A stretch of 64,000 bases of DNA from Gammaproteobacteria bacterium. Lineage in GTDB: Bacteria; Pseudomonadota; Gammaproteobacteria; Steroidobacterales; Steroidobacteraceae. The notes beneath the pieces were generated by a model. The model made no database searches. It was not told the origin of the DNA and was given only the letters and a program-made list of their open reading frames with translations. The stretch spans positions 653-64,652 of the forward strand of contig PKXS01000142.1 in NCBI GenBank assembly GCA_003132425.1. Direction: 5' to 3'. The position numbers and the translations under genes are program-made. This document shows, piece after piece, positions 1-64,000 of this stretch. Every line of letters starts with the position of its first letter. Position 1 is the first letter of the stretch.

Positions 1-404
1 AGCAAATAGCCGCGGAGGATCAAAAGAAAGTCGAGGCGGCGCAGCGGGAAAGCCGCGACAGGAATCTGCTGAGCACCTACGTCTCGGTGCAGGAAATCGA
101 ACGTCTGCGCGATCAGCGCGTCACGCTGCTGCAGGATCAGATCAAGGTTACCGGTCAATTTCTCGAGACGCTCAATGGGCGTCTGCGCAAGCTGCGTGTC
201 AACAGCATGAATTTCAAACCGTACAGCGACGATCCGAAGGCCCCGCCCATGTCGGACCAAATGGCGGAAGACTTGGTGCATGTCGGCAACGATATCCGCA
301 CGCAGGAGCAAAACCTGCAGCAGAAGCGCAGCGAGGAAGAAACGATGAGCAAGCAATTCGACAGCGACATTGCTCGCTATAAAGAGTTGAAGGGCATCCA
401 TTGA
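1..404 (+). CDS. C-terminal part of a coiled-coil hypothetical protein (5' end outside window)
   Basis: Frame 3 is open from nt 3 to the TGA at 402-404; the track ORF 87..404 begins at an internal GTG. Charged coiled-coil-like sequence with no catalytic motif recognised. Its stop overlaps the TTG start of coaBC (TTGA). Confidence 0.5.
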   Translation, partial: QIAAEDQKKVEAAQRESRDRNLLSTYVSVQEIERLRDQRVTLLQDQIKVTGQFLETLNGRLRKLRVNSMNFKPYSDDPKAPPMSDQMAEDLVHVGNDIRTQEQNLQQKRSEEETMSKQFDSDIARYKELKGIH

Positions 405-1678
405 CCCCCAAGACACGCATCCTGTTGGGAGTAACGGGCGGGATCGCGGCGTACAAGAGTCCGGATCTGGTGCGGCGGCTGATCGAACGAGGCGCTGAGG
501 TGCAGGTGGTGATGACCGCCGCCGCGAAGAGATTCGTCTCGCCGATGAGTTTTCAGGCCGTGTCGGGCCGGCCGACGCGCAGCGACTTGTGGGACAGCAC
601 TGCGGAGTCGGCCATGGGACACATCGAGCTTGCGCGCTGGGCGCAGCTGGTGTTGATCGCCCCGGCAAGCGCGGATTTTATCGCCCGCCTGGCCGGCGGA
701 CGGGCAGACGATTTGTTATCGACCCTGTGCGTCGCGACCGAAGCGTCGATCGTGCTGGCGCCGGCAATGAATCGCATCATGTGGGCGAACAAGGCAACCC
801 AGGCGAATGTGGAGTTATTGATTTCCCGGGGAGTGCGGATATTAGGGCCGGCCGCGGGGAACCAAGCTTGCGGAGAAGTCGGCGCGGGGCGCATGTGGGA
901 GCCGGTCAAGCTTGCCGAAAGCCTGCTGGAGCCGCCGGCGAACGCGGGGCTGCTGGCGGGCCTGAACATATTGATCACCGCCGGTCCCACGCGCGAGCGC
1001 CTCGATCCGGTGCGCTATCTCACCAACCGCAGCTCCGGGAAGATGGGCTTTGCCGTGGCGGCGGCGGCGCGCGAAGCCGGCGCGCACGTCACCATCGTCA
1101 CCGGCCCGGTGCAACTGCCGACGCCTGCCGGAATCACGCGCATCAACGTGGAAAGCGCGCGCGACATGTACGCGGCCGTTCACCGGCACGTGGCCGAAGC
1201 CGACGTATTCATTGCGGCGGCGGCGGTGGCGGATTTTCAGCCGGTGACCATCGCCAAGCAAAAGATCAAGAAGCAGGGTGTGTCGGTCAATATCGAACTT
1301 GAACCCGCGCCCGACATCGTCAGATCGGTAGCCGAGATGGCCAAGCGGCCCTTTGTGGTCGGCTTCGCCGCCGAAACCGACGACGTCGAGAACAACGCGC
1401 GCAGCAAGCTGAAACGTAAAAAGCTCGACATGATCGCCGCCAACCAGGTGGGCGACGGGATCGCGTTCGATTGCGACGACAATGCGCTGACCGTTCTGTG
1501 GCCCGGCGGCAAAACCGATGTGGCGCGCGGGCCGAAAATCGACGTGGCGCGCGAGCTCATTGCGATCATCGCCAAACGCCTGCCGCCGCCCGGCGGCCCG
1601 CGGCGGGGCGCGCGCAAACGACGCACCGCCGTTGCGGACTCGCGCAACCGTTTACGCAGTCGCCGGGCGCGTCGCTGA
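401..1678 (+). CDS. coaBC: Bifunctional phosphopantothenoylcysteine decarboxylase / phosphopantothenate-cysteine ligase
   Basis: 425 aa. N-terminal flavoprotein motif ILLGVTGGIAAYK and C-terminal CoaB region (ITAGPTRERLDPVRYLTNRSSGKMG). TTG start. Sits upstream of dut, as in E. coli dfp-dut. Confidence 0.94.
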   Translation: MTPKTRILLGVTGGIAAYKSPDLVRRLIERGAEVQVVMTAAAKRFVSPMSFQAVSGRPTRSDLWDSTAESAMGHIELARWAQLVLIAPASADFIARLAGGRADDLLSTLCVATEASIVLAPAMNRIMWANKATQANVELLISRGVRILGPAAGNQACGEVGAGRMWEPVKLAESLLEPPANAGLLAGLNILITAGPTRERLDPVRYLTNRSSGKMGFAVAAAAREAGAHVTIVTGPVQLPTPAGITRINVESARDMYAAVHRHVAEADVFIAAAAVADFQPVTIAKQKIKKQGVSVNIELEPAPDIVRSVAEMAKRPFVVGFAAETDDVENNARSKLKRKKLDMIAANQVGDGIAFDCDDNALTVLWPGGKTDVARGPKIDVARELIAIIAKRLPPPGGPRRGARKRRTAVADSRNRLRSRRARR

Positions 1679-1684
1679 CCCTGC

Positions 1685-2143
1685 ATGCTGCGCACGATCA
1701 AGCTGCGGATCTTGGACCCGCGCATGGGCCGGGAATTTCCGCTGCCCAAGCGCGCCACGGCAGGTTCGGCCGGCGTCGACTTGCGTGCCTGCATCGATGC
1801 CCCGCTGGCGCTGCCGCCGGGCAACGCCGAGTTGATTCCGACCGGGATTTCGATTTACGTCGAAGAGCCTGGGTATGCCGCGATCTTGCTGCCGCGCTCC
1901 GGACTCGGCCACAAGCACGGCATCGTGCTCGGCAATTTGGTCGGGCTCATCGATTCGGACTATCAGGGACCTTTGATGGTCTCCTGTTGGAATCGCGGCG
2001 CCGCGCCCTTCACCATCAATCCCGGCGATCGCATCGCGCAATTGGTGATAGTGCCCGTCGTCCAAGTGGATTTCGAATTGGTGCAGGACTTTGCGGCAAC
2101 CACTCGAGGCGCGGGCGGTTTCGGCAGCTCTGGTCAGCGCTAG
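1685..2143 (+). CDS. dut: dUTP diphosphatase
   Basis: 152 aa with dUTPase motifs [16 protein letters not shown] and C-terminal [10 protein letters not shown]. Confidence 0.95.
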
Positions 2144-2206
2144 CAGGGCTTAAATCTCCTCTCTCGCCCGCGAAATGGCGCTAGGGAGTGTTGCGCGCCT
2201 TGGGCC

Positions 2207-2893
2207 ATGCTGGCGCGCATGGCAATCCGGGACTGGCCGAGCGACGAACGACCGCGCGAGAAGCTGCTCGATAAGGGCGCCGCGGCGCTCTCGGATGCGG
2301 AATTGCTGGCGATACTGCTGCGCACCGGCATGCGCGGCCACTCTGCCGTGGATCTTGCGCGCGACGTGCTGAAGAGTTTTCGTTCGCTGCGAAAGCTGAT
2401 CGCCGCCGATCGCCGGCGCTTCTGCGCGGAGCCCGGCCTCGGGCTGACGCGGTTCGCGGAGCTGCAGGCCGCGGTCGAAATCTCACGGCGGCAACTGTCG
2501 GAAAGCTTGCGCGCCGGCCCCTCGCTGGCAAGCCCCAGGGCAACCTGCGACTACCTGACCGCCCGGCTGCGCGACCTCGAACACGAGGTCTTCTGCTGTC
2601 TATACCTCGATAAGCGCCACCGCTTGATTCAGTTCGAGGAGCTGTTCCGCGGCACGATCGACGGCGCCAGCGTACATCCGCGCGAGATCGTGAAGCTGGC
2701 GCTGCAGCGCAACTCCGCTGCCGTCATCGTCGCGCACAATCACCCGTCGGGCATCGCCGAGCCCAGTCAGGCCGATGAGCTGATCACGCAGCGGGTGAAA
2801 GAGGCGCTGGCGCTGGTCGACATCCGGCTGCTCGATCACATCATCATCGGCGACGGCAGCAGCGTGTCGCTGGCCGAGCGTGGACTTCTGTAA
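2207..2893 (+). CDS. radC: RadC-family JAB/MPN domain protein
   Basis: 228 aa. N-terminal ERPREKLL...[11 protein letters not shown] and JAMM-like HNHPSG..SQAD motif. The ATG at 2219 is an equally plausible start. Confidence 0.88.
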
Positions 2894-3025
2894 AATGTGG
2901 AGTTAAATGGGTGCGCGCCTTGTTTTTGTGGGTTGGCGGCCGGGAGAACTTCACATATCCACGGTAAAGGGCCTGCAATCGGCCAGGAGCGGACACCGGC
3001 GCGTGGTTACGGCCGTCTGATAAGA

Positions 3026-3925
3026 TCAAAGAGGCGGTCGCGGATGCATCCAGTGCTGCTGCAAAAAATCTACGAAGGCGCGCACCTTCGGCAGGAGCAG
3101 GCGGTTGCGCAGGGTTAGGATGCTCAATGGCGTGGGCGGCCGCTGATAGGCCTCGAGCACAATCCTAAGCCGGCCGTCAGCGAGACAATGCGCAACCTGC
3201 CAGGACGGCACTCGGATGAGCCCGGCCCCTGCCAAAGCCGCACTGACCAACGTATCGAAGTCATTGGCGCAAAGCCGGGTTGGAATGCGCAGAGATCTTC
3301 GCACTGCCCCGTCTTGGAAGCTCCATTCCGCCACGCCTGGTGCATCGCCGAAGGCCAGGCAGTCCTGCTCGATCAGGTCGTCCGGCGTCGCCGGCTCGCC
3401 GCGCCGGCGCAGATAATCCGGCGCGGCGCAGACAACAAGCTGGATGTCGTCGAGCTTGCGGACAATTAGACCTGAGTCTTCCAGCGGTCCAATGCGAAGG
3501 GCAACATCGATACCTTCCTCGGCAAGACGTACCGGTCGATCCACCAGCATCAGATCGACCGAGACCCGAGTCTGCTCCACCAGAAAGCCGGGCAGCATTG
3601 GCGCCAACCGCAACCGACCGAGCAGCGACGGAGCGCTCACATGCAACCGACCGGACGCGACTCCCGTCTGCATCGTCAGGCCGCGTTCCATCTCGGCGAT
3701 TTCCTCCAAAATCTGCTTCGCCCGTTCGTAGTAGAGTCGACCGGACTCGGTCAGCGAGAGATGGCGCGTCGTCCTCTCGACAAGCGTGGTGTCGAGGACC
3801 TCTTCGAGTGCCATGAGTTGGCGGCTGACGGAGGTCAGAGAAAGACCCAACTGACGGCCTGCGGCCGACAGGCTCCCAGCATCCGCAATCCTAACGAACA
3901 CCCGCATCGCCGCGAACTTGTCCAT
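3026..3925 (-). CDS. LysR-family transcriptional regulator
   Basis: 299 aa. N-terminal wHTH (FVRIADAGSLSAAGRQLGLSLTSVSRQLMALE) followed by a LysR substrate-binding domain. Divergent from 4038..5033. Confidence 0.9.
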   Translation of the reverse strand: MDKFAAMRVFVRIADAGSLSAAGRQLGLSLTSVSRQLMALEEVLDTTLVERTTRHLSLTESGRLYYERAKQILEEIAEMERGLTMQTGVASGRLHVSAPSLLGRLRLAPMLPGFLVEQTRVSVDLMLVDRPVRLAEEGIDVALRIGPLEDSGLIVRKLDDIQLVVCAAPDYLRRRGEPATPDDLIEQDCLAFGDAPGVAEWSFQDGAVRRSLRIPTRLCANDFDTLVSAALAGAGLIRVPSWQVAHCLADGRLRIVLEAYQRPPTPLSILTLRNRLLLPKVRAFVDFLQQHWMHPRPPL

Positions 3926-4037
3926 GGGCGTATTATCGCGAAAAACGGGAAGATGTCTCGCTAAATCTACAGATACTCACCAAAACCGGGAGACTCTATG
4001 ATGTCGATCGTGGGAGGACAGAACAGAGGAGCGAGCG

Positions 4038-5033
4038 ATGAAGATCTGCGTATTCGGCGCCGGGGCGATCGGCGGTTACATGGCGGGGGAACTCGCATTG
4101 GCGGGCCATGAAGTGTGTGCAATTGCCCGCGGTGCGCATCTGGCGGCCATTCGGAGCCACGGGCTCAAGTTAATCGTGGAGGGACAGACGCGCACGGTAG
4201 ACTTGCCGGCGAGCGACGACCCCGCGACGTTCGGCCCGCAGGACGTCGTGATCTGCGCGCTGAAGGCGCAGCAGGCCCACGCCAGCGCGGGCGCGTTCGC
4301 TCCGCTCCTCGGTCCGCGCACCGCCGTTCTCACCGCGATGAATGGCATTCCCTGGTGGTATTTCTACAAGGAGCGCGGCCCGCTAGATGGCCATCATTTG
4401 GAAAGCGTCGATCCCGGCGCCGCGCAATGGAACGCGATTGGACCCGAGCGCGCCATCGGGTGTGTCGTCGATCCCGCCTGCGAGGTCGTGGCACCCGGGG
4501 TCATCGAACATCGCTTGTTCAAGCGCTTCACCATCGGCGAACCCGACGGCTCCGCCTCTGACCGCATCGTGGCCCTGCGCGATGCCCTGGTTTCGGCCGG
4601 CTTCGATGCACCGATCCGCGACACGATCCGCTGGAACATCTGGCTCAAGCTGTGGGGCAACGTCTGTTTCAACCCGATCAGCGCCCTTACCCTCGCGACT
4701 CTGGATCGCGTAACCTCCGAGCCCGGCCTCCGCGCCCTATGCAACTCCATGATGGCCGAAGCCCACGCGATAACTACATCGCTCGGTCTCACCATTCCAG
4801 AACAAATGATGGAGAGGCGACTGAACGCAGCCGGTTCCGTCGTCGGTCACAAAATTTCAATGCTGCAAGATCTCGAACGAGGCCGATCCCTAGAGATCGA
4901 TGCACTCGTCACCGCCGTCCAGGAAATGGGCCGCCTCGTCAAGGTCGCAACACCAACGATCGACACGGTGCTTGCGTTGGTACAAGAACGTGGCCGGCAG
5001 GCTGGACTCTACGGCAATGATGCCCAGCGCTAA
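4038..5033 (+). CDS. 2-dehydropantoate 2-reductase family (PanE/ApbA-like) oxidoreductase
   Basis: 331 aa. N-terminal Rossmann MKICVFGAGAIGG and ketopantoate-reductase-like C-terminal domain. Divergent LysR partner. Confidence 0.82.
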   Translation: MKICVFGAGAIGGYMAGELALAGHEVCAIARGAHLAAIRSHGLKLIVEGQTRTVDLPASDDPATFGPQDVVICALKAQQAHASAGAFAPLLGPRTAVLTAMNGIPWWYFYKERGPLDGHHLESVDPGAAQWNAIGPERAIGCVVDPACEVVAPGVIEHRLFKRFTIGEPDGSASDRIVALRDALVSAGFDAPIRDTIRWNIWLKLWGNVCFNPISALTLATLDRVTSEPGLRALCNSMMAEAHAITTSLGLTIPEQMMERRLNAAGSVVGHKISMLQDLERGRSLEIDALVTAVQEMGRLVKVATPTIDTVLALVQERGRQAGLYGNDAQR

Positions 5034-5197
5034 GCCCGGGCTTTCCTGCGCCAAACAGGGCACGCCTCGCGCCAGAGCAATCGCCCGCGCACAAAGTATT
5101 GAATATTAAAGTCTTTTCCCGTTCGTGTTGCCGCATTCGAGGCGGCCTGGTATAAAGCGCGGCTGTCCAAACACGTTCGAGCGCTAAGGTTTACCAC

Positions 5198-5434
5198 ATG
5201 TCGCGAGTCTGCCAGGTCACGGGCAAGGGCCCCAAAACGGGTAATACGGTCTCTCACGCGAACAATCGCAAGCGGCGCCGGTTTTTGCCCAATTTGCACT
5301 CTCACCGATTTTGGCTCGAGACGGAAAAACGCTTCGTGAGCCTGCGCGTGACGACGCGCGGTCTGCGCACCATCGAAAAGCGCGGCGTGGAGGTGGTGGT
5401 CGCGGATCTGCGCGCCCAGGGCGTCAAGGTGTAG
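5198..5434 (+). CDS. rpmB: 50S ribosomal protein L28
   Basis: 78 aa, [33 protein letters not shown] is canonical L28. Confidence 0.97.
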
Positions 5435-5446
5435 GGGGCATTGCCG

Positions 5447-5602
5447 ATGCGCGATAAAATCAAACTGGTCTCTTCGGCAGGCACCGGGCACTACTACACC
5501 ACCACGAAGAACAAGCGTCTGCATCCGGACAAGATGGAGACCAAGAAATTCGATCCGGTCGCGCGCAAGCACGTGGCCTATAAAGAATCGAAGATCAAGT
5601 AG
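5447..5602 (+). CDS. rpmG: 50S ribosomal protein L33
   Basis: Below the 60-aa cutoff of the track. Hand translation from ATG 5447 to TAG 5600-5602 gives 51 aa, [51 protein letters not shown]. It lies 12 nt after rpmB. Confidence 0.95.
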
Positions 5603-5656
5603 GCAGGAGTTTGATCCGCCGGCCGGCGGCATCGCTCGGAGCGGGCAAATCTAGCC

Positions 5657-6472
5657 ATGCCCGAGCTCCCTGAAGTAGAAACCACTCGGCGCGGCATCGC
5701 GCCCGCCCTATTGGAGCGGCGAGTCGTCGAGGTGATCGTGCGCGAGCGCCGGCTACGCTGGCCCATACCCGCAAGTCTAGAGTCCGTGCTTCCCGGTCAA
5801 ATCGTTCGCCGAATCGAGCGCCGGGCGAAATACATCTTGATCCGCTTCGATGCCGGCACCTTGATACTGCACCTCGGCATGTCGGGGAGTCTGCGGGTGC
5901 TTAAGTCGGACGTGCGGCCCGAGCTCCACGATCACTGGGATATCCGCATGGACACAGGGATGCTGCTGCGATTTCACGACCCGCGGCGCTTCGGCAGTTT
6001 GCATTGGACGGAATTCGATCCGCGATTGCACCCGCTGTTGGTCAAGCTCGCCCCGGAACCGCTGACTCAACGCTTCGACGGCGAGTATTTGTTTCGCCTC
6101 ACGCGCAAACGCGCGGTGGCCATCAAGCAATTCATCATGAACTCGCAGGCGGTGGTGGGGGTCGGCAATATTTACGCGAGCGAGGCGCTGTTTCGCGCGC
6201 GTATTGCGCCGCGGCGCGCAGCCCGGCGGATCAGCCGGACACAGGCCCACTTGCTGGCGCGGGCGATCAAAGACGTCCTGACCGAGGCGATCAAGATCGG
6301 CGGCACGACTTTGCGGGACTACGTCAATGCCGAGGGCACGCCGGGATATTTTCGGCAGAGGCTATTCGTGTACGAACGCGCGGGAGAACTCTGTCGCGTT
6401 TGCAAATCGCCGGTTAAACGCTTCGTGCAAGGACAGCGCTCGACGTATTGGTGCCCGGCCTGCCAGCACTGA
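5657..6472 (+). CDS. mutM: Formamidopyrimidine-DNA glycosylase
   Basis: 271 aa. N-terminal MPELPEVE catalytic Pro2/Glu3, H2TH, and C-terminal zinc finger CRVC...CPAC. Confidence 0.95.
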   Translation: MPELPEVETTRRGIAPALLERRVVEVIVRERRLRWPIPASLESVLPGQIVRRIERRAKYILIRFDAGTLILHLGMSGSLRVLKSDVRPELHDHWDIRMDTGMLLRFHDPRRFGSLHWTEFDPRLHPLLVKLAPEPLTQRFDGEYLFRLTRKRAVAIKQFIMNSQAVVGVGNIYASEALFRARIAPRRAARRISRTQAHLLARAIKDVLTEAIKIGGTTLRDYVNAEGTPGYFRQRLFVYERAGELCRVCKSPVKRFVQGQRSTYWCPACQH

Positions 6473-6485
6473 ACGGTTGGACCGC

Positions 6486-8198
6486 CTAGTAAACCAGGCC
6501 CTCGCCCTCGCCGCGGGGGTCGGATGCCGCCTCCACTTTGCCGTCGGCGAAATCCCAAGTGATCACCTGCATGTTGCCCCAACGCCGGCTGGATTCCTTG
6601 AGCGTCTGACCCTTGGCCTGAAGCTGAGCGATCTCGCTCCCCGACAGGGCGCCCGGTTCGTAGTCGACGACATCCGGCAAATACTGGTGGTGATAGCGGG
6701 GGTATTTCACGATCTGTGCGGCGTTCATTCCATCCAGATAATTGAGCGTCCCCAACAGCACCATGCTGATGATGTAACTGCCGCCCGGTGTTCCGATGAT
6801 CATCAAACCTTTGGGCGTTTCCACAAAGCTCGGCGTCATGCTGGAGAGGGGGCGCTTGTTGGGCGCAATCTCGTTGGCCTTGTCGCCCACCAGACCGAAC
6901 GCATTCGGCGTTGCGGGTTTGATGGAGAAATCGTCCATGGTGTCATTGAGCAAAACACCGGTCTTGGCGGGCATGAACCCTGAACCGAAAAACAGATTGA
7001 TCGAGATCGTGCCGGCGACGCGATTGCCGTCGGAATCCAGAATCGAGAAATGCGTGGTCTGCATTCCCGCCGGCCGAGCCTCGATGCCGGGCAGCATATC
7101 GCTGGGCATCGCCTTGTCGGGGCGAATGCTGGAGCGCTGGCCGGCGGCGTAGTCCGCACTGGTGAGCTGCGCGAGGGGCAGCTTGACGAAATCAGGATCG
7201 CCCAGGTACAGCGCCCGATCGCGGTACGCGCGGCGCATGGCCTCTATGACCAGGTGCTTGCGCGTGGCGGAGTCGTATTGGCGCAGGTCGAAGCCGGACA
7301 GGATATTAAGCGCGTCGAGCAACGCGACGCCTCCCGAAGACGGCGGCGAGGCGGAGACGATGCGCGCTCCTCGATACTCGCCCGTCACGGGCTTGCGCTC
7401 GATGACTTTGTAGGCCGCAAGATCGGCCAGCGTCCAAATCCCGCCGCTCGCCCGCACGCCGCTCACCAGGTCCTCGGCCACGCGACCGGCATAGAACCCC
7501 TTGGCGCCCTGCTGGGCAATGGCCTCGAACGTCGCGGCTAAATCGGGCTGCTTGATGATCGCGCCGACTTCCGGCACAGCGCCGTCGGCGGTCAAAAACA
7601 CCTTGGCCACATCGGCGGACCGCAGCAACATGTCGCGCTTGTAGCGAATGGCCCCTTGCAGGCGCGCGTACAAAGGGAACCCGTCGCGCGCCAGGCGAAT
7701 CGCCGGTGCCAGGCTTTGCCGCAGGGGCAATTTCCCGAACCTGCGCGCCAGGTATTCGAAGACCGCGGGCTCGCCCGGAATTGCCGCCGCCAGCGGCCCG
7801 TAAGTGGAGGCATTGGCGATCGGGTTGCCCGCCTTGTCCAGGTACATATCGCGCGAGGAGCCGCCGGGCGCTTTTTCGCGGGCATCCAGCATGGTTTCGA
7901 AGCCGTCGGCCTGGCGGTGCAGCAGATAAAACCCGCCTCCCCCTAAGCCGGAGCTGGTGGGCTCAACCACCGCCAGCGCCGCCGACACTGCCACGGCGGC
8001 GTCGAATGCATTGCCGCCCTGGGACAGAATCTCTTGGCCGGCCCGGCTCGCCAAGGGGTAGGCGCTCGCGATCGCGGATTTGTGTGGGGCGGCCGAGTCA
8101 TGGGCGCGCGACGCCGGCGATCCGGCGATCACCAGCGCGGTCAAGCAGGCTGCGGTAAAAGCCCAGCGCGCGGCGCGGGCTGCGGTTGAGTCCTTCAA
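6486..8198 (-). CDS. ggt: Gamma-glutamyltransferase
   Basis: 570 aa with a signal-peptide-like N-terminus and autoprocessing/nucleophile region [14 protein letters not shown] start overlaps the coaD stop. Confidence 0.9.
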
Positions 8199-8680
8199 CT
8201 TTGGCGATGCCGCTTCAGCTCGATCTCGACGATCGGGTGCACGAATTCGGAAACGTTGCCGCCCAACACGGCAATTTCGCGCACCAGAGTCGAGGAAATG
8301 AACGTGTATTGCTCTTGCGGCGTCATGAATACCGACTCGATTTCCGGCGACAGGTGGCGGCTCATATTAGCCAATTGAAACTCAAATTCGAAGTCCGACA
8401 CGGCGCGCAGGCCGCGCACGATCACGGCCAAATCCTGTTGCCGGGCAAAATCGACCGTCAGCCCCGCATAGCCCATCACATCGACATTGCGCACATCGGC
8501 GAGCACCCGGCGCGCCATGTCGACGCGCTCGTCGAGCGTGAACATCGGCGCCTTGTTGGGATTGGCGGCAATGGCGACCACCAAGCGATCGAAAATACTG
8601 GCGGCACGGCGCACCAGGTCATGGTGTCCATTGGTGATCGGATCGAATGTCCCAGGGTAAACGGCTGTTCTTTTGTGCAT
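8195..8680 (-). CDS. coaD: Phosphopantetheine adenylyltransferase
   Basis: Track ORF 8195..8755 trimmed to the ATG at 8680 ([23 protein letters not shown], the T/HxGH nucleotidyltransferase motif). This ATG overlaps the rsmD TAA by 1 nt (TAATG). Confidence 0.92.
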
Positions 8681-9294
8681 TAGCCAAACCGAGCGTGAGC
8701 GCGCACCAGATGATACCCCACCTGGCCCGCCGACTTCGATTTGAGCAGTTCCCAATGCGCCGGCAGTACCGGCACGCCGGCGGCTCGTTCATTTTCCAAA
8801 TACACCAGACCGCCTGCGTTAAGCCAATTGCCGGCATCGATCAGCGGGATATATTGCGCCAAGGCGTCGGAGCCGAACGGCGGATCCAGAAACACGATAT
8901 CGAAGGACTCCCCCGGCGCGCGCAAATAGCGCGCGGCGCCCATTTCCACGACTCGCCCCTTGAGACTGGCGCCCAATCGGGCGAGCTGCTCCTGCAATAC
9001 ACGCGAGGCCGCCACCGCCTGCTCGACGAAGACCGCCTCCTTGGCGCCGCGCGACAAGGCTTCGAGGCCGAGCGCGCCGGATCCGGCAAATAAATCCAGG
9101 CAACGAGCACCCATGATGGAATTCTGCAGCCAGTTGAACAGCGTTTCGCGCACCCGATCCGGCGTCGGACGAAGCCCCGGAGTGTCTGGGAAGCTGACGC
9201 GCCGGCCGCGCCACATCCCGCCGATAATTCGCACCGAGTTGCGGCCGCCGGGCACTGGCTGTTCCGTCTTAAGGGTGTTCATCGCTTTTATCAT
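8680..9294 (-). CDS. rsmD: 16S rRNA (guanine966-N2)-methyltransferase
   Basis: Track ORF (333 aa) trimmed to the ATG at 9294 (MIKAMNTLK...; alternative ATG 9282). Motifs [37 protein letters not shown]. Divergent from ftsY as in E. coli. Confidence 0.85.
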
Positions 9295-9357
9295 ACCCTT
9301 TAGATCCGCTGCATCCTCCAAGGTCAATGCCGCTCCCTCTGCTAAGCTCTGCATCCC

Positions 9358-10320
9358 ATGACGAACGACGGCGAGCCCGGCATCCGCGGCTTTTTCAAGC
9401 GCCTGCGCGCAAAATTGAACCAAGGCCCCGCGTGGCTCACCGCCGATCTGGCAGAGCTGCTGCCCGGGGGCAAGATCGACGCGCAGATTCTGGACCGGCT
9501 CGAAACCAGGCTGATAACCTCCGACGTGGGCGTCGAAGCGTCCTCCCGCATCCTCGAGGAGTTGCGCAAACGCGTGGCGCGTCAAGAGCTCGACGATGTC
9601 GGCGCATTGCTCAAGGCATTGCACGCAGCCATGTTCGATATCCTGAAGCCGGTAGAACAGGCCCTCATCGTCGACCGGCAAATCAAGCCCTACGTGATTC
9701 TCGTCGTGGGGATCAACGGCTCAGGCAAAACCACCACCATCGGCAAGCTGGCGCGCCGGCTGATGGCCGACGGCTGCAGCGTCTTGCTGGCCGCCGGCGA
9801 CACCTTTCGCGCGGCGGCTCGCGAGCAATTGGAGGTGTGGGCGGCGCGCAATCAGGTGCCCATCGTCGCTCAGTCTGCCGGAGCGGAGCCCGCCGCCGTC
9901 ATATTCGACGCCCTGCAGGCGGCGCGCGCACGCGGGATCGATGTCCTGATTGCCGATACCGCCGGACGCCTACACACACAGACGCATCTGATGGAGGAAT
10001 TGAAGAAGATCAAACGCGTCCTTGCGAGGCTCGACCCCGGTGCGCCGCATGAAGTCTTGTTGGTGTTGGACGGCACGATCGGCCAGAACGCCATTGCGCA
10101 AGCGGAGCAGTTTCATAAGGGCCTGGGTGTCACCGGTCTGGTCATCACCAAGCTGGACGGCACGGCCAAGGGCGGCGTCGTGCTCGCCATCGCGCAAAAA
10201 CTGAAAATACCCATTCGCTTCATCGGCGTCGGCGAGCAGTTGGATGATTTCGGCGTGTTCAATGCCGCGGATTTCGTCTCCGCCCTATTGAAGTCCGAGC
10301 CCGGCGAAGCGGCGGCATGA
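9358..10320 (+). CDS. ftsY: Signal recognition particle receptor FtsY
   Basis: 320 aa NG domain with GINGSGKTTTIGKLA, DTAGRL, TKLDGTAKGG. Short N-terminus, without the long acidic A domain. Confidence 0.95.
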   Translation: MTNDGEPGIRGFFKRLRAKLNQGPAWLTADLAELLPGGKIDAQILDRLETRLITSDVGVEASSRILEELRKRVARQELDDVGALLKALHAAMFDILKPVEQALIVDRQIKPYVILVVGINGSGKTTTIGKLARRLMADGCSVLLAAGDTFRAAAREQLEVWAARNQVPIVAQSAGAEPAAVIFDALQAARARGIDVLIADTAGRLHTQTHLMEELKKIKRVLARLDPGAPHEVLLVLDGTIGQNAIAQAEQFHKGLGVTGLVITKLDGTAKGGVVLAIAQKLKIPIRFIGVGEQLDDFGVFNAADFVSALLKSEPGEAAA

Positions 10321-10973
10321 TTCGCTTCGACCAGGTCCATAAACGATACCCCAACGGCCGCGAGGCGCTGGCCGGCATTTCGTTCAATGTCGAGCGCGGC
10401 GAGTTGTGTTTCTTGACCGGCCATTCAGGTGCGGGCAAGAGCAGCATTTTGAAATTGATTGCGCTCATCGAGCGCCCTACCCGCGGACAAGTGTTCGTCA
10501 ACAACCAAAACACGGCAGGCGTAAAATCCCGGGGCATACCGCAGTTTCGGCGGCAAATCGGCGTCGTGTTTCAGGATCACAAACTTCTGCATGACCGGCC
10601 CGTGTCGGACAACGTGGCGCTGCCGCTGATCATCGCGGGTGTCTCGAAGCGCGAGATCGACAAACGCGTGCGCGCGGCGCTCGATCAAGTGGGCTTGCTG
10701 GGCAAGGAGAAGAGCCGGCCATTGGAGCTTTCGACGGGGGAACAGCAGCGAGTGGGGATCGCGCGCGCCGTGGTCGCGAAGCCATCGCTGCTGATCGCCG
10801 ATGAGCCCACCGGTAATTTGGATCCGGATCTCGCGCTCGAGACAATGAAGCTATTCAAGCGTTTCAACGATGTCGGCGCCACGGTGGTCATCGCCACCCA
10901 CGATGTGCATCTCATCGAGCAATTGGCCGCCCGGCGTATCGTGATCGACGGCGGCCGCGTCGCCTCGCCATGA
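10317..10973 (+). CDS. ftsE: Cell-division ABC transporter ATP-binding protein FtsE
   Basis: 218 aa. Walker A GHSGAGKSS, signature LSTGEQQR, Walker B LLIADEPT. ATGA overlap with ftsY. Confidence 0.95.
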   Translation: MIRFDQVHKRYPNGREALAGISFNVERGELCFLTGHSGAGKSSILKLIALIERPTRGQVFVNNQNTAGVKSRGIPQFRRQIGVVFQDHKLLHDRPVSDNVALPLIIAGVSKREIDKRVRAALDQVGLLGKEKSRPLELSTGEQQRVGIARAVVAKPSLLIADEPTGNLDPDLALETMKLFKRFNDVGATVVIATHDVHLIEQLAARRIVIDGGRVASP

Positions 10974-11890
10974 ACATCAAGGCCTATTTCGCGCGGCATG
11001 CGCAAACTCTGGTCGGTTCTCTCGGCCGCATCGTGCAATCGCCGCTGGCGACGCTCATGACGATGGGCGTGATCGCCGTCGCGCTCGCTCTACCGCTATC
11101 GCTGAATTTGTTCGTGAAAAACGCCCGGATCGCCACCGGCAATTGGAACGAAGCCTTCGATTTGTCGGTCTATCTGGACAAGCAGGCAAGCGCAGCCCGG
11201 CTCCAGGAGATTGCCAAGCAACTGCGCGCGCGCGACGACGTGGCAGCGGTGCGCGTGATTACCGCGGACCAGGCGCTGGCGGAGTTTCGGCAATATTCAG
11301 GATTCGGAGCAGCGCTCGATGCGCTGAACGACAATCCCTTGCCGGATGCCTTGGTGGTGACGCCAACCATCGTCGCGAGCACTCCGGAGGGAACCGACGC
11401 TTTGAAAGCGGCCATCGCCTCGACGGCCGGCGTGCAAGCGGTGCAGCTCGACTCCGAATGGGTGAAGCGCTTACGCGCGATGCTGGATATCTTGCGGCGA
11501 GTCGTGGTGCTCACCGCCGCTTTGTTGGGCTTAGGGGTGGCGCTCATCGTCGGCAATACCATCCGATTGGACATATTGAACCGGCGCGCGGAAATCGAGG
11601 TGATGAAGTTGGTCGGCGCAACGGACGGCTTCGCCCGCCGGCCATTCCTGTACGGCGGTGTTTGGTATGGGGTGGGAGGAGGACTCATGGCGATTATCTT
11701 GGTTGCCTTGGCCGCCGCCGTGCTCGAAAGTCCGGTCGAGCGGCTGGCCCTGCTCTACGGCAGCCAGTTCCGATTGCAGGGTCTGGGGTTCAAGACGTCG
11801 GCCACCGTTTTGGCCGGTGCCGCCGCCCTCGGCTGGCTCGGTTCCTGGCTTGCTGCAACGCGGCATATTCGCGCCATAGAGCCCGCCTAA
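10970..11890 (+). CDS. ftsX: Cell-division ABC transporter permease FtsX
   Basis: 306 aa, four predicted TM helices with a periplasmic loop after TM1. ATGA overlap with ftsE. Confidence 0.9.
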   Translation: MNIKAYFARHAQTLVGSLGRIVQSPLATLMTMGVIAVALALPLSLNLFVKNARIATGNWNEAFDLSVYLDKQASAARLQEIAKQLRARDDVAAVRVITADQALAEFRQYSGFGAALDALNDNPLPDALVVTPTIVASTPEGTDALKAAIASTAGVQAVQLDSEWVKRLRAMLDILRRVVVLTAALLGLGVALIVGNTIRLDILNRRAEIEVMKLVGATDGFARRPFLYGGVWYGVGGGLMAIILVALAAAVLESPVERLALLYGSQFRLQGLGFKTSATVLAGAAALGWLGSWLAATRHIRAIEPA

Positions 11891-11982
11891 GTCTCTGTAA
11901 TCATTATATTTACTGCGATCGTGAACTCTCGTAGGCCTTAGCACTCAAAGCATAGGAGTGCTATTATTGCGTCCACGAATCG

Positions 11983-12864
11983 ATGGGAGGATTGCGCAAA
12001 ATGACTGCCGCCTTGGTTGCTAAACAGACTGGAATGGTATTCGCGGGCCCCGTGGGGAGCCTGGACTCTTATATTGACCGGGTTTCGCAGATTCCGGTTC
12101 TGACGAAGGACGACGAGGTCGCCCTCGCCGTTCGTTTCCGTTCCGAGGGCGATTTGGACGCCGCACGACAGATGGTGCTGTCGCACCTGCGGTTCGTCGT
12201 GCATATCGCCCGCGGCTACTTGGGCTACGGTCTGCCCATGGGCGATCTCGTGCAAGAGGGCAATGTCGGCCTGATGAAGGCGGTCAAGCGCTTTGACCCC
12301 GCGGTGGGCGTGCGTTTGGTGTCATTCGCCGTCCACTGGATCCGCGCCGAAATTCATGAATATGTGCTGCGCAATTGGCGGCTGGTGAAGGTCGCGACCA
12401 CCAAGTCGCAGCGCAAACTGTTCTTCAATCTGCGCAAGATGAAGAAGAACCTGGCATGGCTATCCGAGGCTGAAACTCTTGCGGTTGCGCAGGACCTCGG
12501 CGTGGAGGTGAGGGACGTGCGCGAAATGGAACAAAGGCTGTCCGCTCGCGATATGTCTTTCGACCCCGCGCCGGATACCGACGAGGAAGAGAGCTATTCG
12601 CCGGCCATGTACCTGCCTGCGAGCAATGCGGACCCGGCTGCCGAGGTCGAGCGCGCGGAATGGGAGCAGGACTCCAGCGATCGCTTGGAGCTGGCGCTCG
12701 GCATGCTCGATGAGCGCAGCCGCAGCATATTGAAACGCCGCTGGATGACGGACGACAAAGCCACACTGCATGAACTCGCGGATGAATATGGAATTTCCGC
12801 GGAGCGCGTGCGGCAGGTCGAGTCGAATGCCATCAACAAGCTCAAGGACTTGATGGCCGCCTGA
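11983..12864 (+). CDS. rpoH: RNA polymerase sigma-32 (heat-shock sigma factor)
   Basis: RpoH box [13 protein letters not shown], region 2 ([19 protein letters not shown]), region 4 HTH. The ATG at 12001 (MTAAL..., 10 nt after GGGAGG) is an alternative start. ftsYEX-rpoH synteny. Confidence 0.94.
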
Positions 12865-12875
12865 GCAGCGGCGCC

Positions 12876-13346
12876 ATGCGCACCGCCGATCAATGGCTGA
12901 ACGATTACGGTGACAGTCACCGAAACCCGGCGAACAAGCTGCTGCATTGGGTTTGCGTGCCGGTCATCGTCTGGTGCGTCATCGGGCTGCTATGGTTGCT
13001 ACCCTTTCCGAACGTCGTGCGCGCGACGCTCCCGGCGGCGAATTGGGGCAGCATTGCGGTCATCGCCGCGCTGGTTTATTACAGCATGCTGTCGGTTCGG
13101 CTCGCGCTCGGCGCACTGCCTTTGCTGCTTGCCTTTCTGTGGTCCATCGACCGGTTCGAGCGCTCGGCGCTCCTGCCGCTTTGGAGCGTGTGCGCCGGTC
13201 TGTTTGTCCTGGCGTGGATCGGCCAGTTCGTCGGTCATGCCATAGAAGGCAAGCGCCCCTCCTTCTTCAAGGACATGCAGTTCCTAATGATCGGACCGCT
13301 GTGGCTGCTGGCCGACGCCTATCGCAAGTTGGGGATTCGCTACTAA
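12876..13346 (+). CDS. DUF962 (Mpo1-like) membrane protein
   Basis: 156 aa. N-terminal YGDSHRNPANKLLHWVCVP and later GHAIEGKRPSF, typical of DUF962. Four hydrophobic segments. Confidence 0.78.
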   Translation: MRTADQWLNDYGDSHRNPANKLLHWVCVPVIVWCVIGLLWLLPFPNVVRATLPAANWGSIAVIAALVYYSMLSVRLALGALPLLLAFLWSIDRFERSALLPLWSVCAGLFVLAWIGQFVGHAIEGKRPSFFKDMQFLMIGPLWLLADAYRKLGIRY

Positions 13347-13471
13347 TCCGCTGCGCGCGCGGCGCGGGTTATACCGCCGACATTACCGCGCGATTGCCGG
13401 CCTCGCGCGCCTTCTCTTGGCGTTCGTCGAGCGCCGCGAACCAGCGGCGCTCCAGAAAATCCGATGCGGCC

Positions 13472-13711
13472 TCAACACTCAGGTAGCGCTTGCTCATGAG
13501 CCTCTCCATCGGACTTCCCTGCGTGTTGGGCCAGCATGGCCTCCTCCAGGCGCTCCAATTTCGCCATGATCCGCGCCTTCAAGGCCTCGGCACGATCCAC
13601 ACGCACGCGCGCAACGATGCTGGCCTCGTAGAGCCGGCGCCATTCGAATTCCAGACTTCCTTCGCGATCCAGGTCGAGACTGCTCATGTCGCGATATTGC
13701 CGCTCGAACAT
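13472..13711 (-). CDS. Small hypothetical protein (start uncertain)
   Basis: Track ORF 13472..13738 starts at a TTG; in-frame ATGs lie at 13711 and 13687. Charged helical sequence, no family recognised. It sits downstream of the lpxH-like terminator, so it would need its own promoter. Confidence 0.3.
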   Translation of the reverse strand: MFERQYRDMSSLDLDREGSLEFEWRRLYEASIVARVRVDRAEALKARIMAKLERLEEAMLAQHAGKSDGEAHEQALPEC

Positions 13712-13743
13712 GACCGTTCGCGGACAGTTTTGCGGCAATTCTG

Positions 13744-13771
13744 TGAAAGAAAAGGCCTCGCGAAGAGGCCT
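13744..13771 (-). terminator. Rho-independent terminator of the LpxH-like gene
   Basis: On the minus strand, AGGCCTC-TTCGC-GAGGCCT (13771..13753) is followed by TTTCTTTCA, about 20 nt after the stop at 13790. Confidence 0.6.
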
Positions 13772-13789
13772 AGGGGGCGAAATACGGGA

Positions 13790-14599
13790 TCAGGCTGCCT
13801 CGCCGACCGGGACCGCGACACGCGCAACCGCAACTTGGTCGAGCAACTTCGGCCAGTCGATCAATCGCAATTCCCCGCTCATTTCTTCGACCAGGGACGT
13901 GCAACTCTCGACCCAGTCGCCGTCGTTGCAATAGAGAATGCCGCCGATATCGCGCATCTCCGCGCGGTGGATGTGGCCGCAGACCACCGTGTCGACGCCG
14001 CGCTTGCGCGCAGCCTGCGCGACCGCCTCTTCGAAACTGCCGATGTATTGCACGGCGGTCTTGGCCTTATTTTTCAGGTACGACGATAAGGACCAGTGGG
14101 GCAGGCCGAACAAACGGCGCACCCGGTTGATGTAGGGATTGGCCGCCAGCAGCAGGTCATAAATGGAACTGCCCAGTCTGGCGAGCCACGGGCTGCACTT
14201 CACGACGCTGTCGAACTCATCGCCGTGCAGCACCAACATGCGCCGGCCGCCGGCGCCCTGATGGACGTATTCCCGGTGAATCTCCAAATTTCCGAAGACG
14301 GCGCCGTCGAAGTCGCGAAATACCTCGTCATGATTGCCGGGTATGAATATGACCTTGGTGCCGCGCTTGGCCTTGCCCAAAATGGTGCGCAGGACATTGT
14401 CGTGCGACTGCGGCCAAAACATGCTCTTTTGCATGCTCCACACATCGATGATATCGCCCACCAAGAACAGGCGATCCATCTGCACGTGGTGCAGGAAATC
14501 GAGCAATAGATCGGCGCTGCAGCCCTTAAAGCCCAGATGGATGTCTGAGATAAAGACGCTTCGCAATCGCAGCGGCAACGGCGCGCCTCGCTCCACCAT
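13790..14599 (-). CDS. LpxH-family metallophosphoesterase (UDP-2,3-diacylglucosamine diphosphatase-like)
   Basis: 269 aa with calcineurin-like motifs SDIHLG, GDIIDVW, GNHDE, GHIH. Confidence 0.8.
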   Translation of the reverse strand: MVERGAPLPLRLRSVFISDIHLGFKGCSADLLLDFLHHVQMDRLFLVGDIIDVWSMQKSMFWPQSHDNVLRTILGKAKRGTKVIFIPGNHDEVFRDFDGAVFGNLEIHREYVHQGAGGRRMLVLHGDEFDSVVKCSPWLARLGSSIYDLLLAANPYINRVRRLFGLPHWSLSSYLKNKAKTAVQYIGSFEEAVAQAARKRGVDTVVCGHIHRAEMRDIGGILYCNDGDWVESCTSLVEEMSGELRLIDWPKLLDQVAVARVAVPVGEAA

Positions 14600-14679
14600 G
14601 CTCGAGCCTCCGAAGTCTTTCGCGCCGCCAGAATCTCAATTCGGTGTTACAAATGCATGACTCGGGAGAGAATATTTGT

Positions 14680-15384
14680 TTACAAAAAGCCACTTAGGCG
14701 TGAAACATCGCGTGGAACAATAACAAACCGGTAGCCGAAGCCACGCAGGGTCTGAATGCAGCCCTCAAACCCGGATTCGGCGAGAATCTTGCGCAATCTC
14801 TGCACGTTGACATCGACGGTACGCTCGTCCACCACCCTATCGTCGCCCCACACCTGGACCAGCAACTGGTTGCGATTGAAGGTTCTGCCGGGATTCGACA
14901 TCAGAAACTTGAGCAATCGACCGTGCACGGTCACGCGATCGCCGCGGGCGTCCAGCGCGAGATCGCCGCAGTTGGGCGCGGCCCGTGGACAGGGATGCTG
15001 GTGTGAGCGCAGCACCGCGCGGACGCGAGCGACGGCCTCAGGCAGGGAAAATGGCTTGGCGATGTAATCGTCGGCACCCATATTGAGCCCCGTCACCACG
15101 TCGTCTTCGCCCGACAAGGCGGAGATGATGATGAGCCTGACTGCTTGCGGCAAGCGCGCCTTGCGAACGCCCTCGATGACTTCCAGGGCTGCGAAGCCCC
15201 GCATGTTCCAATCGATGATCACCAGGTGCGGCGGCCGGTCCGCCACCTCCTTGACCGCTGCCGTCCCCTCCGCTATCACGCGAACGAAAAATCCGTCGTC
15301 GGTGAGCTTATGACGAAGCGGCTCGGCGGCAGCCGCATCTCGATCGACGATCAGTATCTGCTTATTGGTTTCGGTTGCGGGCAT
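14680..15384 (-). CDS. OmpR/PhoB-family response regulator, atypical (orphan)
   Basis: Track ORF (356 aa) trimmed to the ATG at 15384 (MPATETNKQILIVDRD...). Receiver with IIDWNM phospho-Asp and AKPF Lys, plus C-terminal wHTH (RTVDVNVQRLRKIL...LRGFGYRF). No kinase on the same strand. Confidence 0.85.
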   Translation of the reverse strand: MPATETNKQILIVDRDAAAAEPLRHKLTDDGFFVRVIAEGTAAVKEVADRPPHLVIIDWNMRGFAALEVIEGVRKARLPQAVRLIIISALSGEDDVVTGLNMGADDYIAKPFSLPEAVARVRAVLRSHQHPCPRAAPNCGDLALDARGDRVTVHGRLLKFLMSNPGRTFNRNQLLVQVWGDDRVVDERTVDVNVQRLRKILAESGFEGCIQTLRGFGYRFVIVPRDVSRLSGFL

Positions 15385-15824
15385 ATCGACCGCACCATTA
15401 AAGATACTGCGCTTTACACTACGTTTACGCTTTTGTGACCTTTGAAAGCTCAATCGACCGCGGCGGCGCGCTGTACCGCCCGCACGGAGATATTCGAATA
15501 CGCGCGCAAGGAATCCGGCCGGCGCCGGGAGGCTTGCGAGGCATCGTTGTCCGATGCGTTCCACGCAGCTAGAAGCAGCCCAAGCGCCAGCCAATTGAGC
15601 GAGGCCTCGCGATGCTGGGACCAGAAATTTCGCGGCGCTGCGAAATTGCACCGTACCGTTCGATCTTGCATGGACATCTCCTCGAGGGGTTTCATTTCGA
15701 GGATCAGTGTCTGCGCCGACTGTGTAATCGAGGGGGTCCGAATCAGGCACGCTGCGGGCGAATTCTGATGAATTCTGGCAGCGGATTTTTCAACCGGGTG
15801 CCCGCCATCAGCTATGATTTGACG

Positions 15825-16514
15825 ATGAAAAAGCACATCGCCATCGTCGAGGACGAGCCTGCATTGCGCGACAATTACGCGGCGGCGCTGGCAAGGCACG
15901 GCTATTTGGTCAAGACTTACGCTAACCGCAAACTCGCCATGCAGGCTTTCGACAGCCACTTGCCGGATCTCGCGATCATCGACATTTCTTTGGAGGACGA
16001 AGCGGAGGGCGGGTTCGACCTGTGCCGCGACTTGCGCGCCCTGTCGGCGGAGCTGCCCATCATCTTCCTGACGGCGCGCGACAGCGAGCTGGACGCCGTT
16101 TCGGGCTTGCGCTTGGGGGCCGATGATTTCCTGACCAAGGACGTGAGCCTGCCGCATTTGGCCGCGCGAGTCGCCGCCCTGTTCAGGCGGATCGATGCAT
16201 TGCGGCGACCGGACAATGCCGCGCAGATCGTGCGGCGTGGCGCGTTGTCGATCGACGGAGAGAAGATGCAGACCGCTTGGAACGGGGAGCCGGTCACCCT
16301 GTCGCTGACCGAGTTCTGGATCGTGCATGCCTTGGCGCGCAATCCCGGACACGTCAAGAACCGGCAGCAATTGATGGACGCCGCCAACGTCGTTTTGGAC
16401 GACAACACGATTACTTCGCACATCAAGCGCGTGCGGCGCAAATTCCAGCTCGTCGATGCGAAATTCGACGCGATTCAGACGGTTTATGGAATGGGCTATC
16501 GCTGGGTCGAGTGA
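15825..16514 (+). CDS. OmpR-family response regulator
   Basis: Track ORF trimmed to the ATG at 15825 (MKKHIAIVEDEPALRDNY...). Receiver (DLAIIDISL), wHTH (LTEFWIVHALARNPGHVKNRQQLM...VYGMGYRW). Stop overlaps the kinase start. Confidence 0.9.
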   Translation: MKKHIAIVEDEPALRDNYAAALARHGYLVKTYANRKLAMQAFDSHLPDLAIIDISLEDEAEGGFDLCRDLRALSAELPIIFLTARDSELDAVSGLRLGADDFLTKDVSLPHLAARVAALFRRIDALRRPDNAAQIVRRGALSIDGEKMQTAWNGEPVTLSLTEFWIVHALARNPGHVKNRQQLMDAANVVLDDNTITSHIKRVRRKFQLVDAKFDAIQTVYGMGYRWVE

Positions 16515-18550
16515 GCATCCGCTTTCAATTGCTGATCGTAGCGCTCACCACACTGGTGCTGCCGTGGGCCGGCTGCCAATATGCGCGCGAGCTCGAGACC
16601 GCGCTGCGCGTCGCGCAGGAAAATGCGCTGCTCGCCAGCGCCGACACCATCGCGCGCGCGCTGTCGGCAGAACCGCAGCGTGTATTCCGCGATGTGGATG
16701 ACACCCCGGCGTTCAATGCCGCTCAGGGAGACATTTATGTCTTTCGGCTGCGCAGTCAACCTCTGCTGGACGGTTACCGCGACGATTGGGATATTCCGGC
16801 GGATCTACGGTCCCTGCCGGCGACGGGGAGCTTGACCGCGCGCCTGCAAGCGGGACTGACGGACCAATATCTGTACCTGTATCTCGAGGTCGATGAGCCT
16901 CATTTCACCCCCGAGCCCAGCAATGTTCATCCGGACCGCGATCGATTCGATAGAGTCGATCTGACTCTGCAACGGCCCGATGGGGCGCTGGAGTCTTACT
17001 TCTTCGCGACCAGCGCGCCTGGACTCATTGGAGCGCAAAGCGTCGTCAAAGGCGACGACGGCGTCGGTCATGCGGTGAGCGAGCCGCGCATTCAGGCCTT
17101 TTGGCTGCAGAGAGCAACAGGCTATCACTTGGAAGCGCGCCTGCCGCTCCGCCTGGTGGGGTCACGCCTGTGGATTGAAGCCATCGACGGCGAGGGCGGC
17201 GGAAAATCCGGCTTTGCCGGCGCGGACCCCCCGGCGGGGGGCCGATTGTTTTATGCGACGCCCGGCCTCGATGAGTTGCTGGCGACCTTCATACGCGCCG
17301 GCACCCGCGCCACGGTAATCGACTCCAACGCGCTGAAGCTCGGGGTGGCCGGCGATCTGCATTCTCACGACATCGGCGAGGAATCAGAGTCCGGCGAGAA
17401 TTGGTATCGGCGCTTCATGGCGGTCGACTCCTCGCAATGGCCGATTGCCTCGAACGCGCCCGATCGCCTCGAAGGGAAGAGCGTGACAACGGCCCTCGCC
17501 GGGCAACCGTACGCGGAATGGTTGCGGTCGGGGTCCCAAGAGTTACTGCTGTCGGCAGCCGCCCCCATCGTCATCGGCGGCCATCCGCGCGGCGCCGTGG
17601 TGCTCGAGCAAGCCGGCGATCAACTGCTGGACTTGCGGGATCACGCGCTGGCGCGCCTGTTCAACTTCACCTTGTCGGCCACCGCTCTGGCGGTGATCAT
17701 CATGTTCGGCTTCGCCACCTGGATCAGCCTGCGCATAGGGCGCCTGCGCGCCGCCGCCGATTCCGCGGTGAGCAACGATGGGAAAATCCGCTTGAATATG
17801 CCCGAAGCAGCAAGCAAGGACGAAATCGGCGCCTTGGCGCGTGGTTTCGAGCGCCTGCTGGCGCGCCTTAACGAGCACACGCAATACCTGCGGACGTTGG
17901 GCGGCAAGCTTTCCCACGAACTGCGCACGCCGCTCACCATCGTTCGCTCCTCGCTGGATAATCTGGAATCCGAGGGGGTGCGCGAGGACCAAAGAAAGTA
18001 TGTCACGCGTGCGCGCGACGGCGCCCAGCGCCTGCAATCGATCTTGAGCGCTCTGGGAGCGGCGGCGCGGGTCGAGGAGAGCATCAAACAGGCGGAACGC
18101 GTGAACTTCGATCTGCGCGAATTGTTGGTCTCGGCGACCGGCGCTTACCGGGATGGTTTTCGCGATGTGCGATTCGAGCTCGAGGCGCCCCCAGACGCCT
18201 GTTTCATGCGGGGCGCGCCGGACTTGATCGTCCAGATGCTCGACAAGCTCATCGAGAACGCCGTCGATTTCTGCCCCGCTGCGGGCCTGATTACCGTGCG
18301 CCTGGGCAGGTCTTTCGATCACTACGAACTCGAGGTGATCAATGATGGCCCGCCGATTCCGCAGGCCATGCTGGGGCGCTTGTTCGAATCGCTGTTCGAA
18401 CAGCGCCAGGGTCATGACGACAAACCGCATTTCGGCCTGGGTTTGTACATCGTGCGGCTGGTCGCGGAATTTCACGCGGGGCGCGCGGTCGCTGCCAATC
18501 GCGAGGGGGGGAGCGGTGCGGTATTCAAGGTGATGCTACCGCTGATTTAA
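16511..18550 (+). CDS. Sensor histidine kinase with large periplasmic domain
   Basis: GTG at 16511 overlaps the regulator stop (GTGA). TM1 (FQLLIVALTTLVLPW), a periplasmic region of about 430 aa, TM2, HAMP-like linker, H-box LSHELRTPLT, HATPase (NAVDF..., GLGLYIV). 679 aa. Confidence 0.9.
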   Translation: MSIRFQLLIVALTTLVLPWAGCQYARELETALRVAQENALLASADTIARALSAEPQRVFRDVDDTPAFNAAQGDIYVFRLRSQPLLDGYRDDWDIPADLRSLPATGSLTARLQAGLTDQYLYLYLEVDEPHFTPEPSNVHPDRDRFDRVDLTLQRPDGALESYFFATSAPGLIGAQSVVKGDDGVGHAVSEPRIQAFWLQRATGYHLEARLPLRLVGSRLWIEAIDGEGGGKSGFAGADPPAGGRLFYATPGLDELLATFIRAGTRATVIDSNALKLGVAGDLHSHDIGEESESGENWYRRFMAVDSSQWPIASNAPDRLEGKSVTTALAGQPYAEWLRSGSQELLLSAAAPIVIGGHPRGAVVLEQAGDQLLDLRDHALARLFNFTLSATALAVIIMFGFATWISLRIGRLRAAADSAVSNDGKIRLNMPEAASKDEIGALARGFERLLARLNEHTQYLRTLGGKLSHELRTPLTIVRSSLDNLESEGVREDQRKYVTRARDGAQRLQSILSALGAAARVEESIKQAERVNFDLRELLVSATGAYRDGFRDVRFELEAPPDACFMRGAPDLIVQMLDKLIENAVDFCPAAGLITVRLGRSFDHYELEVINDGPPIPQAMLGRLFESLFEQRQGHDDKPHFGLGLYIVRLVAEFHAGRAVAANREGGSGAVFKVMLPLI

Positions 18551-18644
18551 CGGTCCCCTCACAATTCGCAAACGCGGAGAAGCGCGCGCCTGATTTCTCG
18601 GCAAGACTGTGGCCAACGGTCTGGAAACTAAGGAGGGTGATCCC

Positions 18645-18917
18645 ATGAAGACGAATCACAAGTTGGCGCTGGCGGCGCTGGCGGGCGTCTCGATCGGTCT
18701 TGCCGCCGCCCAGGTGATTCATGCGCAGCAGGTGAAGACACCCCCTGCCTACGTCATCGCAGAAGTCGAAAAGGATCCCACGAAAATTGCGGATGCCGCC
18801 GCGCGGCGTTTTCGCCTACCTGACCACCGATATTCGATGAATGGAGTGCTGCATCGATCCCTCGTGCGCGAGCAGCCAGCGCTTGCGCTGCAAACCGCCG
18901 CCGTAGCCGGTCAGTGA
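18645..18917 (+). pseudogene. Possible truncated DUF1330-like secreted protein remnant
   Basis: From ATG 18645: signal peptide MKTNHKLALAALAGVSIGLAAAQVIHA, then PPAYVIAEVEKDP (DUF1330-like first strand). Similarity is then lost and the ORF runs about 100 nt into the 3' end of convergent ogt. Confidence 0.3.
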
Positions 18918-19325
18918 GCCGTCCGCGCCGATCACTCGATGGCAGGGAACGACGATGGCGATCGGATTGCGCCCGTTGGCGAGCCCCACCGCTCGCGACG
19001 CGCCGGGATTGTCGAGCCGCTTGGCAAGGGCCCCGTAGCTCCAGGTCGCGCCATAGGGAATTTCGCCCAACATGCGCCACACGCGCGTTTGAAACACGGT
19101 GCCCTGAAAACTCAACGGTATATCGAACTCGCGGCGAGAGCCTGCAAAATATTCGCTCAGCTGCCGCGCTGCCGCCGCCAACGGTCCGGCGGCGCCATCT
19201 TCCACCCAACCATCGGTCGATTGCGGCTTGCGGCTCGGCTCCATGTAAAGACCGCTCAGAGCAGTCCCGTCGCAGGTGAGCAATAGGCGGCCGATCGGGC
19301 TGTCGAAGTAGCTGAAGGTGTTCAT
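18816..19325 (-). CDS. ogt: Methylated-DNA--protein-cysteine methyltransferase
   Basis: Trimmed to the ATG at 19325 (MNTFSYFDSPIGRLLL...). Active site IVVPCHRVIGADGSLTGYGGG. ATGA overlap with the upstream ada/alkA gene. Confidence 0.9.
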   Translation of the reverse strand: MNTFSYFDSPIGRLLLTCDGTALSGLYMEPSRKPQSTDGWVEDGAAGPLAAAARQLSEYFAGSRREFDIPLSFQGTVFQTRVWRMLGEIPYGATWSYGALAKRLDNPGASRAVGLANGRNPIAIVVPCHRVIGADGSLTGYGGGLQRKRWLLAHEGSMQHSIHRISVVR

Positions 19326-20758
19326 GGATTGGTTCCCAGTGACTGCCACAAATAATGTACCGCGTATGCCCGCCACGGCCGCCACGCCTGTGAGCGCTCT
19401 TGTAATTGCCTCTGATTGGCGTTCGCGGCTCTCATGAGCATCAGATCGCCGCTGGGGAAAGCATCCGGCCAATGCAGCGCCCGCATGGCGATGTATTGCG
19501 CCGTCCAGGGCCCAATGCCCGGCAGGCGCATCAACGCCTCGATCTGCTCATCGACATTCGGTGCGAACGTCAATACCACGCGCCGCTCCAGAATTGCCGG
19601 CGCGAGCAAGGATAGGCATCGCGCCCGAGCACTCACGACCCCCAGCGCGGAGATTTCATTTGCCGCGACGCAAGCCATGCGCTGCGCGGCCGGCGTCAGA
19701 CGATTGAGCTCAGGATAGGGAGTGGCGATCGGTACACCGAAGGCGCACGCCCAGCGCCCCGCAAGCGTCGTCGCGCCCTTCACCGATATTTGTTGCCCAA
19801 GAATTGCGCGCACCGCCAGCTCGAAGCCGTCGAATGCCCCGGCAACGCGCAATCCGGGAATCCGGCGTACCACCCGGGCGAGCGTCGGATCCTTCAGCAG
19901 CAGTGCGCTCACTGCATCAGGCACCGCTCCCAGATCGAAAAGCCGCTTCACCCGGACGATGACCGCGGCGATCACCGGCGCCAGCGACGGCGACATCTCT
20001 AGGTTCAGCGAATTGGCTCTTTTGCCCAAGGAAACGGCGATCCAGCCCCGACAGTCGTCGATGGCGACCGTGCGTCGGTAATGGGTTTCATCCACCATCT
20101 CGACGCCCGGGATGGCACGCCGGCGCAGGTATTCCAGCAAGCTATGCCAGGCGAACGGCGGGCGATATTCCAACTGGCAGTGCAGCCCCGCGGCGGCAGT
20201 CGCGGTGCCGCGCAGCGCGCGGGGACTAAGGCCGTAACGTGATTTGAACAAGGCGTTGAAGCGCCGCACACTGCCAAAACCGCTGGCAAATGCAATTTCC
20301 GTCTGACTCAAGCGGGTGTCGCCGAGTAATCGCTTCGCCAGCAGCAGGCGCTGCGTCTGCGCCAGTTCAATCGGCGACACGCCGAGTTCGGCCTCGGTGA
20401 CGCGGCGCAGGTGCCGATCGCTCACGCCCAATGACGCCGCGAGTTCACCCACGCGCGCGCTCGAGAGCGCATGTTCTTCAATGCCGGCGATCGCCGCGCC
20501 GACCAGGCGGCTCACCGCATCGATGGGCGCAAGGCCCGGCGCGCGCTCCGGCCGGCAGCGCAGACAGGGTCTGAAGCTTGCTGCCTCGGCCGCCGCCGCG
20601 CTGGAATAGAACCGCATATTCTCGCGCTTTGCCGGCCGCGCCGGACAAATGGGCCGGCAATAAATGCGGGTCGAGGTAATGGCGACGAAAAAGCGGCCGT
20701 CAAAACGCCGGTCGCGGGCGCGGACCGCGCGAAAACACGCATCGGAGTCAAGTTCCAT
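19322..20758 (-). CDS. Ada N-terminal (methylphosphotriester-DNA methyltransferase / AraC regulator) fused to AlkA-type DNA-3-methyladenine glycosylase II
   Basis: 478 aa. Zn-Cys4 region YCRPICPARP...FRPCLRCRP, AraC HTH, then HhH-GPD (LPGIGPWTAQYIAMRAL...FPSGDL). Confidence 0.88.
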   Translation of the reverse strand: MELDSDACFRAVRARDRRFDGRFFVAITSTRIYCRPICPARPAKRENMRFYSSAAAAEAASFRPCLRCRPERAPGLAPIDAVSRLVGAAIAGIEEHALSSARVGELAASLGVSDRHLRRVTEAELGVSPIELAQTQRLLLAKRLLGDTRLSQTEIAFASGFGSVRRFNALFKSRYGLSPRALRGTATAAAGLHCQLEYRPPFAWHSLLEYLRRRAIPGVEMVDETHYRRTVAIDDCRGWIAVSLGKRANSLNLEMSPSLAPVIAAVIVRVKRLFDLGAVPDAVSALLLKDPTLARVVRRIPGLRVAGAFDGFELAVRAILGQQISVKGATTLAGRWACAFGVPIATPYPELNRLTPAAQRMACVAANEISALGVVSARARCLSLLAPAILERRVVLTFAPNVDEQIEALMRLPGIGPWTAQYIAMRALHWPDAFPSGDLMLMRAANANQRQLQERSQAWRPWRAYAVHYLWQSLGTNP

Positions 20759-20822
20759 GACCCCAGACTAGCGAAATTTCGCACCCGATACTCGCCGTTT
20801 TCGGACATCGATATGTCCGCGG

Positions 20823-22271
<1,449 letters not shown>

Positions 22272-22274
22272 TCA

Positions 22275-25200
22275 TTACGCGGCGCGCCGCAAATTGACCA
22301 GCAACGAATCGATTTCCGCCGCCTTCGGTTTCACCACCCAGAACTTGCCGATGTAGCTGCGAAAATCGTTCAGCAATTGCTCTCCCCACACGCTCTCCGT
22401 AGCCTCGACGTGGTGCTCGATCAGGCCTCGCAGGTGCTGAACATGGGTGCCCATGCCTTCCGGCGACACGCGGTGAATATCGATCAGCTCGTGGTTGTAG
22501 CGATCGACGAAGTCGCGCTCCATATCGAGCACGTAGGCGAAACCGCCGGTTAAGCCGGCGCCGAAATTCACGCCGGTGCGCCCCAGCACGCACACCACTC
22601 CACCCGTCATGTATTCGCAGCAGTGGTCGCCCGTTCCCTCGATCACTGCAAGGGCACCGGAATTACGCACGGCAAACCGTTCGCCGGCGGTGCCCGCGGC
22701 ATACAGTTCGCCCCCCGTCGCTCCATATAAGCAGGTATTGCCCATGATCACCGTCTCGCGTGCGACAAAACCGCAGTGCGGGTGCGGTTTCAATACGATC
22801 TTGCCGGCCGCCATGCCCTTGCCGACGTAATCGTTGGCTTCGCCTTCCAGGTGCAGGTGCAGTCCTCCGGCGTTCCAGACGCCGAAGCTTTGGCCGGCGG
22901 AGCCTTTCAGATTGACGATGATCGGCGAGTTGCTCATCCCGGTGTTTCCCCAGCGCTTGGCGATCTCGCCGGAAATGCGCGCGCCGATGGAGCGGTGGAA
23001 GTTGCTCACCGCGTAGGTGAATTCGCCTCCGGACCTCTTGGCGATGGCCTCTTGCATGTCGATCAGCATGCTCTCGGCAAGAAGGCCCTTGTCGAACGGC
23101 TCATTGCGATGTTCGAGGCAGTACTGCGGCTTGCTCGGCGCCAACTCGCAATTCGCCAACACCGGCCGCAGATCGAGCTTGCGCTGCTTCGCAGTTTCGC
23201 CCGGCAGAATCTCCAGGTGCTCGGTGCGCCCGATGAGCTCCTCAAGGGTCCGCACCCCCATCTGAGCCATGATTTCCCGGCATTCCTGCGCCACGAACTT
23301 AAAATAGTTGATCACCATCTCAGGCAGCCCGACGAAGAACTTGGCGCGCAGCACATTGTGCTGGGTCGCCACGCCGGTCGCGCAGTTGTTGAGGTGGCAG
23401 ATTCGCAAGTACTTGCACCCCAACGCCACCATCGGCGCGGTGCCGAAGCCGAAGCTCTCGGCGCCGATGATGGCGGCTTTGATGACGTCGAGACCCGTCT
23501 TCAAGCCGCCGTCGGTTTGCAGCCGCACGCGATGCCGCAAATCGTTGGCACGCAGCGTTTGATGCGTTTCCGCAAGCCCCAATTCCCACGGCGTGCCGGC
23601 GTACTTGATCGAGGACAGCGGGCTCGCGCCGGTGCCGCCGTCGTAACCGCTGATCGTGATCAAATCCGCGTAGGCCTTCACCACGCCCGCCGCGACCGTG
23701 CCGACGCCGGGCTCCGCCACCAGCTTTACCGAGACCAGGGCGCGAGGATTGACTTGTTTCAAGTCAAATATCAGCTGCGCGAGATCTTCGATGGAATAGA
23801 TATCGTGATGCGGCGGCGGTGAAATCAAGCCCACGCCGGGCCGCGCAAATCGCAACCGCGCGATCATGTCGTTTACCTTGTGGCCCGGGAGCTGTCCGCC
23901 TTCGCCCGGCTTCGCGCCTTGGGCGATTTTGATTTGCAGCACTTCGGCATTGATCAAGTATTCCGGCGTCACTCCGAATCGCCCTGAAGCCACTTGTTTG
24001 ATCTTGGAATTCTTCTCCGTGCCGTAACGCACGGGATCCTCGCCGCCTTCGCCGGAATTCGAGCGCGCGCCCAAACGATTCATGGCGATTGCCAAAGCCT
24101 CGTGCGCTTCGGGGGACAACGCTCCCAACGACATGCCCGCGCTGTCGAAGCGCGCGATGATCGCCGCCAGCGGTTCGACTTCGTCGACGGGAATCGCGGC
24201 GCCGAGATTCCTTAGCTTCAACAGATCCCGGATGCAGGACACCGGCCGATCGTTGACCAGAGCGGCAAATTGCTTGTATTGCGCGTAATCGCCGGTCATC
24301 ACTGCCGACTGCAGCGTGGCAATGACATCCGGGTTGTACATATGGTACTCGCCGTTGTGCATGTACTTGAGCAGGCCACCCTGCTCCACGCTCTCGGCAG
24401 GATTCCAGGCGCGCCGGGTCAAGTACTCGGAATCGGCTTTCAGGTCGGTGAAGTCGGCTCCCTGGATCCGGCTTTCCGAGCCCGCGAAGCACAGGGCGAC
24501 CACCTCCTCGCCCAATCCCACGATCTCGAACAGCTGCGCGCTGCGGTAGCTCGCGATGGTTGAAATGCCCATCTTGGACATGATCTTGAACAGGCCCTTG
24601 CGAATCCCGCGCCGGTAACTGCGTCCCAGCTCTTGGCGCGTATCCGCTTCCATTTTTACGGCCCCCGTACGCATCAGATCGAACAAGGTCTGATACGCAA
24701 GATAGGGGTACACCGCGGTCGCGCCATAGCCGATCAGGCACGCGAAATGATGAGCGTCGCGGGCGGTGCCGGTCTCCACCAAGATGTTGCACTTGCAGCG
24801 CAGGCCCGTATTGACCAGTCGATGGTGCACGGCGCCGGTGGCGAGCAGGGCATGGATCGGCATCTTGCCCTTCACAGGGTACCGATCGGAAAGCAGCAGC
24901 ACGAGCTTACCGGCGCGCACCGCCGACTCCGCCTGATCGCAAACCTTCACGATCGCGGCATCGAGATCCAAGCGCTCGTCGAATTGCAGATCGATGAATT
25001 CGTGCGGGACTCCGCAGTCCGCAAGGCCCATGATCTGCCGCAGTTTGCGCTGCGACAGCACCGGCGAGCTGAGCACGATCTGTTCGGCGTGCTGCTGTGC
25101 CGGGACGAAGATATTGCACTCCGGGCCTATCTGCGTCTGCAGCGACATCACCACGCTTTCGCGCAAGGAATCGATCGGCGGGTTCGTGACTTGGGCGAAC

Positions 25201-26804
25201 TGCTGGCGGAAATAATCGTACAAAGAGCGCACCTTCCTCGACAGCACCGGCATCGGGGTGTCGTCGCCCATCGACCCTACCGCTTCGCTTTCGTCCTCGG
25301 CCAGCACGCGGATGATCTCGTCGCGCTCCTCGGCCGACACGTTGAACAACTTTTGAAACAGCGACAGCGTGTCGCGATCAAAAGGCTCGGCCGCCAGCCG
25401 CGGATCGATGAGGTCGGTTTGCAAATACCGCACGCTCTTTTTGAGCCAGGCTTTGTAGGGATGGCGGCTCTTCAACAGGTCATCGACCCGCTTGGTATCC
25501 ATGAGCTCGGAGGTCTGTAAATCGAGCGCCAAGATTTCGCCGGGGCCCAATTTGCCCTTCTTAAGGACATCCTCCGGCGAGTAATCCCAGACGCCTGCTT
25601 CCGATGCGATGGTGATGTGCCGATTCTTGGTGATGACCCAGCGCGCGGGCCGCAGCCCATTGCGGTCCAGCGTGCAGCAGGCATAGCGGCCGTCGGTGAG
25701 CGCGATGCCGGCGGGGCCGTCCCAGGGCTCCATGTGGGTGGCATAGTATTCGTAGAATGCTTTGACATCCGGATCGATCATGTCGACCGACTGCCACGCC
25801 GGCGGCACCAACATCCGCATGGCATGCATCGGATCGAGGCCGCCGACCAGCAACAGTTCCAGCATGTTGTCGAGCGATTGCGAATCGGAACCCGTGAGCG
25901 TTACGACGGGCAAAATGTCGCTGAGGTCGGGCAGCAGCGGCGACCGAAACAGCGGACCGCGCGCCACCGCCCAACTGCGGTTGCCCTGCACCGTGTTGAT
26001 CTCGCCATTGTGCGCAAGATAGCGATACGGGTGGGCAAGCCGCCATTGCGGCAGCGTGTTGGTGGAAAAGCGCTGGTGAAATACGACCACCGAGGCCTCC
26101 ATCCGCGGATCCTTCAGGTCCGGATAGAACTGCGCCAGGAATTGCGGCATCACCATGCCTTTGTAGACGATGGTGCTCGCCGACAATGACGGGATGTAAA
26201 AGTCGGGGTCGTTCGCTTCCAAAGCCTTTTCGGTACGTCGCCGCGCCAAAAAAAGCTTGCGGTTGAAGACCGCCTCCTCGATGTCCTCGCCCGCATTGAC
26301 GAACACCTGCTCGATGGTGGGCAGCGTCTTGATGGCTTCCAGACCGCAGGCATTGGGGTCTACGGCCACGGAGCGAAAGCCTGCGACCTGCAATTTCTCC
26401 CGCTCAATGTGCTCGGTGAGAACCCGGCGCGCGTAGCCGGCCTTCGCCGAATCGCGGCTAAGGAACACCGAGCCTGCCGCGAACAGGTGATTGAGCGAGA
26501 ATCCGGCTTCGTGAGCCGCCGCCCGCAAGAAGCCCACGGGCTTCTTGATCAACAGACCACAGCCATCCCCCGTCTTGCCATCGGCGGCAATCGCACCGCG
26601 ATGGGTGAGACGATTGAGCGAGCTGATGGCTGTCTGCAGCACCCAATGACTGGGGTGATCGTCGAGACTCGCGATCAAGCCGAAACCACAGCAGTCCCTT
26701 TCATAGGTAGGCTTGTAAAGACCCCATTTCTCGATGCGCGGATCCTGAAGCCGAGGGTCCGCCTTCAGTGCCGAAAATTCCGCGCCAATACGCCGCTGTG
26801 CCAT
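22275..26804 (-). CDS. gltB: Glutamate synthase large subunit
   Basis: 1509 aa. N-terminal amidotransferase (CGFGLIA after processing), FMN/3Fe-4S central domains, C-terminal GXGXG beta-helix. Confidence 0.97.
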
Positions 26805-27017
26805 AACTTCAAGCCCGAATTAAGCCGTGCCCTGCGGTTGATTCCGCAGAGTCTTTCAAAAACAATAACTTAACTCGGTTAGGCGCCCAAAATTTGCGCG
26901 CCGGTGGGGCAATCGCCGTTAGGCGCGCCTGTGCATGCGAGTCATGATACCTAGGTGGTAGTCATCGTCAATCGCCGCGTGGGCGGCGGCGGCCCTGACC
27001 GGCGCCTTCCAAGCTCC

Positions 27018-27446
27018 TCAACCGGCGATGTAGTGCTCCAGCTGCTCGATGCGCTGGCTCTGCTCCTCGATCACGGCCTTGACCAAGTCGCCGATCGATA
27101 ACATGCCCACGACTCGTCCGGATTTCATCACCGGCAAATGTCTAAAGCGTTTCTCGGTCATGATTTCCATGCAGCGGTGCACCGTATCATCCGGCGAGAC
27201 GGTCACCGCCGGTGCGGTCATGATGTCGCTGACCGGAGTGTCGTGCGACGAGCGGTTCTTGAGGATGACCTTACGGGCGTAATCACGCTCGGAGACGATG
27301 CCGAGCAGCGACTCGCGTTCCATGACGAGAAGTGCGCCCACATGCCAGGTCGCCATCATTTCCACGGCGTGCAGTACGGAGTCACTCGGAGCGACGGAAA
27401 AAACCTGTGTGCCCTTGCCCTTCAGCAGTTGATTCACGGTTTGCAT
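27018..27446 (-). CDS. CBS-pair domain protein
   Basis: Trimmed to the ATG at 27446 (MQTVNQLLKGKGTQVFSV...). 142 aa, two CBS repeats. Confidence 0.85.
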   Translation of the reverse strand: MQTVNQLLKGKGTQVFSVAPSDSVLHAVEMMATWHVGALLVMERESLLGIVSERDYARKVILKNRSSHDTPVSDIMTAPAVTVSPDDTVHRCMEIMTEKRFRHLPVMKSGRVVGMLSIGDLVKAVIEEQSQRIEQLEHYIAG

Positions 27447-27547
27447 AATGCCCCCGGGTGATTCTCGCGATATCGGACGTCTGCGGCGCCCGTTCTCATG
27501 ACTATACTCCCGCCTTGGCCTAGGACAAGTACGCCCTAATTCGCACC

Positions 27548-29620
27548 ATGATCCCACCGCAAATCAAGCCTCCCGTCGCGGCCGTGCGCCCGCATACGAT
27601 CGCCTCGCCGCATGGCGCGCGAACGGACCCCTACTACTGGTTACGCGATGATGATCGCCGCAACCCCGAGATCTTGGCCTATCTCAACGCGGAAAATTCC
27701 TACCGGGAACATCGCCTGGCTGCGGTCAAGCCGCTGGAGAACAAGCTCTATGAGGAGATCATCGCGCGCTTGAAGCAGGACGATGCGACCGTTCCGTACT
27801 TCAAACGCGGCTATTGGTACGCCACCCGCTACGAGTCCGGCAAGGAGCACCCCGTCTACGTGCGGCGCAAGGGAACGCTCGACGCAGCCGAAGAAATCAT
27901 GCTGGATGCCAACACACTGGCCACCGGACATGACTACTACCAAATCGGTGCGCTCGAGATCTCGCCGGATTCACGGTGGCTGGCATTTTGCGAGGATACG
28001 GTCGGCCGGCGCCAATACTGCCTGCGCTTCAAGCATTTACCGACCGGCGAGATTCCGGCTGATCGGATCGAGAATGTCGAGCCGGATGTGGCGTGGGCCA
28101 ACGACAACGAGACGGTGCTCTATGTCGAGAAGGATCCGGAAACACTGCTGGGCCTGTTCGTCAAAAAGCACCTCCTGGGCACGGATCAGCAGCACGATGT
28201 TCTGGTGTTTCGGCAGAGCGAGACAGCCTTTTACACCGGCCTCTGCAAATCGAAATCCGAGCGCTTCATATTCATTCACATGGAAAGCACCGTGTCCTCG
28301 GAATGGCGCTACGCAGACGCGGACGACCCGTCCTTGGGATTCCAGCTTTTTCTGGCGCACGAGCGCGACCACGAGTACCAGGTCGAGCACCTTGGGCATG
28401 ACTTCATGGTCAGAACTAACTGGCTGGCCCGCAATTTTCGTCTGATGCGGGTAAGGATCGGCGAGGAAGGCTCCCGCGCCAACTGGCAGGACGTGGTGGC
28501 GCACCGGAACGACACATTCATTCAGGACTTCGAGGTCTTTGACGGCTTTATCGCGCTCTCGGTGCGTACCGGCGGCCTGCGTAAAATCCGCATAAAACTC
28601 CTGCGCCCGCGCGGCGGCGAGGAATACGTCATCGCAAGCGATGAGCCGGCCTGCACGATGTCGATATCGATCAATCCGCAACTCGATACCGACGTACTAC
28701 GCTATGCGTACTCCTCGCTGACCACGCCGACCAGCGTTTACGATTACGACGTGCGCAGCGGCGAAAGGACCTTGCTGAAGCGCGATCCGGTGCTCGGCGG
28801 CTTCGATCCCGCGAACTACCGGTCCGAGTTCCTATTTGCGAAGGCTGCGGACGGTACTCGGATTCCGGTGTCGCTGGTTTACCGCCGTGGCTTCGTGCGC
28901 AATGGGTCGGCCCCTCTGCTTCAGTACGCGTACGGATCGTACGGTCTATCGGCCGATCCGGGCTTTTCCTCGGCACGCTTCAGCCTGATCGACCGTGGAT
29001 TTGTCTACGCGATCGCGCATGTCCGCGGCGGCCAAGAGATGGGGCGTGCCTGGTATGACGACGGGCGCTTGCTGCACAAGAAAAATTCGTTTACGGACTT
29101 CGTCGACGTCACGCGCTTTCTGGTTGCCGAAGGGTACGCAGCGAGCAATAAGACATTTGCGATGGGCGGCAGCGCCGGCGGACTGTTGATGGGAGCCGTC
29201 GCGAACTTAAGTCCCCAAGACTATCTGGGCATCGTCGTGCAGGTACCCTTCGTCGACGTCGTCACGACGATGTTGGACGACAGCATCCCGTTGACCACGA
29301 ACGAATATGACGAGTGGGGCAATCCGGCCGACAAGACTTTCTACGACTACCTCCTGTCCTATTCCCCGTACGACAATGTGCGCGCGCAGCGCTATCCCGC
29401 CATGTTCGTCGCCACCGGCCTATGGGACAGCCAGGTGCAGTACTACGAACCCGTCAAGTGGGTGGCGAAGCTGCGGGCGCTCAAGACCGACGAAAATCCC
29501 CTGCTGATGCACATCGACATGGAGGCCGGCCACGGCGGCAAGTCCGGCCGCTTCCAGCGCTATCGGGAAACCGCCATGGAGTACGCATTCATATTGGATC
29601 AACTGGGGGTGCGGCAATAA
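27548..29620 (+). CDS. ptrB: Oligopeptidase B (S9A prolyl-oligopeptidase family)
   Basis: 690 aa. Beta-propeller N-domain, catalytic GGSAGGLLMG serine, C-terminal GHGG. Confidence 0.9.
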   Translation: MIPPQIKPPVAAVRPHTIASPHGARTDPYYWLRDDDRRNPEILAYLNAENSYREHRLAAVKPLENKLYEEIIARLKQDDATVPYFKRGYWYATRYESGKEHPVYVRRKGTLDAAEEIMLDANTLATGHDYYQIGALEISPDSRWLAFCEDTVGRRQYCLRFKHLPTGEIPADRIENVEPDVAWANDNETVLYVEKDPETLLGLFVKKHLLGTDQQHDVLVFRQSETAFYTGLCKSKSERFIFIHMESTVSSEWRYADADDPSLGFQLFLAHERDHEYQVEHLGHDFMVRTNWLARNFRLMRVRIGEEGSRANWQDVVAHRNDTFIQDFEVFDGFIALSVRTGGLRKIRIKLLRPRGGEEYVIASDEPACTMSISINPQLDTDVLRYAYSSLTTPTSVYDYDVRSGERTLLKRDPVLGGFDPANYRSEFLFAKAADGTRIPVSLVYRRGFVRNGSAPLLQYAYGSYGLSADPGFSSARFSLIDRGFVYAIAHVRGGQEMGRAWYDDGRLLHKKNSFTDFVDVTRFLVAEGYAASNKTFAMGGSAGGLLMGAVANLSPQDYLGIVVQVPFVDVVTTMLDDSIPLTTNEYDEWGNPADKTFYDYLLSYSPYDNVRAQRYPAMFVATGLWDSQVQYYEPVKWVAKLRALKTDENPLLMHIDMEAGHGGKSGRFQRYRETAMEYAFILDQLGVRQ

Positions 29621-29659
29621 AAAGGGCGCCGCGAGCGGGGGAAGCTCAAGCGCGGCGCC
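29617..29659 (-). terminator. Hairpin plus T-run terminator for the 73-aa minus-strand gene
   Basis: Arms GGCGCCGCG (29625-33) and CGCGGCGCC (29651-59). On the minus strand the hairpin is followed by CTTTTTATT. It overlaps the ptrB stop codon. Confidence 0.5.
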
Positions 29660-29687
29660 GGGAGATAACCTTGGGAGAAAATCCGCT

Positions 29688-29909
29688 CTAGACCTGCGCA
29701 ACCTCCGTCATCTCGTAGCCGACGACCTTGGAGGTGTCGGGGTCCACGATCGGCGCGCCCTTGCGAAACCAGGCCGCCGCCACACGCGTGGCGGCGGCCA
29801 CGCGCGCGTCGATGCGTTCGAGAGCAAACTGGCCATCGGCGCGCCGCACCAGCATGGTGGCCTTGAGACTGCCCGGCGGCACCAACAACGCGATGATTTG
29901 CGATTGCAT
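29688..29909 (-). CDS. Small hypothetical protein
   Basis: 73-aa ORF followed by its own terminator-like hairpin. No family recognised. Confidence 0.4.
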   Translation of the reverse strand: MQSQIIALLVPPGSLKATMLVRRADGQFALERIDARVAAATRVAAAWFRKGAPIVDPDTSKVVGYEMTEVAQV

Positions 29910-30056
29910 ACCTTAAGGTGAAGCAAACCGCGTGCCAGGGTGGCCGACCAATTAATTCAAATAGTTAGGCATCATCCCCAGGCTGCGCGCGTGACAGGAA
30001 TTGTCATTGGTGACGCATACCGACCGTCGCGACCATCCCCACCCGGTTGTGCCCGC

Positions 30057-30788
30057 TCAGTGATGGGCGGGGGGTACCACAACGCAGGGCTGCGACTTCG
30101 CCTTGAGCCTGCGACAGACGAGGCGCGCATGCGTTTCGCTGAGCCCTGTCGCCTGCAATCGATAAACAGTGCCCGCCGCCGTTTTCCGCGGCGATACCTT
30201 CGGCGTAAGCCCCGCCAGAATTGTTGGATATTTATTTTGCAGCCGCGCCCAGCGCTTGTCGGCGGCGGCACTGCGGGACTTAAAGGCGCCCAGCTGAATA
30301 CGGTAGTCGCCGGCCTTGGCCGAGGACTTTGCCTCCGGCACCGGGGGCGGCGCGGACTGAGGTTTGGCAGCGACGGCCGCGGCGGCGCCCGCCGCCGTAG
30401 CCGCGCCGGCGACCGCGCCGTTGGCGGCCGGGGTCGGAGCCGCGGCAGTCGAGCCTGAGGGAGCCTGCGCCAAGGTGAAGTTTTCCACGCGGATGCGTGC
30501 TTCCTCCGTCCACTTGCCTTCCGGATATTGCTTCAGAAACGCTTGATAGGCCTCGGCTGTATCGGCGTCCCGCGCCTTTTGCCAGTCGCGCTCCTCGTAG
30601 AGCTCCTTGACGCGGGCCTGCGCCTGGACGGTGAATTCGCCGGCCGGGTATTTCTTGAGAAATTGCTCGTAGGAGTCCGTGCTGTTTGCAGCCCGGGCTT
30701 TCTCCCAGTCACTCTGTTGGCGGCTGCAGCCGCAAAGACCGAGCGCCACCGCGCACCATACGACCAAGACTATTTTTTTGCTGACCAT
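30057..30788 (-). CDS. SPOR-domain lipoprotein
   Basis: 243 aa. Lipobox LGLCGC, TPR-like repeats (YEQFLKKYPAGEF / YQAFLKQYPEGKW), Ala/Pro linker, C-terminal SPOR (YRIQLGAFKSRSAAADKRWARL...YRLQATGL). Confidence 0.8.
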   Translation of the reverse strand: MVSKKIVLVVWCAVALGLCGCSRQQSDWEKARAANSTDSYEQFLKKYPAGEFTVQAQARVKELYEERDWQKARDADTAEAYQAFLKQYPEGKWTEEARIRVENFTLAQAPSGSTAAAPTPAANGAVAGAATAAGAAAAVAAKPQSAPPPVPEAKSSAKAGDYRIQLGAFKSRSAAADKRWARLQNKYPTILAGLTPKVSPRKTAAGTVYRLQATGLSETHARLVCRRLKAKSQPCVVVPPAHH

Positions 30789-30908
30789 TTGGGTACTCGA
30801 GCCATGGGTTGCCTGTACGAGGCAGCATTCTACTGTGAATTGCGGCGTCTGTCGGCGACGCCAAGCTCGTCACATCACGAGCGGTCTTGGATGGGATAAT
30901 AGGCTTCC

Positions 30909-31304
30909 ATGAGCGAACAGAAGCGGCGGTTTTTGGAGGCCAGCGCGGCGACCCCGACCTTTATCGCCGCCGAATCCGTGGTCATCGGCAACATCCGCGG
31001 CACCGGTCTTTTCGTGGTTTCGGGCGAAATACACGGCGACGGCGAGCTGCAAGGCGCTCTCAATCTGTCGGTCACCGGAAGCTGGCACGGCTTTATTCAG
31101 GCGCAGCAAGCCGTGGTCGCCGGAAAGATCATCGGCGGCCTGAGCGTCAAGGATAAATTGGAAATCGGCTATACGGCCGTCATTCGCGGCAAAGTCAGCG
31201 CCCGTACGGTGGCGATTGCCAAAGGGGCGATCGTCGACGGCGAAATCGAGGTCACCTCGGGCGCACCGGTGCTGGAATTCGAGGAAAAGCGCGACGGCAA
31301 ATGA
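30909..31304 (+). CDS. Bactofilin (polymer-forming cytoskeletal protein)
   Basis: 131 aa. DUF583-type beta-helix repeats (VVIGNIRGTG..VSGEIHGDG...VVAGKIIGGLSV..LEIGYTAVIRGKVSA..IAKGAIVDGEI). Confidence 0.85.
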   Translation: MSEQKRRFLEASAATPTFIAAESVVIGNIRGTGLFVVSGEIHGDGELQGALNLSVTGSWHGFIQAQQAVVAGKIIGGLSVKDKLEIGYTAVIRGKVSARTVAIAKGAIVDGEIEVTSGAPVLEFEEKRDGK

Positions 31305-31407
31305 TGGACCTGCGAGGATTGTTCGCGAAAAGCGACAGTGGCGCAAAATTTTGTGTGTTGCCGTCCATTCCCGCATCCTATGGAAAATTCAAACCGCCTT
31401 GAGTCAC

Positions 31408-32589
31408 ATGAAAGAATACGATGTCATCGTCGTGGGTGGCGGCATTCACGGTGCCGGCGTGCTGCAGGCCGTCGTGGCCGCCGGCCACAGCGCCCTGCTT
31501 CTGGAGAGGCGCGCGCTCGCGAGCGGCACGTCGAGTCGATCCAGCAAATTGATTCACGGCGGACTGCGTTATCTGGAATCGGGACAATTCGCGCTGGTGC
31601 GCGAGAGCTTGCGGGAACGCGCCATTCTTTTACGAATTGCCTCGGACCTGGTCGAACTCAGGCCGTTCTTCATTCCCGTCTATCGCGACACGCGGCGTAG
31701 GCCTTGGCAGCTAAGGCTAGGGCTATCGATGTATGCACTGCTCGGTGGATTCGATGCCAGCACGCGATTTGGCAGCGTGCCGCGCCGCGAGTGGGAAACA
31801 CTGGACGGACTCGACACGCGCGGCCTTGATGCCGTGATTCGATATCACGACGCGCAAACGGATGATGCGCAGCTGACCCGCGCCGTGGTGCAGTCGGCCA
31901 TGTCGCTGGGCGCCGAGATTGCGATGCCCGCCGGCTTCGCCGAAGCGCGTCTGGCGCAAAGCCACGTCGATGTGTCGTACCGGCAGGGCTCCTCGACGGT
32001 CGAGTGCCGCGCGCGAGTTCTGGTCAACGCCGCCGGGCCTTGGGCGGCCCAAGTCGCGCACGCGATCCAACCCGCCATCGCAATTCCCGCCATCGATCTG
32101 GTGCAGGGCACGCATATCGTGGTCCCGTTGCAGGTGACGGCCGGGATTTACTATGTCGAAAGCCCACAGGACGGCCGCGCCGTCTTCATCATGCCCTGGA
32201 AGGGAGCAACCCTGATCGGCACTACCGAGACGCCCTTTCGGGGCGAGCCGGATCGAGTTCATCCGCTCCCTGCGGAAGAGGACTACTTGCTTGCCGTGGC
32301 GCGCCGTTACTTTCCCGCGCTCAAGGACATCACCCGCGAGCGCATTGTCGAACGATTCGCCGGTCTGCGCGTGCTGCCCGCCGCGACCCAAGCGGCGTTC
32401 GACCGCTCTCGCGAAACCATTTTCGTCGCGGATCGCGAACCGCATCCGCGCGTGCTCGGGATCTACGGCGGCAAACTCACCGGGTGGCGCGCCGCCGCCG
32501 CGCATGTGCTCGCGCGCATCAGCCCCTCGCTTCCCGTGAGTTCGAGGCGGGCCGAAACGGAAGATCTGGTATTGAGGAGGACGACATGA
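31408..32589 (+). CDS. FAD-dependent oxidoreductase, GlpD-like (short form)
   Basis: Trimmed to the ATG at 31408 (MKEYDVIVVGGGIHGAG...SSRSSKLIHGGLRYLE). 393 aa, lacking the usual GlpD C-terminal domain. Confidence 0.8.
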   Translation: MKEYDVIVVGGGIHGAGVLQAVVAAGHSALLLERRALASGTSSRSSKLIHGGLRYLESGQFALVRESLRERAILLRIASDLVELRPFFIPVYRDTRRRPWQLRLGLSMYALLGGFDASTRFGSVPRREWETLDGLDTRGLDAVIRYHDAQTDDAQLTRAVVQSAMSLGAEIAMPAGFAEARLAQSHVDVSYRQGSSTVECRARVLVNAAGPWAAQVAHAIQPAIAIPAIDLVQGTHIVVPLQVTAGIYYVESPQDGRAVFIMPWKGATLIGTTETPFRGEPDRVHPLPAEEDYLLAVARRYFPALKDITRERIVERFAGLRVLPAATQAAFDRSRETIFVADREPHPRVLGIYGGKLTGWRAAAAHVLARISPSLPVSSRRAETEDLVLRRTT

Positions 32590-33404
32590 TCAAGAATGGC
32601 ATGACCATGCTGTGGCTCGCGCTCGCCGCGCCGCTTGCTCACGCCGACGGCGACTACCTCAGCCCGACGGATGACCGCGTACGCTTATCTCTTGGCATCA
32701 TGCGCATGTCCTCGTCGACCACCCTGCAGGTGGACAGCAGCACGGGCACGCCGGGCACGGACATCAATGCGGAAAACGACTTGGGACTGGATCGCTCGGA
32801 CATCGAACCGAAGTTTCAGGCGATGGTGCGGGTCGGGGAGCGGCAGCGGCTGCGCTTCGACTATTTCACGCTCGACAGAAACGATCAGAAGACCCTTCCC
32901 CTCGACGGTGAGCCGATCATGTTCCGCGATGTGGTGCTGCTGCCCGGCGATCCGGTACAGACCAGTCTCAGCCTGCGCACCCTCGGTATTGCCTATGGAT
33001 ACTCGTTCTGGCATAGCGAGACGCTCGAATTCGCCGCAACGGTCGGCATCAACGATACCCAGATCTCGACCAGCGCCCGCGTGCAATCGCAGACTCGCCA
33101 TATATATGACAACGAGGATCTGGCGGGTCCGGTCCCCACGCTCGGCATCGACGCCACCTGGGTAGTCAGCAAGCGCTTTTATTTCGACGGCCGTGCGCAA
33201 TATTTGCAGCTGCACATCAACGATTTGGACGGCTCGCTTGGCATTTACGAATTGGACGCTCTGTATCGCTTTCGTCCCAACGTATCGTTCGCACTGGGAT
33301 ACAACTCCGTAACGGCGCACCTTGCGTCCACGAAGATCAAGCAAGCCGGCCTTTTCGACTTCGACTCGAGGGGCCCTCAGCTGTTCGTCAGAGTCGAGTT
33401 CTGA
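32586..33404 (+). CDS. Predicted outer-membrane beta-barrel protein
   Basis: ATG at 32586 overlaps the upstream stop (ATGA). Signal peptide MLWLALAAPLAHA, alternating amphipathic strands, C-terminal ...FVRVEF. Confidence 0.6.
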   Translation: MIKNGMTMLWLALAAPLAHADGDYLSPTDDRVRLSLGIMRMSSSTTLQVDSSTGTPGTDINAENDLGLDRSDIEPKFQAMVRVGERQRLRFDYFTLDRNDQKTLPLDGEPIMFRDVVLLPGDPVQTSLSLRTLGIAYGYSFWHSETLEFAATVGINDTQISTSARVQSQTRHIYDNEDLAGPVPTLGIDATWVVSKRFYFDGRAQYLQLHINDLDGSLGIYELDALYRFRPNVSFALGYNSVTAHLASTKIKQAGLFDFDSRGPQLFVRVEF

Positions 33405-33429
33405 TCACCGGTGAGAAATTCCGGCGCAT

Positions 33430-34833
33430 TCACGGGGCGAGGCCGGGTTCCGCCGCGAATTCGACCCGGTTGTTGGCGGCGGCCGCTCGATTCCAGTCCC
33501 CGGCCGTGAGAGTCTCGCTGCGCGCGGGATAGGGAGCGATCGGGCGAGTCGATCCGGCGCTTGCAAGAGACACCGCGATTTGCCCCTGGGTGCGCTGGCG
33601 GACGCCCGCGACCAGATTCGCAAATGCGAGCGATTGGCGCTGTTGCCCCGTTAAAGCTTCCTCGAATGGATTGCCGATGACATCGCATTTTCCGGCGGGC
33701 ATGCCGGCGCTTGCCGGCGTAAACCCGTCCGTCGGATTGCCGGTGAGACAAAATAATCCGGCATAACTGGTGATCCTGACCACGCCATGAAATCCCTGGC
33801 CTTCGAGTCTCGCCAGAAGATCGCGCAATGCATCCAGACGGCCGCGATCAAACGGCAGTTCGCCGTAAGGAACCGTTTCCGTACGCGACGCGGACGTGCC
33901 TGGGCTCGCGGCAAAGACCGTAGCGCCCGGCGCGGCGCCAGTGCTGGGCGACGCCGCCAGGGCGGCCGTGAGATCCTTGACGGTTGAAGTAAGATCCGAC
34001 CGCGCACGGTTGAGTTCCGCATTGGCCGAGGTCAACGACGCGATTTGCGCGCGCGATTTGGCCAAATCATCGCGGGCAAGCGCCCATAAAATGAGAAACA
34101 GAACGGCAATCGCGCAAACCGCCGCGGGCGCCGCCCATCGCGGCCATTCCGGCTGAGTTGCCGGCGCCGCCATCGGCGCAGACTGAATCGGCGGCGGCGA
34201 GGGAAGCACGTCGCGCACGTCGCGCACGTCGCGCACGTCGCTGACGATCCGCGACGCGAAGCTGTCCAGGCTTGCGACGATGAACCGGCGCATATCGACG
34301 GCCTGGTCCTTTACCGCCGCCTCGATGCGCCGCCCCCAATCCACGCGAGGGACAACAGGGTCATACGCCGCCGCGGCCGCGGCGGCGGGGACTTTATCGA
34401 CCGCCAGACTACCTTCCAGCTCGACCGGGAGAAGCGCGGCCTCCGTCATATCTCGACGCTCGGGCAAAAGATGCAGTTCGTACAACACTTTGGATACATC
34501 GACCGGGCGAACCTGCTTCGGCAATACGCCCATCGCCCCCAGCGCGCGCGCTTGCCCGACATACAGCTCGCCCTCCTGCGAGGTGTACATCATGATCGGG
34601 ATCATGGCGGTCTGAGGATTGCTCTTGATCGCTTGAACGGCCTGCAAGCCATCCATACCGGGCATGAGATGATCCATGAAAATCGCGTCAGGCCTATGCC
34701 GCGTCAGATAATCGATCGCCTGCTCGGCTGATTCCGCCATGTCGACTTCAATGTCGTATTTCTCGAGCATGCGGCTCAGGATGACGCGAGCCGACTTGGA
34801 ATCGTCGACGATTAGTGCACGTTTGCGGGCCAT
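33430..34833 (-). CDS. Response-regulator receiver protein with TM helix, coiled coil and C-terminal OmpA-like domain
   Basis: 467 aa. CheY-like REC (LIVDDSKSAR...IFMDHLMPGMDG...LPKQ), DVRDVRDVRDV repeat, TM (AAVCAIAVLFLILWALA), coiled coil, then a degenerate OmpA-like end (...ANNRVEF). Confidence 0.75.
   Translation of the reverse strand: MARKRALIVDDSKSARVILSRMLEKYDIEVDMAESAEQAIDYLTRHRPDAIFMDHLMPGMDGLQAVQAIKSNPQTAMIPIMMYTSQEGELYVGQARALGAMGVLPKQVRPVDVSKVLYELHLLPERRDMTEAALLPVELEGSLAVDKVPAAAAAAAYDPVVPRVDWGRRIEAAVKDQAVDMRRFIVASLDSFASRIVSDVRDVRDVRDVLPSPPPIQSAPMAAPATQPEWPRWAAPAAVCAIAVLFLILWALARDDLAKSRAQIASLTSANAELNRARSDLTSTVKDLTAALAASPSTGAAPGATVFAASPGTSASRTETVPYGELPFDRGRLDALRDLLARLEGQGFHGVVRITSYAGLFCLTGNPTDGFTPASAGMPAGKCDVIGNPFEEALTGQQRQSLAFANLVAGVRQRTQGQIAVSLASAGSTRPIAPYPARSETLTAGDWNRAAAANNRVEFAAEPGLAP
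34207..34242. repeat. In-frame 9-nt tandem repeat (about 4 copies)
   Basis: cacgtcgcg x3 followed by cacgtcgct; encodes (DVR)n inside the 33430..34833 CDS. Confidence 0.9.
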
Positions 34834-35004
34834 AAGAATAGTGTAACGCAGTCCTCTTGAGTACGAATTGCGTCGGCCGGCGGCGACGCTAATGCCGCGG
34901 CCGTGCCCGTGAATTCGCGGCGGCGGCGCTAGCCGTCCGCCGCCGCGACTCCAGGCTTACGCACCGCACTGCGCGCGGAAACGCTTGGGGTACCCGCGCC
35001 GAGC

Positions 35005-35217
35005 TTATGCGGGGTCCGTGCTCTGCGATTCCTTGTTCTGGCCAATCCACGTCAAGGCGGATTCAACGTCGGCGAGTTCGCTGGCCGTGAATCCTTCGAT
35101 CCTGACGCCGGTGGCCTCGGCCTTTTTCTTCGCCAGCTCCGCGGCTGCGATCGTGTGCACCCATACCAGACCACGGCGTACCTTGGCCGTGAATTTTTGC
35201 TGCTTTTCTTCCGTCAT
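35005..35217 (-). CDS. Small hypothetical protein (70 aa)
   Basis: The ATG at 35217 is preceded by AAGGAGAGG with a 4-nt spacer. MTEEKQQKFTAKVRRGLVWVHTIAAAELAKKK...; no family recognised. Confidence 0.45.
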   Translation of the reverse strand: MTEEKQQKFTAKVRRGLVWVHTIAAAELAKKKAEATGVRIEGFTASELADVESALTWIGQNKESQSTDPA

Positions 35218-35387
35218 CGTTCCTCTCCTTGAGATTGTCTCACCGTCATTCCCGCACGATACACGACTCATGCAGCGATAAGGAACCTGCCAGCGAGGTC
35301 CCAGCGACGCTTTTTGATCGCTTGTCGAATACCCGGCAGGGTCTTAAGAAGGTAGCCGGCATGGTTGCCCCTTTCAATCGCCCTCTT

Positions 35388-36170
35388 TCAATCGCGAATG
35401 CCGGTGCCTCTGTTCAGCAGCGTCACGGCCAGTGCGAACATGAACACGGCGGCGGATATCATGATCCCATAGGCCAGCCTGAGATCAACATCCGACGTGC
35501 CGAGAAAGCCGTAGCGGAATGAGCTGACCATGTACAGGATGGGGTTTGCGTTGGAGGCGACGTGCGCCCAATCGGGGAGCATCTTGACGGAGTAAAATAC
35601 GCCTCCAAGGTAAGTCAACGGCGTGAGAACAAAGGTCGGAAACCAGGAAATTTGATCGAAATTCTTGGCAAATATTGCGTTGACGAACCCGCCCAGAGCA
35701 AACACGATGCTGGTGAGCAGCACCGCGGAGACGACCGCGAACACATGCAGCGGCACGAGACGCGTGAAGAACAACGACACCACCGTAACGACCGACCCCA
35801 CGAGTACCCCGCGCAAGACTCCGCCGATCGCATAACCCGCAACGATCAGCCAATTGGGCAGCGGCGAGACCAACAGCTCTTCAAGGTGCTTGCCGAACTT
35901 GGCGCCGAAGAACGAGGACACGACATTGCCGTATGAATTGGTGATGATCGTCATCATGATGAGTCCGGGAGCGATGAACTGCATGTAATCGTAGCCGCCC
36001 ACTTGGCCGACCCGTCTGCCGATCAAGCTGCCGAAAATGATGAAATACAATGTGGCGGTGACGGCGGGCGGCACGATCGTTTGCCCCCAAATGCGCACGA
36101 TGCGATTGAATTCGCGAATGACGATGGTTTTAAAGCCGATCCACTCGGTCCTGGCGCGCGACGCTCGCAT
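35388..36170 (-). CDS. ABC-2 type transporter permease (YadH-like)
   Basis: 260 aa, six TM segments, ABC-2 signature region. 3 nt downstream of the ATPase gene. Confidence 0.9.
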   Translation of the reverse strand: MRASRARTEWIGFKTIVIREFNRIVRIWGQTIVPPAVTATLYFIIFGSLIGRRVGQVGGYDYMQFIAPGLIMMTIITNSYGNVVSSFFGAKFGKHLEELLVSPLPNWLIVAGYAIGGVLRGVLVGSVVTVVSLFFTRLVPLHVFAVVSAVLLTSIVFALGGFVNAIFAKNFDQISWFPTFVLTPLTYLGGVFYSVKMLPDWAHVASNANPILYMVSSFRYGFLGTSDVDLRLAYGIMISAAVFMFALAVTLLNRGTGIRD

Positions 36171-36173
36171 GAT

Positions 36174-37112
36174 TTACGCGCTCTTGACGGCGGCGTCTTT
36201 GGCCCCGCCGTCGACGAGGCGAATGAACAGCTCCTCGAGCCGATTGACCTTGTTGCGCATGCTGTTGACTTCGATTCCCTGCGAGGAGAACTGCGCAAAA
36301 ATATCGTTCAAACTCTGCGACTTCGACATTTCGATCTCGAGCGTATGGTCATCGGACAGCAAAGCGTTGAAGCCCGTCAATTGCGGCGGCGTGCTCCTGG
36401 AATTGCGTAGATTGAATACGAAAACTTCCGTCTGCAGCTTACGAAGTACGTTGGTCATGCTGTCGCGCTCGATGATCTTGCCGCCGTCGATGATCGCGAT
36501 ATGGCGGCAAAGATTTTCCGCTTCCTCCAGGTAGTGGGTCGTCAGGATTATCGTGGTGCCCTGCTCGTTGATATTGCGCAGAAACTCCCACATCGACCGG
36601 CGAATCTCGATGTCGACGCCCGCGGTCGGCTCATCCAGAATCAACAGCTGCGGTTCGTGCATCAAGGCGCGCGCAATCATGAGGCGCCGCTTCATGCCGC
36701 CCGACAAAGTGCGCGCGATCGAGCCGCGCCGGTCCCACAACTGCAATTGCTTCAAGTACTTTTCGGCGCGTTGTTTGGCGAGCGGCCGCGGTATTCCGTA
36801 GAATCCCGCTTGGTTCACTACGATCGTAAACACCGTCTCGAACATGTTGAAATTGATTTCCTGCGGCACCAGGCCGATGCAGGACTTCGCTACTTCAAGC
36901 TCGCGATCGATGTCGTGGCCGAAGACTTCGACAACGCCGCTGGTCTTGTTGACCAGGGAAGTGATGATGCCGATTGCCGTCGTTTTGCCGGCGCCGTTCG
37001 GTCCCAACAGCGCGAAGAAATCCCCCTCCGCTACTTCCAGGTCGATGCCTTTGAGCGCCTTGACGCCATTTTTGTAGATCTTCGTGAGCTGGCGGAGGAC
37101 TAGGGCATGCAT
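36174..37112 (-). CDS. ABC transporter ATP-binding protein (YadG-like)
   Basis: 312 aa. Walker A GPNGAGKTT, signature LSGGMKRR, Walker B LLILDEPT. Confidence 0.93.
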   Translation of the reverse strand: MHALVLRQLTKIYKNGVKALKGIDLEVAEGDFFALLGPNGAGKTTAIGIITSLVNKTSGVVEVFGHDIDRELEVAKSCIGLVPQEINFNMFETVFTIVVNQAGFYGIPRPLAKQRAEKYLKQLQLWDRRGSIARTLSGGMKRRLMIARALMHEPQLLILDEPTAGVDIEIRRSMWEFLRNINEQGTTIILTTHYLEEAENLCRHIAIIDGGKIIERDSMTNVLRKLQTEVFVFNLRNSRSTPPQLTGFNALLSDDHTLEIEMSKSQSLNDIFAQFSSQGIEVNSMRNKVNRLEELFIRLVDGGAKDAAVKSA

Positions 37113-37175
37113 AAGAGCCGGTTAGACTAAACCTCGCGAGGCGTCGCCCGCAACTCGCGCGGCGTTCTTCGGGCT

Positions 37176-37793
37176 TCAGGGCAGCCGCGCCGCAGCAGCG
37201 AGTTGCAACCCGTAGAGCTGGACGCGTCGCAGGCCCGCAGGGTCGGAGCGCGACGCCGCGCCCACCAGCGCGCTCCAATATGCCCCGCAATAGCTCCATC
37301 GTGCGGTCAAATTGACAGCCTCGGTGGCGACCAACGCCGGCAGATAGTCGAGCGTCGTGCGGCGGAACGCAGCGGCCGTGTCGGCGTTCATTCCCAGCAG
37401 CAGTTGCGCCGCCAGCCCCGCGGTAGAGGCGACATGCCATGCATAAAAAAGCGCCAAACGCACGAAATTGGCGGTGTCGCTGTCGAGCGCCGGCTCGTCC
37501 GCCACGCACCAGCGGCCGGTGTTCTGCAAACGCGACTGCCAATGCCCGTCATCCTGAAAGCGTAAGTCGAACAACGCGTAAGGACAGTTGGCCGCCGCCG
37601 CCCGTTGCGCCGGCGAGAGCGGCGCCACCTGCCTGCCCAAGTCCGCTGCACCGCCCCTGCCCGCGGCACTCCAGCCCCCAGCCCGTGCGCCGGCCAAGTC
37701 GAGGAACCGATGATTCAAGTCGCGCAAGGAGGCGAGTATTTCAACCGACAGATGCGAATCGGCCGCCCAACTGCTGACGAATGCCTGCTGCAT
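37176..37793 (-). CDS. Hypothetical protein with two weak FlhD-like segments
   Basis: 205-aa ORF, 63 nt upstream of the ABC genes on the same strand and divergent from the FlhC-like gene. By-eye similarity to FlhD in residues about 15-92 and about 105-180 (see findings). Confidence 0.5.
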   Translation of the reverse strand: MQQAFVSSWAADSHLSVEILASLRDLNHRFLDLAGARAGGWSAAGRGGAADLGRQVAPLSPAQRAAAANCPYALFDLRFQDDGHWQSRLQNTGRWCVADEPALDSDTANFVRLALFYAWHVASTAGLAAQLLLGMNADTAAAFRRTTLDYLPALVATEAVNLTARWSYCGAYWSALVGAASRSDPAGLRRVQLYGLQLAAAARLP

Positions 37794-37976
37794 GACCGCC
37801 TCCAGACGCCGTTAAACGATTTCCAGGCTTTTGGGTGGAGTTTTTGCGCATTTCGCTGCGAACACAGCGGCAATCGCGTGTCAACCACTTGGCAGCAACG
37901 CTAACTTTGTGATTAATTTCTGTCAAATTCTTTTTGAGGTCAAAACCGCGCGAATTGCACTGCAAGGGAGACGACA

Positions 37977-38579
37977 ATGAGAGTATCCGACGACCGCTAC
38001 ACCCGCGACCGCCAGCGCCTGGACCTGGCCCTGCGCTTGATCCGCCATGAGGCCCGGACCTTCACCATTCGCCAATGGACCGGCTTGAGCGACGATCGAA
38101 TCCGCAAGCTGTACCGCAGCTATGTCATGAACCAGGATGCACGATGCATTCTTAGGCACCGCGGCAAGTCGCCGCGCCAGGCCGCCTTTTTCTTCAGGAA
38201 CGCCGAATTGAACTTCCAGGGCGCGCAGCTTGCGAGCTTGTTCCTCATGTATGGGCTGTTGAGCGGCACCGCCCTGGGCCTCGAGGCGCGCTATCGCATC
38301 GGATCGCTGGAGTCGGGGACTTTATTTTGCCAGGCCTACGAGGCGTACCTCGAGCTGCACGCGCCCGCAGGCATCTCTTTCGAGCACGCGTGGTTCTTAT
38401 TGCTCGCGCTGGCACGGCGCGACGAATTAGGAATTTTCCGCTGCGGCGCTTGTGGCGGAGTGCAGCTGCGCGACCTGCTCGCACGGCGCGCGCGCTCCTG
38501 CGGGAATTGCCGGCCGGCCGCCGCCGGGGGCACCGGGGCCGCCTTGCAGCCCATAATCGAGTACGTCGCGCCCTGCTAG
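37977..38579 (+). CDS. FlhC-like zinc-ribbon transcriptional regulator (non-flagellar context)
   Basis: 200 aa, GGGAG RBS. Collinear with E. coli FlhC: LSDDRIRKLYRSY vs LSRGRLIKLYKEL, RGKSPRQAAFF vs KGMLPFSTDWF, AYEAYLEL vs AYRLYLEQ. Also a CGAC-x15-CGNC four-Cys site where FlhC has CNCC-x16-CSLC. Confidence 0.7.
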   Translation: MRVSDDRYTRDRQRLDLALRLIRHEARTFTIRQWTGLSDDRIRKLYRSYVMNQDARCILRHRGKSPRQAAFFFRNAELNFQGAQLASLFLMYGLLSGTALGLEARYRIGSLESGTLFCQAYEAYLELHAPAGISFEHAWFLLLALARRDELGIFRCGACGGVQLRDLLARRARSCGNCRPAAAGGTGAALQPIIEYVAPC

Positions 38580-38589
38580 AATCCAATCG

Positions 38590-39534
38590 ATGCAGCAAAG
38601 GAACATTTTCGCGGGCCCGTATCTGGACCGCGCCGCGCATCTGCGCCAGGATCCGGCCTGGTTCGCAGCCGCGCTCGCCGACCCGCATAGCCGCGCGGTT
38701 CCGGTCTGGAATTCCCGCTGCCTCATTGTCGTGGGCGATTCCCCGCGAGCGGCGTTTTTAGAACTCTCCCATGTGGCGCAGAACCGGTTGAACAGCAGCG
38801 ATCTGATCCTGCTGGGCCGATTTGGCGATGCCGATTATTTTGCCTACGAGATCGAAGCGGCCGACCCGCCGCCACTGCTGGACGGCGCGCGCTTCGAGGA
38901 TCTGCGCCAGATCGCGTCGCTCCTGCCCGCCGATGAAGCCGGCGTGTTGGGCTATGCCAAGGCGATGATCTCTTGGCGCCGGCGGCACCGCTTTTGCGGC
39001 AATTGCGGCGCAAAGACGCTGCCGGTCAAGGGCGGACATGTTCTGGTGTGCAGCGATCCGGCCTGTCGCAATGAACAATTTCCGCGCATCGATCCAGCCA
39101 TCATCGTCCTGGTCAACGATGGGGAGCGGGCGCTACTCGGCCGCCAAAGCTCCTGGCCGCTTGGGCGCTACTCCACCATCGCGGGCTTCGTCGAGCCCGG
39201 AGAGTCGCTCGAAGATGCGGTGGCGCGCGAGGTGCGGGAGGAAACGGGGATCGCGGTCGATGGGATCGAATACCACTCATCGCAGCCGTGGCCGTTTCCG
39301 GCCTCGTTAATGCTGGGGTTCACCGCGCGGGCGCTGACTCATGAGGTGCATCTGGGGGATCAGGAGCTCGAGGACGCGCGCTGGTTTTCGCGCGCCGAGC
39401 TCGCCGCGGGCGTGCCGCTCCTGCCTCCGATTCAGTCGATATCCTATCGTTTGATCGAACATTGGTACGATGCCGGCGGGAATCAGCGCCTGCATGATGT
39501 TCAGGGAGCTGCCCCCTGGCCATCGTCCCGCTAG
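38590..39534 (+). CDS. nudC: NAD(+) diphosphatase (NADH pyrophosphatase)
   Basis: 314 aa. Zinc ribbon CGNCGAKT...CSDPACRNEQFPR, Nudix box GFVEPGESLEDAVAREVREETGI, SQPWPFP motif. Confidence 0.9.
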   Translation: MQQRNIFAGPYLDRAAHLRQDPAWFAAALADPHSRAVPVWNSRCLIVVGDSPRAAFLELSHVAQNRLNSSDLILLGRFGDADYFAYEIEAADPPPLLDGARFEDLRQIASLLPADEAGVLGYAKAMISWRRRHRFCGNCGAKTLPVKGGHVLVCSDPACRNEQFPRIDPAIIVLVNDGERALLGRQSSWPLGRYSTIAGFVEPGESLEDAVAREVREETGIAVDGIEYHSSQPWPFPASLMLGFTARALTHEVHLGDQELEDARWFSRAELAAGVPLLPPIQSISYRLIEHWYDAGGNQRLHDVQGAAPWPSSR

Positions 39535-39626
39535 GCGGCAGTGCTGCGACCTTCGCCTTCGTACTGGGCGCCGCATTCTTTGCCGGACTCGTCGATTCCA
39601 TCGTCGGCGGCGGCGGTCTAATTCAA

Positions 39627-40301
39627 GTGCCGGCGTTGCTTACCGGCTTTCCCAGCGTCGCGCCGCCGTTGCTGTTGGGTACGAATAAGCTAGGCAGCAT
39701 TTGCGGTACGGGGAGCGCCGTCCTTCGCTATGCACGCTTCGTGCGCATCCCGTGGCGGGTGCTCCTTCCTGCGGCCGGCGCGGCATTCTTGGCGGCGCTC
39801 GGCGGCGCCAGCTTGGTCAGCGCCGTATCGCCCGCGCTGTTTCGTCCCTTGGTGCCCGTCATGCTGTCCGTGGCGTTGCTGTACGTACTGTGGCACCGGG
39901 ATCTTGGCGCGAAGCATGTTCCAGTAGCCCTGTCGCGCCTGCGCAGCGGCGCGGCGATGGCCGGCATCGCCGCCATCGGATTCTACGACGGCTTTTTCGG
40001 TCCCGGCACGGGCAGCTTTCTGATGCTGCTGTTTATCCGCGTCTACGGTTTCGATTTTTTGCACGCCTCCGCCGGCGCCCGCGTAATCAACGTGGCGACC
40101 AATGCGGGAGCGCTGCTGTATTTCGGCTGGCACGCCGACATCTACTGGGGTCTCGGGCTTGCACTGGGCATATGCAATGCCGCAGGCAGCCTTGTCGGAA
40201 CACGAATAGCGTTCAAGCACGGCAGCAAGTTCGTGCGGGCGCTGTTTATCGTGGTTGGGCTAGCTCTGATCGTGAAAACCGCCCGAGACGCCCTTGCCTA
40301 G
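39627..40301 (+). CDS. TauE/SafE (DUF81) family membrane transporter; real N-terminus probably upstream of this start
   Basis: Track ORF starts at GTG 39627. However, the same frame is open from 39498 and encodes FAGLVDSIVGGGGLIQ, the conserved first TauE motif, upstream of any ATG/GTG/TTG. Confidence 0.8.
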   Translation: MPALLTGFPSVAPPLLLGTNKLGSICGTGSAVLRYARFVRIPWRVLLPAAGAAFLAALGGASLVSAVSPALFRPLVPVMLSVALLYVLWHRDLGAKHVPVALSRLRSGAAMAGIAAIGFYDGFFGPGTGSFLMLLFIRVYGFDFLHASAGARVINVATNAGALLYFGWHADIYWGLGLALGICNAAGSLVGTRIAFKHGSKFVRALFIVVGLALIVKTARDALA

Positions 40302-40333
40302 GACACCCGGCGCTATCGGCGGCACAGGCGCTA

Positions 40334-40663
40334 TCAGCGTTCCCAATGTCCGGGCTTCATGCGCCAGCCGTCGCCCTGCCTGACCCACTGATGGGCCACC
40401 CAATGCCGACCGGGGTGTGGAGCTGACCAATGTCCCGCGACCCATTCGTGACGGTCGCCGGTCCAGTTCCAATATCCGCCAAGCCAAACGTAGCCCGGCA
40501 CCGGCGGCACCCCAATGACTTCCACGCGAGGCGGCGGCGGCGCCACCATCACGACGCCGCCGGCATAGTGGCGCTGATCCGGTACGACGACGCAACCCGC
40601 GAGAGCGATGCTCAAGCAAAGGCTGCAACCTAAGTGCGCGCTGAACCACCGGTACTTATTCAT
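40334..40663 (-). CDS. YXWGXW-repeat lipoprotein
   Basis: ATG at 40663 (MNKYRWFSAHLGCSLCLSIALAGC lipobox). Repeats YVWLGGYWNW, HEWVAGHW, HWVAHQW, DGWRMKPGHW. Confidence 0.7.
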   Translation of the reverse strand: MNKYRWFSAHLGCSLCLSIALAGCVVVPDQRHYAGGVVMVAPPPPRVEVIGVPPVPGYVWLGGYWNWTGDRHEWVAGHWSAPHPGRHWVAHQWVRQGDGWRMKPGHWER

Positions 40664-40760
40664 GACGGCAACCACGTATTGCAAAGTTGATATCGAAGTC
40701 CAACGTCCTCGGCCTGCCGCCGTTGACCGTCACTTCGAATACGCAGGATAACGCGCTCGC

Positions 40761-41453
40761 CTAAGGATCTCCATCCGCGGACTGCTTTATCGGGCGCAAG
40801 AGGCGCGACTTTGCGCGGTACATTGACGCATCCGCCCGCTGCAGCAACACTTCCGCGCTCTCTCCGTCGTCGGGATAGATCGCCAACCCGACTGCCGCGG
40901 TCAACTGCAGCGACTGACCATCTATACAGTACGGCGCGGCCACCCGGCGGCGGATCATATTCGCGACCTTCGCCGCGTCGCCCGCATCCGACAGGCACGG
41001 CAGCAACACCACAAACTCATCGCCGCCGTAGCGGCATACCATGTCGCCGTTGCGTGTGCGCGCTGCGATCCGCGCGCCCACGGCCGCCAATATCTTGTCG
41101 CCGACCGCGTGGCCGAATTCATCATTGATGCCTTTGAACCCGTCCAGGTCGACGAATAAGAGCCCGGCCCCGTGCCGCCGGCGGGCGGCTTCCGCGATCG
41201 CCAGCGCCAATTGCTCCTGCATGCGTCGGCGGTTATACAGACCGGTGAGTTCGTCCAGATCGGCAAGCCGTTGCACCTGCACCTCGCGCTGCTTCAGGCG
41301 CGTGACCTCGCGGATCAAGTGGGCATTGACCAGGCGCAGCGCGGCAATCTCGCGGCGCGCCTCGGGCAGGCCCGGCGCGGTGGGGTCGGGCAGCGCCAGG
41401 TGCCGTTGTTCCACAACGCTGTGAACATAGAGCTTGCTTGGCATATATGACAT
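40761..41453 (-). CDS. Diguanylate cyclase (GGDEF) with N-terminal coiled coil
   Basis: 230 aa. DELTGLYNRRR, FVDLDGFKGINDEFGHAVGD, RYGGDEFVVLL. Confidence 0.9.
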   Translation of the reverse strand: MSYMPSKLYVHSVVEQRHLALPDPTAPGLPEARREIAALRLVNAHLIREVTRLKQREVQVQRLADLDELTGLYNRRRMQEQLALAIAEAARRRHGAGLLFVDLDGFKGINDEFGHAVGDKILAAVGARIAARTRNGDMVCRYGGDEFVVLLPCLSDAGDAAKVANMIRRRVAAPYCIDGQSLQLTAAVGLAIYPDDGESAEVLLQRADASMYRAKSRLLRPIKQSADGDP

Positions 41454-41606
41454 GGTCGAGTTCCACCTCTATGACGACCCAATCTTGGGCATCGGACACG
41501 CCGTGCGGGGTCAGCTATGCCCGTGTTGATCTGTAGGAATTAGCCGACGTCCCAGGAGTGCGACAGGGAGCGTCAACGCCCGCGGCGCTGCGCCGTTAGA
41601 GTTCGG

Positions 41607-43004
41607 ATGGTGCAATCTGAAATAGCCGTGCTGCGCTTTGGCCTGGGCGCCCGCCCGGGCGATCTGAACGCTGCGGCGGGGGACCCGCGAGCCTGGCTGC
41701 GGGCACAGATCCACGGCGGCGTTGCGCTTGCCGGAAACACCGTTCTCGCGCCTTCGGCGCAGATATTCGGCGACGTCCTGGCGGCGCGCGAGCAGCGTCG
41801 GAAAATGCAGCTCGAGGCCGCAAATGAGCCTGCCGCCGACGCCAAGACCGACTTGAATGTGCTGCGCGACGCCTACATGCCTCACTACCGCGCGCAAGTG
41901 CTGGCGCGCGCTTGCAGTGCCGCGCTCACCTCGCGTCCCTTCGCCGAACGATTGGTGCACTTTTGGGCCAATCATTTTGCAGTGTCAGCCGACAAAGGCG
42001 CGATTTACGGGCTGGCGGGCACCCTCGAGAACGAGGCTATAAGGCCTCGCGTCAACGGGCGATTTATCGATCTACTGACCGCAGTGGATCAGCACCCGGC
42101 AATGATCGCTTTTCTCGACAACCAATATTCCGTGGGTGCGGATTCCGATGCGGCTCGATACGCTGCGCGGCGCAATGTGAAACGCGAATTCGGCATCAAT
42201 GAAAATCTGGCGCGAGAAATTCTGGAACTGCACACCTTGGGCGTGAACGGCGGCTACACGCAAACCGACGTAATGGCCTTCGCCCAGATCATTACCGGCT
42301 GGTCGATCGGCGGCGGCAAGGGCCGGCTCGCCGGCGGCGAGACCGGCTGCTTCTACTTCCGGGAGAATCTGCACGAACCCGGCGCCAAAATCTTCCTCGG
42401 CAAGACTTACGCGCAAGTCGGCCAAGCGCAGGGCGAAGCGGTACTTGCGGATCTCGCACGGCATCGGTCGACGGCGCGATTTATCGCGACCAAGCTGGCA
42501 CGCCACTTCATTGCCGACGATCCGCCGCAGGCCGCAGTAGAGCGCATCGCGCGGGCATTTCTTAAATCGGACGGCGACCTGCCTCATGTGTATGCCGCGC
42601 TGATCGACTCGCACGAAGCGTGGAATGCCGATGCACGCAAGTTCAAGACGCCCGAGGATTTGGTATTTTCCACCTTGCGGGCGTTCAACGCATCGCCCCG
42701 CGAACCCGAGGAAGTCATCCGCAGCTTCGAGCTGCTGGGCCAGCGCCAATACACGCCGGGATCGCCCGCGGGCTGGGCGGATACCGCCAAGAGTTGGGAC
42801 GGCTCGGATGCGCTGATGCATCGCATTTTATGGACATCCCGCGTTGCCGAACACTACGATCGCGGCATTGATCCGCTGGATATCGCCGCATCGAGCCTCG
42901 GTGGATACGCGCGCGCAGAGACACTGACGGCGATGCGGCGCGCCGCCTCCGGCGCACAGGCCGTGACACTGCTGTTGATGAGCCCTGAATTTCAACGGAG
43001 ATAG
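41607..43004 (+). CDS. DUF1800 family protein
   Basis: 465 aa. HFWANHFAVS and ELHTLGVNGGYTQTDV motifs typical of DUF1800. Paired with DUF1501 downstream. Confidence 0.85.
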   Translation: MVQSEIAVLRFGLGARPGDLNAAAGDPRAWLRAQIHGGVALAGNTVLAPSAQIFGDVLAAREQRRKMQLEAANEPAADAKTDLNVLRDAYMPHYRAQVLARACSAALTSRPFAERLVHFWANHFAVSADKGAIYGLAGTLENEAIRPRVNGRFIDLLTAVDQHPAMIAFLDNQYSVGADSDAARYAARRNVKREFGINENLAREILELHTLGVNGGYTQTDVMAFAQIITGWSIGGGKGRLAGGETGCFYFRENLHEPGAKIFLGKTYAQVGQAQGEAVLADLARHRSTARFIATKLARHFIADDPPQAAVERIARAFLKSDGDLPHVYAALIDSHEAWNADARKFKTPEDLVFSTLRAFNASPREPEEVIRSFELLGQRQYTPGSPAGWADTAKSWDGSDALMHRILWTSRVAEHYDRGIDPLDIAASSLGGYARAETLTAMRRAASGAQAVTLLLMSPEFQRR

Positions 43005-43006
43005 CG

Positions 43007-44236
43007 ATGCGCAGCTCAATTGATACCCTGAATCGGCGCCGCTTTCTCTTAAGTTCCGGCGCGCTGGCGGCAAGCGCTGCGATGCCGAACGTCCTGTTCG
43101 CGTACACCGGCGGCTCCGCGCCCCTCGTGGTCGTGATCCTGCGCGGCGCGCTGGATGGTCTCGCGGCCGTGCCGCCTTACGCCGATCCGGATTACGCAGG
43201 GCTGCACCGCGAGCTGGCGATTGCCGCGCCGGGCGGCGCCGACGGGGCGCTCGCGCTCGACAACACTTTCGGCCTGCATCCTTCGCTCGGGTTTTTGCAT
43301 GAGCGATACCTTGGCGGAGAACTGATCGTGTTCCAGGCGGCTGCCTCGCCGTATCGGGACCGATCGCATTTCGACGGCCAGAACGTCCTTGAGAACGGTC
43401 TCACCAAACCCATCGGCACGGCGGATGGTTGGCTCAATCGGGCTCTCGCGGCCTTGCCGAGAAGCGCCCGATTCACCAGGCGCGCCGTTGCAATAAGTCA
43501 AAACGTTCCCCTGATTTTGCGCGGCGACGCACCGGCACTCTCGAAATCGCCGGCGGCGACACCGGATATCGACGAAGACCTGTTGGCTCGCCTGGCCGAC
43601 CTATACTCGAAAGACGATTGGTTCTCGGCGCGCTTGAGCGAGGGTGTTCAGACCGAGAAACTCGCGGACGACAGCGGCGCCATGGCTTCGCAGCAGCATA
43701 TGGCTGCGCGGCCTGCCCCCGACCGCATCACCAGCGAGGCGCGCATGGCGGCCACCCTGATGCGCAGCGACGGCGGCCCCAACATCGCGGTGCTGGAAGC
43801 GTCCGGTTGGGACACCCACGCCAATCAAGGAGGGGCGACGGGTGCGCTTGCGCAGCGCCTGTTAGGCCTCGATCATGCCCTACGGACTTTAGCCGATGAA
43901 TTGGGCCCGCTCTGGTCGCAGACCGCCGTGCTGGTGGTGACCGAATTCGGCCGTACCGCCGCGATGAACGGCACCCGGGGGACCGATCACGGTACAGGAG
44001 GCTGTGCGTTTCTCGCCGGCGGGGCCGTGCGTGGCGGCCGGGTCATTGCCGATTGGCCCGGCCTCGCGCACAACGCGCTGCTCGACGGCCGCGACCTGCG
44101 GCCCACGCTGGACCTGCGCAGCGTATTCAAAGGGGTGCTCGTCGAGCACTTGCACGTCGACGCCAGTACCCTGGCCGCCAGGGTATTCCCGGACAGTAGC
44201 GGCGCACGCCCTCTCCAAGGGCTGATGCGCAGCTAA
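43007..44236 (+). CDS. DUF1501 family (sulfatase-like) protein with Tat signal
   Basis: 409 aa. Twin-arginine leader NRRRFLLSSGALAASA, C-terminal TEFGRT...GTDHG motif. Confidence 0.88.
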   Translation: MRSSIDTLNRRRFLLSSGALAASAAMPNVLFAYTGGSAPLVVVILRGALDGLAAVPPYADPDYAGLHRELAIAAPGGADGALALDNTFGLHPSLGFLHERYLGGELIVFQAAASPYRDRSHFDGQNVLENGLTKPIGTADGWLNRALAALPRSARFTRRAVAISQNVPLILRGDAPALSKSPAATPDIDEDLLARLADLYSKDDWFSARLSEGVQTEKLADDSGAMASQQHMAARPAPDRITSEARMAATLMRSDGGPNIAVLEASGWDTHANQGGATGALAQRLLGLDHALRTLADELGPLWSQTAVLVVTEFGRTAAMNGTRGTDHGTGGCAFLAGGAVRGGRVIADWPGLAHNALLDGRDLRPTLDLRSVFKGVLVEHLHVDASTLAARVFPDSSGARPLQGLMRS

Positions 44237-44254
44237 GCCGCCCTCAGCGCAAGC

Positions 44255-44788
44255 CTATGTGGAAGACGGTCCGCCGATGGGCGTGATCGTCGACGCCGGC
44301 GCCGGCTCCGGGGCCGCCGGCGCGGACGACGGGTAGGCAGGCGTCAGCACCACAGGCGCCGCCGGTTTCGGCATCGCCATCGGCTTCGGCATCGCAACTG
44401 GCTTCGGCATCGAAACCGGTTTCGGCGTTGCCACCGGCCTCGCAATCGCCACCGGAGTCGGCGCGGCAACGGGCTTCGGCATCGCCATCGGTTTCGGCAT
44501 CGCCATCGGTTTCGGCACCGACACTGGTTTCGGCATCACAATGGGTGTCGGCTTCGAAACGGCCTTGACGGCGACAGGCTTGGCTTTGGCCTTAGCCTTC
44601 CTCGGCGCAGCCTTAGCCGCTCTTTTCGCGGCCTTAAGCGGTTTGCTCCGCCTTTTTGCCTTCGCCTTCACCGGGTGCGTCTTGCGTCTCGCAGCGCGCA
44701 GCTTCCTTCGCGCGACGCTCGATTTTGCGGCTGCGCGCTTGGCCTTTCTTGCCACCGGACGCTTCTTAGATTTGCTCTTCTTTGCCAT
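44255..44788 (-). CDS. Lys/Ala-rich histone H1-like (AlgP-like) protein with PKPxAM hexapeptide repeats
   Basis: ATG at 44788 (MAKKSKSKKRPVARKAKRAAAK...). The C-terminal half is about 11 tandem hexapeptides (MPKPVA/MPKPMA). Confidence 0.6.
   Translation of the reverse strand: MAKKSKSKKRPVARKAKRAAAKSSVARRKLRAARRKTHPVKAKAKRRSKPLKAAKRAAKAAPRKAKAKAKPVAVKAVSKPTPIVMPKPVSVPKPMAMPKPMAMPKPVAAPTPVAIARPVATPKPVSMPKPVAMPKPMAMPKPAAPVVLTPAYPSSAPAAPEPAPASTITPIGGPSST
44364..44561. repeat. 18-nt tandem repeat, about 11 copies (coding)
   Basis: Units ggyttcggcatcgccatc read directly (for example 44364-44381, 44382-44399, 44472-44489, 44490-44507). In frame with CDS 44255..44788. Confidence 0.9.
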
Positions 44789-44905
44789 GGTCCCTCTACT
44801 CCTCGCGGTCGTGTCACTACATGCTGTGAGAGTAGCCCTGAACAAGTCCGCTGTCATCTGCGTCTGCTGCTGGAGTCGGTCACGAGGATTGCGTAGGCTG
44901 CCCAC

Positions 44906-45559
44906 GTGCTACCGACAGAACCCGTCCGCCCGTTGCAAGATGTGTGGCTGCGACCCAGACGCGTGATTCGCGAATTATCCGCGCGGCCCATCGGCGTGGT
45001 CGATTACCTGTTGGGGTCGGCGCAAGGCGTCGCCACTTGGCTCGCCGTGAGCAGGATCCAAGAGCTGGGAGCCAGCAAAAGCGTCGAGGAAATCATCGCC
45101 AGGGCCTTCGTCATCGGACCCCCATTGGGCGTTGCCACGCTGTTTTTGCTGTCTGCCATTTATGCGCGTCTCGCGAATCGCGCAGGCGCGGGGCCTACGC
45201 GTACCCAAATGTTCCACGTGCTGGCCTACGGCGGCGTGCCCATCGTCGCATCGCTGGGGATTTGGCTGGTAACCGCGCTGCTGGTCGGCGAGACCACTTT
45301 CGTCGATACGCCGCGCCCTGATTTGGAAGGCTTTGCGGCGCTATTGTTACAGGCGCAAATCATCGCGCAGACCGTGCTGTTTTTCTGGAACGTGCTGCTG
45401 CAAGTGATGGGACTCAGCGAAATCCAGGGCGTTACGCCGGGCCGGGCATTCTTGGTGTGGCTCTTGGGCCAGGTCCTGGGGGCGCTCGCAATGACGCTGA
45501 TTGCGATTGTATTGGTGGCCTTGGGCCTTAAGCTTGCGATCGGCCCGGCGGCCGGCTAA
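44906..45559 (+). CDS. Yip1-family integral membrane protein
   Basis: 217 aa, GTG start. N-terminal LWLRPRRVIREL-type segment followed by five hydrophobic helices. Confidence 0.55.
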   Translation: MLPTEPVRPLQDVWLRPRRVIRELSARPIGVVDYLLGSAQGVATWLAVSRIQELGASKSVEEIIARAFVIGPPLGVATLFLLSAIYARLANRAGAGPTRTQMFHVLAYGGVPIVASLGIWLVTALLVGETTFVDTPRPDLEGFAALLLQAQIIAQTVLFFWNVLLQVMGLSEIQGVTPGRAFLVWLLGQVLGALAMTLIAIVLVALGLKLAIGPAAG

Positions 45560-45924
45560 GCCGCCTGGGAGGCCAATTCCTCAGGCTGGTTCGGCGCCGC
45601 CGGCAATCCGACCGGTACCTCCTCAAGACGTGCGACAACCGGTTTTGCAGCCGGCCGCCGGGCAACCGGGGTTCGCGTTTTCCGGGGAGCCGCCGCCTTT
45701 GCGCGCTTCCATGCAAGCGCGGCGGTCTCGGCTTTCTTGCGGGCCTGTTTCGCGGCTTTCTTCCATTGCTTGGACAATTTGCGGGCTCGCTTGAGCCGCG
45801 CCTTCGCCGCACGCACCCGCTGTTTTGCCGCTTGCGCGCGCACCGCGATCTTTTCCGCGTCCTGGCTCAGGCGTTGCGCCGCAGCACTCATATTGGCCCG
45901 GGCCTTTGAACCAGCAGTCGCCAC
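45556..45924 (-). CDS. Lys/Ala-rich coiled-coil hypothetical protein
   Basis: 122-aa ORF (AAKQRVRAAKARLKRARKLSKQWKKAAKQARKKAE...). Its 3' end overlaps the Yip1 gene stop by 4 nt. Confidence 0.45.
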   Translation of the reverse strand: MATAGSKARANMSAAAQRLSQDAEKIAVRAQAAKQRVRAAKARLKRARKLSKQWKKAAKQARKKAETAALAWKRAKAAAPRKTRTPVARRPAAKPVVARLEEVPVGLPAAPNQPEELASQAA

Positions 45925-46001
45925 GTTGTGTCCCCGCTCTAGTTGAGGCCGGTGAGCTTAGCGCCGGCGCCGCGTGCTGTCACGGAGCCGCCGCCGGAGC
46001 T

Positions 46002-46661
46002 CTAAGGCAGGACCCGAAACAAGAATTCACGAATATCCGCGACCTCCGCGGCGCAGACTGCGTGCCCCATCGGATAGGCGTGCCACTCGATCGCGAAGCC
46101 CAGGCTCTTGAGGAAATTGCGCGACTCCAGCCCCATGGCGATGGGCAGCGTCTCATCGCCCTGCCCGTGGGCCATGAATATGGGCGTGGCGTCGTTCGCC
46201 GGTGCGCGTTCCGCGCTGAGACTCCCCGCCAACGGTAAGTAGCAGGACAGCGCCATGACGCCGGCCAAGCGTTCGGCGAAACGGGGCGCGGTATAAAGGG
46301 ATGCAGCGCCCCCTTGAGAGAACCCTGCGAGCACGATTCTGCTCGCCGGTATGCCGCGCTCAATCTCCTTGGCGATCAGCCAACGAATGCGCATGTCGGT
46401 GTCGCGAAAGCCCGCGGCATCCTCCGCGGCCTTCCGGTCGAATCCTTGGATGTCGTACCAGGCGCGCATCGCCATGCCGCCGTTGATGGTCACGGGGCGA
46501 ACGGGCGCGTTCGGAAACACGAAGCGCCAAGCCCGTTCGCCGCGGCGAACGAGCTCCGGCACGATGGGTTCAAAATCATGCCCGTCGGCGCCAAGGCCGT
46601 GCAGCCATAACACCGCGGCATCCGGCGTTGCGGCGGTTTCTACTTCGATGGTTTCCAACAC
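46002..46661 (-). CDS. Carboxylesterase / phospholipase family alpha-beta hydrolase
   Basis: 219 aa. LHGLGADGHDF, nucleophile elbow GFSQGGA, catalytic His near the C-terminus (HAYPMGH). Confidence 0.88.
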   Translation of the reverse strand: MLETIEVETAATPDAAVLWLHGLGADGHDFEPIVPELVRRGERAWRFVFPNAPVRPVTINGGMAMRAWYDIQGFDRKAAEDAAGFRDTDMRIRWLIAKEIERGIPASRIVLAGFSQGGAASLYTAPRFAERLAGVMALSCYLPLAGSLSAERAPANDATPIFMAHGQGDETLPIAMGLESRNFLKSLGFAIEWHAYPMGHAVCAAEVADIREFLFRVLP

Positions 46662-46717
46662 TCAATCAGGTTACTAGCCTCGGAGAGCGAAACCAAACCT
46701 GGATCATTGACAGCGCA

Positions 46718-46752
46718 TGCATTTTTATGCAGGATATGTGCAACTTTATGCA
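46718..46752 (+). promoter_or_regulatory. Tandem ARG-box-like operator upstream of argR
   Basis: TGCATTTTTATGCA (46718-46731, perfect palindrome) and TGCAACTTTATGCA (46739-46752), 21 bp start-to-start. A TTGACA -35-like hexamer lies at 46707-46712. Confidence 0.6.
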
Positions 46753-46764
46753 TTGAGTCGGAAA

Positions 46765-47235
46765 ATGCTCAGACCTGCGGGAGAAATCACCAGCGCGCCG
46801 GCGCGCCGAACGATGCTTGCGAAGATCATTCGCGAGCAGGCGGTCGGCCGTCAATCGGAGCTGGTCGCCATGTTGCGCAGGTACGGCCATTTCGCGACCC
46901 AATCGAGCGTGAGCCGGGATTTGCGCGAGCTGGGCGTGGCCAAATTGGGCGATCGCTATGTTCTCTCCGGCGGGCTGCTCGAGGCGGCGGCCGCCAAGAA
47001 TGATTTCTCGACGCTGAAGCAATTCGTCAATGCACAGTTGACGGCAGGCACGAATCTGACCGTGTTGAAGACGACGGTGGGCTCGGCGCAGAGCGTGGCG
47101 GTGGCCATCGACACCGCCCGATGGCCCGAAGTGGTCGGTACGATTTCCGGCGACGACACGATATTCATCGCCACTGCCGGAGCACGCGAGCAACGCAAGC
47201 TCGGCGAGCGGCTGCGCGCCGTCTTCGGACGCTGA
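46765..47235 (+). CDS. argR: Arginine repressor
   Basis: Track ORF starts at 46717, inside the operator. The ATG at 46765 gives 156 aa with wHTH (QSELVAMLRRYGHFATQSSVSRDLRELG) and C-terminal oligomerisation domain (GTISGDDTIFI). The ATG at 46813 is also possible. Confidence 0.88.
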   Translation: MLRPAGEITSAPARRTMLAKIIREQAVGRQSELVAMLRRYGHFATQSSVSRDLRELGVAKLGDRYVLSGGLLEAAAAKNDFSTLKQFVNAQLTAGTNLTVLKTTVGSAQSVAVAIDTARWPEVVGTISGDDTIFIATAGAREQRKLGERLRAVFGR

Positions 47236-47240
47236 TCCGC

Positions 47241-48467
47241 ATGACATCGACCTCGCTCAAGGGCGCAGAGCCCATTCTTCTGGCATTTTCGGGCGGTTTG
47301 GATACCTCCTTCTGCGTCCCGTGGCTCAAGGATACCTACCGGCGCCCCGTCATCACCGTCACGGTCGATACAGGCGGCATCGACCGCGAAGCCGCGAAGT
47401 CGCTGGCCGAGCGTTCGGTTCTGCTCGGCGCCGTCGAGCATCATTTGATCGACGCGCGCGACGCGTACTTCGAGCATGTGCTCAAATTCTTGATCATGGG
47501 CAATGTGCGGCGCGGCGCGGTCTATCCCTTGTGCGTAGGCGCGGAGCGCGTGCTGCAGGCGCAAACCATCGCGCAATTCGCCCTCAAGCTCCAAACCAAG
47601 ATGGTCGCGCACGGTTGCACGGCCGCGGGCAATGATCAGGTTCGCTTCGAAGTGGCGCTGCGTACCTTGGCGCCGGATTTGGAAATTATCGCGCCGGTGC
47701 GCGACCGCGCATTCAAGCGGCCGGAACAGCTCAAGTATCTTGAGGATCATGGGCTGCCCATTCCGCCATTCGGCGGCGCGTATTCGGTGAACCGCGGGCT
47801 CTGGGGCGTCACCATCGGCGGCAAGGAGACGCTGACCTCTCAGGGCAGCATTCCCGACGGCGCGTGGGTGCTGTCCAAAGACGCCTATTCGAATCCACGC
47901 CCGCCCGAGCGTCACCGTATCGGTTTCGAGCGGGGCGTTCCGGCGAGCCTCGACGGCCAGAAGCTGCCCGCCGTGGCGATCATAGAGGCGCTCGAATCGC
48001 TGGCGGGCCCCTTCGGTATTGGGCGCGGCATTCACTTGGGCGACACCGTCATCGGCACCAAGGGGCGCGTGGCGTTCGAAGCGCCCGCCGCCGAGGTGCT
48101 GCTGACGGCGCATCGGGAGCTGGAGAAACTGGTGTTGACGGGCAAACAGGCGCGCATCAAGGACTCCGTGGCCCAGCCCTACGGCGACCTGGTGCACGAG
48201 GGACAGCACTTGGATCCGGTGTGCCGCGACATCGAAGCACTGCTCGTGTCCTCGCAAGCTCGCGTCAGCGGGGAGGCCATCGTGTCGTTCCGCCCGGGGT
48301 CGGTATTCGTCGAAGGGGTAAGCTCGCCGTATTCGCTGATGGCGGCATCCAAAGGCGTGTATGGGGAAGCCGCCGGCGAATGGACGCCGACCGATGCCCT
48401 CGGCTACTCGAAGATGCTCGCGCTGACCGGAATCTTTTACAGACGCGCGGGAGCGAATCGACGATGA
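47241..48467 (+). CDS. argG: Argininosuccinate synthase
   Basis: Trimmed to the ATG at 47241. AFSGGLDTS ATP-PPase motif, HGCTAAGNDQVRFE. 408 aa. Confidence 0.95.
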   Translation: MTSTSLKGAEPILLAFSGGLDTSFCVPWLKDTYRRPVITVTVDTGGIDREAAKSLAERSVLLGAVEHHLIDARDAYFEHVLKFLIMGNVRRGAVYPLCVGAERVLQAQTIAQFALKLQTKMVAHGCTAAGNDQVRFEVALRTLAPDLEIIAPVRDRAFKRPEQLKYLEDHGLPIPPFGGAYSVNRGLWGVTIGGKETLTSQGSIPDGAWVLSKDAYSNPRPPERHRIGFERGVPASLDGQKLPAVAIIEALESLAGPFGIGRGIHLGDTVIGTKGRVAFEAPAAEVLLTAHRELEKLVLTGKQARIKDSVAQPYGDLVHEGQHLDPVCRDIEALLVSSQARVSGEAIVSFRPGSVFVEGVSSPYSLMAASKGVYGEAAGEWTPTDALGYSKMLALTGIFYRRAGANRR

Positions 48468-49552
48468 ACGGCATGCGCACGGTGGTTGTCGACAAAATCG
48501 CCTCGGTCACTCAGGCGCTCGGCCTGGCGCACGAGATTCGCATCGCCACGGAAATTCCTTGCGAGGAAGGGGTGGTATTGGTCGTCGAGATTCTCAACAA
48601 CAAGTCGACTTACAATACGCTGGAGCTCACCAGCGGCCGCATGGCGAAAGTCGCGCGCGGCGACGTGGTGGTCGGCGCGCTGGGTCATCGCAAGGCTTTG
48701 TTCGGCTATTCGGGGCACATCCCGCAGGCGCTCAAACCCGGCGACGTGATTCAGATGCTGAATATCGGCGGTGTGCTCGGAATCTGCGATTCCGCGACGC
48801 CGGACAAGGGCAAGCCTTTCGACTGCAGGGTGCTGGGCACGGTGCTCGCATTTCCCTTTCTGGGTGAGCGCATCGGCGTCCCCGCCAAGGCAGGATACAG
48901 GGCCTTGGACTACGACGCGGCGCTCGACGTGCGCGGCGTGCCGGTAGTCGCGCTTGCCGGCACCTGCATGGAGGCCGGCAAGACCGCCGCGGCATCCGCC
49001 ATCATTGCGCGCATGCGGCATCGCGGATTGGTCGTGGATGCCTTCAAAGCGACCGGTGTTTCGCTGCGCCGTGACATCATGGCGTTCGAGGATTCGGGCG
49101 CGCGCCGCACGATGATCTTTACGGACCTAGGAATCGTGACCACCACGGAGAAGTGCGGCCCGGCGCTGACGCGCGCCATGCTCACGGAGATGGCAAGCGG
49201 GCAGCCCGACGTCATCGTGTTCGAGCTGGGAGACGGTCTGCTGGGAACATACGGCGTACAATCGATCCTGCGTCAACCGGATATCAAGGCCGCACTGACC
49301 TGCGTCGTCCTTTCCGCCAACGATCCGGTCGCCGCTTGGGGAGGCGTGAAGTTGCTGCGCGAGCGTTTCGGCATCGAGCCCAGCGTCGTGACGGGCCCCG
49401 CAACGGACAATCAGGTCGGCGTCCAGATCATTCGCGACCAAATGAACGTCGCGGCGTTCAATGCGATCAGCAGTCCCGCGGATCTGGGCGACCATATCCT
49501 CGCCAAGTTGCGGCTGAGCAATGTGCGCGAGCCCAAAGTCGCCGGCGAATGA
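48464..49552 (+). CDS. Uncharacterised P-loop protein embedded in the arginine operon
   Basis: 362 aa. ATGA overlaps with the argG stop (48464-48467) and the argC start (49549-49552). GTCMEAGKT loop at aa 166-174. Does not resemble any canonical Arg enzyme. Confidence 0.8.
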   Translation: MNGMRTVVVDKIASVTQALGLAHEIRIATEIPCEEGVVLVVEILNNKSTYNTLELTSGRMAKVARGDVVVGALGHRKALFGYSGHIPQALKPGDVIQMLNIGGVLGICDSATPDKGKPFDCRVLGTVLAFPFLGERIGVPAKAGYRALDYDAALDVRGVPVVALAGTCMEAGKTAAASAIIARMRHRGLVVDAFKATGVSLRRDIMAFEDSGARRTMIFTDLGIVTTTEKCGPALTRAMLTEMASGQPDVIVFELGDGLLGTYGVQSILRQPDIKAALTCVVLSANDPVAAWGGVKLLRERFGIEPSVVTGPATDNQVGVQIIRDQMNVAAFNAISSPADLGDHILAKLRLSNVREPKVAGE

Positions 49553-50610
49553 GCCCACGCATGCCAACGATCGTGCTGGGGGGCACCGGCTACGTCGCCG
49601 GCGAGCTGCTGCGGCTGATCGCCGGACACCCGCGGCTCGAGCTTGCCGCCATTCTGTCGGATAGCCAGCCGGGCGCGCCCGTCGCGGCCGCCTTCCCGCA
49701 TCTGCGCGGCGCCTATCCGCACCTGAAATTCGCGAGCATCGATGACATCGACGCCATCATGCGGGCCACGCGAGAATCGGCGCTGTTTTGCGCCGCGCCC
49801 CACGGCGTTGCCGCAGGGATCATCGATCGTCTGCTCAAGGCCGCGGAGAATTCGGGCACGCTCGCGCATTGCGTCGATATCTCGGCGGACTTTCGCTACA
49901 CGAGCGCCGGCGCCTACGAAGCCGTGTACAAACACGCACACGGCGCGCCGGCAAGACTCAGGGAATTTACCTGCGCCATTCCGGAACACTTGCAAAAGTC
50001 GCCGACTCCGCACGTCGCGCATCCAGGGTGCTTTGCGACCGCGACGCTGCTCGCGAGCGTGCCGCTATTGGCATTGGGATTGACCGATACACGCCTGTTC
50101 GTGACGGGCATTACCGGCAGCACCGGCTCCGGCCGCAAACCGACCGCAGGCACGCATCACCCGCAGCGGCACAGCGATCTGTATACCTACGGCGCGCTCA
50201 GTCATAGGCATGTGCCGGAGGTCATCGCCTGCGCGAAGCTCGCCACCGGCGTCGAGGCAGAATTCAATTTCGTGCCGCATTCAGGCCCCTTTGCCCGCGG
50301 CATTCACGTCACCGTGCAAGCGAGTCTGAAGAAACCGCTGAGCAGCGCTCAGGCGCTGCAAGCGTTGGCGTCGTACTACCAGCACTGTCCGTTCGTGCGG
50401 GTCGGCGATACGGCACCGCGCGTCAAGGATGTCGCCACCAGCAACTACGCGCATTTAAGCGCGGTGACGAACGGCAACTCGATCGCCGTCATGTCGGCGC
50501 TCGACAATCTCAACAAAGGCGCCGCGGGCGGCGCCGTGCAATGGATGAACCGGCTTTTGGGCTTTGAGGAAATAACAGGTCTCACGGCGCCGGCTCCCGG
50601 TTGGACCTGA
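49549..50610 (+). CDS. argC: N-acyl-gamma-glutamyl-phosphate reductase
   Basis: Trimmed to the ATG at 49549 (alternative 49561, MPTIVLGGTGYVAGELLRL). Active-site HPGCFATA; C-terminal DNLNKGAAGGAVQ. Confidence 0.92.
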   Translation: MSPRMPTIVLGGTGYVAGELLRLIAGHPRLELAAILSDSQPGAPVAAAFPHLRGAYPHLKFASIDDIDAIMRATRESALFCAAPHGVAAGIIDRLLKAAENSGTLAHCVDISADFRYTSAGAYEAVYKHAHGAPARLREFTCAIPEHLQKSPTPHVAHPGCFATATLLASVPLLALGLTDTRLFVTGITGSTGSGRKPTAGTHHPQRHSDLYTYGALSHRHVPEVIACAKLATGVEAEFNFVPHSGPFARGIHVTVQASLKKPLSSAQALQALASYYQHCPFVRVGDTAPRVKDVATSNYAHLSAVTNGNSIAVMSALDNLNKGAAGGAVQWMNRLLGFEEITGLTAPAPGWT

Positions 50611-50619
50611 GGTGCATCC

Positions 50620-51786
50620 ATGGCGGCAACGAGTCTGACGGCAAAAGCCCTTACCAGCCACCTCGCGCAAGTATTCGCGCAATATCCGATCGAAGTGGCG
50701 CACGGCGAGGGTGTTTGGCTGTACGCGCGCGATGGGCGCAAGATCCTGGACTTTTACGGCGGCCACGCGGTCGCGGGCCTTGGCTACGGCCACCCCCATT
50801 GGCTGGCCGCGCTCGAACGGCAAGCCCGGCAAATGGCGTTTCAAACCAATGCCGTGGGCGTGGCGATTCGCGAGCACGCCGCGGCGCGCTTGGCGAAGTT
50901 TGCAGACCTTGGTCTCGATACGGTGTTCTGGATCAATAGCGGCGCCGAAGCCAATGAGAATGCGCTCAAGCTGGCCTTCAAACAGACCGGGCGCGGCAAG
51001 GCCGTGGCGCTGGAGCAGGGATGGCACGGCAGAACCGCCGCGGCCGGCGCGGTCACCTGGGGAGCGTTACACACCTGGTATGGCTTTCCGCGCACGCCTT
51101 TCGATGCGAGCTTCGCGCCGCGCAACGATCCCGCCGCCGTTGAGCGATTCGTCGACCGAGATACGGCCGCCGTCATCGTCGAGCCGGTGCAGGGCGTGGG
51201 CGGCGCCTATGATGTGGGAAAACCGATGTTGCAGGCGCTGCGCCGGCGATGCGACGAGGTGGGCGCCTTACTGATCTTCGACGAAGTGCAATGCGGAATG
51301 GGCCGCACCGGATCGCCGTTCGCCGCGAATCATCACGGCGTGACGCCGGACATCATCACCACCGCAAAAGCATTGGGAAACGGCTTTCCGGTTTCAGCGT
51401 TGCTGCTGTCAAAGCACGTGGCGAAACATATCAAGTACAACGACATGGGAACGACCTTCGGCGGCGGCCCGATGGCCTGTGCTGCCGCCGAAGCCGTGAT
51501 CGAGACGATCGAATCGGAATCGCTGCTCGCGAACGTGCGTCAAGTGTCGGCGTACATCCGTTCGAACTGCATCGTCGGACCGATCACCGGGTCGCAGGGC
51601 GCCGGCTTTTTGCTGGGTTTGAAGACATCGCGGCCCGCCAAGGAAGTGCAGGCGGCGCTGCTGGAAAAAAATATTTTGACCGGTACCAGCGGCGACCCCA
51701 ACGTGCTGCGCCTGTTACCGGCGTACATTTTGAACGAAGGCCATGTCGATCAATTATGCGATGCGTTGGTGAAGATTCCGGCATGA
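50620..51786 (+). CDS. argD: Acyl-ornithine aminotransferase (class III PLP aminotransferase)
   Basis: 388 aa. GHPH, SGAEANE, DEVQCGMGRTG, TTAKALGNGFP (PLP lysine). Confidence 0.9.
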   Translation: MAATSLTAKALTSHLAQVFAQYPIEVAHGEGVWLYARDGRKILDFYGGHAVAGLGYGHPHWLAALERQARQMAFQTNAVGVAIREHAAARLAKFADLGLDTVFWINSGAEANENALKLAFKQTGRGKAVALEQGWHGRTAAAGAVTWGALHTWYGFPRTPFDASFAPRNDPAAVERFVDRDTAAVIVEPVQGVGGAYDVGKPMLQALRRRCDEVGALLIFDEVQCGMGRTGSPFAANHHGVTPDIITTAKALGNGFPVSALLLSKHVAKHIKYNDMGTTFGGGPMACAAAEAVIETIESESLLANVRQVSAYIRSNCIVGPITGSQGAGFLLGLKTSRPAKEVQAALLEKNILTGTSGDPNVLRLLPAYILNEGHVDQLCDALVKIPA

Positions 51787-52778
51787 GGCGCTTCATTGAT
51801 CTGGCGGATTTCAATCGAGATCAGATTCTCGACCTGCTGGCGCTCGCGCGGGCGCTGCAGGACAAGCCGGAACCGCGGGCGCTCGCCGGCAAGATCCTGG
51901 GGTTGGTGTTCTTGAACCCCTCCTTGCGCACGTTGGCCTCCTTCCAAGCGGGCATGGCGCGGCTCGGCGGGAGCTCGTTCGTGATCACGCCAGGGCAGGG
52001 CACCTGGCAGCTGGAAACTCATCTCAATGCAATCATGAACGGTGCCGCCGCCGAACATATTCGCGAAGGCATACCGGTGCTGGCATCCTACTGCGACGCG
52101 CTCGGCGTGCGCGCATTCGCCGATGGTCGAAGCTTGAACGAGGATCTGCGCGAGCCGCTGTTCGAAATGATTGACGGGCTATGCGATAAGCCGCTCATCA
52201 ATATGGAATCGGCAATGAACCACCCCTGCCAAGCACTCGCGGACTGGCGGACGATGGACGAGCTGAAGGTTCCGGCGCGGGCCAAATTCGTCTTAAGTTG
52301 GGTCTATCATCCAAAGGCGTTGCCCTTGGCGGTTCCCGCCGCGGCCGTGCAAATGGCGGCGATGCGCGGCATGGAAGTGGTGGTCCTGCGTCCGGACGGA
52401 TTTGCGATGCCGCCGCAAATCATGGACAAGGCCCGCTTGGCGGCCGCAAGCGCCGGCGGTTCGGTCACCGAGACCGGCGATCGCGCGGCCGCGATGGCCG
52501 GCGCGAGCGTGCTGTATGCGAAGGAATGGGGCACGACTCTGTATTACGGCGACACCGAGGCCGATTCACGCCTGCGGGCGGATCTTTCGCAATGGTGTGT
52601 CCGGGAAAGTTGGTTTACCGGCGCCCTGCCCGATGCCAAGCTCATGCATTGCCTACCGGTGCGCCGCAACGTCGCGGTCGCCGATGAAGTACTGGACGGT
52701 CCCCGCGCCGTGGTCAAGCGCGAGGCCTTCAATCGTCTGACGGTGCAGATGGCCGTTCTGCACCGCATGCTGGCGTGA
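51783..52778 (+). CDS. N-acyl-L-ornithine carbamoyltransferase (AOTCase/SOTCase-type, ArgF')
   Basis: ATGA overlap with argD. 331 aa. NPSLRT instead of the OTCase STRTR, plus HPCQ and HCLPVRRN. Gapless by-eye alignment to remembered Xanthomonas AOTCase. Confidence 0.87.
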   Translation: MRRFIDLADFNRDQILDLLALARALQDKPEPRALAGKILGLVFLNPSLRTLASFQAGMARLGGSSFVITPGQGTWQLETHLNAIMNGAAAEHIREGIPVLASYCDALGVRAFADGRSLNEDLREPLFEMIDGLCDKPLINMESAMNHPCQALADWRTMDELKVPARAKFVLSWVYHPKALPLAVPAAAVQMAAMRGMEVVVLRPDGFAMPPQIMDKARLAAASAGGSVTETGDRAAAMAGASVLYAKEWGTTLYYGDTEADSRLRADLSQWCVRESWFTGALPDAKLMHCLPVRRNVAVADEVLDGPRAVVKREAFNRLTVQMAVLHRMLA

Positions 52779-52802
52779 ACGACCCGCTTAGGAGTAATTG
52801 CG

Positions 52803-53750
52803 ATGATCATGAGCCGACCTGATCCTTCAGTTGCGGTGCGGGCGCTGAAGAGCGCCGCGCCTTATATCCGCATGTACAAGAACAAAGTTTTCGTCATCAA
52901 AGCGGGCGGCGCCGTGTTCAGCGACGAGATTTCCACGCGTGGTCTGATCGAACAAGTCGCGATCCTGCATCAGGTGGGCATCAAAACCGTATTGGTCCAC
53001 GGCGGGGGTCCGCAGCTCGACAGCCTGCAAGCGTCGTTGGGGATAGACACGCGCATGGTGAACGGCCGGCGCGTGACCGATCAGAAGTCGATCGACGTGA
53101 CATCGATGGTGCTCAACGGCCTCATCAACACCCGCATCTTAGGCATATGCCGGGAACTCGATATCGAAGCCATCGGATTGAGCGGCGTCGACGCCGGCCT
53201 CATACGCGCGCACAAGCGCCCGCCGGTCCCGGTGTCGGCAGGGTCGAGCGAAACCGTGGACTACGGCCTCGTCGGCGATATCGATTCCGTCAACACCATG
53301 GTCATCGAGAAGCTGTTGGCGGACGGTTTGATGCCGGTGGTCAGTCCACTATCGGCGGACTCGAACGGCACTTTGCTGAATATCAACGCCGACACGGTGG
53401 CGGCGGCTATCGGCGGCGCGCTCGCGGCGGAAAAACTGGTGCTATGCACCGGCGCGCCGGGAATTCTCGAGCGCGTCGGGGATCCGAGATCAGTGATCTC
53501 CTTCACGGACATCCAGGGCTTGAAGCGATTGCGCGACCAGGGCAGCTTGAAGGACGGTATGCTGCCCAAGGCGCTTGCCATCGAAAATGCGATTCGCGGC
53601 GGCGTGCGGCGCGTGCACGTGATAACGTACAAGTCGGCTGATAGTTTGCTCGCCGAAATCTTCACCAACGAGGGCACGGGCACGCTGGTGGTTGCGGATC
53701 TGAAGGCCTTGAGCCCCGCCGAGCAACAAAGCGCCGCGGCAAACGCTTAA
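52803..53750 (+). CDS. argB: Acetylglutamate kinase (stand-alone, no fused GNAT domain)
   Basis: 315 aa. VIKAGGA, VLVHGGGPQ, NINADTVAA. Confidence 0.93.
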   Translation: MIMSRPDPSVAVRALKSAAPYIRMYKNKVFVIKAGGAVFSDEISTRGLIEQVAILHQVGIKTVLVHGGGPQLDSLQASLGIDTRMVNGRRVTDQKSIDVTSMVLNGLINTRILGICRELDIEAIGLSGVDAGLIRAHKRPPVPVSAGSSETVDYGLVGDIDSVNTMVIEKLLADGLMPVVSPLSADSNGTLLNINADTVAAAIGGALAAEKLVLCTGAPGILERVGDPRSVISFTDIQGLKRLRDQGSLKDGMLPKALAIENAIRGGVRRVHVITYKSADSLLAEIFTNEGTGTLVVADLKALSPAEQQSAAANA

Positions 53751-53772
53751 TACCGGCGAACGCCTAATACCT

Positions 53773-54963
53773 ATGACTCGACTTTGGGACAAGGGGACTT
53801 TACTCGACGCGCGCGTCTTGAGCTACACCGCGGGGGACGATTACCTCCTGGATAACCGCCTGGTGCGTTACGACATTCAGGCATCCATCGCGCATGCCGA
53901 GATGCTCGGCGAGCAATCGCTCGTATCGACCAAGGATGTGGCCGAGATTCGCGACGCGTTGACCGCCATCGGCGCCGAACACGCGAGCGGCGCGTGGCGC
54001 ATCACGCTGGAGCAGGAAGATTGCCAAACGGCCATCGAGAACCTGCTCATCGCGCGCATCGGCGCGACCGGCGGACGCTTGCACGCGGGCCGCTCGCGCA
54101 ACGACCAAGTGCTCGCCGCCCTGCGCCTGTACCTAAGCGAGGCGGCGCAGGCGCTGCGCAACGGCGCAATCGCAGTCGCGGCGGCGCTCGAGGCCCTGGC
54201 CGCGCGCGACGGCGCCGTCGTGTTGCCCGGCTACACCCATATGCAGCAGGCGATGCCGAGCAGCGTCGCGCTGTGGGCGCTTGGGTTTGCATCCGAGATC
54301 CACGACGATGCCGAAGGTCTGCAACAGTGCCGGCGGCGCATCGCCAAGAATCCGCTGGGGTCGGCCGCGGGTTATGGAACGCCGAATCTTGACGTGAGCC
54401 GCGAGGCGACCCGCCGGCGGCTAGGCTTTGCGGTGAATCAGGAACCAGTGACCGCGGTTCAGCTGTCACGCGGCAAGGCGGAAGCGCAGCTATTGTTCGA
54501 GATCACGCTGCTCACCCAGGATACCGGACGGCTGGCGGCGGATTTATTGCTCTTCTATACGCAAGAGTTCGGTTTCGTGAGCCTGCCCGACGGTTTCACC
54601 ACCGGTTCTTCGATCATGCCGCAAAAGCGCAATCCCGATGTGTTCGAATTGATCCGCGGGCGAAGCGCGGTGGCGCAAGCGGCGCTGAACGAAGTGCTTG
54701 GCATTTCGCAAAAGCTCAGCTCCGGCTACCATCGTGATCTGCAGCTCATCAAGCAGCCGTTGTTTCGCGCCATCGATTCTTGTCAGCAGACGCTCGAGAT
54801 CTTGCCGAGCGCGCTCGAGGGGGTGCGTTTCAGAGCGGAAAATATCCGGCTGGATCCCGGCATTCATGCCGCCGCCGCGGCAAATGCCCTGGTGGCGAAA
54901 GAAGGCATTCCATTTCGCGAGGCCTACCAGCGGGTGGCCGGCACGCTCAAGAAAACAAAATGA
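53773..54963 (+). CDS. argH: Argininosuccinate lyase (short form)
   Basis: 396 aa. RYDIQASIAHAEML, GRSRNDQV, fumarate-lyase signature GSSIMPQKRNPD. Ends right after GIPFREAYQRV. Confidence 0.9.
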   Translation: MTRLWDKGTLLDARVLSYTAGDDYLLDNRLVRYDIQASIAHAEMLGEQSLVSTKDVAEIRDALTAIGAEHASGAWRITLEQEDCQTAIENLLIARIGATGGRLHAGRSRNDQVLAALRLYLSEAAQALRNGAIAVAAALEALAARDGAVVLPGYTHMQQAMPSSVALWALGFASEIHDDAEGLQQCRRRIAKNPLGSAAGYGTPNLDVSREATRRRLGFAVNQEPVTAVQLSRGKAEAQLLFEITLLTQDTGRLAADLLLFYTQEFGFVSLPDGFTTGSSIMPQKRNPDVFELIRGRSAVAQAALNEVLGISQKLSSGYHRDLQLIKQPLFRAIDSCQQTLEILPSALEGVRFRAENIRLDPGIHAAAAANALVAKEGIPFREAYQRVAGTLKKTK

Positions 54964-55397
54964 CGATTTGGCGCAGCCTGCTCACCCTCGACGCCTTGAA
55001 TGCCGGAGGCGACGGCACACTCATCCGGCACCTGGGCATCGTATTCACGGAAATCGGCGCGGACTTCGTGCGCGGCACCATGCCCGTGGATGAGCGCACC
55101 AAGCAACCCTTTGGTTTGCTGCACGGTGGGGCGTCGGTCGCCCTCGCCGAGACCCTGGGCAGCATGGGCGCGACAATGTGCGTCGATAGGTCTCAATATG
55201 TGTGCGTGGGCCAGGAGATCAACGCCAATCATGTGCGCGCGGCGCGCAGCGGCCAGGTCACCGGCACGGCACGGCCGCTGCACATCGGCGGCCGCACTCA
55301 GGTTTGGACCGTCGAAATCCTCAATGAGGCCGGAAAATTGGTTTGCACCTCGCGATTGACCATGGCGGTCATCCGGGTCGACGGCCGCGACCCATGA
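54960..55397 (+). CDS. PaaI-family hotdog thioesterase
   Basis: ATGA overlap with the argH stop. 145 aa. QPFGLLHGGASVALAETLGS motif typical of PaaI/YigI/EntH-type thioesterases. Confidence 0.85.
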   Translation: MTIWRSLLTLDALNAGGDGTLIRHLGIVFTEIGADFVRGTMPVDERTKQPFGLLHGGASVALAETLGSMGATMCVDRSQYVCVGQEINANHVRAARSGQVTGTARPLHIGGRTQVWTVEILNEAGKLVCTSRLTMAVIRVDGRDP

Positions 55398-55434
55398 AAA
55401 TCGCGCTAGCAATTGCAGCACGGAGAGGGGTATC

Positions 55435-56265
55435 TTGCGCGCCATGAAACAATCCATCGTCAATGATCTGAGGCGAAGCTGCGGAATTTGGATATTGCTT
55501 GCGGCCGCGCCTCTTGCCGGCGCACAAACTCCCCCCCCTGCGCCCACTTCGCCGGCGGCGCCTGCCGCCGCACCGGCCGGACCCTCCGCCGCGCCACCCA
55601 GCGAATCGCCCAGCTACGTATTCGGCTTGACGTTCGGCGAGCAAATGCATCGCGTCGGCATTACCAATGAAGTCGACGTGAACGAGATTGCGCGCGGGCT
55701 CAGGGACGCATTGCAGGGCAAGAAGACCACCCCCGCCGATCAGCAGCAATTGCAGGCGTACGTGCATTCGATCATAGAGGCGACCGTGGCGCGCAACAAA
55801 GCCGCCGCACGCGATTTCCTCGCACGCAATGCGCACGAGAAGGGCGTGAAAACGACCGCATCGGGATTGGAATATAAGATCAGCGCGGCGGGAAATACCA
55901 AGGCTCCCGCGATCGTTCCCACGGATCAAGTGACGGTGCAGTACCGCGGCAAATTGCTCGACGGCACGGAATTCGACAGCTCTTACTCGCGCGGCGTGCC
56001 GGCGACCTTTCCGGTGGGCGGCGTGATCAAGGGATGGCAAGAGGGGCTGGTGCTCATGAAGCCGGGCGCGAAATTTCAGTTGTTCATCCCGCCCGAGCTC
56101 GGCTATGACACGAACCCGCGGCCAGGAATTCCGGCCGGATCGCTGTTGATATTCGATGTGGAGCTGCTTAGCGTCAAATCGAGCGCCGCGAGCGCCCCGC
56201 CCCCAAAGACCCAGGCGCCGCAAGGCCCGCAGTCGAATTCGAACGTCAAGTCCCTGTCCCAATAG
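55435..56265 (+). CDS. FKBP-type peptidyl-prolyl isomerase (FkpA/Mip-like)
   Basis: Signal peptide, Pro/Ala-rich linker, dimerisation helices, FKBP domain (VTVQYRGKLLDGTEFDSS...GGVIKGWQEGL...LIFDVELL). Track start is TTG 55435; ATG 55444 is an alternative. Confidence 0.88.
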   Translation: MRAMKQSIVNDLRRSCGIWILLAAAPLAGAQTPPPAPTSPAAPAAAPAGPSAAPPSESPSYVFGLTFGEQMHRVGITNEVDVNEIARGLRDALQGKKTTPADQQQLQAYVHSIIEATVARNKAAARDFLARNAHEKGVKTTASGLEYKISAAGNTKAPAIVPTDQVTVQYRGKLLDGTEFDSSYSRGVPATFPVGGVIKGWQEGLVLMKPGAKFQLFIPPELGYDTNPRPGIPAGSLLIFDVELLSVKSSAASAPPPKTQAPQGPQSNSNVKSLSQ

Positions 56266-56286
56266 GCGTGCGCCCGCGGTTGCCGG

Positions 56287-57981
56287 CTAGGGCAAAAGCT
56301 CCAGCGCATTGGTGAGATCGCCCATCGGCTGCTCGCCATGCTCCGCCAGTTGTTGATTGCGCCTCGCCATGCCCGGCAGCGCCTCGAGATCGAAGCGGCG
56401 GGCGATCAGGCGCAGAATCGACTCCGTGTCGTACTGCGTGTGATCGACAGTGCCCCGTTTCCCGAACGGCGAAATGATCAACGCCGGAATTCGCGCACCC
56501 GGACCCAGCAGATCCCCCTTCGGCGGCGCGACCTGGTCCCAAGTGCCGCCGAACTCATCGTAGGTGATGACGATCACCATGTTTTTCCATTGCGGACCCG
56601 CCTGCAATTTCGCGACCAGACCGGCGATATGCGCATCGCCGTCCGCAATCGACGCGTAGCCTTCATGCTGATTGAGGTTTCCCTGCGGCTTGTAAAACGC
56701 GACCGCCGGCAGGCGGCCGGCAGCAATGTCGCCGATGAGATCACGATAGTCCTTCAAGTGCGCGGCACGCTCATCGGCGTGAGCCACGGGATCGAAGCTC
56801 GAATAGTAATTGAAGGGCTGGTGGTGGGGCTGAAAATCCGGACTTCCCGCGGCCGTGTACGGCGCGTAGATCACCGTGCGTGTTTCAGAGGCGGGGCGCC
56901 CGCCGTCCGCAACGGCCGCATCCCACGCGCCCGCATACCAGACCCACGCGATTTTCTTTGCATCCAATAAGCCGCCGATCGTGCGCTGCGTCTGCGGCGG
57001 CAGAGTCGTCGGGTTCTTCGGATCGGCATACCCGTAAGCGTTGCGATCCGCAGGCGGCCCGTTGCCGCTCGGCTGATAGGCGGGTTGCATGGTATTGACG
57101 GCATAGAACTTCGCATCGCCGAAATAGTTGGCGGGCGTGATATCGCCGCTGTCCGCAAATATGGGCGGCCCGTCGAGCGCCGAGGCGGGCGATGTCTTGG
57201 CAAGCCGGAGCCGCGGTAAATAGCCCCCGGCAGGATCCTGGTCGAGAATCGCAATCGTAGGCTTGGCCGGCACCGTATCGGCGTTGGGATATTCCGGCGC
57301 GCAGGCACAAACCAGGTATTGGTGATTCAGGAAGGAGCCGCCGAACGCTCCCTGAAAAAAATTATCCGCCAGCACGTATTGCCGCGCGAGCGCATAGAGC
57401 GCGGTTCGGCTGGTGTCGTAGTGTCCCATGGTGAGGCCGCCGGCGTCCGTCCAGGCGGCATATCCATCGTTCTTGCCGCCGTCGATCTGCATCTGATGCT
57501 CGAAGAATCGGTGATACAGATCCCGGGTCACGGCCGAGGTCGATAGAGTGACGTTCGATTGCGCGGTGAATGCGTGCTCGATGGAAAATGGCGCATTCGG
57601 CAAGCCGTTGCTTTGCGCCTGCGTGACCACCGGGGTGTAGCCCGGCGCGGTTACGCCACCCCAGGTCTGCGGCAACTCCGCAAGTACGGATCCGTCGCGA
57701 TCCCGCTGCGGGACGTAGGCAGGCAGCGGCCGGCCGTCGCTGTCCACCACCTCGCTTAGGCCTCGCGCACCGGGAAAGTTTCCATACAGGTTATCGAACG
57801 CGCGATTCTCGGCGTAGATGACCACAATGGTGCCGACCTTGCTGCGCAATCCTTGAGTCGTGGCGTCGCCTTGGCGGCCGGACGCCGGGAGATGGTTATG
57901 GACGCATGCGCCAACAGAAAAGCTGAAGGCGATTGCCGGCAAAAGATGCCACGCATTGTTGCGACACGTTCGATATTTCAT
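56287..57981 (-). CDS. AcpA-type acid phosphatase / phosphoesterase family protein
   Basis: 564 aa. IVVIYAENRAFDNLYGNFPG and C-terminal VITYDEFGGTWDQV, typical of the phospholipase C / AcpA phosphoesterase family. Signal or lipoprotein leader. Confidence 0.85.
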   Translation of the reverse strand: MKYRTCRNNAWHLLPAIAFSFSVGACVHNHLPASGRQGDATTQGLRSKVGTIVVIYAENRAFDNLYGNFPGARGLSEVVDSDGRPLPAYVPQRDRDGSVLAELPQTWGGVTAPGYTPVVTQAQSNGLPNAPFSIEHAFTAQSNVTLSTSAVTRDLYHRFFEHQMQIDGGKNDGYAAWTDAGGLTMGHYDTSRTALYALARQYVLADNFFQGAFGGSFLNHQYLVCACAPEYPNADTVPAKPTIAILDQDPAGGYLPRLRLAKTSPASALDGPPIFADSGDITPANYFGDAKFYAVNTMQPAYQPSGNGPPADRNAYGYADPKNPTTLPPQTQRTIGGLLDAKKIAWVWYAGAWDAAVADGGRPASETRTVIYAPYTAAGSPDFQPHHQPFNYYSSFDPVAHADERAAHLKDYRDLIGDIAAGRLPAVAFYKPQGNLNQHEGYASIADGDAHIAGLVAKLQAGPQWKNMVIVITYDEFGGTWDQVAPPKGDLLGPGARIPALIISPFGKRGTVDHTQYDTESILRLIARRFDLEALPGMARRNQQLAEHGEQPMGDLTNALELLP

Positions 57982-58036
57982 TTGCCGGCATTATAGTCGG
58001 CAATGCGAACCCGTTGCGCCGCGGCGGCTTACGCCG

Positions 58037-58675
58037 CTAGAAGGCCCAGGTCACGCCCACCGTCACCGCATCGGGATTGCCGCCGGTTTGATCGATGCGT
58101 TCGTATTCGGCGCGGACCGCGAAACCGGGAAAGAATTTCGCTTGTATGCCGACGCCGTAGGCAAAATCCGTGTTCCACTGATTTTGGCGGTACGGCGTCC
58201 CGCTCGGCTGCGTGCACACTCCACTGGGAGCGCAGCCCGAGTTCACAAATCCGCTGATGTCGGATTGCAGGCGCGCGACACCCAATTTGCCGTAGACGTC
58301 CAACAACGGCACCGGTATGGGCAAGTAGCCGACGGCGAATAACGCGGTAGCCGTCGGATGGTCGTTCTGGCCAAAATAATTATTGCTGTTATATCCGTAG
58401 CCGGTGCCGGGGTTGCCGAAGTCGATGTATTCCAACTCAGCTCCCACAGGGGCAATTGGCCGCACGCCGGCCATCACCTTCCATGCAGCGTGGTGCTCAT
58501 CATAGTAGCCGGGGTAGCCAAAATCGTACGGCGCATTATTGTTCCTGACATTGGATTCACCGAACCCGGCGCCGATATAGAAGCCGATCGGATTCAGTGG
58601 GTCGGCTAATGCCGTCGAGGCGCAACCGGCGCCCATAGCGAGGGCCGCGCATATGCCAGTTAACAATCTCTTCAT
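58037..58675 (-). CDS. Outer-membrane beta-barrel protein (OmpA-like barrel / PF13505-like)
   Basis: ATG at 58675 (MKRLLTGICAALAMGAGCASTALA). Aromatic-girdle strands, C-terminal VGVTWAF. Confidence 0.75.
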   Translation of the reverse strand: MKRLLTGICAALAMGAGCASTALADPLNPIGFYIGAGFGESNVRNNNAPYDFGYPGYYDEHHAAWKVMAGVRPIAPVGAELEYIDFGNPGTGYGYNSNNYFGQNDHPTATALFAVGYLPIPVPLLDVYGKLGVARLQSDISGFVNSGCAPSGVCTQPSGTPYRQNQWNTDFAYGVGIQAKFFPGFAVRAEYERIDQTGGNPDAVTVGVTWAF

Positions 58676-58774
58676 GTGGAAACTCCTACAATGATCCATG
58701 TCCTATCGGACCGATGACCGATGACGGAAGTTCCAGTCGGCCTAGCCGACAGCAGCAGGCGCTATACTTCGCGA

Positions 58775-58981
58775 ATGAGGTATGCGTTGGCCTTTCTCCT
58801 GTTTGGCGCGGCCGAAATCCTCGCGGGGTGTGGCCAGAAGGGCCCTCTTGTGCATCCGGATGCGCACAAGCCCAAGGTAGTCACTCCGAGCGCTCCCGCT
58901 GCGCCGTCGGCCGCCGGGGCATCGCCCGTTTCGACGACGCAAAAGGACGACGCCAAGCCGGTCGCAGCGCCGCAGCCTTGA
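58775..58981 (+). CDS. Small lipoprotein, LptM/YifL-like
   Basis: ATG at 58775: MRYALAFLLFGAAEILAGCGQKGPL, the lipobox plus GCGxKGPL motif of YifL/LptM. Pro/Ala-rich tail. 68 aa. Confidence 0.6.
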   Translation: MRYALAFLLFGAAEILAGCGQKGPLVHPDAHKPKVVTPSAPAAPSAAGASPVSTTQKDDAKPVAAPQP

Positions 58982-59003
58982 GGTGAACACTTCTCCGGCT
59001 GCC

Positions 59004-61748
59004 ATGAACGCACTCAAACTCGTCCTCGTCGACGGCTCCTCGTATCTGTATCGAGCCTTTCATGCATTGCCGCCGCTCAACAATTCCAAGGGCGAGCCGA
59101 CCGGCGCTGTGCTCGGCGTGCTGAACATGCTGACCAAGCTGGTGAAGGATGAATCGCCGCAGCGGATCGCGGTGGTGTTCGATGCCCCGGGGCGCACTTT
59201 CCGAGACGATCTGTTCGATCAGTACAAGGCGCATCGCCCACCGATGCCCGATGATTTGCGCTCGCAAGTGCAACCGCTGCTGGATGCGGTCGAAGCGATG
59301 GGACTGCCGCTGCTGCGCATACCCGGCGTGGAAGCGGATGACGTCATCGGCACGCTTGCGAAGCAAGGCGCCGACGCGGGCTACGAGGTATTGATCTCGA
59401 CCGGCGACAAGGACATGGCGCAACTCGTCGGCCCGCGCATCGGGCTGATCAACACCATGAGCAATACGCGACTCGATCGCGATGGGGTGAAAGCCAAGTT
59501 CGATGTATTTCCTGAACAGATCGTCGACTATCTCGCGCTGGTCGGCGACAGCTCGGACAACATTCCGGGCGTCACCGGCGTGGGCCCCAAGACTGCGGCG
59601 AAGTGGCTGCTTCAATATCAGACTCTGGATGCATTGATCGCTCACGCCGGCGAGATCGGCGGCAAGGTGGGCGAGAACCTGCGCAACGAACTTGCGATCC
59701 TCGATCTGTCGCGCAGGCTCGCCACCATCGATATCGCGCTCAAGTTGTCGTTGACGCCCGAAGAACTTAGCGCAGGTCCGCCGGACCTGTCGCGGCTGCG
59801 GGAATTGTATGGGCGACTCGAGCTGCGTTCGCTACTCAAGTCTCTGGATGCGCCTGCGTCCGTCGACGCGCAAACGGAAAACACCTCGGCCGCAGGCCCA
59901 CCGAGCGCCGCCACGATGGCTCAACCCACTCAAGCGTCCGCTGGCGACTACCGGAAGATCGTCTCGCAGCAGGCAATGGACTCGTGGCTCGTCAGGCTCG
60001 CGGCGGCGGCGCTCGTTTCCTTCGACACCGAGACCGATAGCCTCGACTATATGCGCGCGCGAATCGTGGGTGTGTCGTTTGCAATCGCGCCGGGAGAAGC
60101 GGCTTACGTCCCGCTGACCCATGATTATGCGGGCGCGCCGGAGCAGCTTAATCTGGAAACAGTGTTGGCGGCGCTCAAACCCCTGCTGGAAGATGCCGCG
60201 AGACCCAAACTAGGACATCACCTCAAATACGACATGCATATCCTTGCGAACTACGGCATCGCGCTTGCCGGTCAGCGATATGATTCGATGTTGGAGTCCT
60301 ATGTGCTGGACAGCGTGGCGACGCGCCATGATATGGATTCGACCGCCGAGAAATATCTCGGCATCAAGACCATTCATTTCGAGGATGTCGCGGGAAAGGG
60401 TGCGAAGCAAATCACCTTCAACCAAGTCGATGTGGACCGGGCAACCGAATACTCCGCTGAGGACGCCGATGTGACTCTGCGGCTGCACCTGGCGCTATGG
60501 CCGAAAATCGAAGCGCTGCCGCGCTTGAAACAACTCTATGAGACCATCGAGCAACCGCTGGTCGCGGTGTTGTATCGCATGGAGCGCACCGGCGTGCTCG
60601 TGGATCCTGAACTTCTCAAGATACAGAGCGCGCAACTAGCCGCCCGCATGTTGGAGTTGCAGGCGCAGGCTCATATCGAGGCCGGCGGCGCATTCAATGT
60701 CGATTCACCGAAGCAACTGCAGGAGATTTTATTCGGCAAGCTCGGCATTCCGGTGATTCGCAAGACGCCCACAGGGCAGCCCTCGACGGCGGAGGATGTG
60801 CTCGAAGAGCTGGCCGCGGCGCATTCCTTGCCAAAATTGATTTTGGAATATCGCGGCGTCGCCAAACTCAAATCCACCTATACGGAGAAGCTGCCCGAGC
60901 AGATCAATCCGCAGACCGGGCGCATCCACACTTCTTATCATCAAGGCGTCGCCGCCACGGGCAGGCTCTCTTCGACCGACCCGAATCTGCAAAACATCCC
61001 GATCCGCACGCCGGAGGGGCGGCGCATCCGCCAGGCCTTCGTGGCGCCGCCGGGGCATTCGCTCATCGCCGCCGATTACTCGCAAATCGAATTGCGCATC
61101 ATGGCGCATCTGTCCGGCGACGAGGCCCTATTGCGAGCCTTCGCCGAGGATCGCGACATTCACCGGGCGACCGCAGCGGAGGTGTTCGGCACCTCGCTCG
61201 CGGCGGTCAGTGCCGATCAGCGACGCTCCGCCAAAGCAATCAACTTCGGCTTGATTTACGGAATGTCGGCTTTCGGACTTGCGCGTCAATTAGGGATAGG
61301 GCGCGGCGAAGCGCAAAAATATGTGGAGCTTTACTTCGAGCGCTATCCCGGCGTGAAGCGCTATATGGACGAGACACGCCGCCAGGCGCGCGAGGCGGGC
61401 TTCGTGGAAACGGTATTTGGCCGCAGGCTATATCTGCCTGAAATTCAGTCCCGCAACCAGGCGCTGCGCCAGTATGCGGAACGCAGCGCCATCAACGCAC
61501 CCATGCAGGGAACGGCTGCCGATATTATCAAGCGCGCCATGATCGACGTCGATGCGTGGCTGCAGAGTTCGCGCGTCCCCGCGCGGCTGATCATGCAAGT
61601 CCACGATGAATTGGTGCTGGAGGCGGCGGACTCGGCGGTCCAGTCGGTGTCGGAGCAATTGCGTGAACGGATGGCGAATGCGGCGCAGCTCAAGGTGCCG
61701 CTCAAAGTCGATGTGGGCGTCGGCCGCAATTGGGACGAAGCGCACTAA
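59004..61748 (+). CDS. polA: DNA polymerase I
   Basis: MNALKLVLVDGSSYLYRAFHA (5' nuclease), 3'-5' exonuclease FDTETDSL, polymerase motifs DYSQIELR and QVHDEL. Track start GTG 58983 is an alternative. Confidence 0.97.
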   Translation: MNALKLVLVDGSSYLYRAFHALPPLNNSKGEPTGAVLGVLNMLTKLVKDESPQRIAVVFDAPGRTFRDDLFDQYKAHRPPMPDDLRSQVQPLLDAVEAMGLPLLRIPGVEADDVIGTLAKQGADAGYEVLISTGDKDMAQLVGPRIGLINTMSNTRLDRDGVKAKFDVFPEQIVDYLALVGDSSDNIPGVTGVGPKTAAKWLLQYQTLDALIAHAGEIGGKVGENLRNELAILDLSRRLATIDIALKLSLTPEELSAGPPDLSRLRELYGRLELRSLLKSLDAPASVDAQTENTSAAGPPSAATMAQPTQASAGDYRKIVSQQAMDSWLVRLAAAALVSFDTETDSLDYMRARIVGVSFAIAPGEAAYVPLTHDYAGAPEQLNLETVLAALKPLLEDAARPKLGHHLKYDMHILANYGIALAGQRYDSMLESYVLDSVATRHDMDSTAEKYLGIKTIHFEDVAGKGAKQITFNQVDVDRATEYSAEDADVTLRLHLALWPKIEALPRLKQLYETIEQPLVAVLYRMERTGVLVDPELLKIQSAQLAARMLELQAQAHIEAGGAFNVDSPKQLQEILFGKLGIPVIRKTPTGQPSTAEDVLEELAAAHSLPKLILEYRGVAKLKSTYTEKLPEQINPQTGRIHTSYHQGVAATGRLSSTDPNLQNIPIRTPEGRRIRQAFVAPPGHSLIAADYSQIELRIMAHLSGDEALLRAFAEDRDIHRATAAEVFGTSLAAVSADQRRSAKAINFGLIYGMSAFGLARQLGIGRGEAQKYVELYFERYPGVKRYMDETRRQAREAGFVETVFGRRLYLPEIQSRNQALRQYAERSAINAPMQGTAADIIKRAMIDVDAWLQSSRVPARLIMQVHDELVLEAADSAVQSVSEQLRERMANAAQLKVPLKVDVGVGRNWDEAH

Positions 61749-61908
61749 CTTGGGTCCGGCCGAGTGCTGACCGTCCGGTGTAGGACTAATCTTACTTTGG
61801 TGTTACGCGGCGGGGATTTTGACGGTTTTCCACACACTAATTCATATTTCTTTGCATATCAGGCACCTGGCAATCGAGCCGGCGCGGATTATTGTCTGCT
61901 GTAGGACT

Positions 61909-61936
61909 GGAACTTTTGCGAGGCATCCCCATCTAA
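61909..61936 (+). promoter_or_regulatory. Sigma-E (RpoE/AlgU)-type promoter
   Basis: GGAACTT (61909-61915), a 16-nt spacer, then TCTAA (61932-61936). Compare the consensus GGAACTT-N16-TCnaA. Confidence 0.55.
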
Positions 61937-61942
61937 TCTCAT

Positions 61943-62060
61943 GAGCGTTAACGACGCTCCCCGCTCCTCTCCCTGAGCGGGAATGACCCGGTTTGTCATC
62001 CCCATGCCGGGTTGGTCTGCCTCGGTGGTTGCTTCCAAGCGCCCACCGGGGCCTTTTTTT
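61943..62060 (+). ncRNA. Candidate sigma-E-dependent small RNA in the polA-engB spacer (Spot42/ErsA position)
   Basis: About 118 nt between the promoter and a terminator. Stems GAGCG/CGCTC (61943-59) and CCCGCTC/GAGCGGG (61960-81) with a CUCUCCCU loop. Terminator CCTCGGTGG (62020-28)/CCACCGGGG (62043-51) plus T7 (62054-60). Confidence 0.45.
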
Positions 62061-62649
62061 ATGCGACGGCCAACCAGCGGTCCATGACTTGGCGCGCGTC
62101 TTCAAATCCCTGCTTTGCATGCGCGGAAAATAACTGCACAGTCACCGCGGTGTCGGCGCACGCCGCGATGGTTTCTCGCAACACTTGTTGCGAATCACGG
62201 CGGTTCAATTTATCGGCTTTCGTCAGCAGCACATGCGCTGAGCGGTCCCGTGCGAGCGCCCATTCGAGCATCGCAGCGTCTTGCTCGCCAAGTCCGCGAC
62301 GGCTGTCGACGATGAGAATCAATCCCACCAGCGACTCGCGTACGTTGAAATAGTGCTCCATCAATTCCAACCAATGCAGGCGTATCCTCTGCGGCACCTT
62401 GGCGAACCCGTAGCCCGGCAAATCGACCAATCGGCGCTCAGGCGCCAATTCGAAGAAATTGATCAGCTGCGTGCGGCCCGGTGTCCTGCTGACCCGCGCA
62501 AGACCTGCACGCTGAGTAATCGCATTGATTGCGGATGATTTGCCGGAATTGGACCGACCGGCAAAGGCGATTTCCCGTCCCGTGTCCGGCGCCAGTTGAT
62601 ACGCCTCGGCGGCACTCGTCACGAATTTCACCTGGGAGTAAGTCGACAT
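62059..62649 (-). CDS. engB: Ribosome-biogenesis GTPase EngB/YihA
   Basis: 196 aa. G1 GRSNSGKSSAIN, G3 DLPGYG, G4 TKADK. Confidence 0.93.
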   Translation of the reverse strand: MSTYSQVKFVTSAAEAYQLAPDTGREIAFAGRSNSGKSSAINAITQRAGLARVSRTPGRTQLINFFELAPERRLVDLPGYGFAKVPQRIRLHWLELMEHYFNVRESLVGLILIVDSRRGLGEQDAAMLEWALARDRSAHVLLTKADKLNRRDSQQVLRETIAACADTAVTVQLFSAHAKQGFEDARQVMDRWLAVA

Positions 62650-62735
62650 GGCCGCCGCCTGGACGCAATTTATTGACTGTAGTGTACAATTTGGGACGAA
62701 TAACGGTTCACTTTAGAATGGGGACAGAGGCGATC

Positions 62736-63344
62736 ATGAAGCGGTTTTGGATTCTTGCGGCGATGATTTCCGGCTCCATCGTCAGCAGCGCGGCGCTATC
62801 TGCCGGCAACGTCGAGACCGGCGCAACCAAGGCCGTTGTGTGCCAGGCGTGTCACGGTGCGAATGGCAACAGCACGAATCCCCAGTGGCCCAGCCTGGCG
62901 GGCATCGGCGCGGATTACATCGCCGAGCAGCTGCAGAATTTTAAGTCGGGAAAACGCAACAATCCCGTCATGATGCCGAATGCGATGACTTTGAGCGCGG
63001 ACGACATGGCCAATCTAGGCGCGTACTTTGACAGCTTGGTCAATACCGGGCTGGAAGCGGATCCGTCATATTGGCAAGCGGGCGAGAAGCTTTATCGCGG
63101 CGGGGACAAGGCCCGCGAAATTCCGGCCTGCATGGCTTGTCACGGCCCGTCCGGTCGCGGCAACGAACCTGCGAAATTTCCGGCACTTCGCGGCCAGCAA
63201 TCAGTCTACGTGGCAAAGCAGTTGAACGACTATGCGTCCGGCGCCCGTACGACGAGTCCGAACGGCATCATGGAGACCATCGCCAAACGGCTCTCCGCCG
63301 AAGATATTCGAAATCTCGCTTCCTATGTGCAGGGGATACGCTGA
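62736..63344 (+). CDS. Di-haem cytochrome c4
   Basis: Trimmed to the ATG at 62736 (MKRFWILAAMISGS...). Two CxxCH motifs (CQACHG, CMACHG) with distal Met regions. 202 aa. Confidence 0.9.
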   Translation: MKRFWILAAMISGSIVSSAALSAGNVETGATKAVVCQACHGANGNSTNPQWPSLAGIGADYIAEQLQNFKSGKRNNPVMMPNAMTLSADDMANLGAYFDSLVNTGLEADPSYWQAGEKLYRGGDKAREIPACMACHGPSGRGNEPAKFPALRGQQSVYVAKQLNDYASGARTTSPNGIMETIAKRLSAEDIRNLASYVQGIR

Positions 63345-63345
63345 A

Positions 63346-64000
63346 ATGTGGGCCCGACAACTGGTATTGCTCTTCAGTCTGGCGTTCGTACTAGCTGCCT
63401 GCGGCAGACAGCAATCGGCGGATTTAGGATCAAATCCCAACAGCCCCGGGGCCGCTGCGACATCGCCGGCAACGGCCGGCTCGCAAAAGGCGCGCGCGTC
63501 GGCCGCGGAATCCTCGAAGATTACGATTGCCAACGAAGACGGCTCCGAGAAGGTCGAGGATACGACCGGCGACAACGGCGCGCATAATCCGCTGCTGGCC
63601 GCAGTCGCCTCGACGGTCGCCGCCGCGACAGCATCAGCGTCGGCCGCCACCACCACCGGACCCACGCTGTGGCAGGAAGGGGTCAATTACACGCGGCTCG
63701 TGCCGGCACAACCCACCGCGGTGCCCGCGGGGCAGGTCGAAGTCTTGGAATTTTTCTGGTATGCGTGTCCACACTGCTATGCGATCGACCCACTGGTCGA
63801 ATCGTGGAAGAAAACCAAGCCGGCATACATCAGCTTCTCGCGTGTTCACGTGATGTGGAGCGAGGGACACCGCTCGCTGGCACGGCTCTATTACACGCTG
63901 GAGAGCCTCGGTAAGTTGAATCAGCTGCACGGCGAGGTGTTCAAGGAGATTCACGTCAACGGCAATCCCTTGGTCGCGAGCGATCCGAACGACGTTGCGG
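63346..64000 (+). CDS. dsbA: Thiol:disulfide interchange protein DsbA, lipoprotein form (3' end outside window)
   Basis: Not in the track because there is no stop in the window. ATG 63346, lipobox LAAC, low-complexity linker of about 100 aa, then FFWYACPHCY thioredoxin active site. Synteny engB-cyt c4-dsbA. Confidence 0.85.
   Translation, partial: MWARQLVLLFSLAFVLAACGRQQSADLGSNPNSPGAAATSPATAGSQKARASAAESSKITIANEDGSEKVEDTTGDNGAHNPLLAAVASTVAAATASASAATTTGPTLWQEGVNYTRLVPAQPTAVPAGQVEVLEFFWYACPHCYAIDPLVESWKKTKPAYISFSRVHVMWSEGHRSLARLYYTLESLGKLNQLHGEVFKEIHVNGNPLVASDPNDVA

Follow-up and report, generated by a model that had tools for sequence, protein, structure and literature searches.

A predicted small RNA gene between polA and engB

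The 310-bp spacer between polA and engB (direct reading) in the window, by which we mean the whole 64-kb stretch of DNA analysed here, occupies a slot that holds Spot 42 in Yersinia and Edwardsiella and ErsA in Pseudomonas and Stutzerimonas according to Rfam, and raises the question of whether this genome, too, has a small RNA (sRNA) gene there and, if so, to which family it belongs. An earlier note had placed such a gene on the plus strand, behind a promoter of the form GGAACTT-N16-TCTAA at 61909–61936 and as a positional analogue of these two RNAs; the gene, the promoter and the analogy of position all hold up. The features are as follows.

58983–61748, plus strand: polA (DNA polymerase I), the upstream neighbour, with Pfam DNA_pol_A and 5'-3' and 3'-5' exonuclease domains
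61909–61915, plus strand: −35 box GGAACTT, sigma-E/AlgU-type, read directly; mean column identity 84% (36 loci)
61932–61936, plus strand: −10 box TCTAA, 16 nt past the −35 box; mean column identity 83% (36 loci)
61941–62060, plus strand: predicted sRNA, about 118–120 nt; 106 bits with group model R1, 41.9 bits with the anti-hemB model over 61958–62060, folding z = −6.2
61943–61959, plus strand: SL1, 7-bp hairpin GAGCGUU-AAC-GACGCUC; 4 of 6 consensus pairs compensatory
61960–61981, plus strand: SL2, stem CCCGCUC/GAGCGGG with C-rich loop CUCUCCCU at 61967–61974; the signature hairpin of the family
61985–62013, plus strand: SL3, loop UCAUCCCCA (CCCC at 62000–62003), from the fold; the stem covaries
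62019–62060, plus strand: intrinsic terminator, 10 + 4 bp hairpin (62019–62052) and U7 (62054–62060); 9 of 12 pairs compensatory
62059–62649, minus strand: engB/yihA GTPase (Pfam MMR_HSR1), convergent with the sRNA, its stop codon overlapping the sRNA U-tract

The predicted RNA would start at a purine, 61941 or 61943, 5–7 nt past the −10 box. Folding of 61943–62060 gave −61.2 kcal/mol, versus −39.2 ± 3.6 kcal/mol for shuffled sequences (z = −6.2), and yielded four hairpins: SL1, SL2, SL3 and a terminator followed by U7. The two stems that the earlier note had drawn before the terminator thus become three, and its 9-bp terminator stem at 62020–62051 gives way to ten pairs (62019–62028 with 62043–62052, one of them G-U) plus four inner pairs; the seven Ts stand, as does the placement against engB, the final two bases of U7 coinciding with the engB stop codon. 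Because the minus strand has no U run after the hairpin (direct reading), the terminator serves the plus strand. Owing to its loop of more than 8 nt, it escaped a simple terminator scan, whose two reported sites fall inside engB and are irrelevant. Runs of C occur in the loops of SL2 (CCC), which is the anti-Shine-Dalgarno-like loop to which the note had drawn attention, and SL3 (CCCC); no such run occurs in UUGCUUCCAAGCGC, the terminator loop here, and many relatives carry CCCC there.

The gene is conserved, on this strand and in linkage with engB, with four covarying helices. The element is also present at 35 other gammaproteobacterial polA loci, where it covaries, and because of this conservation it goes beyond chance. 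Across these 36 loci, compensatory changes were seen in 22 of the 31 base pairs, and 94% of alignment cells were paired, versus 31–47% with the partners slid; across 77 family members, 30 of the 31 pairs were compensatory. A strand test counted 101 G-U cells versus 17 A-C cells. Among relatives, the closest of which are gammaproteobacterial metagenome-assembled genomes, SL1 appears as GAGCG/CGCUC versus GAGUGC/GCACUC and GAACGC/GCGUUC, and the SL3 loop varies by lineage (CAUCCCCA or GAGACCUG). SL2 is almost unchanged across the 36 gammaproteobacterial copies, and hairpins of its type occur in at least 120 genome contigs, mostly of Betaproteobacteria.

The promoter

As criteria for an RpoE/AlgU promoter we took GGAACTT, a 16–17-nt spacer, TCNNA and, about 6 nt further on, a purine suited as the start (PMC1312014, PMC10651043), all of which are found at 61909–61936, with purines at A 61941 and G 61943. 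The window GGAACTT agrees with the E. coli sigma-E −35 consensus (PMC1312014), and TCTAA is compatible with the −10 sequences TCAAA of E. coli (PMC1312014) and TCtgA of AlgU (PMC10651043). The pattern GGAACTT-N15-17-TCNNA occurs twice in the 64 kb, both strands taken together (0.13 expected; two or more matches in 0 of 100 shuffles), and the sole second site precedes an outer-membrane beta-barrel gene in the correct geometry. Over the 36 loci, the two boxes stand out in mean column identity (84% and 83%) from the spacer between them (44%) and the sequence just upstream (40%), and among the closest relatives the onset of conservation is abrupt at the −35 box. A GGAACTT-like-N15-17-TCnnA pattern is kept in 71 of the 84 engB-linked family members, at a fixed distance from SL2 (background, 0.6–1.5% of random 90-nt windows). 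Most anti-hemB members other than those of the Comamonadaceae, which carry TTGAAA-N17-TAAATT instead, also have a sigma-E-like promoter; in the Xanthomonas and Stenotrophomonas copies the boxes have decayed. A weak sigma-70-like match at 61819–61848 is absent even from the closest relatives. The idea that the repeated TGTAGGAC reflects a decayed duplicate promoter was rejected, as no usable −10 box follows its first copy. A search of the 64-kb window with the E. coli RpoE protein gave no match to rpoE; we assume that the sigma factor for the sRNA promoter is present in the host.

Family membership

No Rfam family matched anywhere in the window at its gathering score. The best sub-threshold match was to anti-hemB (RF02837; 41.9 bits, E = 1.5 × 10−8 over 61958–62060, gathering score 49.5), followed by sX13 (RF02232; 21.0 bits, E = 0.069, gathering score 50); the ErsA model (RF01719) gave no match at E ≤ 10 on 61700–62120, and Spot 42 (RF00021) scored at noise level (15.4 bits, E = 2.1, gathering score 80). 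The ErsA model detects ErsA at loci L079 and L080 with 105–120 bits. Membership in ErsA or Spot 42 was rejected by covariance models with positive controls in other loci. The earlier note had claimed positional analogy only, in keeping with a window RNA that neither model recognises; the Rfam covariance-model search that it proposed came out negative for ErsA and Spot 42 and turned up, below threshold, anti-hemB and then sX13, a family relation that the note had missed. Among relatives of the window, the anti-hemB model gave 51.9 bits for L011 (above the gathering score), 48.3 for L004 and 42.6 for L249.

R1, a covariance model built from the window's own group only, scored the window copy at 106 bits, anti-hemB RNAs (including relatives of Burkholderia cenocepacia ncS04) at 30–65 bits and sX13 at 25–60 bits, with all tested Lysobacterales sX13 found. 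Because the group model finds both anti-hemB RNAs and every sX13 tested, the window RNA joins the two Rfam families; two Rudaea loci (L239 and L234) are intermediates, with good scores from both the R1 and sX13 models. At ErsA loci, R1 gave weak matches (19–25 bits) at the syntenic place, and one family member (L052) reached 34 bits with the ErsA model; in Spot 42 loci, R1 found nothing. Judged by these model scores, the window RNA is a sub-threshold relative of anti-hemB (ncS04) and of the Xanthomonadaceae sX13.

Comparison with known RNAs

The first hairpin of anti-hemB, CCCGCU-(C/U-rich loop ending CUCCCU)-GAGCGGG, is near-identical to SL2 and aligns with window positions 61960–61981 at a posterior of about 1, and the window SL2 exactly fits the pattern that retrieves the Burkholderiales, Rhodocyclales and Methylophilales copies. 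In both RNAs a second hairpin precedes the intrinsic terminator, and both converge with engB, which in the window is the downstream gene and lies on the opposite strand, so the RNA is not a 5' UTR. The window SL3 is longer, with its CCCC loop, and the Rfam anti-hemB model leaves out the 5' hairpin SL1, yet SL1 occurs in both groups. Hosts and neighbours differ: anti-hemB is beta-proteobacterial and described as upstream of and antisense to hemB, whereas the window host is a gammaproteobacterium with polA upstream, and hemB is absent from its locus, where polA and engB flank the RNA. The beta-proteobacterial copies have hemB upstream (in Burkholderiales divergent from the RNA and without overlap) and polA not nearby. 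In Caballeronia (L147) the order is engB, convergent sRNA, divergent hemB; the neighbour common to the window RNA and anti-hemB is therefore engB. Convergence of the RNA with engB within 700 nt was found by tblastn in 84 of the 126 loci, in two classes; the distance from polA ranges from about 60 to 2,400 nt, with at least one gene intervening in many loci. The stable neighbour of the family is engB, rather than hemB or polA.

Two relatives have been detected as separate RNAs with mapped 5' ends (ncS04, PMC5688073; sX13, PMC3771888). In B. cenocepacia J2315, ncS04 is a Northern-confirmed, Hfq-bound sRNA of 105 nt (PMC5688073), the level of which was unchanged in biofilm, stationary phase, starvation, osmotic stress, low pH and low iron, a set that does not extend to envelope stress (Table 2 in PMC5688073). 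These data are unlike those of a strongly stress-induced RNA and count against an envelope-stress explanation.

Like the window RNA, sX13 lies 3' of polA on the same strand (PMC3771888) and measures about 115–120 nt. Both carry apical C-rich loops on stable stems, in sX13 on three of them with 4C or 5C each, and in the window on SL2 (CCC) and SL3 (CCCC). The sX13 RNA differs in that its loop 1 hairpin is unlike the window SL2 in sequence, its annotated 5' end falls within what is SL1 in other lineages and, in Xanthomonas, a hypothetical protein gene lies downstream instead of engB (PMC3771888). Earlier described as confined to Xanthomonadaceae, sX13 represses through pairing of its C-rich loops with G-rich motifs at translation starts (PMC3771888). 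It accumulates at 37 °C and at high salt. Its description as constitutively expressed and Hfq-independent (PMC3771888) counts against a stress-induced, Hfq-type explanation.

ErsA (Pseudomon-1, in Pseudomonas) shares with the window RNA the polA–engB spacer, the strand and the convergence with engB, as well as a hairpin at the 5' end and a C-rich terminator loop. Its promoter is sigma-22/AlgU-dependent by experiment (PMC8575079), with GAACTT-N17-TCAGA at L080 and L028 where the window has its own conserved sigma-E-type motif. In ErsA, SL1 and SL2 are separated by a U-rich unstructured interaction domain (PMC8575079), whereas the window SL1 leads straight into the C-rich SL2. It is possible that ErsA is homologous to the window RNA. 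Spot 42 (spf, of Enterobacterales and Vibrionales) fills the same polA–engB/yihA slot on the same strand at a similar length, but the sigma-E motif is absent from its loci; it is repressed by CRP-cAMP and lacks C-rich loops. A further parallel is one of regulatory logic, which we propose for the window RNA by analogy: in E. coli, MicA, RybB and MicL are Hfq-type sRNAs made from sigma-E promoters, through which the envelope-stress response exerts repression. They are unrelated to the window RNA in sequence, structure and synteny, have no Rfam matches in the window and use 5'-terminal single strands as seeds, whereas the window RNA has C-rich hairpin loops.

Proposed function and alternative explanations

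We consider it likely, from comparative sequence analysis, that the locus carries the gene for a separately transcribed sRNA of about 120 nt, which acts in trans and belongs to an old family, shared by Beta- and Gammaproteobacteria, that is divided in Rfam into RF02837 and RF02232. Transcription would begin 5–7 nt past TCTAA, driven by an envelope-stress sigma factor of the RpoE/AlgU type, and would end at the RNA's own terminator, leaving a U-tail suited to Hfq binding. By analogy with sX13, CUCUCCCU and UCAUCCCCA, the C-rich loops at the hairpin tips, probably pair with G-rich, Shine-Dalgarno-like sites in target mRNAs and so lower their translation. The RNA would probably add negative control to the sigma-E response, as other sigma-E sRNAs do, possibly acting on envelope or respiratory proteins. 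Within the 64 kb, no targets rose above chance. Whole-RNA duplex folding was abandoned as a way to find them, the background being as strong as the best matches, and a 7-nt seed scan with the three loops gave about as many ribosome-binding-site matches as expected by chance. The cytochrome c4 ribosome-binding site AAUGGGGA (62717–62724) is complementary to the SL3 loop, a feature kept in the two closest genomes, L001 and L002, but we do not count it as evidence, as the pairing lacks covariation at distant loci and chance alone would be expected to yield a 7-nt seed.

The alternative to which we give most room, though we think it unlikely, keeps the RNA gene as described and has its promoter read by another extracytoplasmic function (ECF) sigma factor with a GAAC −35 box or by a housekeeping sigma factor, outside the envelope-stress response. 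ECF sigma factors of several groups have an AAC-containing −35 box in common; the promoter class shifts within the family, being replaced in Comamonadaceae and decayed in Xanthomonas and Stenotrophomonas; and there is the weak sigma-70-like match, along with ncS04, which was not induced under the stresses tested (PMC5688073). Against this, the full GGAACTT-N16-TCNNA, −10 box included, is the RpoE/AlgU signature and persists in 71 of the 84 copies linked to engB; ErsA, which holds the corresponding position, is sigma-22 dependent (PMC8575079) with the same motif at its loci; and the sigma-70-like match is not conserved in the closest relatives. Far less probable is that there is no separate gene and the hairpins are the 3' UTR and terminator of polA, from whose transcript a small RNA would arise only by processing. 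The simple scan detected no intrinsic terminator in the stretch from the polA stop codon (61748) to the sRNA, so the first terminator 3' of polA is that at 62019–62060; but the promoter boxes are conserved where the remaining polA-proximal spacer is not, polA and the RNA lie up to 2.4 kb or at least one gene apart in many loci, the beta-proteobacterial copies, which diverge from hemB, lie away from polA, and the mapped 5' ends of ncS04 and sX13 are those of separate RNAs. With no terminator in between, some read-through from polA into the RNA is possible.

We give similarly little credence to action in cis on a neighbour, with the RNA as an antisense or convergent partner of the engB 3' end or, as proposed for anti-hemB, as a hemB antisense. 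Control of hemB has been discussed by Weinberg 2007 and in a 2026 preprint, but hemB is missing at the window locus and in Burkholderiales the RNA diverges from it rather than overlapping it. For engB, convergence in 84 of 126 loci in two classes and the overlap of the terminator with the stop codon would fit such a role, and since the minus strand lacks a U run, engB transcripts could extend into antisense of the RNA; yet Comamonadaceae copies away from engB still keep the RNA sequence, and it is the apical loops that are conserved, as in the trans-acting sX13 (PMC3771888). The cytochrome c4 complementarity, found here and in L001 and L002, could also be read in this way, with the shortcomings already given. 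A small protein, finally, is barely credible: the mechanical list of open reading frames has 61842–62120 and 61889–62038 on the minus strand, 61993–62133 on the plus strand and an 11-codon frame with ATG at 61941, but stem substitutions are compensatory, loop insertions and deletions are not multiples of three, and the ATG is replaced by ACG, TTG, GCG or CCG in relatives.

Implications

More tentatively, with the balance of our judgement slightly against it, all engB-convergent beta/gamma-proteobacterial sRNAs may descend from one ancestral sigma-E-dependent gene: anti-hemB/ncS04, sX13, the window RNA with its Steroidobacteraceae and Woeseiaceae relatives, a Methylococcales RNA, ErsA and perhaps Spot 42, the promoter having been exchanged or lost on separate occasions in Comamonadaceae, in Xanthomonas and Stenotrophomonas, and in Enterobacterales and Vibrionales. 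A single origin, if true, would place this among the oldest conserved sRNA loci known and would predict sigma-E control of sX13-type and ncS04-type RNAs, which is so far unreported; our literature search found no paper naming sX13 together with anti-hemB or ErsA.

Taken alone, the window RNA is one more sRNA gene, of an uncultured soil gammaproteobacterium, which standard Rfam annotation leaves without a label. It matters as a link, showing that the separately curated anti-hemB and sX13 form one continuous family, most members of which retain an envelope-stress-type promoter. The name anti-hemB and the hemB-antisense role proposed with it are probably misleading, and for Burkholderia, Lysobacter, Stenotrophomonas and Rhodanobacter, model organisms for which tools exist, the prediction is that ncS04-type and sX13-type RNAs would be responsive to RpoE.

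Anatomy of the locus

The 310-bp spacer after polA contains, as an earlier note on this stretch had read, the sigma-E-like promoter motif GGAACTT-N16-TCTAA (61909-61936), followed on the + strand by a predicted RNA (window sRNA) with hairpins SL1, SL2 and SL3 and a terminator. Features of the locus and its surroundings are listed below (polA and engB from Pfam, hairpins from folding).

58037-58675, −, OmpA-like 8-strand beta-barrel outer-membrane protein (MKRLL... signal peptide), divergent from polA
58774-58983, +, small lipoprotein ORF (MRYALAFLLFGAAEILAGCGQKGPL...), directly 5' of polA
58983-61748, +, polA
61909-61915, +, −35 box GGAACTT, 16-nt spacer to the −10 box
61932-61936, +, −10 box TCTAA
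61943-61959, +, SL1
61960-61981, +, SL2, loop CUCUCCCU
61985-62013, +, SL3, CCCC loop
before U7, +, terminator hairpin
62054-62060, +, U7 run
62059-62649, −, engB
62736-63344, +, cytochrome c4
63346-64000, +, ORF ended by the window edge; lipoprotein-like signal (LAAC), long Ala/Thr/Ser-rich linker, FFWYACPHCY

Across both strands of the 64 kb, GGAACTT-N15-17-TCNNA occurs twice (0.13 expected), and none of 100 shuffles contained two or more such sites. The segment 61943-62060 (+) gives four hairpins on folding, with an energy of −61.2 kcal/mol (−39.2 ± 3.6 in shuffles; z = −6.2), which upholds the structured + strand RNA of the earlier note, with three hairpins before the terminator instead of two GC stems. 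Similarly, the terminator has the seven Ts that had been described and abuts engB, the last two bases of U7 overlapping the engB stop codon, and its stem comprises 10 pairs and a further 4 inner ones, not 9 bp; a consensus terminator scan, which does not accept loops of this length, misses the hairpin. Within the spacer between polA and the sRNA, TGTAGGAC occurs at 61779-61786 and 61900-61907 (+), its sole two copies in the 64 kb, 121 nt apart; the second adjoins the −35 box, the first is kept in the two closest genomes (L001 and L002), and the pair could be a regulator site or a duplication remnant.

The only other exact motif in the window, GGAACTT-N17-TCCGA (58734-58706, − strand), lies ~25 nt 5' of an AGGAG ribosome-binding site followed by an ATG at 58675, which is likely the true start of the beta-barrel gene. 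This gene is a candidate sigma-E-dependent outer-membrane protein gene, and an envelope gene behind the second motif fits a working sigma-E-type regulon in the source organism; a search of the window for rpoE did not find it. The neighbouring lipoprotein ORF had no Pfam match, and we take its lipobox and GCGxKGPL to resemble LptM/YifL. Downstream, the engB-cytochrome c4-dsbA order proposed earlier is supported by the DsbA-type CPHC active site within FFWYACPHCY of the last ORF, the partial product of which had no Pfam match. The SL3 loop UCCCCAU has its complement in the ribosome-binding region of cytochrome c4 (AAUGGGGA, 62717-62724, +), and L001 and L002 retain CAUGGGGUGACA at this site; the seed is at chance level, and distant loci gave no covarying match.

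Conservation and covariation

Eighty loci were gathered via the PolA C-terminus, the closest from uncultured gammaproteobacterial MAGs (84-86% identity), with Steroidobacteraceae and Woeseiaceae next, and a profile search with 61900-62062 recovered a + strand homologue 3' of polA in 35 of them. Mean column identity was 40% upstream of the −35 box, 84% in that box, 44% in the spacer between the boxes, 83% in the −10 box and 81% across SL1-SL2, the pattern of a promoter footprint with a structured RNA behind it. In comparison with the three closest genomes, the polA-proximal 160 bp has diverged, and similarity sets in suddenly just a few bases 5' of GGAACTT. RNAalifold recovered all four helices, with compensatory changes in 22 of 31 pairs; 94.1% of cells were paired in the named structure (84.7% after column shuffling, 31-47% with partners slid), and the covariation score (0.372 versus 0.187) was exceeded in none of 500 shuffles. 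G-U cells outnumbered A-C cells 101 to 17, which identifies the + strand as the RNA strand. A 77-member alignment showed compensatory change in 30 of 31 pairs and 92% of cells paired, figures biased toward the structure of R1, the covariance model to which it was fitted.

Family membership

No part of the window matched Rfam at gathering score. A relaxed-threshold search of 61700-62120 returned anti-hemB (RF02837; 41.9 bits, gathering 49.5, E = 1.5e-8), in an alignment resting on SL2 and the terminator, sX13 (RF02232; 21.0 bits, gathering 50, E = 0.069) and Spot 42 (RF00021; 15.4 bits, gathering 80, E = 2.1), with ErsA (Pseudomon-1, RF01719; gathering 50) unlisted at E ≤ 10. The earlier note, which had proposed this Rfam check, claimed positional analogy to Spot 42 and ErsA only, and that analogy holds: positive controls in the same slot detected ErsA in Pseudomonas and Stutzerimonas, Spot 42 in Yersinia and Edwardsiella, and sX13 in Aerolutibacter. 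Its observation is confirmed and its interpretation supported; the family assignment was missed.

R1, trained on 36 gamma copies alone, scored 106 bits on the window, 30-65 bits on beta-proteobacterial anti-hemB RNAs and 25-60 bits on all Lysobacterales sX13 RNAs tested. Scores from R1 and the sX13 model were 60.1 and 57.2 in Rudaea L239, 55 and 53.3 in L234, and 43-53 and 43-49 in Rhodanobacteraceae copies, so that the window group joins both Rfam families without a gap. A Steroidobacteraceae homologue (L011), at 51.9 bits, clears the gathering threshold of anti-hemB. Scoring below the curated threshold of each Rfam family, the window RNA is formally assigned to none of them; it belongs to a wider family that includes anti-hemB and sX13. 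R1 scored ErsA loci weakly (19-25 bits), always at the syntenic place, and the ErsA model gave 34 bits on one family member (L052); kinship with ErsA is possible. Spot 42 loci gave no R1 match.

R1 alignments of sX13 begin ~11 nt 5' of the Rfam 5' end, and an extra hairpin in them (GACAGG/CCUGUC) straddles the annotated sX13 start. A family member in a Wenzhouxiangella MAG (L258, 2191-2300) has a sub-threshold match (38.7 bits, gathering 58.8) to ar14, an alphaproteobacterial sRNA family likewise with C-rich loops.

Gene neighbourhood and promoter class

An SL2 hairpin pattern scan of species-representative genomes matched at least 120 contigs, those listed being mostly from Burkholderiales, Rhodocyclales, Methylophilales and Gallionellaceae, and including Steroidobacteraceae, Rudaea and Immundisolibacter. 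Convergent engB lay within 700 nt in 84 of 126 non-redundant loci, its stop codon mostly 75-250 nt past SL2; the distance from polA ranged from ~60 to ~2,400 nt, with intervening genes in some loci. In Caballeronia the order is engB, convergent sRNA and divergent hemB (ALAD domain), making engB the constant neighbour, with polA (Gammaproteobacteria) or hemB (Burkholderiales) upstream. The RNA is its own gene, tied to engB.

By a rule requiring an AAC-core −35 box that differs from GGAACTT at no more than two positions, a 15-17-nt spacer and TCNNA, a sigma-E-like motif occurred in the 90 nt 5' of SL2 in 74 of 135 loci (0.6% of random windows), its −10 box mostly ending 19-27 nt before SL2; under the strict or a slightly relaxed rule, 71 of 84 engB-linked loci carried it. 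The E. coli sigma-E consensus is GGAACTT/TCAAA with a purine start (PMC1312014), and that of AlgU is GAACTT-N16/17-TCtgA (PMC10651043). Among 42 loci lacking the engB link, 22, mainly Comamonadaceae, had TTGAAA-N17-TAAATT. In these Comamonadaceae (L082, L088, L098, L110, L111, L118, L119 and others) an anti-hemB-type RNA sits away from engB behind this sigma-70-like promoter, which looks like relocation with a promoter swap. sX13-type RNAs of Rudaea, Rhodanobacter, Lysobacter, Luteimonas and Thermomonas retain GAAC...TCNNA (L203, L207, L210, L239 and L253 among Lysobacterales); the boxes in Xanthomonas and Stenotrophomonas (CGATCCA ... GTGTTA; L209, L212, L229) look like decayed sigma-E sites. 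Paraburkholderia and Caballeronia copies measure 81 nt from SL2 through the final U of the run; given the reported 105-nt length of ncS04, the Burkholderia cenocepacia anti-hemB RNA (PMC5688073), the start would lie ~24 nt before SL2. An ncS04-type start would then fall 6-7 nt past TCATA of GAAACTT-N17-TCATA, a geometry identical to that of the window RNA.

ErsA genes in Pseudomonas, Halopseudomonas and Endozoicomonas likewise have the motif in front of them; the promoter class of the window RNA agrees with that of ErsA, as had been suggested. In Methylococcaceae the motif stands before unnamed ~100-130-nt RNAs of the polA-engB spacer, whose loops are C-rich. In an Endozoicomonas MAG (L072, ~3632-4180) that spacer holds three tandem ErsA-like genes, each with its own GGAACTT-N16-TCTTA, a conserved UACUCCUUGUGUGUUUAGUGUUGG stretch, C-rich loops and a terminator. 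Two Methylococcaceae loci (L016, ~3612-3745; L075, ~3616-3745) encode a ~100-nt RNA after GGAACTT-N16-TCATA/TCTCA, with a 5' hairpin, a CUCCCCCUG-type loop hairpin and a terminator; it matched neither Rfam at gathering score nor R1.

Proposed function and wider relationships

We propose that an RpoE-type holoenzyme would initiate at about 61941-61943, with the RNA ending at its own terminator; the CUCUCCCU and UCAUCCCCA loops may then pair with Shine-Dalgarno-like G-rich sequences, reducing translation of a set of mRNAs under envelope stress. Anatomy, conservation, structure, strand and synteny are observed for the window RNA itself, and the function is suggested by its relatives. The closest by sequence and structure, anti-hemB/ncS04, includes a Northern-verified sRNA with reported Hfq binding (PMC5688073). 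sX13, which the window RNA may resemble in mode of action, has three stems with C-rich apical loops and represses synthesis of proteins with G-rich mRNA motifs near the start codon, both motifs being needed (PMC3771888); its accumulation is seen under high salt and at 37 °C. ErsA, alike in placement and probably in promoter drive, is sigma-22 dependent (PMC8575079). Several points count against this proposal. ncS04 was unchanged under the stresses tried in B. cenocepacia (PMC5688073), and sX13 is described as constitutive and Hfq-independent (PMC3771888). Transcription could also reach the RNA by read-through from polA, since a search between the two found no terminator. A target search within the 64 kb yielded none, and the negative search of the window for rpoE also weighs on this side.

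sX13 has been stated to be restricted to Xanthomonadaceae, with related sRNAs at polA loci of other bacteria posed as a question (PMC3771888); the anti-hemB literature discusses hemB, and no paper in the literature searched names sX13 together with anti-hemB or ErsA. Three findings appear to be unreported so far: the anti-hemB-sX13 link, the constancy of engB as neighbour and the predominance of a sigma-E-type promoter; they involve no new kind of element and are modest, testable additions. Tentatively, and as a reading we hold to be somewhat short of probable, anti-hemB, sX13, ErsA and perhaps Spot 42 may all derive from one ancient sigma-E sRNA locus next to engB.
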